The notes under the pieces are model-generated. The model was not told the DNA's origin, did no database searches, and saw only the letters and a list, made by a program, of their open reading frames with translations. From Heptranchias perlo (lineage: Eukaryota): 64,000 nt of DNA. Made by a program: the position numbers and the translations under genes. The stretch is from assembly GCF_035084215.1 (NCBI RefSeq), contig NC_090360.1, forward strand, positions 10,788,001 to 10,852,000, written 5' to 3'. Below, one piece after another: positions 1-64,000 of this stretch. Within the stretch, counting starts at the first letter, position 1; every line of letters starts with the position of its first letter.

Positions 1-159
1 AAATATATAGTTTTGTTTGGGACATTATTCAGAATTGCTGCTACTGACTTTTGCCTGCTTTCCTTGCCTCACACCCCAGTTGTAGTATTGTACAATACTA
101 GTTTGTAGTATTCCAGACTACAAACTTCTAGATGGGGGTTCCACACCGTTCGTCAAGAA

Positions 160-270
160 GCAGGAAAGGAAGAACTTGCATTTTTTAGTGCATTTCACGA
201 CCTGTGGTCGTCCTAAAGCGCTTTGCAGCCAATGAAGCACTTTTTGCGGTGTCGTCATTGTTGTAATGGA
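160..270 (-). mobile_element. DeuSINE (SacSINE1/AmnSINE-like) 3' fragment
   Basis: 'aacttgcattt...ctaaagcgctttgcagccaatgaag...tcattgttgtaatg' resembles the reverse-complemented SINE 3' tail and is related to 22330-22580. Family assigned from recall. Confidence 0.6.
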
Positions 271-589
271 CATTCGCATTGATTCCATTAGTGTTTTTAA
301 TTGTATGTAGGGTCAAACAAAATTAACTTCTAACTCAAATTTATTTAAATAGTCAAGGAAATCCATCCACTGTATTCATTTAGCTGACTAAACTCACTTA
401 ATCTAATACCCTGTCTACGCTGCTGATTGGAGACTGAAGCGGACTTGACAACTTTTTACAAATTTGTCCTCCAGTCATGTTGCTGTGTCTGATACTGGCA
501 CATCACCACACACTTAACATTGCCATTTGTGAATTCCTAATTTTGCATTTAGTTGTCTACAGAGCCAGCAATTGAAACTAAGCATGTCT

Positions 590-2152
590 GATGAATGTTA
601 CAAATTAAATACTAAATAATTACTTTGCCTCAGTTTTCACAGAGGAGATGGATACTGGGATTATGGGTGTGGAAAAGTTAGTGGAGGCTATTAATAGTTT
701 TTTTAAAAAAAGACACTCAGTACCAATGAAGTTACCAAACTTAAGGAAGACAAATCACTGAATATTCTGAGGGAAACTAGAGAACCAATAGCAGGGGCTC
801 TGACTATTTTTTTCCAAAATTCTGTGCAATGGAAAGTTTGTGCCAGACGACTGGAGGGTGGAAAATGTCACTCCCTTCTTTGAAGTGACGGATAAGACAA
901 GAAATTGCAGCCCAAATAGACTTTCTTCGATTGGTGGTAGACTACAACCATCCATAATATGGGATAATATTACTAGGCACTTGGGGAAAGGTCAGTTAAT
1001 CAGGGTCAGGTGCATAGATTTTTAAAAGACAGATTGTATTTGACCAAGCTTATTGAATTGTTCGAAGGAATAATGGAGAGGAAAGACAAAGGAAATGGAA
1101 TAGATGTGGCTTATATCGATTTTCAAAAAAATATTTGATCAGATAGCATAAAAGGCACTTCTGTCTAAGATAATGGCACATGGAATTAAGGGAAATGTGT
1201 ACACATGGTTGCAAGGTAGTTGAAGGACAGAAAGCAAAGGGGAGATGGAAGTTTCTCATAAGAAGTGTTCTGTTGGGTCTGTGTTGGGCTTCTCTTATTT
1301 CCTATATACAACTAAATGATTTGGACTTGAGAATTAAGGGAGCAATATCAAAATTGGCTGATTGAGTGGGGGAGGGGTATGGCAAATTGTAATGAGAATT
1401 GTGAAAGACTACAGGAGGACATAGAATAGTAGAATGGGCAGGTGCAGTTCAATGTAGGGAAACGTGAAGTAATACATTTTGCATGTAGGAGTAGAGGAAG
1501 TAAATACATCTTAAATAGAGTAGAGAAGCAGAGGGATATTGGTGAGCAGATACACCTATTGTTGAATGTAGCAGCACAAGTCGATAAGGCCATAAAATAG
1601 GTAAACCGAATCCTTTTTTTTAATCTAGAGATATAGAATGGAAAATCAAGGAGGTAATGTTAAATGTGCAAGTCTTTAGTTGGGTTACAGTTGGAGTACT
1701 GTATGAGGTTTTGGGCTCTGAAGTATCGGAAGGATAGAAAAGTAATGGAAAAAGGTGCAGTGCAGATTCACCAGGATGTTACCTGGGAGGAGGGGTTACA
1801 ATTATGAAGAGGGACTTGAGAAGCTCGGACGCTTTTTTTTACTCAACCCGAGAAGGTTAAGGGGTTCACTGATACTGATCTTTGAGATTATGAAGGATAG
1901 ACTGTTTCGCTGGTTGGTAATGGGGGGTAAATTAAAGATGAGGTTAGAACATTTCATTTGTTTTACACAGGGTGGTTAGAATGTGGAATTCTTTGCCAAA
2001 AACTATTGTTGAAATAGAGTCCTTTTAAATTAGATAGTTGCTTGAAAAAGAAGAAAGTGGTATGGGGATTGAGCAGGACAGAGTGCGGGGGAAAAAATTG
2101 CACAAACTTGATGGGCCAAATGGCCTGTTTCTGTCTTGTAACATTCTATGAA
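590..2152 (+). mobile_element. Degenerate CR1 LINE ORF2 (RT) plus 3' tail
   Basis: Fragmented peptides PDDWRVENVTPFF, DVAYIDFQK, INDLD-like, QCRFTRMLPG..YEEGLEKLG, CFTQG. Ends in CR1 tail 'gatgggccaaatggcctgtttctgt...attctatga'. Confidence 0.9.
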
Positions 2153-2190
2153 ACCGACAATGAGGAAGCATCACTGGACATAGGTAAAGA

Positions 2191-2329
2191 GGCCAAATTT
2201 CTCATTGAAATCTCATGTGCATATGGTTGAACCAATGTATTTGAAGTCTCTGGCCCACTTATGCAGATGGAATCTGACTGCCTCATTTATAGTGGCAAAC
2301 GGCAGATAAACTAGCGAGAGTAATTGGCC
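2191..2329. mobile_element. Small MITE-like element
   Basis: Imperfect terminal inverted repeats ggccaaatttctc / gagagtaattggcc. Confidence 0.4.
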
Positions 2330-3212
2330 GATTCAGCTCGCATTTTTAGTCACTATAAATATTGTCAACTGAGAGAACTTGGAACAGCTGAGCCTGGCCT
2401 TTGCGCCTAGGTTTTGTTCTATTCTGAATTTCGTAAATACAGAGTTCCCTCCAGTAAAGATGTTGGCAGGCTCCAAACACCAACACATTGCAGTGAATCA
2501 ATATGGCCACCTGCCTGCCTTTTACCCCTTTCTTCAGTCCTGGCTGTAGTTGATTCAGTCTCAACAACCTTGTAAGTTGTTCCTAAAAGAAACCATTTAG
2601 GTGAAAAGAAATCTTAGAAAACCGCAGCAGTAACAGCATTTAGCAAGAATACAATATGTTGACGGAAGCAGTTTAAAATTTATTTTTCGTGTTCTTGTGC
2701 TTTTTAAGCATCTGTTACAAGTAGTACTTAAGAGATACAAGATGTCAGGTAGCTGGCATTGGGATCACTTGACGAGCACTGGGACAGAAGTAGGAGGGCA
2801 GCAGAGAGGAAGATAAGTGGTCATTTGAGATTTTATTTTTGCCAGCAGCATGATCTTTTCCCCCCATGGTATAATCGGCCTAGAATCATCAACAGGATTG
2901 TCTCCTGAATGTTGTTGTGATTTGGCTCTTTTCCAAACTTGCAGCTGTTCCACAGTGAAATACGCTGCTCAAACACTGCAAATGAGTTTACTCTGCTCTT
3001 GATGCAGAATAAAAACACAAACTCAACATCTGTGCAAATAGCCTGCTTAAATTGCTGCTGGTTTTCTGTGGGTCTAACTACCCAACTACTTATTTTTATG
3101 AACATTGGTTATGTTCTCATCAAGTCAATAATTTTAGCTTCTTGGACCTGAGTAGGTCACATCTCAATCAGTAAGCAGGAAAAATGGTCACTATTGATTC
3201 ACATACTCTTAT

Positions 3213-3455
3213 TCATGGAATCATACAGTGCAGCAGGAGGCCATTTGGCCCATCATGCCTGTGCTGGCTCTTTGAGGAGCTATCTAATTAGTCCCACTCC
3301 CTGCAACTTTGTCCTTTTTAAGTATATATCCAATTCCTTTTTGAAAGTTCCGATCGAACCTGCTCCCACCACCCTGTCAGGCAGTGCCTTCCAGACCATG
3401 ACAACTCGCTGCGTTAAAAAGAAATTATCCTCATCTCCCTTCTGGTTCTTTTGGT
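3213..3455 (-). mobile_element. CR1 3' end
   Basis: ORF 3280..3474 (-) contains FFLTQRVVMVWKALP...IGTFKKELDIYL, the CR1 ORF2 C-terminus, followed by the 3' tail. Confidence 0.9.
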
Positions 3456-4762
3456 AAACTGAGCCTCCTCCCACCCTACTTCATCTAACCCTATCAGCAT
3501 ATCCTATTAGGTCTGAATATCCAAGCTAAGCCCAATTTGCATCTTGTGTATAATTACAACTTTCCCAATCATTTAATTCATATTTAGATGTAACTTTGCT
3601 GCACTAACATTTCTTTGCCTTGATTTCCATCATGCATTGAAGTAATGTGAGCTTCTTTAAATGTGCTTATTTAACCCTAGAATATGTGTGTGAGTGGCTG
3701 CTTAATGCTGTCTAACCCTATAAGTTTCATATTTTCTTTCAGGTGTATTAAGTAATGAGATCTGCGGGATAAAATAAAAATAGTCTTTGCACACATATGC
3801 TTTTAGAACAATAACATGCAGCTCAATTTTATTTATGGTTTAATTGATTGAGATTTTCCTGGCTCAGACACAAGAAATCCCAATTACATCAGGTGCACAA
3901 GTAAGAGAGATCCAGCTGAGGAGAGGTGTTTGTGTGCTGAATCAGGAGTCACCCAAGAGCACGTTATACCTCCTTATTCAGCTCTCTTATAGACCAGGTA
4001 GACCAGGACGGCCGTTATAATGCAGACACTAAAGTTTTGTTCATTTAAAGTTGCATACCTTCCCAAATTAACCTGATTTTTTTTTGGATCTTTTAGTTTA
4101 AAAAGTAAATATCTGCTCAGTTGGCCAGAGCACTGTAAGGGACTACAGATCAGCAGTTGAACCTGAGACACTCCTGTTGTGCATGTGCCAGTACCACACC
4201 TCTGTCTCCATTGGATTTACCCATTGAATCATCAAAGGGAGTAACTGTATTCTTTCAATCAATGCCCAAGATTTATATCTTGGGAATTTCAGCTAAGCTA
4301 CACAACCTCTTCTTTTATGTGGAGATCAAATAATTATTGTACACTGGCTTCAGAAAGCATATTTAATACTTAAACCAGCCCCTCTGTTCCTCCCCTCCCT
4401 CTTATTAAGAAGGATATATTCCAGGCAGTTGCAATAGTTTTTTGTTGCCTCGAATGGCCATCATGCGAGATCAGGAAATTCTGCCCTCCTACAGTGTGGC
4501 GTGTCTCTAGCTGTGAATATTAAACTTACTGATGTCAGGGCTGGTGTGAATTCTCCAGGCTGCTGTGATGCTGCTATTCAGCACAGGTGCCTGGAGATTC
4601 GGGGTTGAGACTCCTTTCCAAACACCAGACAATCAGTTAGGCCATTTCAAAGCAATTATATGTAACGTATGTTGAGAAACAGACGTTGCTAGATCTGCAC
4701 CCCTTGGATTTTACAACATCTTTGTCGTTTTACTTTTAAAATCTGCGAAAATAGTTTCACAG

Positions 4763-5488
4763 GCCCCAATATTTGCGGGGGGCGGGAGAGGGGATTTTGT
4801 CGTGGCTGGGAAACCCAAGAAATGCGGGTAATGTGGAGTTCTTGCTAAATTTAACGGCAGAACCTTATATGAATTTTTTTTCAACATTTACTGGCCAGCA
4901 GCCAGATTGAGAGGTTGTTTGGCGGGAAGGTCTGCGCTGGAAGACCACAACCGAGGAGGGAGGGAGGGAGGGAAGGAGAGAACGCCGGTTGGGGGCAGAT
5001 CGCAGGGTGCATCGGATTGCGGGTCGGCCTGGAGATCTGGGTGGTGTGGGGGAGTTTGGTGGATCGCGGGAATGGAGGCCAATCGCAGCAGTTTTTCTTT
5101 GCGGGGGGGGGCCTGTGGGAAGTACTCCTGCCCCTCCTGGACCCTAAGCAGTGCTGGAAAGGCGCTTATCTGCTGGATCCAGCCATTCTCTCCTCCCTTC
5201 AGCTGTCGGGTTTCCTCACAGAAACCTAACCCACAGCCGTTAAATGTAAAAGACTGTTAAAATCTGAGGCACGCAGCCTCGTTAACATATTTAAATAACT
5301 GAACCGCCTCTCGAGAGCAGGTTACTCGCTCGCCCCCCTCCCACAACCCACCTCCGTTAAAACCGGAAGTGGCTGCATTCAAGGTGGGTTGGGGACAGGT
5401 TTCAGATTTTTGAAATTTTAACCTCCCCCCCCCCCCCTCCCCCACTGTCCCCCTGTCGTTGGAGGGGGGTGGGGTTTAAAATTCCCCC
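4763..5488. mobile_element. GC-rich non-autonomous DNA-transposon-like element
   Basis: Sharp CpG-rich island in AT-rich DNA with internal inverted segments (gggaaacccaagaaatgcggg / tcgggtttcctcacagaaacc; tttaacggc / gccgttaaa). Shares a motif with 13140-13600. Confidence 0.5.
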
Positions 5489-5489
5489 A

Positions 5490-5790
5490 TAGAGTCCACA
5501 GCACAGCAACAGGCCATTCAGCCTGACTGGTCCATGCCGTCATTCATGCTCCACACGAGCTTCCACCCACCCCTCTTCATCTAATCCACCCACCCCTCTT
5601 CATCTCACTCTATTAGCATATCCTTCTATTCCTTTCTCCCTGATGTGCTTATCTAGCTTCCTCTTAAATGCATCTGTGCTATTCGCCTCAACTACTCCTT
5701 GTGGTAGTTCTTACCACTCTCCTGGGTAAAGAAGTTTCTCCTGAATTCCCTATTGAATGTATTAGTGACTATCTTATATTTATGACCTCT
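5490..5790 (-). mobile_element. CR1-type 3' tail fragment
   Basis: 'acagcacagcaacaggccattcagcc...ttaaatgcatct...gggtaaagaagtttctcctgaattcc'. Contains a small internal 20-bp duplication (ccacccacccctcttcatct x2). Confidence 0.8.
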
Positions 5791-6355
5791 TGGCAGAAAT
5801 TGGATCAGCTAATATGCGTTTTAGGACTGAATTTGTGCTCTTTGATATCGATCACTGATTGCAGTCACTGATTAAACTCGGGGAGAAAGGACGTCAGATT
5901 TGTTTGAAATGAAGCGCATCTAATTCTCATGACTGTGCACAAAGAATAGGTTCCATTTTGAACAATTCATTTCACATCCTGTTTGAGAAGGACAGTTCCG
6001 TGAAGATATAAATGAAACTGGAGGGAAACATCCAGTAGCTGCACCCTGCTACCCATGTAGGATTGGATTTAGAGGAGAAATCTCAACAACTGTAGGTATA
6101 AAATTGGGTTCTTCTAACGCACACATTTTAATTCACTTCTAAATTTTAATGCTATTTTTACAGCTGTTTTTGCAATGACACAACCAATATTGAATTCCAT
6201 CAAATGTCACCTCTGAACATTTTTACATATTCTATAGACTTTTTCTGCTCTAGGACATGCAAATAATATACATTTTGAACCATGTCTGCAGTGGCTGAAT
6301 AACTTGCAAAAAACATCTTGAAATAAGTTGAGAATTACAAAGTTCCGTATAATTT

Positions 6356-6572
6356 AAAGCACAGAAACAGGCCATTCGGCCCAACTGGTCCATCTCAGTG
6401 TTTATGCTCCAGACGAGTCTCCTCCCTCACCTAATCCTATCAGCATATCCCTCTATTCATTTCTCCCTCATGTACTTATTTAGCTTCCCCTTAAATGCAT
6501 CTGTGCTATTCGCCTCAATTACTCCATGTGGTAGCGAGTTCCACATTTTATCCACTCTCTGGGTAAAGAAGT
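6356..6572 (-). mobile_element. CR1-type 3' tail fragment (same subfamily as 5490-5790)
   Basis: Directly alignable by eye with 5490-5740. Confidence 0.8.
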
Positions 6573-7180
6573 TACTATTTACAAAAGAAGCAGTGTCCCT
6601 CTTGAATACCAAATATTGCCAGTTGATGAGGATGGTAAAGGATGAATCAGTCTATCTTGAAAGTTTTACGTTTGTAAGTATGTAGCATTGTCGTCTTCGA
6701 TAATTGGGAGTGCCTCCAGAGTTGCTGATTGGTCAATACTAACCATGTGATCAAGTGGTCAGCTTGGACTAATCACATCCCTCACAATCAATTCCGCAAG
6801 AACAAATAAAGCAGCCTTTTTATTATTTTTGCTCTTTTTTTTATACCCGACTCTCCCATTCTTAAATTAATTACTTTGTTTATTACATTTATTTTTAACT
6901 TTTAAAAATTTTTAGTTGTATTTAGCTTCCTCACTTTTTAGAGTTTTGTTTCTCTTGAGTAGCGAAGTCCTGATCAGCTCTGCTTCCCCATTCTATCCAA
7001 CCCAGATCTCACCTCCCTTCTGAGAGTGAGGGTCCTCCTCTGCTCAGTTACTCTCCTGTCTCCTATCTGAATTTCTTCTCCCATCCCAAGTGTGTTGAAG
7101 GTCCTAGCCTACTCAACCTCTCTCCTCTCCCAACCTAAATCTCCTCTCCTTCCAAATACAATTGCATGCTAAGTTAGCGA

Positions 7181-7350
7181 CCTGCTCAGCCCCTCTGCTC
7201 TTCCTGACTCAATCCTCCCCCCTTCTTTTCTAAGCAGGACTGCAGCCGAGACCCTGCCCTGCTCTGCCTCTCTGCTCTTCCTGACTCAATCCTCCCCCCT
7301 TCTTTTCTAAGCAGGACTGCAGCCGAGACCCTGCCCTGCTCAGCCTCTCT
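7181..7350. repeat. 77-bp tandem duplication (about 2.2 copies)
   Basis: cctgctc.gcc..tctgctcttcctgactcaatcctccc...gcagccgagaccctg begins at 7181 and 7258, with a partial third copy at 7335. Confidence 0.95.
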
Positions 7351-9939
7351 CCTTTTGCTAGGCTGACTCGACACATCTCTTCCTTCCCCTTTTGAGGGCC
7401 TATGCGGAATGGGGGCTGTGACAGGAAACATGGAAGAGTGAATTTAAATAGTAAATAGAACAAATTGATTTATAAAAAGATATGAAGTCAATCGAGGAAA
7501 AAGTAGATTCCAAAGACATAAAGTAAATTGAAAAAATAAATATAGAAAATGAGAGAATTGAACAAAGTATGACAGGCGACTTCTGTTCATGTTATGTTGT
7601 CTTGCGAATGTTGAATGCATCACCAGTTGGGTTACTGTAGGTGTGGGTGTTGTAATATTTTTTAGTTCATAAGTTAACATAACATACCTGGGGTTAAATA
7701 TGTTATAAGGACTTCAATGCAACTGTACAGGGCCTAATTCCTTTCATTAGGAAAGCCTATAAAGTTGGATTGAAATCCTTACAGCTAATGTTATTTTCAT
7801 ATTTAAAATATCTGTAACCCTTTCAGGAGAAGTTAATTTTGGCTTGAAAGGTAGGATTGCAGAGGCTCCAAAATACTGTAAAACGCCCCAAATAAGCAAT
7901 GTTTTCTTGGGCAGGGGGAGGCATGGCCCAACCCCTGCTAGAAAATAAAGCCTTAAGCGCATATATCTTTCATAATTTCAAAATCTACCACAACTGTAAA
8001 CTGCACTTTTGTGTACATCAGTTTTTTTTGCCTGCAATAAAAGTGGTGAAATGTTGGATGTGCGTGCAGCTAAATTATGATCAGCTTGTGTTCTGGGCAG
8101 TAGGAATCTCGCCAGTTACTTTACACTGTGACATGGCCCGGACAAAAAATGAAAACCATGCATTGAAAATCCAAATTAATTGAACTCGTGTGTGGTGACA
8201 TCACTAAAAGAGCGACATCGTTCACTTGTGCTGATGCAGTGACAGGAGAGGCAAAATTGATGGTGTTCCAAGGCTTCTAAACTGGGCAATGATTCTTTTG
8301 GATACAGAGTCAATGAGACCTCTCTGCTTGGACTGACTGAGTGAGAGAAGCAGGTGGAGGGTGGAAAGCTGAGAGGGGTTGATTAACGGGTGGATATTAT
8401 ACAGCGGCCAAAAACTGCAATGAGAAACAAGAGAATGACTAAGAGAGAGCAAATGATGATTTGTAAAAAAAACTCACGAGTTAAATTAATTTTAAATTTC
8501 CCTGACATAAAGAAGCTGTATATAAGTTTTTATTTTCCATTTGTAACTAAAGAATTGGTTCATTAGTAACTCGGAAGACACACTTTAATTTCATTTGAGT
8601 GACACTCCAGATGTACAATTGTTATATTTTAGTTCAGTTACAGGTAAGAGTGAATAAACAATGATTGACCCTGACTAATTTCATTGATGTGGCACTTACA
8701 TTTTGTAAAACTTCCCCCCCCCCACCCCCCCCCCCCAGGTATTAATGGGTTTCAGCCTGAAATTGCTGATTATTTGTTGAAGTGGAGAGCATGTTTTCTA
8801 CTATATTTTGATTTTCAATTATTTATCATTGCAAGCAAGACTGCAATTATCTCGGCTTCAGACGGTTTCTTGTGGTTTTCCTTTGTTCCCAAATGTAGAA
8901 AGAAAGCTGGAGAAAACCAAAAGACACTTAATAACTCCCCTGTGGGTCAATTAGAAACCTCAGTGCAGTTCTAATCTTTGAATGCACCGTTGTGCAGAAA
9001 CACGTTCAAGTGTTTAAACTTATTTCTTCCTCTTATTTTTCCTTCTGTTCTCTATAATGACGTGTGACCATGGTTTTATAAGGTTATCAGAGCTGAATGA
9101 CCTGCAGCACTTCAGGAAGAATTGGAGTGCAAAGTCACCCATGGCAGTACTGGGCTAAGCTTAAAAGTGGTCTAGGAACATGGAAGAGCAGAGTGATATT
9201 TTCAATGTGTGTAATATTTTAATTTCCACTGATATGAAATATCACCTGCAAGGGTCATAAAAATCCCAACAGTATCCATGGAATAATCTCTTGTACGCTA
9301 ATTAAGTAATTGGGACTTATTATGACAGGACAAGTAATATCCACTTACGGTATCTCCAGTTTTAAATTTTGAACCTGCACATTTTGCACTGTCCTGTTGA
9401 GGAACTAGAATGAATCATCTGATGTGTATAAAAGTAATAACATAAAGTATGGAACAAGAAAAAGCCATTTGGTCCATTAAATTCCTTTCAACTATCCAAT
9501 CTTCACTGTTACGGACACTACCCAACTACTTAATCTCTAACGGGAGGTAAATGATCCCAGATAAAACATTCCACTATAAAACTATATGTCCCTGGTATAG
9601 ATATGATTGTGTATAAATTGAACTTAATGACAATTAGTGCTGATAAGATAAAATTGTGGTGAAGTTGAGAGAAATGCTTCATGTATAAAAGCATGTCCAT
9701 TTATCCGATATCATTAGTAAGATCATGCAATATTCAGATAAACCTTGTTAAATCACTAGTCATCCAAAGTTAACTTTACCACTTTCCTTCCTATACTGAA
9801 GTAATGAGTTAGGTCACTGTGTGCTGCAGCTTAAATCCTTAACATTGCTAATCTATATTTTCTCAAATTATTGATTATTGCTTTGCTAATGTTTTAAGTG
9901 TGTAGAGCTATTATAGAAACAACTTCCTACATTCAGTGA

Positions 9940-10560
9940 CATGGGGAGTACCCCTTCAGGGGTATTCTCAGCACACTGGAATTGATGGGAAATTAGCTAG
10001 CTAGATAAAAAATTGGCTTGCCAGTAGGCAACAGGGGGTGATAAATGAAGCACTATCTTGAGGTCAGTGATAAATGGAGTTCTACAGCAGTGCCTTCTGG
10101 GCATCCTGGATCCTGGTGTTAACATATTGCTAAACAATATGGAGAAGAGTGCGACGAACAATATAACATTTGGTGGCACCAAACTGTGTGTCCCGGTGAC
10201 TAATAAAAGGGAGATTGATAGAATTCTAAGTGGTCTTGATGAATTCAGCAGATGGGCTAAGGAATGGCAAATGGATTTTAATGTAGATAAATAATGCACA
10301 TTGGAGCATAAGGGGTGAAAAGTATTTACACAACAAATGGATGCACAATAGCAATGGCAGAATAGGAGTAACATCTGGGTGTGACTGAAAGTATGAAATA
10401 GTTATTAAAGGATAATCACGCACTTTGAGGACATTTGATTTCGGGTTGTATCAAGTTACTCCAACCCTCTGCTAGTGTATTAGCAAGGCAATTTCTAAAA
10501 TTTTCCATGCACCCTACCTTCAAAAGGATATTGAGGTACTGGAGAAAGAGGAGAGCACAT
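9940..10560 (+). mobile_element. Old CR1 RT fragment
   Basis: ORF 10058..10294: SVINGVLQ..LG...FGGTKL...LDEFSRWAKEWQMDFNVDK, the typical RT 'W..KWQM.FN..KC' region. Confidence 0.85.
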
Positions 10561-11228
10561 ATTTACATTTCTCACTGCTCTTAGCAAAATAAACTGGCAT
10601 TTGGGGAACTCACTTTGTACTTGAGCTGAATTTTCACCAATATTAGCGAAGGGAGGAAAACACCCCAGCTGCTAAGTCAGTTAGCTCCTTTGAAAAAGAG
10701 TTGGATAAATATTTGTTTAAGAATAGAACTGCAAGATATAAACATAAGAATAGACACAAATAATCAAATACTCCTGGGCACATGATTGTTCCTGTGGCAG
10801 TGACCATGTGACCATTCATTCATGGTTTCATCTGCAGAGTGACACTGGTCAAAGCAGAACTGTACCGGGTTGCCCAGTTGTATTAATATCCTGGAGTAAT
10901 GCTCAATTACCTTTTGCAAGAATTGGAGAAATTTGAAAAAGCTTTACCGCCTTGGTGATTAAGCTCTGGTTGGATGCCTCTCTCAGGAAGTTGAGTGGAT
11001 TAGATAGAGTCTGTGACGGGGTGAACAATATTTGGAGGGAAGGAGATGTTAGCCCAAATGGAATAATCGCATGTCACTTTTTTTGTCTTAATGAAAAGGA
11101 AAAATATTGAGTATGATTCTGCCATTTGATGCTGTATATGTTTCAAAGTATATTAAAGGGTTCTAGTGGCAGGTGAATGCTATTGTGCCAACTATTTTTT
11201 GGTTAGCCAATCATTTATTAAACTTGTT

Positions 11229-11326
11229 GGCTGAGATTTTCCATTTTCGTATTATTTTAACACAGGCGTTAATCCAAAAATGGATTAATGTGGGTGTTAA
11301 AGTAATACCCATTGGAAAATCTAGGC
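11229..11326. mobile_element. Palindromic MITE-like hairpin
   Basis: agattttcca..tattattttaacac..cgttaatcca-aaaa-tggattaatg..gtgttaaagtaata..tggaaaatct forms a near-full-length inverted repeat. Confidence 0.7.
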
Positions 11327-11403
11327 TGCAGTGACTTGAAGACTCAGTCACTTAGTGATTTGGTCATGGAATAGGAAGAAGAGGGAATTTGATAAGATTA
11401 ATG

Positions 11404-11548
11404 AGAGGTAATTTTGATTATGAGCAATAGTGTAAAACGGGCAATCTTGGATCAGCCAGATGGAAATGGAAATCGGGAGAGATGTATAACTGGCAGCTGA
11501 TCCAATATTGCCTGTTTTACACCATTGTCCAAAGTCAAAATTACCCCC
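11404..11548. mobile_element. MITE with about 52-bp imperfect terminal inverted repeats
   Basis: Left arm gaggtaattttgattatgagcaatagtgtaaaacgggcaatcttggatcagc. Reverse complement of the right arm: gggggtaattttgactttggacaatggtgtaaaacaggcaatattggatcagc. Confidence 0.8.
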
Positions 11549-12444
11549 ATGATCTTAATTTTTAGAATGTAATTTTTGGTCTTGGCTTTATAAGACTGGA
11601 GTTGATCTCGAACATAGCATGTTAAATTGAAATATAAGTGAATTAAAATGGTTTTGACAGTTGCATTTTGCAATCATAAATGGGATTTAATCTAGTCACG
11701 GATAATTTTAAGTGGCTTCCACTGAATCTGATTTATATTCAAATCCTTTATCTTTTCTCATCTTGTATATCCTTTAACTGGGCTAACCCATAGAATTGGT
11801 CAGTTCAGCACTTGGCTAAATTAGGCACAGTCACATTAAAATTTCATATTTTCTTGTATGAAAAACTCCAAGCAGGTAACCTGCATATCTGGTTATTAAG
11901 TATTAATTTAATTTTTTTGGATTCCTTAATTCTGTTGGAAATGAAACACTGCCATGATTATTGTGCAGTAGATTGCAAGGTAATGTTCCACTGAGTACAA
12001 AATGACCTGTTAGTTGTTGAAAATATTCCTTCAAGGTAGTTTAGTTTAGCTGAAACAGACAGTTTCAACCTGGTCCTGTCAGTGAGAAGAGGAGGGGCCA
12101 TGAATAATAATGATAATTAATGAACCAAACAATGGATGGTTACAATGAAGTATTAAGATGCTGATACAAAAAGAGAATAACAATATTATGTTAATGTTGT
12201 TAGAGTTTTTAGGAACAGGAAAAGGTTGTTGAGACTGGCCCTTTTGATTGGCATCAATTCCACTTACTGCCATTTCACTAGTCTTCTCAAGCTCTTCAGT
12301 CTCCATAATCAAATCCGATTGCCTCTTGAACCCAGTTATAGGGTTTGGGATAGATTTTCTTTTTTACTACCTGTGTGTTAATCATGGTCTGTGGCTGGCA
12401 GGATCGAATGCTTGTAACAGACCTTATCTGATTTTTCCTTCTAT

Positions 12445-12612
12445 TTTTCCTTCTAGAAGTAAAGGGAATTAGGGGTTACGGGGAGCGGGCAGGAAATTGG
12501 ACATGAATTCAGATTTGAGATTAGGATCAGATCAGCCATGATCTTATTGAATGGCGGAGCAGGCTCGAGGGGCCGATTGGCCTACTCCAGCTCCTATTTC
12601 TTATGTTCTTAT
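12445..12612 (+). mobile_element. Young CR1 3' tail
   Basis: Near-identical reverse complement of 39870-40035. Ends in (TTCTTATG)n 8-mer tail. Confidence 0.9.
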
Positions 12613-13139
12613 TTAAATGAATGGAAGGAAAATCGAGCAGGTTCTGTTACAGGCAGGCAATCCTCCCTGTCTGATTTTTTTTCCCTCTGTGCTCCACCTA
12701 GGTAATGCCCTACCCCTCTGTTTGACTAGCCACTGCTAACTTATTCCATAAATCTATTGCCCTTTGGGTGAAAACATTGTGCCTGACTTCACTTCTTGCT
12801 CCTCCTATAGGATTCATTTACCATAATCAATATGTACTTTGGGAAAACAATTAACCTGAAAGTCCCAAAAGTCCCATGGTGTAAAATCCTAGAGAATCTC
12901 CAAACCCTTTGAATTCTCATTACAGTAATCTCTCAAGGACATCTGACACAACTGATGCGTCAGTGAGCAATCTGCGTACATAAAGATTTCAGTTTTGGAA
13001 CAAGTTTTCTTGAGATTGTTTAGGTCGGACACAAAACCTGGATTAATGTTGTCCTGAGAGAGACCAACAGACACATGCTCTAATTTATATACAAAGCCCT
13101 GCAGTAGAACCAACAGATATTGATGAAGAAAATCGTTTT

Positions 13140-13600
13140 ATTTTTATTGCTAAGACCATTGGGGAGACTTTCGGGATGGGGGTAGGTATTGAGAATGGGC
13201 TGTCGGCGAGCCAGAAAATTTTTGTGGGGCTGGGAGGAGCACTTCGCTCCTGCTGGTCCCACAAAAATCCTTATTAAAAAAAAAGATCACCAGTTAGGCC
13301 TCTCGAGGCCGAGAGATAGTAAGCCTGGAATGCTTCACCCATTTCTCCCTGAAAGTTGCAATCGGTGACCTATAATGGTTGTCAGACTCTGATTTGCATT
13401 TTTAAACAGCCTCCTGCCGGACGGGAATGCTGGTCTCCCATTTAAAGGCCTGCCTGAAAGTTGATTCAGGTGAGAAAATGGATGCACAAGGTCCCCAGCA
13501 GATATTCGACAGTTGCTTTTCAGGCGAGAAACTGATGGCTGGCAATTGAAGGTCTCCCTGCCTCTCCACGGATGTGAAGTTTCTGCAAAAGATCAAAATA
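13140..13600. mobile_element. GC-rich non-autonomous DNA-transposon-like remnant
   Basis: Shares the motif 'gtggggctgggaggagcac..ctcctgctggtcccaca' style with 5110-5150, and is CpG-rich. Boundaries are approximate. Confidence 0.4.
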
Positions 13601-14147
13601 GTTTAATGTTTTTCACGGCTAACCGAACGTGTAGAGTGAATTCAGGCAGTGGCTGGACACCTGACTGACACTGTTGATATATTTATTGTCTACAGATCTT
13701 TTATCTTTGAGATAAGAGGATGAGAGTAATTAACATCAGATTGCGGTTTAGGATAGACGTTTACTATTTTCCAGTCTGACAATAGAATGCTTTGGAATGT
13801 GAGTTAATTGGAGGTGAAAGAATAACCTAAAGCACACCTTGAAACTCTGGCATCCACCTGAAGGTTTGAATATTAATAGTAGGGTCATATATCTGCCAAA
13901 AAGAATTAGTGGGTTGAAGTTGCTCTGAAGGTGCTCACGAGTCACAGCTGATTCATTTAATTGGATTGGGAACCCATATGAATTCTATCAACCAACAGGA
14001 AACGGTGCATAAAACAAGGCTAAAGACACCTTCCAAGTGGGAGGATTCTTGTCTCTTAAATAAATCTTTGCTTCCTTGTTGAATGATAGGAATTACGTTG
14101 TTAGCTGATGAATGACAAATGTCTCATAAGCCATAAAGAAAGCACCT

Positions 14148-14330
14148 GTAGATGCATTTAAGGGGAAGTTTGATGCATTTAAGGGAAATTAGATAAACGC
14201 ATGAGGAAGAAAGGAATAGAAGGATATGCTGAATGGGTTAAGTGAAGAGGGGTGCGAGGAGGCTCGTGTGGAGCAGAAACACCAGTGGGCTGAATGACTT
14301 GTTTCTGTGATGTACAGTCCACGTGATTTT
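14148..14330 (+). mobile_element. CR1-type 3' tail fragment
   Basis: Reverse complement of the 5490/6356 subfamily, with a small local duplication of gatgcatttaaggg. Confidence 0.75.
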
Positions 14331-17286
14331 AGCACCAAGAGTTACATGTGCTGCCATATACTTAGGTAGAATATAAAAGCGTTGGATAATGGTACTTGTT
14401 GCTTTCTGTTGGCCACTTGAAGAGGCTATTGCAAAATTATGGGAATTAATTGAGTTTACTCACACTTCCTGCTGCTTCTCTGTTTATATCTGAAATCTTC
14501 CTGTTTGACAAAGGTTTGTATAATCTGTATTGCATTTCAGAAGGGATTGATCCTTCCAACAAGACAACGTTTTGAGATCATTCTGTAGCCTCTGAAGAAA
14601 TACAGACAAGAAATACCCCTCCCCAGTCCATTAAGATAATTTTAATGGCAGTAACTCGTTTAAGAATGCTTAATGCACTCGTACTATATTGCTGTGTTCG
14701 CTATTTTTACACAGCAATGTAGTAGAAGCACAATAAGCATTTGAACGTGAACTTTTGACAAACAAAATTTCTACCTAATGTCTGTTATATTAAAGTTATT
14801 AAGAAATTGCAGTGTGTATTACCAGAGCACATAACGTAGTAAAAGAAAAATCACTTGCTACGTGGCTGAGGTCATTCACTCGTGCTAGGGGGTTAGTTAT
14901 TTAGCCCTTTTAATGATTTATTTTTCTAGCCATCCTTCGCTGAGATATGTCCCCTGTTTGTACTGTCCACATAGATGCCAGAACTATGATTTATCTGCTA
15001 TGGCTTATTTATAGTGACTTTAATTTCACAGTACTAAACTTACAAAATGAATGTATTCATGTTCCAACTTGCAGCACAGCCCTTAAAGTACAACTTTTCA
15101 AACACCTGTGCACTTAATTTAAATATGGAACATATCCAACCAAGCTTCTGCTTTCTCATTACAATTAAAGCACAAAAACTCTGTGCCCTACACACCTAGT
15201 ATGATTACATAACACATAATGAAGTCCAGACGACAGCCACAAGTGAGCATAGGTTTCAGTTCAATACTTTTGCATTCAAGTTAAAGTTAGTAAAAAAGTA
15301 TGACACTTGAAGTCTGAAGCACAATCCAAAGCAAGAAAAATATTGAGGTGAAAGACCATAGGAAACCTTTACAACGGTTAAACTTTGGCACCAACATATA
15401 TGGATAAAAATTCTGTCTGTTGGGCACAAGGTTATTGAAGTCATCTGGTGAGTGGCTTCCTGCTTGAGCACCACCACTCACTGCTTCTCACTGCAAACTT
15501 ACCCAGTGCATCTTCTAGTGGGGGTGGGTGTGTGTGTGTGTTAGTGAGATGCCATCGTCTTCTGGCCCACTCACAGTGCTGGAGACTGCTCTTTCAGGCC
15601 TATAATAGCAGGAAAGGAACATATGTTGAATATGTTCCAGTATACTATGTGTGATGTATTTGTGGTTGTGTGTATACCAGGGTGAGTAAGAGAGAAGGGG
15701 GACAAGATATATAACAAGAACATAATGGTACTAGCTTGAGCTTGTAGAGACCTCTACTATCCTGTTGCCCTACCATCTTAATGCAGGGTGGCTTTTTGAA
15801 AAGGAGTCAGAGGCTTATAATGTCGGGGCCTCATCCACTTCAGGCCTGTTCTCTTTTACTGTGTGCCATCTTGTCCTGCAAGCAGAGAAATCATCTCGAG
15901 ATGTTGAAAGTTTAAGGAACAATATCGTGATAGACATGTACCCATCCTGTGTTTCAGTAAATGAACAAGCATCATGCACTGAGAATGTGTTGGAAGGATA
16001 AATCCCCAATAGTATTTCTCTTTCTTTGGCTCGTTATCTGTTTTTCTTAACACCCTTGTGAAATGCTTTGTCGATTTTCTATATAAAAGGCACTATATAA
16101 ATGTAAGTTGTTCTTGCCCATCAGAACAGCAGACTGAATATTAGACATGAAAAATCAAGTAAAAAAAAACGAATATGAAGACCAGTTTAAAAACCATCTA
16201 ACGATATGTGATACCTGCAAACAGAAAAAACCACAAAAACCACTTGATCCGAATGCACTGTTTTACATAGCAAGCAATACACAAAATCCCACATAGATCA
16301 GGGACATTACAAAACTTAACCCATGAGATAAATGACATCAGACAACCCGAAGGCCATGTCTGGCTTAACCACGATTGAAGACGGGTGCTGCTACACTGAT
16401 GATCATGCTCCTGAGTGGCATCTTCAACCCTGAACTCCAAGGGAAATACGTATTCCTGCTGCACATAGATACAGTTTCTTCACAAAACCTTATTCCCTGA
16501 GGGGTGTCCTCCTGTACTGGAGGACTGCTATCTGGTAATAGTGGACAGGTAATAGAACTGCTCAGTATCTGAAGCACACTGTGTAAATTTCCCAGTTGCT
16601 TTTTTAATTAGTCACACACTGTTTAGTCAACCTTATCGATATGTTACATTCTTAAAGGAAGTTTAATATTGCAGTTTTAATAGAAAGTAGTAATCAAAAG
16701 GTTTCCATGCTGAGCTAATAAACTGTGAGCATCCATCACATTTATATGTATGAATAAAGAATGTTATTAACCAGAAAAAGGTCCACTGAAAAATGGCCAT
16801 GAATGGGGAAGATGTATAAAGGTGTTATGCAGACTAGTTTGTGTGTCCATGTGCATATTTTGGAAATAGTCAGCAACGTCACTGAACATTTGAAGATTTT
16901 TGAGCAAGGTTAGGTCAGGCAGATGGAAAAAAGGAAATGGTTAAATGAGGCACAAAGCACCAGATTAGGACCCAAACTGACAGAGAAAACCAGCTTGGGG
17001 ACAGGCCATGAACCAGTAATGGTAAAATGAAGCGATATGGATGAAGTTGATATTGTCAAACCAAACCAGGTTCAAGTGTTAAACCCAAATTAGAGATAAT
17101 GTCTATTATCCAATTTCTAATTTTTCAAACTTGGATTTTTCTGAGTTCAGCCTGTTCAAATGAATTTGGATTTCAGAAGGTCTAAAATTGAGATCTGAAT
17201 CCAGATTTTCCGATCCAGAAAATTCACTCCATTCGGATTGCAGCTGGAACTTCTTCTGAAATATTTACTCCTATGCATTATTGTGA

Positions 17287-17326
17287 CTGGAATTAAACTA
17301 GTTTAATTAAACTAGTTTAATTCCAG
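17287..17326. repeat. Perfect 40-bp palindrome
   Basis: ctggaattaaactagtttaattaaactagtttaattccag equals its own reverse complement. Confidence 0.95.
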
Positions 17327-18635
17327 GCTCTCAAATCTAGACCCTGCCAGAAGACAATTCCAGAAAGAGGCGAATGCTTTCTCTGTGTTTAGCCTCTGCT
17401 TTGACTCACTCCACACGGCCTAGCTGAAATTAGAAACTCTGTTTGGGGAAAATTGTAGAAACAGCCTAGAGTTCTATTGCTGCTCGGAGCAGAATGTAAG
17501 CACAAAAAACAAGCAAAAATAGTGGACAAATTTTCTTTTAGGATGGAGTTTAAAAAATGTCAATGTTGGAAGAACAAATAGTATAAGACATGAAAACAGC
17601 GAGTGTGAGGAAGGCTTTTTGGGTACACTGAATACTTTTTCATTCAGTCTCACTTCCTGTGCCTCACTTTACTGCAGAACACTTATCATAGGATTCTTGC
17701 TGTGCTGTGTTTGCAGAGAAGCTCGGCGCCATAAAAACTTTTTCCACTTTGTAATTGAAAGTGACGGGAGACACTCAACATGGAGAACCCATGCTCCCAA
17801 ATTATTGATGATCAAACTAATATGGATGAAGTAGTATAATGCAGGCAAAGTGACGGGTTGAAAGAGTGCTTTATATTTGCTGTATTGTTTGCCTGGTGAT
17901 GGTTTTCACAACTAACAACCACCTTGGGCCATTTTAGATGGGAAAGGTTAACGTAATATGCTGTTGCACTTTAGTTGTTTTTAATAATGTTTTTACACTT
18001 TCTTGTCCAAGTTTTGTCCCTTGGACTAACAGCAAGGCAATTTACCTCATGAAAATTGCTTTTAAAGACATTTGCAGCCAGGGCATTGTAACCAGGGGAT
18101 TGTGAGAATTTTGGTTGGGGGTTTCTCTGCCCTGTGATCATTGATGCTTAAATGCTGGGGACTTATTTTTGGTTTGCTGAAATATTATTCAAGTTTTTTG
18201 TGTGCTACAAAAATAGTAACAACTTCTTAGAAAAGATAAATTTCTTTAAGTGTATCCTGCTTAGGTAATTGAAGGTTACATGTACAGTTTCTATGTACAT
18301 GTATATAAGGATGTCTCTCTGTGGATTCAGTGCTGACTGATTCCACTGTGAATTGTGATCATTACAATCAATGCCATATTTTCCAGTATTCATATTATTG
18401 TGTTTTACCCACTTGGTGGAAGAAGCAGAAGTATTAAAGGGACACTGCCTTCTAGAAAAATATTTGGGAAACCTCTTACTGATGTAAATCTTGCGTGACT
18501 TATGTGTGAAGCTACTTTGATGAACATAATGCATGGCTGCCTTTTTCTGTTTCCTTACCCCCCCCAAAAAAGCTTGCCAACCATGTTTTAATAAACAGAG
18601 CTTCTTTAAAGGGACATGTCATCATGGTGTGTTGC

Positions 18636-20405
18636 TTTTTTTTTGTATTCGTTCACGGGATGTGGGCGTCGCTGGCAAGGCCGGCATTTATTGCCCATCC
18701 CTAATTGCCCTCGAGAAGGTGGTGGTGAGCCGCCTTCTTGAACCGCTGCAGTCCGTGTGGTGACGGTTCTCCCACAGTGCTGTTAGGAAGGGAGTTCCAG
18801 GATTTTGACCCAGCGACAATGAAGGAACGGCGATATATTTCCAAGTCGGGATGGTGTGTGACTTGGAGGGGAACGTGCAGGTGGTGTTGTTCCCATGCGC
18901 CTGCTGCCCTTGTCCTTCTAGGTGGTAGAGGAGGTTTGGGAGGTGCTGTCGAAGAAGCCTTGGCGAGTTGCTGCAGTGCATCCTGTGGATGGTGCACACT
19001 GCAGCCACAGTGCGCCGGTGGTGAAGGGAGTGAATGTTTAGGGTGGTGGATGGGGTGCCAATCAAGCGGGCTTGGATGGTGTCGAGCTTCTTGAGTGTTG
19101 TTGGAGCTGCACTCATCCAGGCAAGTGGAGAGTATTCCATCACACTCCTGACTTGTGCCTTGTAGATGGTGGAAAGGCTTTGGGGAGTCAGGAGGTGAGT
19201 CATTCGCCGCAGAATACCCAGCCTCTGACCTGCTCTTGTAGCCACAGTATTTATATGGCTGGTCCAGTTAAGTTTCTGGTCAATGGTGACCCCCAGGATG
19301 TTGATGGTGGGGGATTCGGCGATGGTAATGCCGTTGAATGTCAAGGGGAGGTGGTTAGACCCTCTCTTGTTGGAGATGGTCATTGCCTGGCACTTATCTG
19401 GCGCGAATGTTACTTGCCACTTATGAGCCCAAGCCTGGATGTTGTCCAGGTCTTGCTGCATGCAGGCTCGGACTGCTTCATTATCTGAGGGGTTGCGAAT
19501 GGAACTGAACACTGTGCAGTCATCTGCGAACATCCCCATTTCTGACCTTATGATGGAGGGAAGGTCATTGATGAAGCAGCTGAAGATGGTTGGGCCTAGG
19601 ACACTGCCCTGAGGAACTCCTGCAGCAATGCCCTGGGGCTGAGATGATTGGCCTCCAACAACCACTACCATCTTCCTTTGTGCTAGGTATGACTCCAGCC
19701 ACTGGAGAGTTTTCCCCCTGATTCCCATTGACTTCAATTTTACTAGGGCTCCTTGGTGCCACACTCGGTCAAATGCTGCCTTGATGTCAAGGGCAGTCAC
19801 TCTCACCTCACCTCTGGAATTCAGCTCTTTTGTCCATGTTTGGACCAAGGCTGTAATGAGGTCTGGAGCCGAGTGGTCCTGGCGGAACCCAAACTGAGCA
19901 TCGGTGAGCAGGTTATTGGTGAGTAAGTGCCGCTTGATAGCACTGTCGACGACACCTTCCATCACTTTGCTGATGATTGAGAGTAGACTGATGGGGCGGT
20001 AATTGGCCGGATTGTATTTGTCCTGCTTTTTGTGGACAGGACATACCTGGGCAATTTTCCACATTGTCGGGTGGATGCCAGTGTTGTAGCTGTACTGGAA
20101 CAGCTTGGCTAGAGGCGCAGCTAGTTCTGGAGCACAAGCCTTCAGCACTGCAGCCGGGATGTTGTCGGAGTCCATAGCCTTTGCTGTATCCAGTGCACTC
20201 AGCCGTTTCTTGATATCACGTGGAGTGAATCGAATTAGCTGAAGACTGGCTTCTGTGATGGCGGGGATATCGGGAGGAGGCCGAGATGGATCATCCACTC
20301 GGCACTTCTGGCTGAAGATGGTTGCAAACGCTTCAGCCTTGTCTTTTGCACTCACGTGCTGAAGTCCGCCATCTTTGAGGATGGGGATGTTTACAGAGCC
20401 TCCTC
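18636..20405 (-). mobile_element. Young 5'-truncated CR1-group non-LTR LINE, copy 1
   Basis: Poly(A) at 18636, short hairpin 3' UTR, RT ORF. Highly similar to the copies at 36813, 39827 and 56612. Confidence 0.95.
18688..20355 (-). pseudogene. LINE ORF2 fragment with an open reverse transcriptase domain (555 aa)
   Basis: Motifs NYRPISLLS, QFGFR, ALDIKAAFDRVWH, GVPQGSVLGP, FADD, WQVTF...KC. No endonuclease domain (5' truncation). A 4-bp deletion near 18930 relative to sister copies frameshifts the C-terminus; the true tail is in ORF 18701..18997. Confidence 0.95.
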
Positions 20406-20629
20406 TTTTAGGTGATTCAACACCCAGATGGTAGCCACAGTATTTATATGGCTGGTCCAGTTAAGTTTCTGGTCACCCCAGAACTGGAGGAGGCTTGTGA
20501 GTGAGTAATGTCTTTTCCCATTACTCTTTATACATGCTCACTGCAAAAATCAGATTCCATAGGCAGACGTGCACTTCTTATGGATCGAAGCTTGATCTTA
20601 TGCATGAAATGAGACTAGTACACCAGAGT

Positions 20630-21680
20630 TATAAGAAAAGAAGCAGGAGTTGGCCATACAGCCCCTCAAGCCTGCTCTGCCATTCAATAAAATTATGACT
20701 GATCTTCTACCCCAACTCCACTTTCTTGCCCTATCCCCATATCCCTTGATTCCATTAGTGTCCAAATATCCATCAATCTCAGTCTTGAATATACTCAACG
20801 ACTGAGCATCCACAGCCCTCTGGTGTAGAGAATTCCAAAGATTCACAACCCTCTGAGTGAAGAACTTTTTCCTCATCTCTGTTCTAAATGGCCAACCCCT
20901 TTCATTGAGACTATGCCCCCTAGTTCTAGACTCTCCAGCCAGGAGAACCACCCTCTCGGCAGCTACCCTGTCAAGCCCTCCAAGAATTTTATACGTTTCA
21001 ATGCGATCGCCTCTTCTAAACTCCAGAGAATTTACGCCCATTCTACTCAATCTCTCCTCATAGGACAACCCTCTCATCCCAGGAATCAATCTAGTGAACT
21101 TTTGCTGCACCCCCACTAAAGCAAATGTATCCTTCCTTAGGAAAGGAGACCAAAACTGTACACCGTACTCCAGGTGTGGCCTCACCAGAGCCCTATGTAA
21201 TTGCAGCAAAATCTCCTTACCCTTATACTCCAACTGCTTTGCAATAAAGGCGAAGATACCATTTGCCTTCCTAATAGCTTGCTGTGCCTGCATGTTAACT
21301 TTCTGTGATTCTTGTAAAGGACACCTAAATCCCTCTGACTACATCAGAAGCAAAATACTGCGGATGCTGGAAATCTGAAATAAAAACTGAAAATGCTGGA
21401 AATAGCAGAGTTAATAACCCTGTTTCTGACCTGAAACGTTAACTCTTTCTTTCTCCACAGATGCTGCCTAACTTGCTAAGTATTTCCAGCATTTTCTGTG
21501 TTTATTCCCTCTGACTGCCAACATTTCTTAGTCTCTCATTATATTTAAAAAAATATTCTGCTTTTCTATTCTTCCTACCAAAGTGGATAATTTCACATTT
21601 CCCCACTTTATACTCCACCTGCCACCTTCTCGCCCACTCACTTAACCTATCTATATCCCTTTGCAGTCTCTTTGCATTGC
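20630..21680 (-). mobile_element. CR1 ORF2 3' part plus tail, interrupted by an insertion at 21341-21505
   Basis: ORFs 21502..21693 (LQRDIDRLSEWARRWQVEYKVGKC) and 20598..21293 (LVRPHLEYGVQFWSP, YEERL, TRGHSL, FFTQRVVNLWNSL). Confidence 0.95.
21341..21505. mobile_element. Short Penelope-like-derived element with inverted arms and an 11-bp target-site duplication
   Basis: TSD tccctctgact at 21330-21340 and 21506-21516. Inverted arms aataaaaactgaaaatgctggaaata / tatttccagcattttctgtgtttatt. Internal gacctGAAACGTTaact is half of a hammerhead motif. Same family as 32866-32993. Confidence 0.8.
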
Positions 21681-21694
21681 TCTTTGCATACATG

Positions 21695-22190
21695 CTTACA
21701 TTTTGGGCATCCCCATTATAGAAAGGACATTAAAGCCATAGAAAGCAGACAAGTGCAGATTCAACTGGATGATGCCAAGGGTGGGAAACTATAGTAATGA
21801 GGGAAGATTTGATATATTGAGCTGAGGAGGATAAGAGGGAATTTAATAAAGCTTTAAATCATGAAGGATTTTGATAGGGAAAGACTATATCCTCTGGCTG
21901 GGGAGTCAGTAACAAGGGCAATTTAAATTGCCTCTCAGAGAGTGAGGTTAGAAGAAATTTATTTGTGCAATGTTGTTGGAATATGGAATGTTTGATGCAG
22001 TTAATAGTTGAGGCAGAGACCATTGCATCTTTTAAAGGAAATCGGATAAATATTTGAAGCAGAGGAAGACAAAGGGCTGTGGAGAGGGAGTGGGGCGGAG
22101 GGATTCATTTTTGATTGCTCTCGCAAAGAACCAGCACTGACACAATGGGCTGAACGACCTCCTTCTGTGCAGTAAGCTTCTGTAGTTCCA
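21695..22190 (+). mobile_element. Degenerate CR1 3' region
   Basis: 'ttttgggcatccccattatagaaaggacatt...gtgcagattca...ggagtcagtaacaaggg...atgggctgaacgacctccttctgtgc'. Confidence 0.85.
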
Positions 22191-22329
22191 GGCACATGCA
22201 GAGCTCAGCACTGGTGTCTAAATATCAGTCCTGTTTAATCTTAGCAAAGATCCAACCAGATAATTGATCCTCCAACATTAATAAGGTTAGAAATAAGCAT
22301 ATGGATACTATTCAATTTTTTTCAGGGCA

Positions 22330-22580
22330 AACCCAAATCGCATCACAGCCGATGAATTACTTTTGAAAATGTAGTCGCTGTTTTACAAGCAAACCCACCA
22401 ACCAATTTACTCACAGCAAGGTTGCACAAATGGCATTGAGATTGATGACCAGTTAATCTGTTTGGCTGACTAGGACATTGGGAGAACTCCCTGCTCATCT
22501 TTGAAAAGGTGCCATGGGATCTTCTGCATCTACTGAACAGGCAGACAGGGCCTCAGTTTAACATTTCATTTGAAAAAAGC
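22330..22580 (-). mobile_element. DeuSINE (SacSINE1/AmnSINE1-like) Deu-domain fragment
   Basis: 'gggagaactccctgctcatctttgaaaaggtgccatgggatcttc...aggcagacagggcctcagtttaacatttcat' resembles the conserved Deu core. Assigned from recall. Confidence 0.75.
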
Positions 22581-25129
22581 ATGGCTTGTCATCAAAATAC
22601 TGAAATGTGCTCCTTTAATCTAAGCTCAAGTCTTTTAATCATAGTGGAAAATAAGATGGAAAGGTAAATGTGACAGTCTGGTATTGTGCAGTGTTTGCCT
22701 TGAAAAGAACACAAGAATTCTATGTGAAGGAGCCTGTAGTAATGAACATGGTTACCTTTTCTATTGCAGCAGAGACCTGTAAATGGGAATATATCTTTAA
22801 AAGAAAAAAAAATTGCTTCGACACCAATTTATTTCCTATGTGGCCTACAGCCTTTTCTTAATAGGAACAATTGGATAATGTTTTGGTTGCCAGGGAGATG
22901 TTCCCATTCAGAGGCTGTACTGTACAGTGCATTTTTAAACCGTGCAGTTACAGTACTGTAGAATGCTGGTACTGGTGGCTGTCAGCATCATATCCATATC
23001 ATGTATGCATTGTACAGGGACTGTAAATCACAAAGTGACAGAAGGGACTAGATTGGCAGCTCTAAACTGAGTGTTACATGGTTGTGATGTGGCATAAGCG
23101 CTAAAATTAAAAACGAGTAATCAGAAACCTACAATCTCATGTAAATATCAAATTTTGTATAACAATACAAGTCTCCCTCAAATACTTGATGCTGGAGATG
23201 ACGGAAATAACCCGAATTTGGGTTTAGATATAAATGTTGTGGTTGGCCTTCAGATCACTTTGTAAAGCTGAGAGTGTTTGCGTGTGCTTATGCATCTTAT
23301 GTATGTGTCACCAGTAATCGTTTGCTGGTTTACTAACGGCCAAACAGGATATGCCCTGTACAAAAATCACAAGCAGCTTCATGAACACGATGATTAATGG
23401 AAACACTTACAATTCAGGGACAAAAAGGCTTCTTTTGGAGCTGGGTTTCTCATTAATGAACGACCTTTTCTTCTAGTGGTAATCGTGACAGTCGAATTTG
23501 TTTAGCAGTCAGCTTCTGAATTTAACTCCTCTGCATGAATCATTAATTTGGAAGCAGATGTGTTGCAGCTCCTGTTCTCAAACTGTTAAACACAGAGACA
23601 GCATATAACACAAAATAGAAAATGACCCATCATTTTCTCATCAGTACAGGATTACTAATGTAATAGAGAAATGTATAAATTGTATTCTAAAAGGTGTGAG
23701 CTTATCAAGGGCTATGTAGTGATCAGTTTAGTTTCTAAGCTCCTAATATGAAAAATATGTATAACTTTAGTAATTAGAAATGTAGATATCTTCTCAAATT
23801 AACAATTATAATTTAAGAAATAACATATTGATACTATATTGGATAACATATTGCCAGACATAGCATGTTCAAGAAGATAATTTTTTGCAGCTATGTATGC
23901 CTTTTGGAAATAAATTTGATATTTTTAGAATATCCGTGGCTGCTTTTTTAAAAAATCTGAACATTCTTGGTTAAGATTGAAAAACTTCCCTTTGTCCACC
24001 TTCTTTCTCCTTGTATCTCTCACATAGCTGTGGGGTTTAAACACTCTTAAAAATCTAATTTGTCAGCATAGCTTTATCTGGACTTGTTCTTTTTATATTG
24101 TTCAAGAGTTCTTACAATGAAAATTAATTTCAACCTCATACCTTTTTGTAAATTGAGTAGACTCGGTGAGAATGGCAGTATTTGGACATTCATTAAAATT
24201 TGATAAAGGCAATCAAAGTCATTACACGACTTTTCAACACACCTCATCTATAATCTCTTGACCTTGTTCCTGCAGCTCTGAGACAAGTTTGACCCTTTTT
24301 TTTGCAAGTTCCAGTTCTTCGACCTGCTATTATACAGTTTCATTTGTTATTTTAACGAAACAATTTTATCCACTTATTTTCATGATCTTTATTGCGATAG
24401 GATTCCCTGTGTGACCAGATCTGGATCAAACTCTTCTAATTAGTTCTATTCTGTATCAGGAGAAATAGCATTTGAAGTGTAGCCCTCTTTCTGCTCGAGA
24501 ACATTTAGAAGGATAAACTGATGTACTCCTGCTAATGTGACCATAGGGCAGTGACAATATCCCTTTGAAAGCATTCTTCAAAATGACCTGATGTATTGTA
24601 CGTTTTGACAGGATATTGGTTCCACAACACTATCAGTATAAATGGTTCTTTACTCTAATGGTATTCTCCCTATGTCCAGGAATCATCTTCAGAATGGGTG
24701 TAAATTTACAAGTTAATTTTTAGTTCAGCAGGAGAAAGGCAGAGCCTTCACATGACTTTTTGTGCTCCCTTGTTTGAGGCGCATCACCAGTGAGCCGGGA
24801 CTCCTATCCAACCCCACTGTAATTTTGGTCCTGGGGTCTTTTACATCTCTTTACCACGTACCCGCCAATATATGAATTTGTGCAGTTTTTCTCTGATGGG
24901 ACTGACCTGTGGAAAATGGCAGGGAGGTCGGGATGCAGCAAAGCGCATCCCCGAGCTGTTTTCCATCTATGCCTGCCCGGATCTGTCAAAAAATTAGAGA
25001 AGGAAGGGGATGGAGGTGGGGAGTGGTTGTTAGGAAATGAATACACTACAAGAAAGAGTTGTAGAAGCAGAATCCATAATAGATCTTAAAAGGGAATGGA
25101 TAAATTGTTGAAACTTTTGAAGGCAAGGA

Positions 25130-25520
25130 GAGATGGAGCAAGGCAGAGGGTTTTTCAAGAGAATTCCAGAGTACTCGGATATGATAGCTGAGGGCTGTAC
25201 CTCTGATGGCGGAGTAGACAGAATGGGGATGCAGAGTACTTAGAAATTGGAAGACTGGAGGATGCAAGCTGAGACAGAGAGCTGGAGGAGTTTTCAGAGG
25301 TAGGCTGAGATGAACCATCGAGCGATTGGTAAATGAAGACCAAGAATTTGAAATCCAGGCAGGCAGGGGAATGAGGAGCCAGTGGAGGATAGCGAGGACA
25401 GGTGAACAGGACACTTGGCTAGCATAGGATGCATGCGGTGGAGTTTTGGATGAGTCAGAGTTTGGAGGCTAGTGAGTAGAAGCACAAGGTTCTGAAGACA
25501 TGGATGAAGACTTCAGCAGT
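25130..25520 (-). mobile_element. L2 LINE 3' fragment
   Basis: ORF 25046..25414: SPVLAILHWL...GTALSYH...LWNSL, matching the L2 C-terminal PVL..LHWLP / AFS...LWNSLP motifs. Confidence 0.75.
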
Positions 25521-28500
25521 GATGGGGGTGAGATAAGGACCAAGCACATTTTCACCTTCGTAAAAATGTACTTGGCAAATTGGTTTCTTTCACATGTTCA
25601 CAAACGCATAAAGTGATGACTTAATTTGCACTGTAGTGTCACTTGTATTCACTATACGGCCCTGCTCCTCCCTAAACAACATTTTAATCTGAATGTAAAA
25701 ATCCTGTAAACAGCAGTGAGTTCTAATGGCCCAGTTGTTTCATACTATTCAGATCACATGCAGAATGTGGTTTGTATTGGTGCAGTGTATCCATCTTCAT
25801 TCAAAGCTGATTCGTTATCAAATTGGCACTAATTAGAAATGCTGCTCAGTTTTTGGCTGCTGCATCACCACTACAAAGATGGTTGAACCGTGTTTACAAT
25901 AGTTTATTTCTTTGCCAAAATGGTATCACAGCAGTTGGTACTGTCATAACATTGAGTGTCTGAAACGTGCACTGACTGGCATTCGTTCGAATTGGGGGAT
26001 TAGTTTGATTCTAATGCAAGGATCTTCTAGGGCATAAATATTCACTTCTCTAGAGGCCAAAGGCAATGAAATATTAAATCCAGATAGTTGGCTGGCATTG
26101 TGGCTCTCTGTTGTACAGTCACATCTCCAATTATTAATGGCTTGTAATCTTTGTTACAGCAAAGCTTTGTGGCTGCTAATGGAGGAATCTTCAAAAATGA
26201 ATCTTTTGAACTCCATTTTATTGGATAGAAAGATAAACAACATTTATTCCATTGTCCGTTGTATGAATGAATGTTTTCCACACTACATGGTCTATGCTGT
26301 CAGTGTGCTACCGGAGGCGATGCTCCTTGAGTATTGCTCAGTGTATTTGCTTTGTATAAATAGTTATTGTTAAAACCTGTTCTTCCGTCTGGAGTATTTC
26401 ATGTTTCTTGCTGTTGTGTGTCTCTGATCTAAATACCACCACTGTTGTGGTTAGATCTGTGTTAACTAATGTGTTCAAATTGGTTGATCGATTCAAAGTT
26501 TTAATGGACAGAGGATTGATTTGTTTTCAAGCCTGCCCTGGTCTCCTGGAGATTGCTATCCGTATATTACAAAACAATGAAGTATATTATATTTATTGGA
26601 CTTCAAATTGTTCGGCAGCTGGATTGGCTTAAAGTACAATCAAGATGAGTTGGACCTAATTTGTAATGACTTTAAAACACTACTGTATGTATTGCATTTT
26701 TAAAGTCATTTTTTTAGCCTAATATTTAATTGGTCAAGAATTGATTAAACAATTAACAATCAATTATCATTGTCTAAAGTAAAATTACTAAGTATAGGCT
26801 TTCTGATGTGGCTTGAAGCATTATGTTTGCTTGACACAAAAACACTGCAATCATGTGCATTTACAGAAGGGGACCCAATGGAAATTTTTGTGAAGACTGT
26901 GTGGAAATTTTATTGGGATAAACATAATCAATACAGAATTCCAAAGTAGGTTTCTCCTTTAATCCTGATCAAAACTCATCCCAAGTTGTATGAAATGAAG
27001 AATTTTGAGGTGAGTTGATCAGAGTTGTCAGTCCAGGGACTCATCAGATAACGGAACTAACTCTCACAGGTGCTTGTCTTGCTGTGGATGACTTCTAACA
27101 TTCTCTAGATATGAGCTTAAAGGAGCAAAAAGAAACTGGATGGAGATTACCAAAATGATTAGAAGCTATTCCTCTGCAGCATTAGGATATTTTATTTTAC
27201 ATGAAATACTAAACTGCTGTTAAAATGATTACATCACCGTTTAACATGTTTCTCGGGCCTCGTATACCCTTATAGCTGAGTTCTCCTTAAACAATTTTAA
27301 GGCTTCACAGTTTAATGGAAAACTACATCTTTTCAATATTGTAGTTGGAACAAAGTTGGAATAAAAACAATTTGCAGCAAGATATGGGCTAGATTTTCTG
27401 TGAACATTTAACTTCTATTAATTGAACTGGAATTCACTTTGTTATTCATATTGCCAGCATACACTGGAAAATAAACTCTCCTGGTTTATGGTGGGCAGAT
27501 TTTCTCTCATTGAGACTGCTTTTGGATACTTAAGTATTACTGGTGCTGCCTTCAGACACAAGTGAAACTTTGTATGGCAGTCTGGCTGTACTTAGCTTAG
27601 GACTTCCCTCCTCTTCCCTCTTTGTTGGATACGTTTTACAATCTTTTTTTCAAACTGTTCCTGTGAAATTCTGGTGGGTTTTATACAATAACTAGACTAA
27701 TTTTAATTTAAAAATCTGCAGTACAACTTTTATTAATGCACTGCAAGAAAATCATGGGCTGTTATGGTGAGCTCATCGTTTCAGGGAATCCTTTCTGTTA
27801 TCCTACACAAAATAGGGATAGTTAAATAGGAATAACTTATCAAATCCATAAAACCTGAGACCAACATTAAATAATTCATAAGTGATTCAGCTATTACCTA
27901 TCCAGACAGGATACCATGGATCTACATAATTTATGGGATGGTTTATTGACAATAGAATTTACTGCTTCTGTTGTGCTATTGAATCCTGACTTCTTGTAAT
28001 ATTATATTGAAATGGTTCAAAATAAAATAATTATTTTCTTTTTCAGTGACTTTTCACTCGTTGGTGTAAATATTTTGTAATTTGAGTTATTAAATCCATA
28101 TCAATGAGAAACTGGGCAGCCCACTGAGATCTGGTTACTAATCCTCCAGTAAAGATTGGAAGGGTATGTTAGCTGTCTGGATCTTAATGTGAAATGTGTT
28201 TGTGTAATCTGAACCCAGGAAGATTATTGGGTGCAGGTCCACAGCCCAGAAATCTCTGATAATTTGACAATGTAATCACGCTTCAAAAGAGCTTTTAAGA
28301 CGGTAAATGTGGGAGATGAGCAAATTCATCCCAAGACTGTATTGGGTTCTCTTCTGAAGTTGAAGGTTAAGGTACATTGTTGAGGCAGAGTAGAAAAAGC
28401 TTTATTTTGAACCTTGGCCCTGTGTTGCTGACCCAGTAATGCTTGACGGCCAAGCTGATAAAGTGCCACTAATAATCGGCTCTGTCCAACAAATGTTCAG

Positions 28501-29369
28501 TATGCACCAAAAGCATTTCGTTCAGAAGGGATAGAAACCTTAATTTAGTTGGAATCGTCCATATTTTACATCAGAATTTGGAGGATTGTCTATATACTAG
28601 CATTAACTTTCTTTATAGATAGATATATGGTTCTTCTATGCTTTTCATAGTTTGCTTATGGCAGTAACTGCCATCTAAATCCTCTAATTTTAATAAGGTA
28701 ATTTTCATAAAGCTATCAGTTACATTAAATAATTGAGATTCCTACATTTTATCCACTGTTTCTATCTCATAAAGTATTATGCTAAGATTCTCATCTAGAT
28801 ATTTGCAACATTTTTATTTTCTTTTTTTATCATCATTCCTCAAGACTTTGGCGCTCTGTGGACATCGATCTTCACTTCTTTAGCAAGTCAATATTATTGG
28901 CATCTCTTGGGTCATGAGCAGGTCTTTTATGTATCTGAATATCAATTTTTTGTGCTTCTCTAATGTTCTCTTCATTACGCATTTCAAAAGTTGTTAAACG
29001 GACCTATTTGATATGCATATTACTGAATGCCAACTATTGCTTGGAATTATTCCGTACGTTCGTCATGACGTTCACAGTGCTAGTTGTTTGGCTGCATTAA
29101 TTCTTTGGTTGTACCAATACGCGTAGATAGTCCGTAAACTTACACAGGTCATGATGACAATGTCTGTCAAGAAGCCTTCTTGAATCAATAAAGCAGTTAA
29201 AAAATCTTTTCTGCAAACTGTCTTATGGTAAAAAGCTTTTCAACTGTATGTTGACCTAAAGCCAATTTGCCCTTCTCATTTTGGGTTTTCCCTTCTGTTA
29301 CTTGTGCACCTTTATTACTTCCAAGTGCCCCATATCTAATGATTTGTTAGACTGTTCATGCCATAATTG

Positions 29370-30030
29370 GAACATGTAGGGAACTATTGACATAAGGTTT
29401 AATCCAGTGAAAAAAGGCAAATGGGTAATTGGATTGTATTTGTAAAGGGATAGCGTAAAATCAGAAATGGTCATCCTATTGCTATATAAGACGTTGGCTA
29501 GAATCATCCGGAGTCACGTGTGCAGTTCTTCTGATCACCAAATCGTATGAAGGATATTATTGCCCCTGAGAGGGTACAATCAAGATGCTTTTGAATATTG
29601 GGCATTTACTTTATGAGGAACGATTAAAAAAGTTGGGTTTGTCCTCTGGAAAAGACAAGATTTCAAAGTGATCAAATTGAAGGTTGATTATGAAGGGGAC
29701 TGACCAGGCTGATCCAAGAAAATTGATCAGTTTGGTGAAGAGTTAAAATATTACTGGACGTGAGGTAAAAATCAAAAAACTAAGAGTATGAAAGAAAGTC
29801 AGGCAGCTCTTTATTTTTCCAAAAAGAGCAATAGACTTGTGCAGTAAGGCAATGAGAGAAGGTAATTGAAACAAACAGTTTAAATCGATCTAAGATATAG
29901 TTGGACACATACCTGTGGAGAGAATTTATTTGGTGATAAGACAGTTAGGTGAAGTTAAGGTTTATTAGAATGGGATGATTTGTTAGGCCTAATGGCCAAT
30001 CCTGTTGCTGAAAGATTTTGTGCTTTATGC
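29370..30030 (+). mobile_element. Old CR1 3' region
   Basis: 'ctattgctatataagacgttggctaga...tgtgcagttct...aggatattattgccctgagagggtaca...tatgaggaacgatta' encodes an LLYKTL / CVQF / YEERL-like remnant. Confidence 0.8.
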
Positions 30031-30525
30031 TATCTCTTGGGCTCTTTTGGGTATCATTGATTCTGTCTAACTGATTCTTCACCTACCCTGGTTTGTTCAG
30101 TTGCAATTGCAATGGAATTTGGAGATCTTTCAGGTTTTATTCGGAGATCTTTCAGATTTTATTTTTCTGATGGCTGTCTCTATTTTCCAGTGTTACTGTT
30201 AACAATAATGGAACAGCAGAATCTATCAATATTATTTTGACAGTTGGAAAGAATTATTCTGAAAATATTTGTCTATTATTTGGATACCTTGCACTTCGAA
30301 GATCAATTAAATGCACAGCACACTACTGCATTTCTAGCTGTATTGCTAAACTATCCCCAGCCTCTTCCCCCACCCCCCCCCACCCCCACAACCCCGAGCC
30401 ATCTCTTTTTCATCGGTGCCATTGATATTTATTTGAAGGCACTGCTCAGAGTCCTCATTTTCCCCATAGGAAGATAGAGCTTCAGATTTATTTTGAGAGC
30501 ATAAGTTGCTCTGGGCACACCTGTT

Positions 30526-30783
30526 CTAATTTTTCCTTCCCGCCTTCCCCGCTCCTCGGATAGTCACCCATAGTTCCTTCTCCATTATCTGCTCCTTAGC
30601 TCTCATCGGTATGACTACCCTCTCAAACTCGCTCTCCAAAAACTTCTCTCCCTTCCTGATGCGTCGGATTGTCTCCATCTCCTTCTCAAGTTCTAAGATT
30701 TTGAGCTCAAGCAGTGTGAGTTGGTGACTCTTTCTACAGATGTGTTTGCTCGCAAACTCCAATACCTTGCCAAAATGACACAT
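30526..30783 (-). pseudogene. CR1 ORF1 zinc-finger/leucine-zipper remnant
   Basis: HICRKS..LTLLELKILELEKEMETIRRIRKGEKFLESEFERVVIP resembles vertebrate CR1 ORF1 (CxKC..L..LE.RV.ELE..L.TL..IRE.E..LD..F). Confidence 0.7.
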
Positions 30784-30789
30784 GATGCT

Positions 30790-31760
30790 TAAAATGCCTT
30801 AAATTTGGTATCAATTTGGCTGCCTTTTTCTGCACTGCTTCCAATGCCTGGATATCATTGCTGTAGTAAGTGGCCAGAGTTGTAGACGGTACTTTAAGTG
30901 TAACCATGCCAGTGCCTTGTACAGAATCATTATCATCTCCTGTGATTTGTGCTCAATCCTTCTGGCTGGATTTTTGTTAGGCAAGGGTATTAAGGGTTAC
31001 AGGACCAAGGCGGGTAAATGGAGTTAAGATACCAATCAGCCATGACCGAGCTGCATGGTGGAACAGGCTCGAGGGGCTGAATGGTCTACTCCTGTTTCTG
31101 TGGACATCTTGAGATGCGATTAGCTTTCCTCACTGCTGCCACACACTGGTTTCAGTGAGCTCTTCACCAGTATCCTCGATCCCTCTTCTGCATTGAGTCC
31201 TACAGCCATTTAGTTTCTACTCCCACTGTTGATCTTCCTTACCTAGTCTCAGTACCTTGCACTTATCCACATTAAATGTCATTTGTCACTCACCAGCCCA
31301 TCCTCCCAACCTCTCCACACCCCTTTGTATCTGGTTTACCTCTTTCCTAACGTTTGAACCCCCACCAAAATTTAGCATCATTTGCAAAACTAAACGTAAA
31401 CTGTTTTGCTTCCAGCTCCAAATCATTTATATGCATCGTAAACAGTAATGGCCCCAGTACTGATCCTATGGCACCCCACTAATAACACTTTGGATGTAGT
31501 TCCATTCTCTAACACCCTTTGCTTTCTCCTGTTTAGCCAATTCATTCCACTTCAGAAGATTGCCTTCTATTTCATGCCTTCCTACCTTGTAACCTAATTG
31601 CTTCTGTGGCATGATATCAAGAATCTTGCTCAAATCTAAATGTATCTCAGTATTTCCATTGTGGACAAGGTCCGTCATTTCCTCAAAGAATTCTAGTAAA
31701 TTTGTTCGGCCAGACCTCCCTCCCATAAATCCATGCTGACTCCCTCTTAGCGTTCCATAC
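30790..31760 (-). mobile_element. Degenerate CR1 RT fragment
   Basis: ORF 31466..31930 contains SQHGFMGGRSGRTNLLEFFEE...LDLSK...SVISGVP. The downstream part has WAGEWQMTFNVDKC-like sequence. Confidence 0.85.
30966..31100 (+). mobile_element. CR1 3' tail nested in an older CR1
   Basis: 'gatttttgttaggcaagggtattaagggttac...ggaacaggctcgaggggctgaatggtctactcctgtt'. Confidence 0.8.
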
Positions 31761-31980
31761 CTATCTTGGTACGTTATGCCATACCCTTGTGTAGTTATGA
31801 GAAAATGCATGCAAGATCCAATTGCAGGCTGTGACGCTTGGTGTTCAGTGCTTTCGTTGCACAGGTTGTAAGCGTAATGAATCATAATTTTAACCTGAAA
31901 TAGATGTGCAGTCAAAGATGGCTGCATCACAAGGCAGTTAAACTGCCATCAGTTTACCCTCTTTCAAAGCCACTTAAATT

Positions 31981-32056
31981 GCTGGACTATAACTTGGTGT
32001 TGTAAAATTGTTTACAATTGTCAACCCCAGTCCATCACCGGCATCTCCACATCATG
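31981..32056 (+). mobile_element. Penelope-like terminal fragment with a 9-bp target-site duplication
   Basis: Reverse complement of 62787-62856 with one mismatch in about 70 bp. Flanked by acttaaatt at 31972-31980 and 32057-32065. Confidence 0.8.
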
Positions 32057-32865
32057 ACTTAAATTTATGCAATTGCCTTCGAGTTATTTGTTAATTTTAC
32101 ATAATGCAAATATAAGATGCATTTTGTTTCAAAATCTTTTAAATTCGTAGTTACTTGACAAAACTAATGTTCAATTGCCATCTTGACATAACAAATGGAA
32201 GATTTAAATTATTTGATGTAAACAATCCAAGCTATTGTTCATGAGCTGGGTGAGAGGGCTGAGTTATTCACGATAATATATTATGTGACAGCTGAAGTGA
32301 TTGTGATTGGAGACTCTTTCCTGCAATAGTACTTCTTTTTCTTTTAAGGTTGTAGTGGGGTTCCTGACCTCTGCTCGATCTGCAATTACAGGGCTGATCT
32401 CTCTCTTATTTTGTTTTCTGTTGCTGACCTGTGGACCTCCACTAGCTGCCTCCCCACTACATTATGATCAAATTATTGGTTTGATGCTGCTTTAAAAAAA
32501 AACTTGCAGTTTCTGTTTTAATAAAAAAAAACAGCCTTGATTTGTGATGTGAGTTTTTATATTAATGAGGCAGTATTTCATGGTACTTGTTTATTTTTGC
32601 TCCCCATTTCTACATTATTTTCTCAAGTGCTTTAATTTTTCCAATTCTTCCACAATGCACATAGGTTGCCTGCTCACAGCCTCTGCCACTGCTATTCTGT
32701 CAATAAGTGAGAATGAGCTGGGATGACTCACCTTCTGATTTTCCTCCTTGTGGGAAAAGCCCCCTTTGCTCTGGAACCTCTTCCTGAGTTGAGCAGAGAT
32801 CAGTAACTTGCTGGGTGGGGATTTTCAAGCATGAGCCAGTCAGGCATAAGCACACTGATTTTACC

Positions 32866-32993
32866 AAAATACTGCTGATGCTGGAAACTTGAAATAAAAA
32901 CAGAAAATGCTGGAAACACTCAGCATCTGTGGAGAGAGAAACAGTTGCCATTTCAGGTCGATGACCTGTCATCAGAACTGGAAGAAGTTAGAG
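32866..32993 (-). mobile_element. Penelope-like-derived short element with a degenerate hammerhead motif
   Basis: Same family as 21341-21505. Minus strand 32942-32980 reads CAGTT-CTGATGA-C-AGGTC-ATC-GACCT-GAAA-TG-GC-AACTG. Confidence 0.75.
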
Positions 32994-33029
32994 TTTATAA
33001 CAGTTTTAGAAGCAAGTACAAAGCCAGGG

Positions 33030-33290
33030 AGCGAGGATTTAAAATTCCTCGTTTCAATCCCTTTCCTCCCCTTCCCTATCCATTCTTCTACAACCCTGAG
33101 CCCCAGCACCCACCATCTGCTCTGATCTATGGATCGTCCCTCCCTGCACTCCAGCATCAGTGGTAGAACCTTCTGCCATCGCGCTTCTGTACTCTGGGAT
33201 TCTCTTTCTAAACTTCTCTACTTTCCACCATCTTCAGTAGCCTTCTCAAAACTTACTTTGTCGACGGTAGATTTGGCCTTGTTCTCTACT
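33030..33290 (+). mobile_element. L2 LINE 3' fragment
   Basis: ORFs give FKIP and ISGRTFCHRASVLWDSL, matching L2 'GGRAFS..AP.LWNSLP'. Confidence 0.6.
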
Positions 33291-33452
33291 TCTCTCCATT
33301 TTCTTGCTCAGGTTGAAAGATTTAGGTGAACATTGTCTCTCAATTCCTGACCATTTAAATCAACGGTTGGAAAATTAGGCACAGTGATCCTAAGGAACAC
33401 GCATTGGAATTTCAGTTAGTTTTCTTTTTCCACTTGTGTTTGTTCCTTTCAG

Positions 33453-33587
33453 AGTCGTGATTACCACCAATGACTAATGCTGCTCTTCACTGCTGCCAGC
33501 ATGAGCATGGTCATGATTGCATCACCAATGGAAGTACAAACGAATCAATGATTATAATTGAGATGCTTGAGGAAGCGTTTCATCTTG
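33453..33587 (+). other. Candidate host exon (135 nt); possibly a first coding exon with ATG at 33470
   Basis: Long polypyrimidine tract 33418-33450 ending tttcAG, and donor TTG|gtgagc. Unique sequence. Open frame from 33470 to the donor: MTNAALHCCQHEHGHDCITNGSTNESMIIIEMLEEAFHL. Gene not recognised. Confidence 0.55.
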
Positions 33588-33867
33588 GTGAGCTTTGTGT
33601 CGCAGTTAAATTAGATTCTTATTGTAGTAATTGAAAACAAAGCTGTTCTTCGCATCCTCTGACAATACCATAATATTAAGAGGGGCCATTTTCCTATATG
33701 CGCTCCTGATCGGGAACCATGTACATCGGAAATTCGGGAGTTGATATGTTTATGCATCACTAGCTTTTATATATTATACTGATACTTGTGTATTACACAT
33801 TCAAAAAGGTAAATTCATGGGGGAATTCCTAGATTAGCAAACCTTGTTGATTTTGCCATCTGCGTGA

Positions 33868-33965
33868 CATAGGAACAGGAGTAGACCAGAAAGCCCCTCG
33901 AGCCTGCTCCGCCATTCAATTATATCATGGCTGATTGACATCTTAACTCCATCTACCTGCCTTGC
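33868..33965 (-). mobile_element. CR1 3' tail
   Basis: 'cataggaacaggagtagacc...cccctcgagcctgctccgccattcaat', related to 39870 and 30966. Confidence 0.8.
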
Positions 33966-35880
33966 CTAACATTCTCCCGCCCACTATTTTCATACAGGGA
34001 TGTCGTATGAATGCTTTAAGTGTTTGTTCACTCGTTTCCACAACAATAATTCTAAACTTAATTAAGTTCCCATTTCATTACAATTTGTGGGATGTTTATT
34101 ACTCCTAAGTAGTAAATTACTACTGAGTCTATAAGGCGAGCCTTTGTATAAATCCTCTGTCACAACTTCAGTGAGTCTGATTTTACAGATGTAACATTAA
34201 CAGAGTTTTTCAATTTACTTCAAGATACTGTAAGATCACAAAGTCTTTGTTCCCGTAGACACTTGGCTGTCTCCAGTAAAAATCCCACACGGTGGTTCGA
34301 GCGAAAAGGGAATCTGAACATTCATTTCCAAAGTTCATTTTTAAGCACACTATTTCTATCTGCAGTTAATTTTAAGTGTTTCATTGTTTAAAGCATGTTC
34401 CGAAAGTCCTGCTTCGCTGCTGGAGAGTGTCAAGACGTGACTTTCCACCTACCCTGGTCCTGACTGTATCCCAAATCCCGTGGACAGGGTCATTTGAGTA
34501 ATAGACGCATGTGGCTGTGACATTTACAGGATTACTGGGGCAGACGCTGAGACTGACTGCCATTGGGATATGGCCATGGGAGGCCCACTTATGCAGGCGT
34601 CCTTACTGCTCCCCCATACCCTGGGTGGAACTGGCAAGATTTCCGTGGGAAGCCTGACATCCAACCTGTTCTGCTTCCAAAGGTAATGTCACAACAGGGG
34701 AGAGGAGTGGAAGAAGTGGCCGCCTCTATCTATTAGAATTTGTCAGAGCGGTCAGGAAGGGGCGATTCTACCCCAAATTCCTCCCCTGCCCCGATTGTGC
34801 TGATTCTGCACCCTAAGCAAGCTGGATACTTTAGGCCAACATTTTTAGATGTACATTGGGGCGAACACTTTCCTAATCTCTAATGTTTAAATACCCCATT
34901 CATCATCTTCAGCAGTGACCCCCTTTATTGGCACTTGCACACTGCTCACCATTCCCTGGTTTAGTCGGCAGACCTTCTCCTCGGACTCTTCCATTGTCGC
35001 TCTGTGACTGATCTTGACATATAAATATTGATTAAACAGCCACATTTGGCTATTTGATTTTTCCAGCCATTTGGACACTAAAACAGGGTAACAGAAAATT
35101 ACACAACTTACTACAAATAGCTTCATTGCAACAGCAAATGTTTGAACAGGCTTTTGACTCTCCATTGTGGTATGATGTGGATTTTTTCCCGCCCTGATGC
35201 TGCATGTGCCGTCCCCCTCTCCCACTGGTGTTACAAACTCTGGTTGAAGATATTCCTGGAGGTATCATCACATGATCTCCTGCCTCCAACCATCCGACCC
35301 CCCACACTCCTGCCATTGGTCGCCTGACACGTCCATCTTCGCTGCGCACTGCCCTCCCATGCCAATCGGAAAGTGAATGGACTTTTCATTAGCCAATTGG
35401 ATGATTCTTGACTCTCCGTCTATTAGCCTTTTTTCCAGTATAACTAATCAACAAAAGTGTTCAAAGAAAATTAAAAAAAAAACACAATTTGATTTTTGCC
35501 TCTGTGATTTTTCTCCCAGGTTGCTCACACAGTGTCCTGGAGATTCGCCTTTAATTCCTGGGGACTCCAGGGCAATCCTGGAGGGTTGGCAACCCTATCT
35601 CGCACTTATCTGTTCACTTTTTCTTTGTGTACTCACTCAACAGCTAAGGTATAAATTCCAACTCTTTCCATCTACAAATCTTGATCACTTAACTCATCAC
35701 TATCAGAGAAGAAGTTAACAGGTGCCGTTTGACAAAGGCTGCTCCTTTTATAGAAGTATAAACATTGTGAACACACAAACTGCAACAAATACAGAGAAAC
35801 CCCACACCACTTTCCACCACGCAGCCAAATTTTTTAACTCATTGTTTTTCTTGAGAACAAAGGCTCACAAAAAATGTCTT

Positions 35881-36169
35881 CCCGTCCACGGTGTGACGAG
35901 AGAGGGGTGGCCCGTCCACGGTGTGACGAGAGAGGGGTGGCCCGTCCACGGTGTGACGAGAGAGGGGTGTGACGAGAGAGGGGTGGCCCGTCCACGGTGT
36001 GACGAGAGAGGGGTGTCCTGTCCACGGTGTGACGAGAGAGGGGTGTCCCGTCCACGGTGTGACGAGAGAGGGGTGGCCCGTCCACGGTGTGACGAGAGAG
36101 GGGTGTCCTGTCCACGGTGTGACGAGAGAGGGGTGTCCCGTCCACGGTGTGACGAGAGAGGGGTGGCCC
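35881..36169. repeat. 30-bp GC-rich minisatellite (about 9.5 copies)
   Basis: Unit cccgtccacggtgtgacgagagaggggtg(g/t). One extra 16-bp partial unit. 35987-36076 is identical to 36077-36166. Confidence 0.97.
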
Positions 36170-36812
36170 ACATATTTTGGGTGCACAAAGCTTTGCCCCC
36201 TGGCATAATGGGATGAAAAGTCCAGACATAACTTTAAAAAAATTATATTATAAATTAATATTTTATAAAGAACAGCAAATAGCCGATGACCAGTATAAAA
36301 CAGCGATTGAATCCTGAGCTTTTTAAAAAAAATATTGGGTGGTGATAACTGTTTGCAATTATAATGAGAACAGATGGGTCACAAGTTTGACACTGGTGCT
36401 TTCTGAGAGCACAGAAAGACTTGGAGGAAACTGTCTATAGGAGTTGACAACACTATTTGGTCGAGTGTGCAGTTTCACTTCTCATATTCCCCACAGACTT
36501 TCAGACTGATGCAGAATGCAGAGGTGCAGCTGCAATGGCTCTTGTATTTGTGCTATAGGCCTGGAGATCCAGCTAAAAGCCAGAAACGGTTGCAGTGCTG
36601 CTCCAGTCATGATCTTGACAACTGACAGCCCAGCCACATCTTTCTGATGTTGTAGAGCATGGGCTGTGCCATGAAGTAGGCTGATCCGTATGGCTTTGAG
36701 GGGCACTAAGTGCAGGAGAAAGAGTTGGCTTTGTCTCCAAAAAGGCTACAATATTCCCTACTAGGTGATATGGGCATAATTCTACTTGTCGTCAGAGTCA
36801 CTGTATTAGTTC

Positions 36813-37775
36813 TTTTTTATTCGTTCATGGGATGTGGGCGTCGCTGGCGAGGCTGGCATTTATTGCCCATCCCTAATTGCCCTTGAGAAGGTGGTGGTGA
36901 GCCGCCGCCTTGAACCGCTGCAGTCCGTGTGGTGAATGTTCTCCCACAGTGCTGTTAGGAAGGGAGTTCCAGGATTTTGACCCAGCGACGATGAAGGAAC
37001 GGCGATATATTTCCAAGTCGGGATGGTGTGTGACTTGGAGGGGAACATGCAGTTGGTGTTGTTCCCATGTGCCTGCTGCCCTTGTCCTTCCAGGTGGTAG
37101 AGGTCGCGGGTTTGGGAGGTGCTGTCGAAGAAGCCTTGGCGAGTTGCTGCAGTGCATCCTGTGGATGGTACACACTGCAGCCACAGTGTGAAGGGAATGA
37201 ATGTTTAGGGTGGTGGATGGGGTGCCAATCAAGTGGGCTGCTTTGTTCTGGATGATGTCGAGCTTCTTGAGTGTTGTTGGAGTTGCACTCATCCAGGTAA
37301 GTGGAGAGTATTCCATCACACTCCTGACTTTTGCCTTGTATATGGTGGAAAGGCTTGGTGGAGTCAGGAGGTGAGTCATTCGCCAGAGAATACCCAGCCT
37401 CTGACCTGCTCTTGTAGCCACAGTATTTATGTGGCTGGTCCAGTTAAGTTTCTGGTCAATGGTGACCCCCAGGATGTTGATGGTGGGGGATTTGGTGATG
37501 GTAATGCCGTTGAATATCAAGGGTAGGTGGTTAGACTCTCTCTCATTGGAGATGGTCATTGCCTGGCACTTTTCTGGCACGAATGTTACTTACCACTTAT
37601 CAGCCCAAGCCTGGATGTTGTCCAGGTCTTGCTGAATGTGGGTACGGACTGCTTCATTATTTGAGGGTTTGCGAATGGAACTGAAAACTGTGCAATCATC
37701 AGCAAACATCCCCATTTCTGACCTTATGATGGAGGGAAGGTCATTGATGAAGCAGCTGAAGATGGTGGGGCCCAG
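36813..37775 (-). mobile_element. CR1-group LINE copy 2 (5'-truncated)
   Basis: Aligns to 18640-19600. ORF 36873..37580 retains the native C-terminus ...GLQRFKAAAHHHLLKGN. Confidence 0.95.
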
Positions 37776-39826
37776 TAACTATGAGATTAGAAGGTGGCTG
37801 TCAGGGAGCTACAAAGCAGTAATTCGATTGAACAGTTCTGATAGTCAAGTTTCTTTGAGGATTCCCTTCAAGCTTTTCAAGTTGCTTTCACCATTTTGCT
37901 TATTACAGTGTATATTAAATGCGGCTGGAAACCTCAGGAGCTCAATTTTTCCCGCTCAAAGCAGTCTTTTACCCTCAGGCAGTGCAGGTGGATGAGTAAC
38001 ATCACTATCGAGGTAACTTTGATAGAGTTAATGGCTTAGCCTTTTGATGGTGAAGTAGAACTTTCTGGCAATGTTTGACAATGCTATTTATTTCTGCCTG
38101 CAATGATTTAGTCAGTGTTCATCTTTCCGATCTAGGGAAGGGTGGGGGAGGAGGGGGCAGTTCAGAGTTAGGAGTTGAACATTGTGTGGAAGTTGGTGTC
38201 ATCGCCAACTAGAACTTCTGTCCTCATCAGAGCTGGCAAACTGAGTCACTGCCTGTAGCTCTCTGATGGCCATCTTATCCCAGAGTTACATGCCTCTGCC
38301 CATGTGAATGTGTGGATACCGGATACTGACAACAGGGAATAGTGACTTTCACAGACAGAGTTTGGTGCGGTTTTGGATCACGAGAATGGAAACACTCTCA
38401 GGAAATTTTACACCGTTCAGATTTTGCGAATTATTAAGAGAAAGAAAAATCAATGTTGCCTTGCAGTGCGTTCAGCAGTATGAGTGGGATTTAAGTACGC
38501 AAATATCATGTGTGGTTACATCAATGCAAGTTATGTCATGATGCTTAAGCTCCTCCCATAAAGAAGCAATCGCTAATACTATAGTAACACGATGGATTGG
38601 CACAAGGCCAGTTTGTTATCTTACACGACTTGTAATTCAAATCCTATTTAAAAGAAGAAACTGCTCTGTTTAACCTTTACCCTCTTTAATCCTGTCTGTC
38701 CTTTGGATCTTTCAAAATATTTGCATGAACATCTACAAAAATTATTTTTTAAGACGATCTTCTACATGCACCCTTTGATAAATGGGTGCCTGAGAGGAGA
38801 AGACTGCACGTGTTGTCGCATTTTTATGGTTTTGCATTGAAGAAATTATTGATGCCAGCTCCCTTCTGCATCTCTGTTTCAGAGCTGATAATTATGTTTT
38901 TTTCACATAGACCATACAGAAATGTCAAGTGGGGAATATTGCTCCCTGTTCTGCCCAACACAAACCGGCTACTCCGAAGTTGAGAACTTGCACTGCAGAT
39001 GCGGTTTCGAGTATATAAAGGAACTATCCTACCTGAGACCCTACAATAACCTCCTGTTGGAATGTCCATGTCTCTATTTCTAATTAAAACAGACCATTAT
39101 TAAATAGCTTATAATATGGTGTCTGTCACACTGATTGTAGCTGCTTTCATTGGAGCATTTTTGAGGGATAACACTTCACCAGCCAGTTTTTGACTGCAAG
39201 AATCTTCCATTGAAGACAGTGGACAATATTACAGCTGAGGCTGAGTGAAGAAATTCTATGGCTAAGTATTCAACCTTCAGAAGCACAATGAAGATGACAA
39301 CACTGATTAGATGAATATTTGATGATAAAGTCTTATCTTGAAGGCCTTTAATAAGAATTCAAAAGTTTATAAATCGATGTAATTTGGACCAATTGCCTTG
39401 TTATTCAGTGAGCAACTCTTGAACTCAGTAGGAAGCCAAGAATGGTTTTTATTTTATTACAGTATGCCTCACACATAATACATTCCCTCACAACATTTCA
39501 GTTTCCCGTGTTTAAATTGGATTTTGGTGCAAAGTTCAGAATTGATTTTCTATTGTGGAGAATACCTGCACAGTTTGAAAGAAATGAGCTCGTCGAAATA
39601 GTGTAAGGAGGTCTGCGAACTACAGCAACCTGTTCTGGCTTTTGTTTTATGAGACCTCCCACATCGATAACTGTTGCAAGAAAAATTTTCAGTTTGAAGG
39701 AAGTAGCTGATCTGGCTGGCCTTGCAGCTTATGAATGGCAGTTCTTGCAGTGTGCACTCTGCATTGTGTTATATAAACATCAGAATCTTTTGTCTGTTCA
39801 GTTGCTTCAGTATAAAAATTATGGAG

Positions 39827-40797
39827 TTTTTTTCTTATTCGTTCATTGGATGTGGGCGTCGCTGGCGAACATAAGAACATAAGAAATAGGAGCAGGAGTA
39901 GGCCAATCGGCCCCTCGAGCCTGCTCCGCCATTCAATAAGATCATGGCTGATCTGATCCTAACCTCAAATCTAAATTCATGTCCAATTTCCTGCCCGCTC
40001 CCCGTAACCCCTAATTCCCTTTACTTCTAGGAAACTGTCTATTTCTGTTTTAAATTTATTTAATGATGTAGCTTCCACAGCTTCCTGGGGCAGCAAATTC
40101 CACAGACCTACTACCCTCTGAGTGAAGAAGTTTCTCCTCATCTCAGTTTTGAAAGAGCAGCCCCTTATTCTAAGATTATGCCCCCTAGAGGCTGGCATTT
40201 ATTGCCCATCCCTAATTGCACTTGAGAAGGTGGTGGTGAGCCACCTTCTTGAACCGCTGCAGTCCGTGTGGTGAAGGTTCTCCCACAGTGCTGTTAGGAA
40301 GGGAGTTCCAGGATTTTGACCCAGCGATGATGAAGGAACGGCGATATATTTCCAAGTCGGGATGGTGTGTGACTTGGAGGGGAACGTGCAGGTGGTGTTG
40401 TTCCCATGTACCTGCTGCTCTTGTCCTTCCAGGTGGTAGAGGTCACGGGTTTGGGAGGTGCTGTTGAAGAAGCCTTGGCAAGTTGCTGCAGTGCATCCTG
40501 TGGATGGTACCACTGCAGCCACAGTGCGCCGGTGGTGAAGGGAGTGAATGTTTAGGGTGGTGGATGGGGTGCCAATCAAGCGGGCAGCTTTGTCCTGGAT
40601 GATGTCGAGCTTCTTGAGTGTTGTTGGAGCTGCACTCATCCAGGCAAGTGGAGAGTATTCAATCACACTCCTGACTTGTGCCTTGTAGATGGTGGAAAGG
40701 CTTTGTGGAGTCAGGAGGTGAGTCACTCGCCGCAGAATACCCAGCCTCTGACCTGCTCTTGTAGCAGGTCAGAGGCTGGGTATTCTGCGGCGAGTGA
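39827..40797 (-). mobile_element. CR1-group LINE copy 3 (5'-truncated, interrupted by CR1, terminal fold-back)
   Basis: Aligns to 18640-19242. Split at 39868/40189. Ends in a 35-bp inverted duplication. Confidence 0.95.
39869..40188 (-). mobile_element. Young CR1 3' end nested in LINE copy 3
   Basis: ORF 39977..40198: RGHNLRIRG..FKTEMRRNFFTQRVVGLWNLLP. (TTCTTATG)n tail at 39869. Confidence 0.95.
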
Positions 40798-41466
40798 ACT
40801 GCACTTGCTTGTTACCAATCATTATTTTTGTTTTTTTAAAAAAAACTGCTGTTCCACAGACAATCCTGCGTCAGTAGGGTGGTTTTCCAAGGCCTCTTCA
40901 GAGGCATCAATTGCCTATTGCAACAAATATAAATGGGAAGGGGAGGCGGGACCAAGCTGCCAGTTTTTCCGACTGCCAGGAAGCTGAATGCTGAGCCTGC
41001 CTGTCCAGTCAGCGATGCACAACTGGCCTCTGTCGACCTCTGTCCGACATTGTGATTGGTCCACGGACAGAAAATGGAAGTTACAATCTCGGCCTTTAGT
41101 GAAGGACTGTTTGGTCATTGCTGCCGTTGTTGTAACATCCAATCCAGAGTGCAAGCGGGCAGATTGCACAGCACTGCAAGCCCCAGCACACCGCAGAACA
41201 ACTTCAAGTCGAAGTTTCCAATCCCCTGCACTACCCAGCCTTTCCTGAATTGCAGTCAGTGACAATCCCCACTGCAATTCTGATCATCGTATCAGTTTGA
41301 AAAGCAAAGTGGAAAAATACTAGATGTGTTGACAATGCTTCTTTAAATTTTTATTAAACTGAATTAAATGATTTGCTCATTTAGTTGTATCATTTTCTGT
41401 ATGGACATCGCAAATGCATTGTACGTGTCCCTTGAACACTACTGCCTGCATTTTTCAGAGTTTTTT

Positions 41467-41486
41467 TATATATATATATATATATA
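41467..41486. repeat. (TA)10 microsatellite
   Basis: Direct reading. Confidence 0.9.
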
Positions 41487-42569
41487 TCTGTTTTAAAACC
41501 TCTTAATTTTGATAGGTGATAGGCTGTAGATGGTTAACCCAAATGGAACTCCTTTCATGACCTCAATACCCCATATATCATCATCCTGCCACGTTCAGGG
41601 ATAACGTTATAAGCTGCGATTATTTAGCTTTGGCAGTCTGCCCAGCAGTTCCACTGTGGTATCACAAAGAGTCCATCTCTTACAATCACTTTGCATTTGA
41701 ATTTTTAATTTTTTTTTACATAAATAGATTTGTACGACAATTTTTTTTCTTCCATTTGTCAACTAACAAAGCAACCACCCAGTAAATTGAGCCAGGTGGG
41801 GAGGATCGGGTTTATTGTATTGGAAAATCCAAGTGGGCAGATTCTCTGCTGTTGTTATCAGTATTAAAAGAGTCATTTGCCAAAGCCTTTGTTATCGTGC
41901 CATGAATGTGGAAGCTGTCGACGTTCTGAAGTGATAATTTGACTGGCGCTTTCTCTGTGAGTTCTGCACTCAATTTCCTGTCAAACTCTGCCACATCTTA
42001 GCCTCATTACTGATATCTGATTAAACAGACATTGACTGATGCCCTTGCTTCTCAGGCCATTTACTCTACTGCACCCCTCACTTTAACAACTAGACTGACT
42101 GGTAGAAATGCAACTTGTTAAGACCACCTGCTTATTCTATTAACAGTAGTTTTAAAAAGAAAAATCAGCCTGAAGTAGAATCTAGCTGTATGCTGCTGTT
42201 TGGGAGTCGCACAGAAAAACAGGCAAAAACCAGAGGGCCCTTGAGACATCGAGCTCCTCATAGTGAAAGGTACAATTGTTGAGGCTTCCTGCTGATTGCC
42301 TTTGGGAGTCCGGGTGACCTCTTTTGGAGTCTCGGTGACCACTGTTAAGGAGTTTTCACTGCTGTCATTGTATCGGAAGGTTTTTAAGCTGCTTGAGTTT
42401 ATTTTTTGTTCAGGAATAAACTGTTCCCAAACCCAGCTGCAGACAAACCCACCACGTTATCTGCTGCAGCAGGTTCACACACCTGGCCAAACTCTTCCAG
42501 TGTGTTTTTCACCTTTTACCCTGCACGCTGCGAAGAAGGGTCATAGCAGAAGTTGTGTTTTACAGATGG

Positions 42570-43200
42570 AAGATAAATACAGATGGAGACCAGCTTGTCT
42601 CAGCTTATCCATTCAGAAAAAAATTAGTGTTGCCTATCATGTCATCCAGATCTTGAATGAATGTGACATTTTCACCTTTACTTCCAAGCATCAATCACTC
42701 ATTGCGGTAAGAAGTTCTTCATGACATCTGTTTCAAATTGTTCTTTCACCAGTTTTAGCTTATGCCCCTTGTTCTACTGTCTTGGCTTACCTTGAATGAT
42801 ATGATGAAGCATTTATTCAATATTTTTTATACCTCTAAGGATCCTCACAGTCACCTTCTTCCAAGGCTAAAGAGCCCACTTTATCCAGTCTTTCCTCGTA
42901 TTTCAAAGCATTGAAGTCAGGAGATTAAGGCAATGGGTCGTCCTTTCACTGACTCCACGATTTAAATGTTTTCCTCATGTCTTGTTGATCAGAAACAAAC
43001 ACAATATTCAAAGCGTGTTTTTTCTGGGGCACTGTGCAGTTTTAGCATCAAATCCTCCAACTTGCATTCTACTTACTCAGTAATGTAATTAAACGTTCCG
43101 CTTTATTTTGCTTAACGCAGACCTACAGTGATTTGACACGTGGAAGTGCCAAGTCTACAATCACCAGATCTCTTTCAACTTCACCTGCAGCTTTTTGTTG
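42570..43200 (-). mobile_element. Old CR1 3' region
   Basis: Reverse strand has 'tttgaatattgtgtttgtttctgatc', 'tacgaggaaagactggataaagtggg' (YEERLDKVG) and 'agaacaaggggcataagcta' (RTRGHKL-like). Confidence 0.75.
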
Positions 43201-44711
43201 ATGTTATGATGATTGTGTTGCATCATTGCACACTCTATTCTACAAGGAGTGGCACTTGAGCACACAAACAGCATAATCGCTGTTCCATCCACGGAGACTT
43301 TTAGCTGAATGACCGCAATGGAATCATAAGTGATGTTAATACTGCCCAAGGCCTTTTTGTTCTAACTCAAGTGTCCATAGATATTGGTGAAAGTGTTCAT
43401 TGGTTGTACTAATCCTAAAATAACCATGTTGTCGGCATCCTTCTGTTCTAGATAATCCAAGTCAATTCAGGAACCTGAGGGCAAGGCTATAATTTAACAC
43501 TTGCCAGTAGAGAAAAAAATACATTGCACAAATATTGATCAAAGGATAGATCTATATATGTATTTTCTTCTTAAAAGAGAAATGGCCGAGTTTAGAATTC
43601 TACTTCAGCTTGTTTGCATTACTGATGGATAATGTTCAGCCATGGAGAGGTGGTCAAATTTGTGAATGAGATAAATAATGAGAGTATTGCAGAAAAATCT
43701 GAAGATTTGCAGCATCTCATGATTTCCATTATCATTTTTTGGTGTTGGCAGAATACAGGAAATTACCGGCAGGATTGCAATAGACAGATCCTTTTAAATG
43801 TGGTTTATCAAAATAAAACCATTAATACTTAATTTTGCAGCACAAAAATCTTCCTGAATCCCTTCTACACCTCGTTAATTTGTGTGTGGACTGTATGCTG
43901 TGTTATATGGGTTTAGGCAGTGACACTAGTTCTCACTCTGCAGCCAATTATATTTTCAAACTGTCAAGGAATGTTCATTATTCTTAAAAAAAAAAGCTGA
44001 AGGCGCCTCGACAGAAGAATTTCTACCTTGCAAGTTATAAATTTTTGATAACTAATTTTAAAAATACAGTCCTAATAGTTATTGCTACACTGTTTCATAT
44101 TGTAGGAGATGGACTGCAGATCATTGTAATAGTCTCTCCTCACTCTGTCTTATAACTGATCTACACATTAAAATTAAAGCTAGCTGGACAAGGCTGACTA
44201 AATTTAACTCTAGTCAGTACCTCATTTCTGGGCTGCAGTAGTGATGTTCTATTCCCAGAGCGAGAGCAGGCACCGATATTATGTAACAATTGAATTTATT
44301 TATTTTTGTTTCTCACAAAGACCACTTTTACTGAGGACTAGCCTAGTTGCACAGGTCCCAGAGTTTATAATCTGTGTGGAGAAAGATCCATTGTTGTGGG
44401 GGGGAGGGGGTGGAGAAGTGATTCAGAAACTGAAATTGTTTGAGAGAAAATGATTCTAATGACAAAAAGGTTTCTTTTTCTAATTAAAAATTCTATGCAC
44501 TGTTCAAAGATAGAAGGACGTTGCCAGTGACCACCTGTATATAACATTAAATAACTTCTGATTTAAAGACTGAAGATGTTGGAGGGGGCCAAGCCGACTG
44601 ACTTTGGAACAGATCTTGATACGTTATCAAAGTCAACAGTGCAGTCAGGAGTAAGTTGGCAGCTCTGACCCTTTTAAAAACAGTTTGCTTTTCAAATTCT
44701 TCAATAACAAT

Positions 44712-44850
44712 TCGATGGGCTGAATGGCCTCCTGTGCTGTCAGATTCTATAGCAGGGGAGCGGGACTAATTGCATAGCTCTTTCAAAGAGCCGGCACAGG
44801 GACGATGGGCCGAATGGCCTCCTTCTGTGCTGTAAGAGTCTGTGATTCTG
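44712..44850 (+). mobile_element. Two adjacent CR1-type 3' tails
   Basis: 'gatgggctgaatggcctcctgtgctg..attctat' is immediately followed by a longer tail ending 'gatgggccgaatggcctccttctgtgctgtaa..tgattct'. Confidence 0.75.
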
Positions 44851-45288
44851 CACCTAGTATTTCTCATCCAGGCGAGTGGCAGATAATCTGTTCCCAGACG
44901 CATGCCTCTGTCACTGTATTACCTGCCACTGCAGGGTGAGAGTGGCCTTGCCCGCCAGTATTTCCCTACTTTCACATGATGTTGGATCAGCGATCAGGAA
45001 TGTGCCTTGCGCAGAACTGCAGGTGGTAACTGGTGTTTTGACACCCTACACCATCATTTCCTATTTTTGGCAGTTCAAGATTAAATTTCTTGCGGAGAAT
45101 CCAAGTAAACTCAAACCAGGGCTGATTGAACCAACTAGGTCTGAACTGGTTCAGAGTTCTAGCTCAGATTTGTGCATTTATATTTTAAACTAACTCTTGG
45201 ATTTCAGATTTAATAAGTTAACCCACTAGACCAGATCACTGTGGTGTTTTTAAATGACAGAAAATGCTACTGGTCAGTGCGCAACTTT

Positions 45289-45580
45289 AGGGTTTCAAAC
45301 TGAGGTCTTGGGTTTTAGAAGGCCCATCTCAGAGGGCCCACAAAGATCTTTCTGTATCTGTTGACTTACAAGGGTCTTATTTTTGTTACTGTGCTAATAC
45401 AACTACCAATTTAAAAAAAAAAGGTTTTTGCAATGATAGTGCTTTGTGTTTCAGAAGTTAGGGCAGGGGGTCCCTAGGAATATGTTAGTGTTTGCAGGAG
45501 GTCCCCAGGAATAGTCATTATTTGCAAGGGATTCCCAGCAGTATGGCAGTATTTTCACAGAAAAAAGTTTGAATACCACT
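45289..45580. mobile_element. hAT (Charlie-like) non-autonomous remnant
   Basis: Right end reverse-complements to cagtggtattcaaacttt; left end is tagggtttcaaact. Internal degenerate ~30-bp ggggtccc repeats. Confidence 0.45.
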
Positions 45581-47619
45581 GCTATACAGAATCTTATGGC
45601 TTTTCATTTACTTGTTAAACATTTCAAACATAGCAATTGTTACTTTTACCCTTTAGAAACATGAATCGATAATTCACTTCCTGCTTTAAGGTTAGGGGGA
45701 AAAAATAACATATCCACGATGAATATGATTTTATCAAGATATCTGATAACTCTAAGTACCAACTGACCACTTATTATTCTATATACGATGCTCTATTCAC
45801 ACTTGCTACCTTTTATTTAGGTACGTATGAGTCCGGTTCAGCACTGCAATTTGTGTTATAGGAATGAGCACCAAATTTTAACTTAATATGCCTAGAGGAG
45901 AAAATAAGATTTAGGAGTTGAGAATGTATCTGAATTAGATGGGAGGCACTTAACCCATCCCTCAGTCTCAATAGAAACCTCCTGAAATTTTGGTTAAAAT
46001 CGAGAGGGAAATTTTACAACATCTGAACACTTAAGGGATTACTATCCAACTTTGCACTTCTGGCAGGAAGCCTTGCCTGCTAAGAGCAAAGGTCGGAAAT
46101 TCGGACTCACTCTGTGCATGATTTTCTAACCATTATTTTAAATGGGGCCTGAATTGTATGCCTGAATTTCCGACATGTGCTCCCACTGGACGAGGCTCCT
46201 CACCTGCGGTGCAAGGTCGGAGAATGACACCTTGAATCCCATTTTTTTTTTGGTCCTTTCAATAGCAACCACTGTAAATATACTTTTCCTGTTAAAGAAA
46301 AAACACAAGGAGGTAATAAGATTCTTCAGGCCAGGTTGGAAGATCACCTGAGTACACTGGATAACAATGTCATGCAGTTCTACATTTTGCTTACATGACA
46401 TTTGTGGAAGACTATTTAAATATGGTTGTGCGCATTAAGATAACTGTGCTACTTGCTGCAGGCTTGTTGGTGATGCCCACAGTTGGGTGGGTGGGGAATT
46501 GATGATACATTGCTCCGGGGGCTGACTTAACTTGCCTGGGTTGTTGGTCTGGGTCACTCTTCTGGTCCCTGCAGCATGTGGAGGATATACTGCTGCCTTT
46601 CCTCTCACAACAAGGCTCCTTCTCTCTCTGGAGGTACTGTGGGTGGAGAGCTTGTTTATGCCTCCAGGAAGGGGATCTGCATTGGTTGGTACTTGCCCAG
46701 CCTTAGCCAGAGATCACACATTTCGCGCTGTGACTGACATTTAACCCAAAGATGCTTAAGTTAGCTGCTTGTTTCCCCATAGTGGTGAGGTACTCCTCTC
46801 ACAGCCAGCAATAAGTTATGTTGGTTTGAACTTGGGATGGGGGTTGGAGAGGGTGCCCATGGTTCTCCTAGGGGAAGATGCAGCAGAGAAGAGAACTGGT
46901 CTGATTGGATCACACCACCATTTATAGTCTCTGTAGCATGGTAGACCACTGTACAGAATGGTTGGATTTGTGGGGAGGAGAAGAATGTGCATAAATATAC
47001 GCCTGTCAGGCTGCAGCACTGATCTGTCAAGGAACCATGCAATCTGTGGACCTTGTGCGATGGGGGAAGAGGGGAGGGGGGGCGCAATTATGTTTACTAT
47101 ACAAGTTTGAATTGATCCTCTTGCATTTTACTGTTTGAATTTTCATTATTGCACACTAGGCTAATTGACAGATTGGCCCAATTGGTAGGGTAGCATCTCA
47201 GTAAGGATGATAGACAATTGCATCAGAAATTGACACTCACTTTTGTAATGAGTCTGTAATTTGATTGAGTTTATTGATGAGCATAGGATGGGGATGATGA
47301 ATGTTTTGAGTGTGAGGATGGGGAATGCAAATAATAATTCTGATGATTAGATTCAAGGAATCAGTGGAGGGAGAAATTGGATGCAACTTGCTCTCGGGCT
47401 TCAGCTAATACTGCTGTTGAGATGGTTGTTAGCAGGTGCGCAAAAGGAAGGTCACAAATAGATTTGCACCAAGTAAAATGACTTATAAAATGTAGAGAAC
47501 TCTTGACTATTTCTGTAAAGTGATGAATAGTTTATCTTTATGAAGACACTTTCTGCATGAATTTTCTGGTTTTATTATTGTGCTAATTTATTTGGTGTTA
47601 TGTAGAATGTCAGTTTAAT

Positions 47620-47930
47620 CCGAACACTATCCTTGCCGAATGTTGCTATCAAATTACATCAAAGATAATAGTTAGCAGACAGTGAATGAAAAGTCAGTCA
47701 TAATTCGTTTGAACAGCTCTGATGAGATCATAAACCACAAGAGTAACATTTAAGCAATTTGTGAATGTCGATGGGTTTACGGCAGAATTCAATCTCAGGA
47801 CTGTGCTGACAGCTATTGGTTTTATTTTCTGTTTTTTTGCACCATCATGTGATGGCATTCTGAGTACAGAAGAGAAAATACATAATAGATGATTGTGACG
47901 CAACACTCCCAGAGAGCACATTATCGGGTC
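47620..47930. promoter_or_regulatory. Enhancer-like unique segment (candidate conserved non-coding element)
   Basis: Cluster of TCF/LEF ACATCAAAG, posterior Hox/Cdx TCATAAA and GTTTACGGC, Meis TGACAG and TAAT cores in repeat-free DNA. Conservation untested. Confidence 0.4.
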
Positions 47931-49539
47931 CTTAGCTGCTGATCTTCTGTCCTTTATGGAAGGACAATCAGGAGCTGGGGGCTTGCCATTCTCCGACCTG
48001 TGTTGTCTGGGAGTTCCTCTTCAGCTAGGCCTAAGAGCTGGGTGCGGTGTAAGCCCTGATCACAGATTTGGGCACAAATTGCTTATAATTTTCTATTAAT
48101 CAACTTAAATGGTTTGGCCCGAATTTGTGATAAATCATTCTGCCTCGGTGCTGAAGGGGAAAATTTGCCTCATAATCAATGTAGTGGGATATTTTACATC
48201 CAGTATATGCTACATACTTTGATAATGTTGAGGTTCAAAGTAAATCACATTGAAAAGTATTTGATTTTGGCACCGGAAAAATTTATTTGATGAAAATATT
48301 TAACTGGATCTAATAAGGAGAGCAGTCTGTTGTACCAGAACATTTAAGTTCTTCATAGTCAACATAATCATATGCACAGTTCTTGGAACTGAACAGTTCT
48401 TGTGATATGCTCTCAATCCATTTCATGCTCGTGTATGTACATGCTTAAGGTACACCTGCATATTCTCACAGCTTTATTGGCATTTTCTTGTCAACCGTAT
48501 TATGCTGTGCTCAGTTGATATGGAGGAAAATATTTACAGCAACATCAATGGTGTTACAGCTGCTGCTGATGCAGATTGTCAGCTTATTTGTCATTCTGCT
48601 GAAATCGGACCATTGAAATAGGCTCATTATTTATAAAACAGTGATTTTCCCTCTGTTGAATTGGATGGATTTGCCGTGCCTGCTCTATCTCAAAAATCAT
48701 GAATGTCATCAGATTAAAATGAATATCCAAAATGTGTGGGGAAATATTACATTTCATTGTTACAATTTCAATTATTTTAGTTAATTTATAGACATTTCTG
48801 TGCCGTGAACTGGGTGCAGAATTACAACCAGTAGTGAGGGGAGTATTTCATGCCATCAATCGATGTGGAGGTGAAAGGAGAACCTACTGCATCTCATTAT
48901 CTTCACTCAATTACATGCCACCTTGTACAGTTGTGTAACGTAATTGGAAAGCTTCAAGTGCGACTGCAGAAGAACTTTTCCTTCGTGGAGTATTTAATAT
49001 GTTGTACGAGGGTCGATTCTGCATAATGCGCTTTGTCAGGACAACCTTGCATATCTGGAATTGGACAAGTTAACAGGTCAAGCACCCAATTCATGAGGTG
49101 CCAAATTCAGTGACCTAAAATTTTTCAAATTTTTGGGAGACCTCACAGTGTGTGTGCATTAGTCTCATTATTCCTCAGAGTTGCAGTCAATCAGACATAA
49201 ATTGGTCCTATGCCGAAACCAGTGATCCTTTTGCCTGTTTAAAATGGGTGCTGCTGAGATTTCAAGCTCTGGCCTACAGCGATTCGATTCTTTACGCTGT
49301 GGGTGACAGTTTACTAATGCATCAAAAGCTCTTTTTTTTTCGTTTGACATGGCTTGTTTCATCTGATGCATTTCTCGCTGCCACTGTTTGCTGCTGCATT
49401 TTTGCATTTCTAGGCTCCTCTTGCAAATACCTTTTCCCTCAGCACTGTTAACAATAACCAGGGTGTTCAACATCAGAATTTTTCTGGCTCGTCTTGTCCC
49501 AGAAGCCAAATCTTTAGATCTAGGCATACCCACGTGGGA

Positions 49540-50330
49540 ATGTCTAAAGAGAACTGCCTTTGTTGTCAATGGTTCATGAGAGAGACTGTCATGGAGTTAT
49601 GCCATCTGTTCAAATTGGCCCCGCAATCAAGATATATCACAGGAACTGCTGTGTCCCTGGCTGAGGAGGTCACAACAGCATTGAATATTTTGTAGCCTGG
49701 TCCTACCCAGCCACTATTGGTGAAGTTTGCTGTATTAGTCAGTCTGCTGCTACACAGAACGAATGAGAGAAGCCTCGTTTGCCAGGAAAGCACTTCCATT
49801 ACTTTCCTCATGGAAAGGACGCAACACCATGAGTGGGCAGAGGGAACAGGCTTTCCAACAGTGCAGGGCCTCTAGCAACAGCCCCCTGGTGTGCATGAAT
49901 AGGAAAAGCTTTCATTCCATTAATGTGCAGGTGGTGTCAAACAACAGGAATGACATAATGCAAATCAGTGCGTGATACCCTGACATCAGCCATGATGCCT
50001 TCATTTTGCAGCAGTTCACAGCACTACCATTATTTGAAGGAGCAGGCAGACTGGCTGTTGGTTCCGAGGGGGCCGAGGACACCATTGCAACCTGGGCTAA
50101 GGACACGAATGAGAAAGCTGCTTGAACATACATTTGGCATGCTTCAGAAATTACAATGTTTAGACATACCAAGGGGTACTGCTATATAGCCCTGACAAGA
50201 TGTACAAATCTGCATCTGATGTAAATTGCATAATTTTGCAATCCATAGAGGGAGCACCATGTAGGAAGAGGATTATGAGGGTTTTCCTAGTGCCTGAATA
50301 GCCAGAAGAGGAAGATGAAATGGTTGAGAA
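49540..50330 (+). pseudogene. PIF/Harbinger DDE transposase fossil
   Basis: Colinear remnants: TVMELCHL, VTTALN, MNRKSFHSINVQVV, *YPDISHDAFIL, DWLL, EHTFGML..QCLD, CKLHNFAI. These correspond to Harbinger/HARBI1 motifs NRKG.HSINVQ, PGS.HD..IL, ER.FG.LK.RFRCL and C.LHN. Confidence 0.85.
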
Positions 50331-53300
50331 TGATGTGCAGGCAGGAAGATTGGTACATCAATTATCACTTTCCGGACTTTTAATTGATCCTAAGTAAGCC
50401 CCTCCATGAACAGTCCTATGGTCTTCACCAGAATATATTGGCCCCAGAAAGTTACATGCCTGCTTAATGTGCCTTGCTGGAAGGAGCACGATGGGCCGAA
50501 TGGACTATCCTGATTCCGAACTTTCTAAAGCTTTATTACACATATGATTATGTAAGTATCAAACTGGAATGTACTGTATTCATCCTTGTATAAAGATGAA
50601 TAAGTTAAATGACATATTGCTGTGCTGTGTTTGACCTACAGTTACCGATTGTAATGTTGCAGACTGTAGCCTCACTTATCTTCTTGATATACAACAGCAG
50701 CCAAAATATGACTCACACATTTAAATGTTAAAATGTACAACCTCTTTCCTCCTTTTGCAGTGTAATTATAGGTCCATATTAGGATGCATGTCTAGTGACT
50801 TCTATTTTCGATGCATCCTTCTCTTGAATGTCACTTCTTGCAGCCAGCAAAATCATCTTGAGGGAAATATCTTGTAAACATCTTATAATATTGTGACCTG
50901 CTGGAAACCCCAAGACATATGGAAAATTATGAGAGAGAGAAAAAGGAATGGAAGAAAACTTAGACCATAACCATGGCACACAATAGCTCTGAAACATAAG
51001 GAAATTAGTGTTAAACTTGTTTAAACAACTGTAAACAGAAGTAATGTAGGAAACTATTTAGTTGAACATAAAAGATGGTGCACTCCAGCATCCAACTTCT
51101 TGATCAGACCAAGTTTCAACATTTTCCAATCCTCACCCCATACCTCTGCAAAAAAAAAATGTTCATGTCCTACTTGCACCTTATTTTTCTCCCAGTGAGA
51201 ATAACATTTAGCTTCCTTTGCCTCTTTCATGGCTTAATGATCTAAAAACACGTAATCCTTGTTAACATTCTCCTTTTAAATCCTCTCCATTGACTCTGTA
51301 CCTTTTTGAAAAGTATGATGATCAGGAATGGACGGAGTGCGCCACACTTGGTCTCAATAACGCTTTATGCAGTGTCAATTTTTCCTCATTCAACTTTGAT
51401 TCCAAAGGATGGTTTTGAACCTTCCTGTCCAGTAGGCACGGAGTGGTAGCGCTTCGAAAATGGCGGGGAGTGACTTACCGCCGCGTTCCCACCATTGCTG
51501 TGGTGGCCGGGATCTACCGCTGGGTGGCTGGAGAGCCCGCCTGAATCAGGCAGTAGGCCCATTTTAAAATGCAAATTGGGGTCTTATGACGTGGGACCCT
51601 GATAGCCATTTCAAGACAGTTCCGGGGGGAGTGTGTGCTGTGCACACACTCCGCCCAGTATCAGCTAGCGAAAGAGGAGGCAAGAGGTAAACTTGTGTTT
51701 GTGTATGAATCTGGTTACACACCTTTACGTTATGTTTGACTCCACAGCCACTGCTATATAGTTTTGTTTTGGTAATATGAAAAGCAGAGATGTCTGAATT
51801 CCACTGAAGGAAAGACTTACATTTACCTAACTCTGATCACGTCTCCCAGAAGACTGATATGGAATAAATTACTTAGAAAATACAACATGAATACAAGAAA
51901 ATTCCCACAGTGATTTAGAACAGTTCTCTTCACCCCAGAAACTTGGGTTAAAATGTAGCCGAAGAACTTGAGCCAATACAATACACCAATACTGATATCT
52001 CCTCAAAATAATTGCCGTACTTATTGTGGGTATTGCCTAGCTTTCATTGTTGGGTTGGAATTGGTGTCAGCCTGTCAAAATGCTTCTTGAAATGCTTCTC
52101 TTTTAATGTGCTTATATTTTTCTGACAATGCTGTGCTGCCAGTGTAAAAATAATGCAGTTTCATCTTTATTTATTTTCTAATTGCCGAATACCATGCTTG
52201 TATTCAGTGAGGTGGAAAAAAATTGCTGCCACAGCTCCCCTTATTTCTACTCTCAAGTATTGTTGGATATAGCCAATCTGGCCCAGATTTCTTATGAATA
52301 TTCAAATACTCTGGGTTTTATTTTCTCTAAGAGGCTGGTGATGAAATTGTCATTAAAAAAGCAGGAGTAATTGAATATTCATAAGGCAATAATCTTTTTT
52401 GTTGGCCTACTCAGCAAATAAATCAGAAATATGTTGTTTTAAAGCGAAATATTTATTTTAAAAAAAGCCCAGAGATTTTTTTAAAAATCAAAATTGATAA
52501 AAGTTGTTCAACTAAGATACAATGCAGCTAATTTTACAGTGCAGTGTTATTTTTGAATGTATCTAAAATATTGTATGTCTCATTCTAATAACTCTTATAG
52601 AAATTTTATTTTGCGACCAGGAGTGGATTTTACTGGTTAACTTTGAGGGGATGTGTGCAAATAGCAATCAAACCCCGAGGGACCAACTCCAGTTGAATTA
52701 GTGTTATGCAAATTAGAAATGTGGCAGAAGAACGAGTGGTATCTTAAAGGGACACATTAGTGTGGGAGTCAAGTGCTTCCACGTAAAGCACTTAGCCCTG
52801 AATGTGCCTCATATCATCGGTGCCAGACAACACTTATCATTCCCTCGTCACTCCTTGTTGGTGGGTTTTTCTATCGAGACGAGGAAGCATTCAGCATTTT
52901 TGAGATCCTCCAATTGCATTCTGTTGCAGTTTCTTCTCACTGTTGTTGTAAGTATCACGTGAATTAATTTAGGGAGTTTGAACCCAGTTCCTCCTGGATG
53001 TGGGCAGACAGCAAAACGCTGACCATAATTTCGTACTGATTTGGCAATTCCTCTGATAGGCCTTAAGCATGACTGGTTTGGAATATGCAAAAATTCCCAC
53101 TGGTATCTCTTCGTCCCAGAGACTTGCGTTTGAATCTAACCCAGGATCATGGCCCATTGTGATCATTTTCAATTGACATGTCACTGGAAGTTGATATGTT
53201 TCTGACCATCGACTTGTTTTATTGGGAAATCCAAGTGAAAGGTCAAAGTTCATAGTTCAAGTCATGAGGTAAATCAAGAAGTGTTAGTTAGGGGAAGCCC

Positions 53301-54395
53301 AACTTGGGTTAGAAAAACTTGTAGATTGTAGGAGAAAGAAAATACATTCAATAAAAATTCCTCATCATCTTCCTTCAGTAAACCTATACTTGAAATTGCA
53401 CCCTTCATCGATAAAACGGTGTCAGGGGATACAATAGCCAGAAGCTAGAACAAATGTCTTCGCCAATTTAAAGGAGTTCAAATCCAGAAGGGGAAAAGAT
53501 GAGTCTCACTGCTATTAAGAGATTCTAAGATTAACAAGGTATATTTTTTGGCCATTTCAGTGTTTGCTGTATCGGGAGAACCAACCAATACTTGTCTCTG
53601 AAAACAAATGTCTTGGCCTTAAAGGCATAAAACCAATCGTGTGAGGAGTTAAAATAATTCGCTACTACTTCAGAATTTAATGTTTCTCTTTTTCTATCCA
53701 GCGACACTACTATAATAAGTATTTTCCAAGTGAGCTACAGACAGGCCAACGGCAATATGAGACCATTACTGCCCTGAGAATGCATTTCAGACATAAGCCT
53801 CAGCAATAATCTTTTTCATAAACACTCTTCAACCAAATAGTTTTAATGGGATGTTACTGCCTGATCAAAATAATTTGAATTGCCAGGAACGCTTTTGTTG
53901 TCCTTTCAATAAAATAGATTTTAAAATCATTTATTAGTTTTCATAATGCAGTTTTTTTAAAACTTTAGGCAAGGCATTTACTTCCTTTGAGTCGACAGGC
54001 GAAAATGATCAGTATCTCATTGATTTCCTGGGGTTATTGTTAATTGTAATGTGATTTATATCAATTAGTGTTAATTGTATTCAGGTGGTGTGTGTGTCAA
54101 TTGGGGACTCTCTTGTATCCTTTTTATCTAGGGTGTGGTTGTGTAAGGAGAATCTCTGTGAATAAAGGCTTGGAAGCAACTGAAGACCAGGCTATCCTTC
54201 ACCACTTGGCTATCCAATTTATAACAGTTATATCATGGTTGAGGGATATTTGTTAGTCTTGTGGCTGATTACCCCACTTGTGACACATATAGAAGATGTA
54301 AGTTTTGGTCCATACGAGGCTTGGTCTGCTTGTGGAAACTGCCTTTCTGCTATGAACCTGGAGAAAGACCAAACCATAACAATTACATCCAATCC

Positions 54396-54398
<3 letters not shown>

Positions 54399-54428
<30 letters not shown>
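54399..54428. repeat. (TG)15 microsatellite
   Basis: Direct reading. Confidence 0.95.
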
Positions 54429-54430
<2 letters not shown>

Positions 54431-55680
54431 GTGGTCCATATTGTTTCCCCACCAATCCTTAAGGCAAGGAGTCATGCTGGGGTGCAGTTCCATGAACCCC
54501 AGTAGCCCTCTGGTGCCGCTTCTAAATGACAATTCTTCACACTTGACCCTGGACAGTGAATGCCTTCAAACTGTTGGTTCACAAGGGCACCGGAGTCGAG
54601 CCTCATTCAGTCTTCAACTGATGACCACGTGCACACTTCAAGCAGAGCTTTTCAAGCAGAATAGCAAGGAGCAAAATTCTATTATTCATCATCCCTAGCC
54701 CACTGAAACTGGGGCTAATCATAGTAACTCGTGCTGAGATCGGCAAACTGAGCATTGATCAAAGACCAAACTTGAGACTTAATTGTAGATAAGGCTCAGG
54801 GTTTTCAAGTATATTCTTAGAATTGTATTCTGCTATGGTTGATAGAAGTTTGGTGCAAACAAATCTTGACAGTTACTTTCTTGCTTATAAACCATGGACA
54901 TACGGGTTTAATTTTACAGTGATCTGATTATTTTATTTGCACACTTGCCTTTATAATATAATACATGCAGTAAAGCTCACCAGGAACCAATGACCATTGA
55001 CATTTATCCTTTTTTATAACTTGAATTAAAAGATTTTGATAAAATTTGAAACAAACTCAGATAAATTTGTGTAATTTTGAAAGCTGAAAGGCCTACATCA
55101 GTAAACATTATCTAAGAATGAAAATTCATAATTCCGGAAACTGCAAAACTCTACTTTCAGATCCTCGATAAATGACTTGTTCTCAGTATTTATATGTAAA
55201 GTTTGTTTGTTAGCAGGGCAATGCCTTCACGGATACAGACATTCAGTTTGTTTGTAATTTTGTTAAGATTAATATACCAAATGTTGAATTGTCACTTCGT
55301 TAAAAATGTAATTTGAACCTCAAGAATACAAACAGAATATTAGAGCTCACACCTCTTCTGTAATAAGGATGGAGGCAGGACGGGGAGGTATTTGCCTTTC
55401 TGTTGCAGCCTGAAAGTCAAATCTGAACTGAGAACAAGGACCCTAATTTCAACAACCTTTGTTGACTGTATGCCAGCTAGGGAGGTCGGAATTCAGATGT
55501 GGGGGAACTGAAATGTCCATGCAAAAGAATTGGTTTTAAATGCAGATGTATAAGATGTTTACGTGGCCCTTTCTGTTTTGTAGTTTTATGCATGAAAGAT
55601 GATCAACTCCTCTGGATTTAGTACAAAAAGCGGAATCAATGTGGATCACAAAAGAAATGGCTGGTTAGTGAGGGCATACT

Positions 55681-55777
55681 GCACCAGATGGGACACGAGT
55701 TGACAAAGGCACACAGCACCAGATGGGACATGAGTTGACAAAGGCACACAGCACCAGAAGAGACATGAGCTGTCAAA
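55681..55777. repeat. 35-bp tandem repeat (about 2.7 copies)
   Basis: gcaccagatgggaca(c/t)gagttgacaaaggcacaca at 55681 and 55716, with a diverged copy at 55751. Confidence 0.9.
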
Positions 55778-56299
55778 TAGAGGAATAGAGTACATGATGA
55801 GACTTGAGCTGGCTGTTAGGGCATGAGATGTGATGTGATCTACCAGATGTCCTACATCTACATGCGGCACATCCAGCGGTCAATGGAGGTTGTAGGGCTG
55901 TAGCTGAAGATACTACGCAACAGTTTGGTCTAACAAGGATCTGTTCTTTTCTAGACAGGATAACCAGGTTAATACAGTCCTGTCTTTGTAACATACATGT
56001 TTGGCTACTGTCTGATCAGTGATAATTCTGCTTTGCATCAACTTGAGTTGAACTATCAGTGATTGGACTCTTGACTGAATTATAGCCAGAAGAAAGAAAT
56101 CCCTTCCTGTAGGTAGAGACTGAATCTTGGGTACAGACTAGAGTGCGAGACACATCATGCCATCAGGACCTATCCAAGCAAAGCCCATTTTGAGAAAGCT
56201 ATTTTCCTTGGTAGTTTTCCTGCAAACTGTTACTTTTATCCACTCCACTTTGCATCACATTTTGGTAGTTTGCCATATGGATAAATGGTCATGTGTCAT

Positions 56300-56437
56300 G
56301 TAAGGGAATCAAGGGATATGGGGATAGGGCGGGAAAGTACAGTTGAGGTTGAAGGTCAGCCATGATCTTATTGAATGGTGGAGCAGGCTCGAGGGGCTGT
56401 ATGGCCTACTCCTACTCCTATTTCTCATGTTCTTATG
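56300..56437 (+). mobile_element. CR1 3' tail
   Basis: 'agggaatcaagggatatggggatagggcggg...ggagcaggctcgaggggctgtatggcctactcct...ttctcatgttcttatg'. Confidence 0.85.
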
Positions 56438-56611
56438 TCATTACAGTGAAGTCATTTGCACATGTCCGAAAAGGTAGCAATAACTTTCAGAGTGCAGAAG
56501 ATTCACATGAATGGAGGGACAACTCTGGTTTATCTGAGCAATGTGCACTCAATCTTGTACCAATTACATGTTATAATAACTGTACGCTTTGTAAAGAATT
56601 CATATTTGGAA

Positions 56612-57907
56612 TTTTTTTAAAATTCATTCATGGGATGTGGGTGTCACTGGCAAGGCCGGCATTTATTGCCCATCCATAATTGCCCTTGAGAAGGTGGTGA
56701 TCAGCCGCCGCCTTGAACGCCACAGTTCGTGGTGAAGGTTCTCCCACAGTGCTGTTAGGTAGGGAGCTCCAGGATTTTGACCCAGCAACGATGAATGGTG
56801 ATACATTTCCAAGTCGGGATGGTGTGTGACTTGGAGGGGAACATGCAGGTGGTGGTGTTCCCATGCACTTGCTGCCCTTGTCCTTCTAGATGGTAGAGGT
56901 CGCGGGTTTGGGAGGTGCTGTTGAAGAAGCCTTGGTGAGTTGCTGCAGTGCATCTTGTAAATGGTACACACTGCAACCACAGTGCGCCGGTGGTGGATGG
57001 GGTGCCAATCAAGCGGACTGCTTTGTCCTGGATGGTGTCGAGCTTCTTGAGTGTTGTTGGACCTGCACTCATCTGGGCAAGTGGAGAGTATTCCATCACA
57101 CTCCTGACTTGTGCCTTGTAGATGGTGGAAAGGCTTTAGGGAATCAGGAAGTGAACTCGCCGCAGAATACCCAGCCTCTGACCTGCTCTCGTAGCCACAG
57201 TATTTATGTGGCTGGTCCAGTTAAGTTTCTGGTCAATGGTGTCCCCCAGGATATTGATGGTGGGGGATTCGGTGATGGTAATGCCGTTGAATGTCAAGGG
57301 GAGGTGGTTAGACTCTCTTGTTGGAGATGGTCATTGCCTGGCACTTGTGTGGCAGGAATGTTACTTGCCACTTATGAGCCCAAGTCTGAAAGTTGTCGAG
57401 GTCTTGCTGTATGCGGGCACGGACTGCTTCATTATCTGAGGGGTTGCGAATGTAATTGAACACTGTGCAATCATCAGCGAACATCCCCATTTCTGACCTT
57501 ATGATGGAGGGAAATACATTGATGAAGCAGCTGAAGATGGTTGGTCTAGGACACTGCAGTGATGTCCTGGAGCTGAGATGATTGGCCTCCAACAACCACT
57601 ACCATATTCCTTTGTGCTAGGTATGACTCCAGCCATTGGAGAGTTTTCCCTCTGATTCCCATTGACTTCAATTTTACGAGGGCTCCTTGATGCCACACTC
57701 GGTTAAATGCTGCCTTGATGTCAAGGGCAGTCACTCTCACCTCACCTCTAGAATTCAGCTCTTTTCTCCATGTTTGGAACCAAGGGTGTAATGAGGTCTG
57801 GAGCCAGGTGGTCCTGGCGGAACCCAAACTGAGCATCGGTGAGTGAGTGTTTGATAGCACTGTTGATGACACCTTCTGTCACTTTGATGATTGAGAGTAG
57901 ACTGATG
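56612..57907 (-). mobile_element. CR1-group LINE copy 4 (older, frameshifted)
   Basis: Aligns to 18640-19992. RT is broken into several ORFs (ALDIKAAFNRVWH; GMFADDC). Confidence 0.95.
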
Positions 57908-60900
57908 TTGGCTGTGGCATTACTTAATTTATGTATTCAGTTTATGCGGGGAAAATACAAATTTATTTATTTAACCAGTTTAATATAACATTATCCATTT
58001 GGTGCATTTAGAATTGAGGTGAATGAATGGTGTAGCTTATAAAAATCAAAGCCTTTTTATTTCTAGTTCAAATCCAGCCTACATTAGCTAACAGTTTGCT
58101 TTCTTTGATGACTTCTGCAGGATTTAGGTAAAAGGAGTTGCTTTTACCCAGCTCCCAGTTGACAGGATCCCACAGAACAAAATGCACTTCAAGTCAGGCA
58201 CAAATAATGCTCGTTATTCAACCTCACACACACATGTTATAAGGATAGATTATGCCGAAATAGAAAACTCCTATCAGTACGGCAGGAGCTGTTATTCTTG
58301 GGTTGGAATTTAGGCACATTATAATGTTTCTAGGATGTGAATAACTTTCCCTTAAATGAACAACAAGGAATTGCTATATTATTTCATCAGCTTACCGATG
58401 TTCAGTTCATGGTTCCTATTTGTAGTTGTACCTGGTCAAGGTACCTATGGAGTTTGAAATGCTCAACTATTCTTTGTGTCCAATGTGGGGAAAGCAGAGT
58501 TTTCATCCTGTGATGTGCATGTGCTGAATATCCTTTTAAGGACTAAAAATGCAGTCCAGCTTTCTTCAAATCTGTATTGGAAACTGCAGACCGTTGTTCC
58601 TCAAGTTCATTAAATTATTCCTTCTTTGAAAGGCCAGTAATAGTTTATATTTAGTTTTTGTTTTAACCACCTAGATGGGATAGTAGTTTCAGTTACTGCC
58701 AGGCATCAAAAACAGAATGTTTGAAATGTTAATGCATGCAGAGAACATAGACTATGAAATAAATTAATCACATTTCTCAGATTGCTGAAGTATCAAGGGA
58801 AATACCTGGACGAGGATAGTAATATCTCGATAGTAACACCCCACATCATAAGGCATGAGACTGTTGTACTTTTGCTTATCAACCTCAAAGGAATGGTTGT
58901 AGCAGGGAAGAATTCCTGTGGTATCAATCACCATTCTGGATGCTCACGTCTCTGCTTCTGACCGGAGTTCTGAATTCCATGGGTGTCCAGAAAAGTTACA
59001 TCATCTAAGTACAACATTACTTTATGAAGGTCTATGGAAGACTTTCATCCAAAAGTCCTGTTAATTGTACGAGAAATATGTTTTTTTTAAAAAAAGGGAC
59101 TTTGACATTTTTTGAACTCATTCTATCTTAATTGTTTTAAAGTGTTGTGTACTCGGTATCTTACTGTGTTTTACTGCTTCTATGTATTACTCAACCTATA
59201 AATAAATCTGACCCATTTTTAGCCTGTACATACTAACCCAATGGCATGGTATTTTCCACCTTTTTGAAGGGGACAGGAGCATGTTCTTATCTCCACTGCA
59301 TTGTATTATTTAATTAGGGGGATAACTGTTGATCCTGGGTGTGTTGCTCCAAAGGTAGAGTCTTGTAGATCATAGAGTTGGTCTGATTGTTGCCATGACT
59401 ACAAGACAGAAGTGTTGGGAGAAAGCCCAAATGGTAACACCCTCTCATTAGCTTTCCCCCCCATTTTATTGTTGCGTGATCATAATGTTGATCGAAATAA
59501 AGATGTGGAGAGAGTCTCCTGATAACTAATACATTTCTGTGTTCTAAAGAGTTGTGATTGGTAGCCACGTACTGAAGCTCTGTTCTTGATCATGCTCTAA
59601 ACACCTGTGAAGAATTGCCTGTGTATAAATGGTCTCAAATTTCACAGGCCCTCTTGAGCAACAAATACCTGCCAGAGAGTTGATCACGTTCTTTTTCTGG
59701 ATGTACGAGGAATCCTGTCGTGATCTTAGTCAAGGATGTTCTATGTGTCTCATCCTTTTGTTTTCCACTTCTTTCTCCTTCTGTCCTAAAGCCACTGCCT
59801 TTGTTGGAATAGGATTCCATCGGCACTGGCAGCCCCAGTATCTCACCCTATTGCACATTCTTCATGTGTGAGTCCACACAGTGATATAAGGAGGCTATAT
59901 TTTCCAAGGAAGGTATCAAAGGCAAGAAAAGCCCTGTTATCTCATTTTATCAAGTAGGGATTATATGGTTTTGTGTTGTACCAGGAATAAATTAACTTCC
60001 AAGTTAACAATTGTGATTATAAAATTACATATCAAATTGAGTAACAAACTGTATGATGTGTATAAAGAACACGAGTGGAAAGTTTTACTTAGCTAATTAA
60101 ACAATTGTAGTTAACAGCTAACACAAATTATTGCATCCATGTAATTAGGGCCAGAATATTTTAAGTTATAATAGAAGGCTGCAGCGATTGAACAGTGTAA
60201 AATATATGTTTTTCCCCATCAAATGTTTTCGTTTCCTCCCGGGAGAGATTTCATCCTCCTCCACCTAACAGGATGGCACTGACTGAACTCTCCCCAACAG
60301 AGTTAGTGCCAGAAACAAGTTCACTCCTCTCCCACCCGACTTATCACCTGAATTCAGCACTTTTCGGATCCAGCAGAAACCCGCAAACTGCATGGGACTG
60401 GTTTCTGTTTTAAACACTGCATTTTGTCATTGCAACAAAGAGTTAATCTTGGACCAGTGCTGTATCTGATTGAGAAAACCCTTGCTTCCAGGTCTAAAGC
60501 ACTGCGATACAATTACCTAAAATAACCTCGATTTCATATCTTTTCAACGAGTGATGAAATACCATCTGTATTGCGAAGCCACAATTCACACTGCTGCACA
60601 GCATAATTAATCACCACATCTGTCTTTGGGTCAGGCAACAAGGAAGATGGTTGTGTTTCATTTGCATTATAACTTTGCTGTTAAATAGTGCAATACATGT
60701 TATAGGAGATATCCTAATGTGGGACCAAACAGGTAATTAATACTAAAATCCTGCAGATGCAGGATGCCTATTATGGTGATCTTCAAATAGTAAAGCAAAC
60801 AAGGGAAGATGTCGCAGAACAGATAGCAGCGTAGAAAACCGTGACCGGTATACTAACCATTTTAACAGCTATTTGGTGATAGGCTTTATGGGTCACCAGT

Positions 60901-61981
60901 CTAGACTCTGTTCTTAGCACATTAACCCATAAGGGACTACATTAGCTTTACTGGGACCACTTTCACTTCTGTCGCTGTCCTTTTTTGCAATGTAAATATT
61001 GTTCATTTTTAAAGCAATTTGATTGTAAATGTAATGAGCTAGCATAGGTTTTATCAGGGTAGACCCAATCATCAATCAGTGCAGCAAGCCCAGATGGCAT
61101 GGTAAATTCACACTTGGTAGTACAGATAATTAAGTCTGTCTTCAGCAGGCTTCATTTTAGATAAAGCTACACAAGGCAGCGATGAACATTTCTGTTTGGT
61201 ACACAGTGATATCTTAAGTTGCTGGCAGGCAGATTGCTTGTTGCAGAAGATGCACATCACTAAACCTGTTAAATATTCTTTTTATGATCTAGTCAGAGCT
61301 AGAGGGATAGAGATAGAAATAAGAGCTTTTGCAATCTCCAGTCTAATTACTCTGAGTAAGTTGTTCTGCAGGTTGCCAAACTAACTGTGTCAGGGCAGGG
61401 CTTGCAACAAAGTTAATAATCTCAGGGAAGTTTGTGGTCGTGCAAACAAATAAAACTCATAATTGACTCTTTAACCCCTCAATTGGATGCAAGATTTCTC
61501 CTTGTCAAGTTGTTTATTTAAAAGGGCACTAAACACCTAACTGTCCAACCCTGACCTGTAAATGGGTTATTAAGCACTCAGTTCACTTGTCACTTCTCTA
61601 TTATTTTGAAATGGCCCATTCTTTCAATTGCAAGAATTAAGCTATGTTAAATTTCAAGCATACAGAGAACAGAGAGGTACTTAAAGGCAATAGTTCACAC
61701 AAACAGTCTCACAGCATAACCAACGAAAGATTGCCCAGCACAGAACAAAACTATCCAAATTAGAATGTTTCCTTGAAACTAAGGGGAATGGAAAGAAAGT
61801 TCAGTGTGTGAAATGCACAGTCAATACAATTTAAATTTGTTAAAAAAAATCCGGTACTAACAACTTGTTCACAATAACGTTAAACTATCCAAGGTTAAAA
61901 CTTGGAGATCTCTGATATTCAAATTGTTATGGGGGAAATTGAGAGATTTTGGTGTGGAACTAGCTAGGGATGAGTTTGAAG

Positions 61982-62060
61982 GAGATCTCTAGTATTGCAC
62001 TTGTTAAAGGTGAGGTTAAAAGAGATCTCTCGTATTGCGTTTGTTAAAGGTGAGGTTGAA
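61982..62060. repeat. 39-bp tandem duplication
   Basis: gagatctct.gtattgc..ttgttaaaggtgaggtt.aaa at 61982 and 62021. Confidence 0.9.
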
Positions 62061-62786
62061 AGCGGTCCAAGGGTATGAGTAAACTTGGCACTTAACCAGG
62101 AAATTTTACTTTGGTAGAAGCCCAGTACGAAGTTGAATTGCGCAGACTTTGCATCCACTGCCACTGACCCTGGTGAATTTTTAGGTCTCAAGTTAATTGA
62201 ACTTTGGGATCCCTATCTGCACCAGGAAGGCTGCTTTGGTGAGGGGCCCAATCACTGCTACAGGCCTTGAGACACCTGCAGCAGCAGAGGAGGCTGAAGG
62301 GGAGAGCCAATTTTCATTCAAAAAATCTTAAATCTCAGTGCTGTGGACTGCAAGTGATCATCCCACAATTGATTGCACTCCTTAACAGGGCCATTTAACA
62401 TTTAAATGATCTTCCACACATGAGGAACACGCTGGCATTCCTTACATCCTGTGTTATTATGACAATAATGGAAAATATGACCAATTATGTCACTTCACAA
62501 TTGCCACACTCTTTGAACACACTTGCCCATATTCGAATGGAAATATTCAATGGCCGTTGTTACTTCTGGTGGAAAATCCTGGTGGTGACATTGACTGGTG
62601 GGGGTATGGTGCCCTGGGCAGCTTTCTGCCTCTGTCTACCCCAGATCTATCCAAATTCAGTCAGAATAACAACGAAAAATCAAGGCTAAGATGTTCAGTC
62701 ACTGCAATCAACAAAGCAAGTAGACTCCTGTATCATACTGCTAACTCAGTCGACTATAAACCAGAGGATGTCATGTTGAAACTATA

Positions 62787-62990
62787 ATGTGGAGATGCCG
62801 GTGATGGACTGGGGTTGACAATTGTAAACAATTTTACAACACCAAATTATAGTCCAACAAATTTATTTTAAATTTCACAAGCTTTCGGAGGCTTCCTCCT
62901 TCCTCAGGTGAATGGTGTGGAAATGAAATTTTCGAATCCTTCGCATTTGTAAATCACAGAACAATGCCTGGTGATTACTGCCCGTTGCAA
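62787..62990 (-). mobile_element. Penelope-like element terminal repeat fragment
   Basis: Shares its terminus with 31981-32056 and carries a minimal hammerhead motif, as described for Penelope pseudo-LTRs. Family call is by recall and inference. Confidence 0.75.
62874..62912 (-). ncRNA. Minimal type I hammerhead ribozyme motif
   Basis: Minus strand reads UUCAC-CUGAGGA-A-GGAGG-AAG-CCUCC-GAAA-GC-UU-GUGAA: perfect 5-bp stem I, CUGANGA box, perfect 5-bp stem II, GAAA box, palindromic AGCU stem III, UH site. Confidence 0.8.
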
Positions 62991-63639
62991 TGGAACATGC
63001 AAAGGCCATAGAGGGGAAAGCCTTGAGACTAATCCCTAATGTCAGAGGATATGAAATATGAGGGGAGACTGGAGAAGTTTAGGCTATTCATCCTTTGAAA
63101 GGAAATGACTTGGAGGGGATATTATACAACTCTGTATAATATATTAAACAGTGCACATACGGTATCCTATCAAAGAGTTCAAATTGGTGAAAGGCAAACT
63201 TAAGGCCAATGTCAGGAAGTTTTTCTTCATGTAAAAAGTGATTAACAATTGGAATGGGCTTCCAGGGAGCGTAGTGGAGGCAAAATCCTTGGAGTAATTT
63301 AAGAGATTGCTGATGTTGTGATGGGTGAATGGCCGCCTTCACCCTTACCTAGCTTATGACGTGGCAGAGGAATGTTGCCTCTGTGCCACAAGCAGAAATA
63401 TACTTGTTGAATCCCTTGAGGACTTGAAATATGTTGATGCTTCAAATCAGTGGACTGATAAGATTCTAGTGTCGTCCCCGTGATACCATCCTAGGCAATT
63501 TTGCAGTTTTAATTGTAGCACATCTGTGTCGACCCTTCTAATTTTCAATTGCATTGTTAAACAGACACTTGCCCAACTCCTTTTAAAAAGAATTAATCGA
63601 CACAACATGAGTTGCTTTTGCTGGGAATCCAACATACCC

Positions 63640-64000
63640 ATTGCTTTCCGTCACTAAAACAAACATTGCTTTTAAACTCTGGTTTTGCTTGAGGCTTGCT
63701 GATTTTGTGCTCCTGTCATCCGCTTCTATACTCACAATCTTATTTAAATGCTTTATCCTTGCCTCTCATTGTTTTGAAGATTTGTATCAAGTTGTCTCTC
63801 ATTCTTTTCTCCAATGAACATAGTTTCAGTTTTATGCCCCAAGCCCTGAAATCATCACTCTCCTTTGATATCTGTCCAGTGGTCAATGTCTTTTCCCAGC
63901 TAGGATGCCCACAACTGCACACAGTGTTTGAAATGTAACCTGACCAGTGATTTGTGCAAGGTTGAAATCATCAATTTTGATTTATAATCACATGCTCTTA
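63640..64000 (-). mobile_element. Old CR1 3' region running off the window
   Basis: ORF 63740..63922: LKLCSLEKRMRDNLIQIFKTMRG, matching CR1 'LFSLEKRRLRGDLI.VFKI.KG'. Confidence 0.8.

What the first reader, a model, noticed from the sequence alone, without database searches (positions are those of the whole stretch)
62874..62912. Intact-looking minimal hammerhead ribozyme in a Penelope-like terminus
Seen: on the minus strand all hammerhead elements occur in order within 39 nt. These are stem I UUCAC/GUGAA, CUGAGGA plus one extra A, stem II GGAGG/CCUCC with an AAG loop, GAAA, a minimal stem III within the palindrome AAGCUU, and predicted cleavage after the second U (between 62879 and 62878). 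Known: Penelope-like elements carry minimal type I hammerheads whose palindromic stem III allows cleavage as dimers. Inference: this young family (a sister terminus at 31981 differs by one base in about 70) processes its RNA by self-cleavage and has spread ribozyme motifs through this genome. No ORF-based annotation would show this.
Basis: partly seen in the sequence, partly recalled or inferred. Interest (0 to 1): 0.75.

Follow-up and report, generated by a model that had tools for sequence, protein, structure and literature searches.

The report
Penelope-type minimal hammerhead, shark-like genome
The 39-base self-cutting-RNA motif is really there, but it is one of many thousands of copies at the tail end of what is likely a Penelope-type jumping gene, a kind described in 2014, and this lone 202-base stub likely does nothing.

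Summary
Observation confirmed. All hammerhead elements lie on the minus strand at 62912-62874 as described; a matching descriptor hit 4 of 1500 shuffled windows. The motif sits in a 202-nt repeat (62787-62988) inserted into a CR1-like LINE remnant. The repeat is very high-copy, and 62876-62912 shows no variant at 4% or more in 4 of 4 runs. The Penelope link is indirect: a metagenome contig with a homologous ribozyme and tail (71% over 114 nt) carries a Neptune/Nematis-type GIY-YIG gene upstream, and the 4 of 19 pattern hits that form stem I are the 4 with Penelope proteins. This family's own ORF was not reached. The motif fits the consensus of Cervera and De la Pena 2014. The sister copy differs at 2 of 72 bases and lacks the ribozyme. 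Self-cleavage was not tested; this copy spans the cut site, so it was likely copied from uncut RNA, and no partner lies in the window. The scan noted this kind before on other DNA, shark-like genomes included. New member of a known kind.

The parts
62787..62988 (-). 5'-truncated terminal fragment (pLTR plus tail) of a very high-copy, likely Penelope-like family; no ORF
   Evidence: summed contig depth in run X1 rises from about 20-280 on the flanks to 0.6-6 million inside; loose ends at 62787, 62978 and 62988; homologous to L014
62874..62912 (-). minimal type I hammerhead motif, all core positions intact
62908..62912 (-). stem I 5' arm (UUCAC)
   Evidence: pairs with 62874-62878
62900..62907 (-). 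core CUGAGGA plus the unpaired A between positions 9 and 10.1
   Evidence: the published consensus is CUGANGAH
62887..62899 (-). stem II, 5 bp with AAG loop, G10.1-C11.1
   Evidence: two pairs change on both sides among 4 homologues
62879..62886 (-). GAAA, loop-less palindromic stem III (A15.1-G-C-U16.1) and U17; predicted cut after 62879
   Evidence: cut site inferred from hammerhead numbering, not tested
62874..62878 (-). stem I 3' arm (GUGAA); the two outer positions vary in the family
   Evidence: 62875 A to G on the RNA in 53% of X1 depth keeps a U-G pair, 62874 A to U in 6% breaks the pair
62805..62856 (-). predicted tail hairpin closed by UGGACU/AGUCCA, followed by an AC-rich end; candidate signal for the start of reverse transcription
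   Evidence: kept in 4 of 4 aligned tails, 2 of 11 pairs with a change on both sides; single-sequence z from -1.5 to -2.9; role inferred
62641..62786 (+). left part of the CR1-like LINE remnant that the element interrupts
   Evidence: aligns to another CR1-like copy of the window up to its position 225; translation
62989..63336 (+). right part of the same CR1-like remnant; about 57 nt of LINE are missing at the junction, no target duplication seen
   Evidence: alignment resumes at position 282 of that copy; tblastn E 4e-6
31976..32055 (+). sister copy: tail only, no ribozyme
   Evidence: 76 of 80 identical; upstream bases unrelated

Best explanation
This is an intact-looking minimal hammerhead motif inside a 202-base repeat stub that is likely the 5'-truncated end of a Neptune-type Penelope-like retrotransposon, inserted into an old LINE fragment. 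Shown: the motif, the bounds and high copy number of the repeat, its lack of an ORF, and homologous motif-plus-tail modules behind Penelope endonuclease genes. Inferred mechanism in the active element: the element is transcribed as a tandem precursor. One motif cannot close stem III alone. Two motifs pair through the AGCU palindrome and swap stem I arms, probably with help from the element's own RT-endonuclease protein, and cut slowly after U17, trimming the element RNA out of its precursor. Reverse transcription starts separately, in the AC-rich tail about 92 nt downstream of the cut site, on RNA whose last ribozyme is still uncut. Early stops leave short tail copies with the ribozyme (this one) or without it (31976-32055). 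This copy has no ORF and no partner in the window, so it is likely inert.
For: Elements and chance test. Bounds, depth and 12930 laid contigs in X1; none of the 30 variable places listed over 4 runs falls in 62876-62912 (hypergeometric 8e-5 for 37 of 152 interior bases, sites not independent). L014: ribozyme and tail 71% over 114 nt, E 4e-8, 275 nt behind a GIY-YIG ORF (Pfam 23.4 bits, cut-off 22.6) with a CX5CxxC linker, 59% identical to a shark RT plus endonuclease protein whose cluster has 54 members. Of 19 pattern hits, the 4 with stem I of 3 bp or more (L008, L011, L012, L014; 3 distinct termini) are the 4 with Penelope protein matches; the other 15 have 0-1 bp and none. The stem I 3' arm was not in the search pattern. 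P0035, a bamboo-shark gene model, joins an antisense translation of this terminus (18 of 33 aa, E 5.7e-4) to a Penelope RT piece. 3 of 10 pairs change on both sides among 4 homologues, more than in any slid control. The published consensus fits. Cut site to element end is 92 nt; in the anole element the RT starts lie 85-92 nt past the cut (+111 to +118 minus +26).
Against: The ORF of this exact family was not reached: no genome is held, and two protein searches with the family's antisense frame gave 0 candidates and 4 unrelated repeat proteins. The 76 nt upstream of the ribozyme match nothing in L014. Covariation is weak: 4 sequences, 34 of 500 shuffles as high. The ends 62787-62821 and 62953-62988 also show no listed variant, so the ribozyme is not the only invariant block. 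Nearest-neighbour energy of the double-hammerhead form (-20.7 kcal/mol) is worse than two monomers (-23.4) or the best dimer (-29.7), and the AGCU pairs have probability 0.0; the model ignores tertiary energy. Cleavage was not tested.
Confidence: 0.85

Rival explanations
1. The repeat is a short non-autonomous derivative (SINE-like or retrozyme-like, about 125-200 nt) built from a Penelope pLTR and moved in trans, rather than a truncated piece of the full element.
For: X1 depth falls from 4.2 to 1.3 million just 5' of stem I, with mixed loose ends at 62911 and 62914 (68 and 34 contigs, agreement 0.47 and 0.41); single joints such as 62978 to 62787 and 62912 to 62874 fit head-to-tail units (the joint kind is not stated in that table). 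Retrozymes related to pLTRs are reported, one chondrichthyan included (10.64898/2026.07.22.740005).
Against: Loose ends at 62978 and 62988 continue with agreement above 0.9 in 3 of 4 runs, so the family extends upstream. Tandem joints have single-locus depth (12-81). No tandem array here. Heavy 5' truncation is normal for PLEs (PMC8557442).
Confidence: 0.08
2. The motif is kept by the element as a protein-binding or structural signal, or is a passenger, and its cutting plays no part in transposition.
For: Catalytic mutants did not affect insertion in vitro and no RNA-seq reads ended at the site for the anole element. Naiads spread without hammerheads. Low in vitro activity of min-HHRs even as dimers. 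This copy spans the cut site.
Against: Every catalytic position, G10.1-C11.1, U16.1 and a non-G at 17 are kept across the family and in 3 distinct distant termini. The anole motif did cut with protein and showed C3G/G8C rescue.
Confidence: 0.04
3. This single copy has been taken over by the host and cuts or destabilises a host transcript.
For: Core fully intact.
Against: Intactness is the family norm. No partner in 64 kb, though only 1.1 kb upstream on the minus strand is in view. It lies inside a LINE remnant. No host exon was recognised among 149 of 179 reading frames scanned.
Confidence: 0.02
4. Chance resemblance to a hammerhead.
For: No Rfam hammerhead match; folding z only -1.22.
Against: 1-4 of 1500 shuffles; homologues with kept stems next to Penelope genes.
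Confidence: 0.01

Closest known systems
Minimal hammerheads (min-HHR) in the pLTRs of metazoan Penelope-like elements (Cervera and De la Pena 2014, PMC4209133)
   Same: Type I topology, CUGANGA plus one unpaired base, G10.1-C11.1, 5-bp stem II, short stem I, loop-less palindromic 15.2-16.2, mostly solitary truncated copies. Their Fig. S3 has G7 (Latimeria 1) and the G-C-U-U ending (Philodina, Chrysemys).
   Different: Sequence of stems and flanks. No cartilaginous fish among the Fig. S3 rows read. This family's own ORF not seen.
Neptune-type endonuclease-positive PLEs of sharks (P0001 cluster, Heptranchias perlo; P0035, Chiloscyllium punctatum; names)
   Same: The homologous terminus L014 follows an endonuclease 59% identical to P0001, with the CX2-5CxxC linker; P0035 holds a translation of the terminus.
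   Different: No direct DNA link from this stub to such an ORF. Neptune versus Nematis was not separated by an RT tree.
Poseidon element of Anolis carolinensis, PAc (Frangieh et al. 2024, PMC11167929)
   Same: Ribozyme near the element end; AC-rich end 85-92 nt past the cut site; genomic copies span the cut site.
   Different: Other PLE clade (no linker zinc finger); its ORF starts inside stem II, whereas here a conserved CATG lies at the very end of the tail.
Non-LTR retrozymes (10.64898/2026.07.22.740005)
   Same: Type I hammerhead in a short non-coding unit related to pLTRs.
   Different: Defined there by two or more tandem units with complete motifs; this copy is single.
Rfam hammerhead families (Hammerhead_1 and relatives)
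   Same: Catalytic core.
   Different: No match at E up to 10; the likely reason, the missing stem III loop and short stems, is my inference.

Membership tests
PLE min-HHR (Cervera 2014) | core CUGANGA ... GAAA ... UH | tested here: met
PLE min-HHR (Cervera 2014) | one unpaired base between positions 9 and 10.1; G10.1-C11.1 | tested here: met
   A62900; G62899-C62887; feature list
PLE min-HHR (Cervera 2014) | palindromic 15.2-16.2, no loop III | tested here: met
   A-G-C-U at 62883-62880
PLE min-HHR (Cervera 2014) | multi-copy family with compensatory changes | tested here: met
   12930 contigs laid in X1; U-A to U-G at 62875; a 13-contig loose end shows G-C for A-U in stem II but loses the fifth pair; 3 double changes among 4 homologues, not significant alone
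PLE min-HHR (Cervera 2014) | lies in the pLTR of an element with RT and GIY-YIG ORF | tested here: inconclusive
   met for homologues L014, L012/L008 and L011 and suggested by P0035; not shown for this family's own DNA
PLE min-HHR (Cervera 2014) | cleavage as dimer, not as monomer | not testable with these tools
   the energy model does not favour the dimer form but cannot decide
Neptune/Nematis-type EN+ PLE (Craig 2021) | C-terminal GIY-YIG with two cysteines between the motifs, and CX2-5CxxC linker | tested here: met
   for the homologue L014 and for P0001 and P0015 only; definitions
Neptune/Nematis-type EN+ PLE (Craig 2021) | placement by RT phylogeny | not tested
   no tree was built
Non-LTR retrozyme (Li 2026) | two or more tandem units, each with a complete hammerhead | tested here: not met
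   one motif of this family in the window; definition
Rfam hammerhead families | covariance-model score at gathering threshold | tested here: not met
   no hammerhead family among 13 and 8 matches at E up to 10

The most novel reading that the evidence does not exclude
The ribozyme and a conserved tail hairpin form one RNA module shared by Neptune-type elements from sharks to unnamed marine and sediment eukaryotes: the hairpin docks the element's protein, fixes the start of reverse transcription about 92 nt past the cut site and switches the ribozyme on. With some 10^4 to 10^5 intact copies, some in tandem, the family would then cut host pre-mRNAs in trans whenever element protein is expressed.
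Probability: 0.08. Interest if true: 0.55.

Novelty: new member of a known kind. Interest (0 to 1): 0.15.

Why it matters
Little by itself: minimal hammerheads in Penelope termini, thousands per vertebrate genome, have been known since 2014. Its value is as test material. What these ribozymes do in living cells is still open (PMC8557442, PMC11167929), and a young family this abundant would give strong signal in end-mapping RNA data and in a per-position conservation analysis. The tail hairpin is a testable candidate for the reverse-transcription start signal in the Neptune group.

Tried and rejected
Rfam scans: no hammerhead match. Own genome not held, so no copy count and no family consensus. 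Viral contigs: 0 hits for the ribozyme pattern, the tail pattern and P0001. Genome contigs: 2 and 8 hits, all judged chance bacterial matches (no stem I, no Penelope protein, match limited to the pattern). 13 of 17 metagenome hits were set aside the same way; three of them (L004, L007, L019) have a plausible stem II but no in-register stem I and no Penelope match, and stay unexplained. Protein searches with the antisense frame 62853-62987 failed to link this family to an ORF (the 4 hits are tandem-repeat proteins). A motif search of 140 Penelope proteins for the peptide expected after the terminal ATG found none. tblastn of these 140 against the window gave one hit, P0035, so no Penelope ORF remnant was seen in the window. 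Pfam on 149 of 179 frames found only LINE-type RT above or near cut-off. No RNA holder listed. Run X5 is RNA only by guess and contigs show no ends, so nothing was drawn on expression or cleavage; its higher relative depth over the last 50 nt shows no step at 62879. Lunse et al. 2017 is not held; seen only as cited in PMC6765202. Supplements of the 2026 preprint were not seen and may list this family.

Full report
Observation. The minus strand from 62912 to 62874 reads UUCAC CUGAGGA A GGAGG AAG CCUCC GAAA GC U U GUGAA. My descriptor finds this one site in the window; 4 of 1500 dinucleotide shuffles gave any hit and 1 of 1500 a hit with both stems of 5 bp or more. A loose core-only pattern is not informative (17 matches against a mean of 8.6; 7 of 100 shuffles as high). 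The predicted fold holds stems I and II but its energy is ordinary (z -1.22). Rfam reports no hammerhead at E up to 10. The sister copy at 31976-32055 is 76 of 80 identical, 2 of 72 different from 31981 on, and begins about 15 nt downstream of the cut site, so it has no ribozyme.

The repeat and its site. No genome is held. Fifteen runs hold part of the stretch; 4 of the 15 were laid. In the DNA run X1, 12930 contigs align (3418 at 99% or more, 5020 at 95-99%, 3790 at 90-95%, 702 below). Summed depth is about 20-280 on the flanks and 0.6-6 million between 62780 and 62983, with loose ends at 62787, 62978 and 62988, so the element here is 62787-62988. The tool warns that this depth is no copy number. 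Allowing up to 31-fold overcounting by short overlapping contigs, my rough estimate is 10^4 to 10^5 copies. Runs of two other organisms (X6, X11) hold it too. The flanks align to another CR1-like copy in the window, up to position 225 on the left and from 282 on the right, so the element interrupts a LINE remnant, with about 57 nt missing and no target duplication seen. 'CR1-like' is my label, from recalled C-terminal RT motifs. 'Shark-like' is inferred from P0035 and from recall of shark repeats; the organism is not known to me.

Conservation. Thirty places vary at 4% or more in at least one of the 4 runs: 14 in 62822-62875 and 16 in 62913-62952, none in 62876-62912. A hypergeometric test on the 152 interior bases gives 8e-5, but the sites are not independent, the span was chosen by eye, and both end blocks also show no listed variant. 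The commonest change at the edge of the motif (62875, 53% of X1 depth) turns U-A into U-G; 62874 breaks the outer pair in 6%. One loose end (13 contigs) shows a subfamily with G-C for A-U in stem II, but it loses the fifth pair.

Link to Penelope-like elements. A pattern fixing the 5' arm, the core and GAAAGCT gave 0 viral, 2 genome and 17 metagenome loci. The 3' arm of stem I was not in the pattern. Four of the 19 loci form 3-5 bp of stem I (L008, L011, L012, L014; L008 and L012 share a terminus), and exactly these four match Penelope RT or endonuclease by tblastn (E 2e-67 to 3e-18); the other 15 form 0-1 bp and match none. L014 is homologous over ribozyme and tail (71% over 114 nt, E 4e-8). 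It lies 275 nt behind the stop of a GIY-YIG ORF with a CX5CxxC linker, and has an inverted RT piece upstream, an arrangement typical of PLEs. That endonuclease is 59% identical to a shark RT-endonuclease protein with 54 cluster members. Of 140 such proteins, one (P0035, Chiloscyllium punctatum) matches the window, at 62812-62910: a gene model whose front part translates the terminus antisense and whose rest is 82% identical to the Penelope RT; it may be spliced, so this is weak support. Among 4 aligned motifs, 3 of 10 pairs change on both sides; 34 of 500 shuffles do as well, every slid control worse. The ORF of this exact family was not reached.

Mechanism. Shown: motif, repeat, no ORF, no second intact motif in the window. 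Inferred from PMC4209133: a loop-less stem III cannot close in one molecule, two motifs pair through the palindrome, and activity is low even in dimers. My energy calculation does not favour that dimer (-20.7 against -23.4 kcal/mol for two monomers and -29.7 for the best dimer), but the model has no tertiary terms. PMC11167929 found for the anole element that cutting needs protein, is not needed for insertion in vitro and leaves no RNA-seq ends, and that reverse transcription starts in an AC-rich stem-loop 85-92 nt past the cut site. Here the element ends 92 nt past the cut site, in AC-rich sequence behind a predicted hairpin kept in 4 of 4 tails, with 2 of 11 pairs changed on both sides. This copy is continuous across the cut site, so its template was likely uncut. 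I read the stub as a likely inert product of early-terminated reverse transcription, and the ribozyme as likely serving slow, assisted trimming of tandem precursors of the full element.

Comparison and novelty. The motif fits the published consensus, and about 4000 and 9000 min-HHRs were counted in coelacanth and frog. Read: PMC4209133 parts 1-2 of 4 and supplement parts 1-2 of 3; PMC11167929 parts 1-2 of 4; passages of PMC6765202 and PMC8557442; part 1 of 5, passages and section 14 of 10.64898/2026.07.22.740005 (supplements not seen). Lunse 2017 was seen only as cited. Five paper searches turned up no description of this family or of min-HHRs in shark PLEs, but the library lacks most subscription papers and Repbase could not be checked; the preprint reports retrozymes in one chondrichthyan. 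Earlier scan notes describe the same kind in other genomes, two of them shark-like; none matched by sequence or in this genome. They are unchecked and count as leads only. Verdict: real, a new member of a known kind, interest 0.15.

Noticed in passing
window 32941-32980 (-): Decayed hammerhead of a second, sequence-unrelated repeat family: 5-bp stems I and II and the core are intact, but the stem III palindrome and U16.1 are lost. Penelope origin is recalled, not tested.
   Followed up: partly
window 21428-21506 (+): Copy of that second family (76% alike over 79 columns to 32893-32959), truncated inside stem II; it keeps GAAA and an ACGU palindrome.
   Followed up: partly
window 62787 and 32050-32058: The family end continues with CATG in the sister copy, in one joint and in a loose end of X5; it may be the start codon of the next unit's ORF. 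No protein among 140 confirmed it.
   Followed up: partly
window 62911-62914: Depth drops about threefold just 5' of stem I, with mixed loose ends: many copies seem to begin, or subfamilies to diverge, at the 5' edge of the ribozyme rather than at its cut site.
   Followed up: no
window 62978 to 62787 and 62912 to 62874 (joints in run X1): Single contigs that run back over the motif, possibly tandem copies elsewhere in the genome that could form double hammerheads (table 5c; direction not stated).
   Followed up: no
window 18691-20460 (-), with 36810-37775, 40189-40797, 56612-57907: Young LINE family with a 590-codon open RT frame (Pfam RVT_1 E 2.5e-39); copies 86-94% alike, two with short 5' inversions (19200-19282/20431-20475, 40723-40797).
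   Followed up: partly
L004:4001-4032, L007:2607-2638, L019:381-414: Hammerhead-like cores with a plausible stem II but no in-register stem I and no Penelope protein match nearby; in L007 and L019 an extra C before the core would restore pairing.
   Followed up: no
L008 and L014: Penelope RT pieces inverted relative to the endonuclease or terminus, the usual 5' inversion of these elements.
   Followed up: partly
window 17279-17336: Perfect 40-bp AT-rich palindrome at 17287-17326.
   Followed up: no
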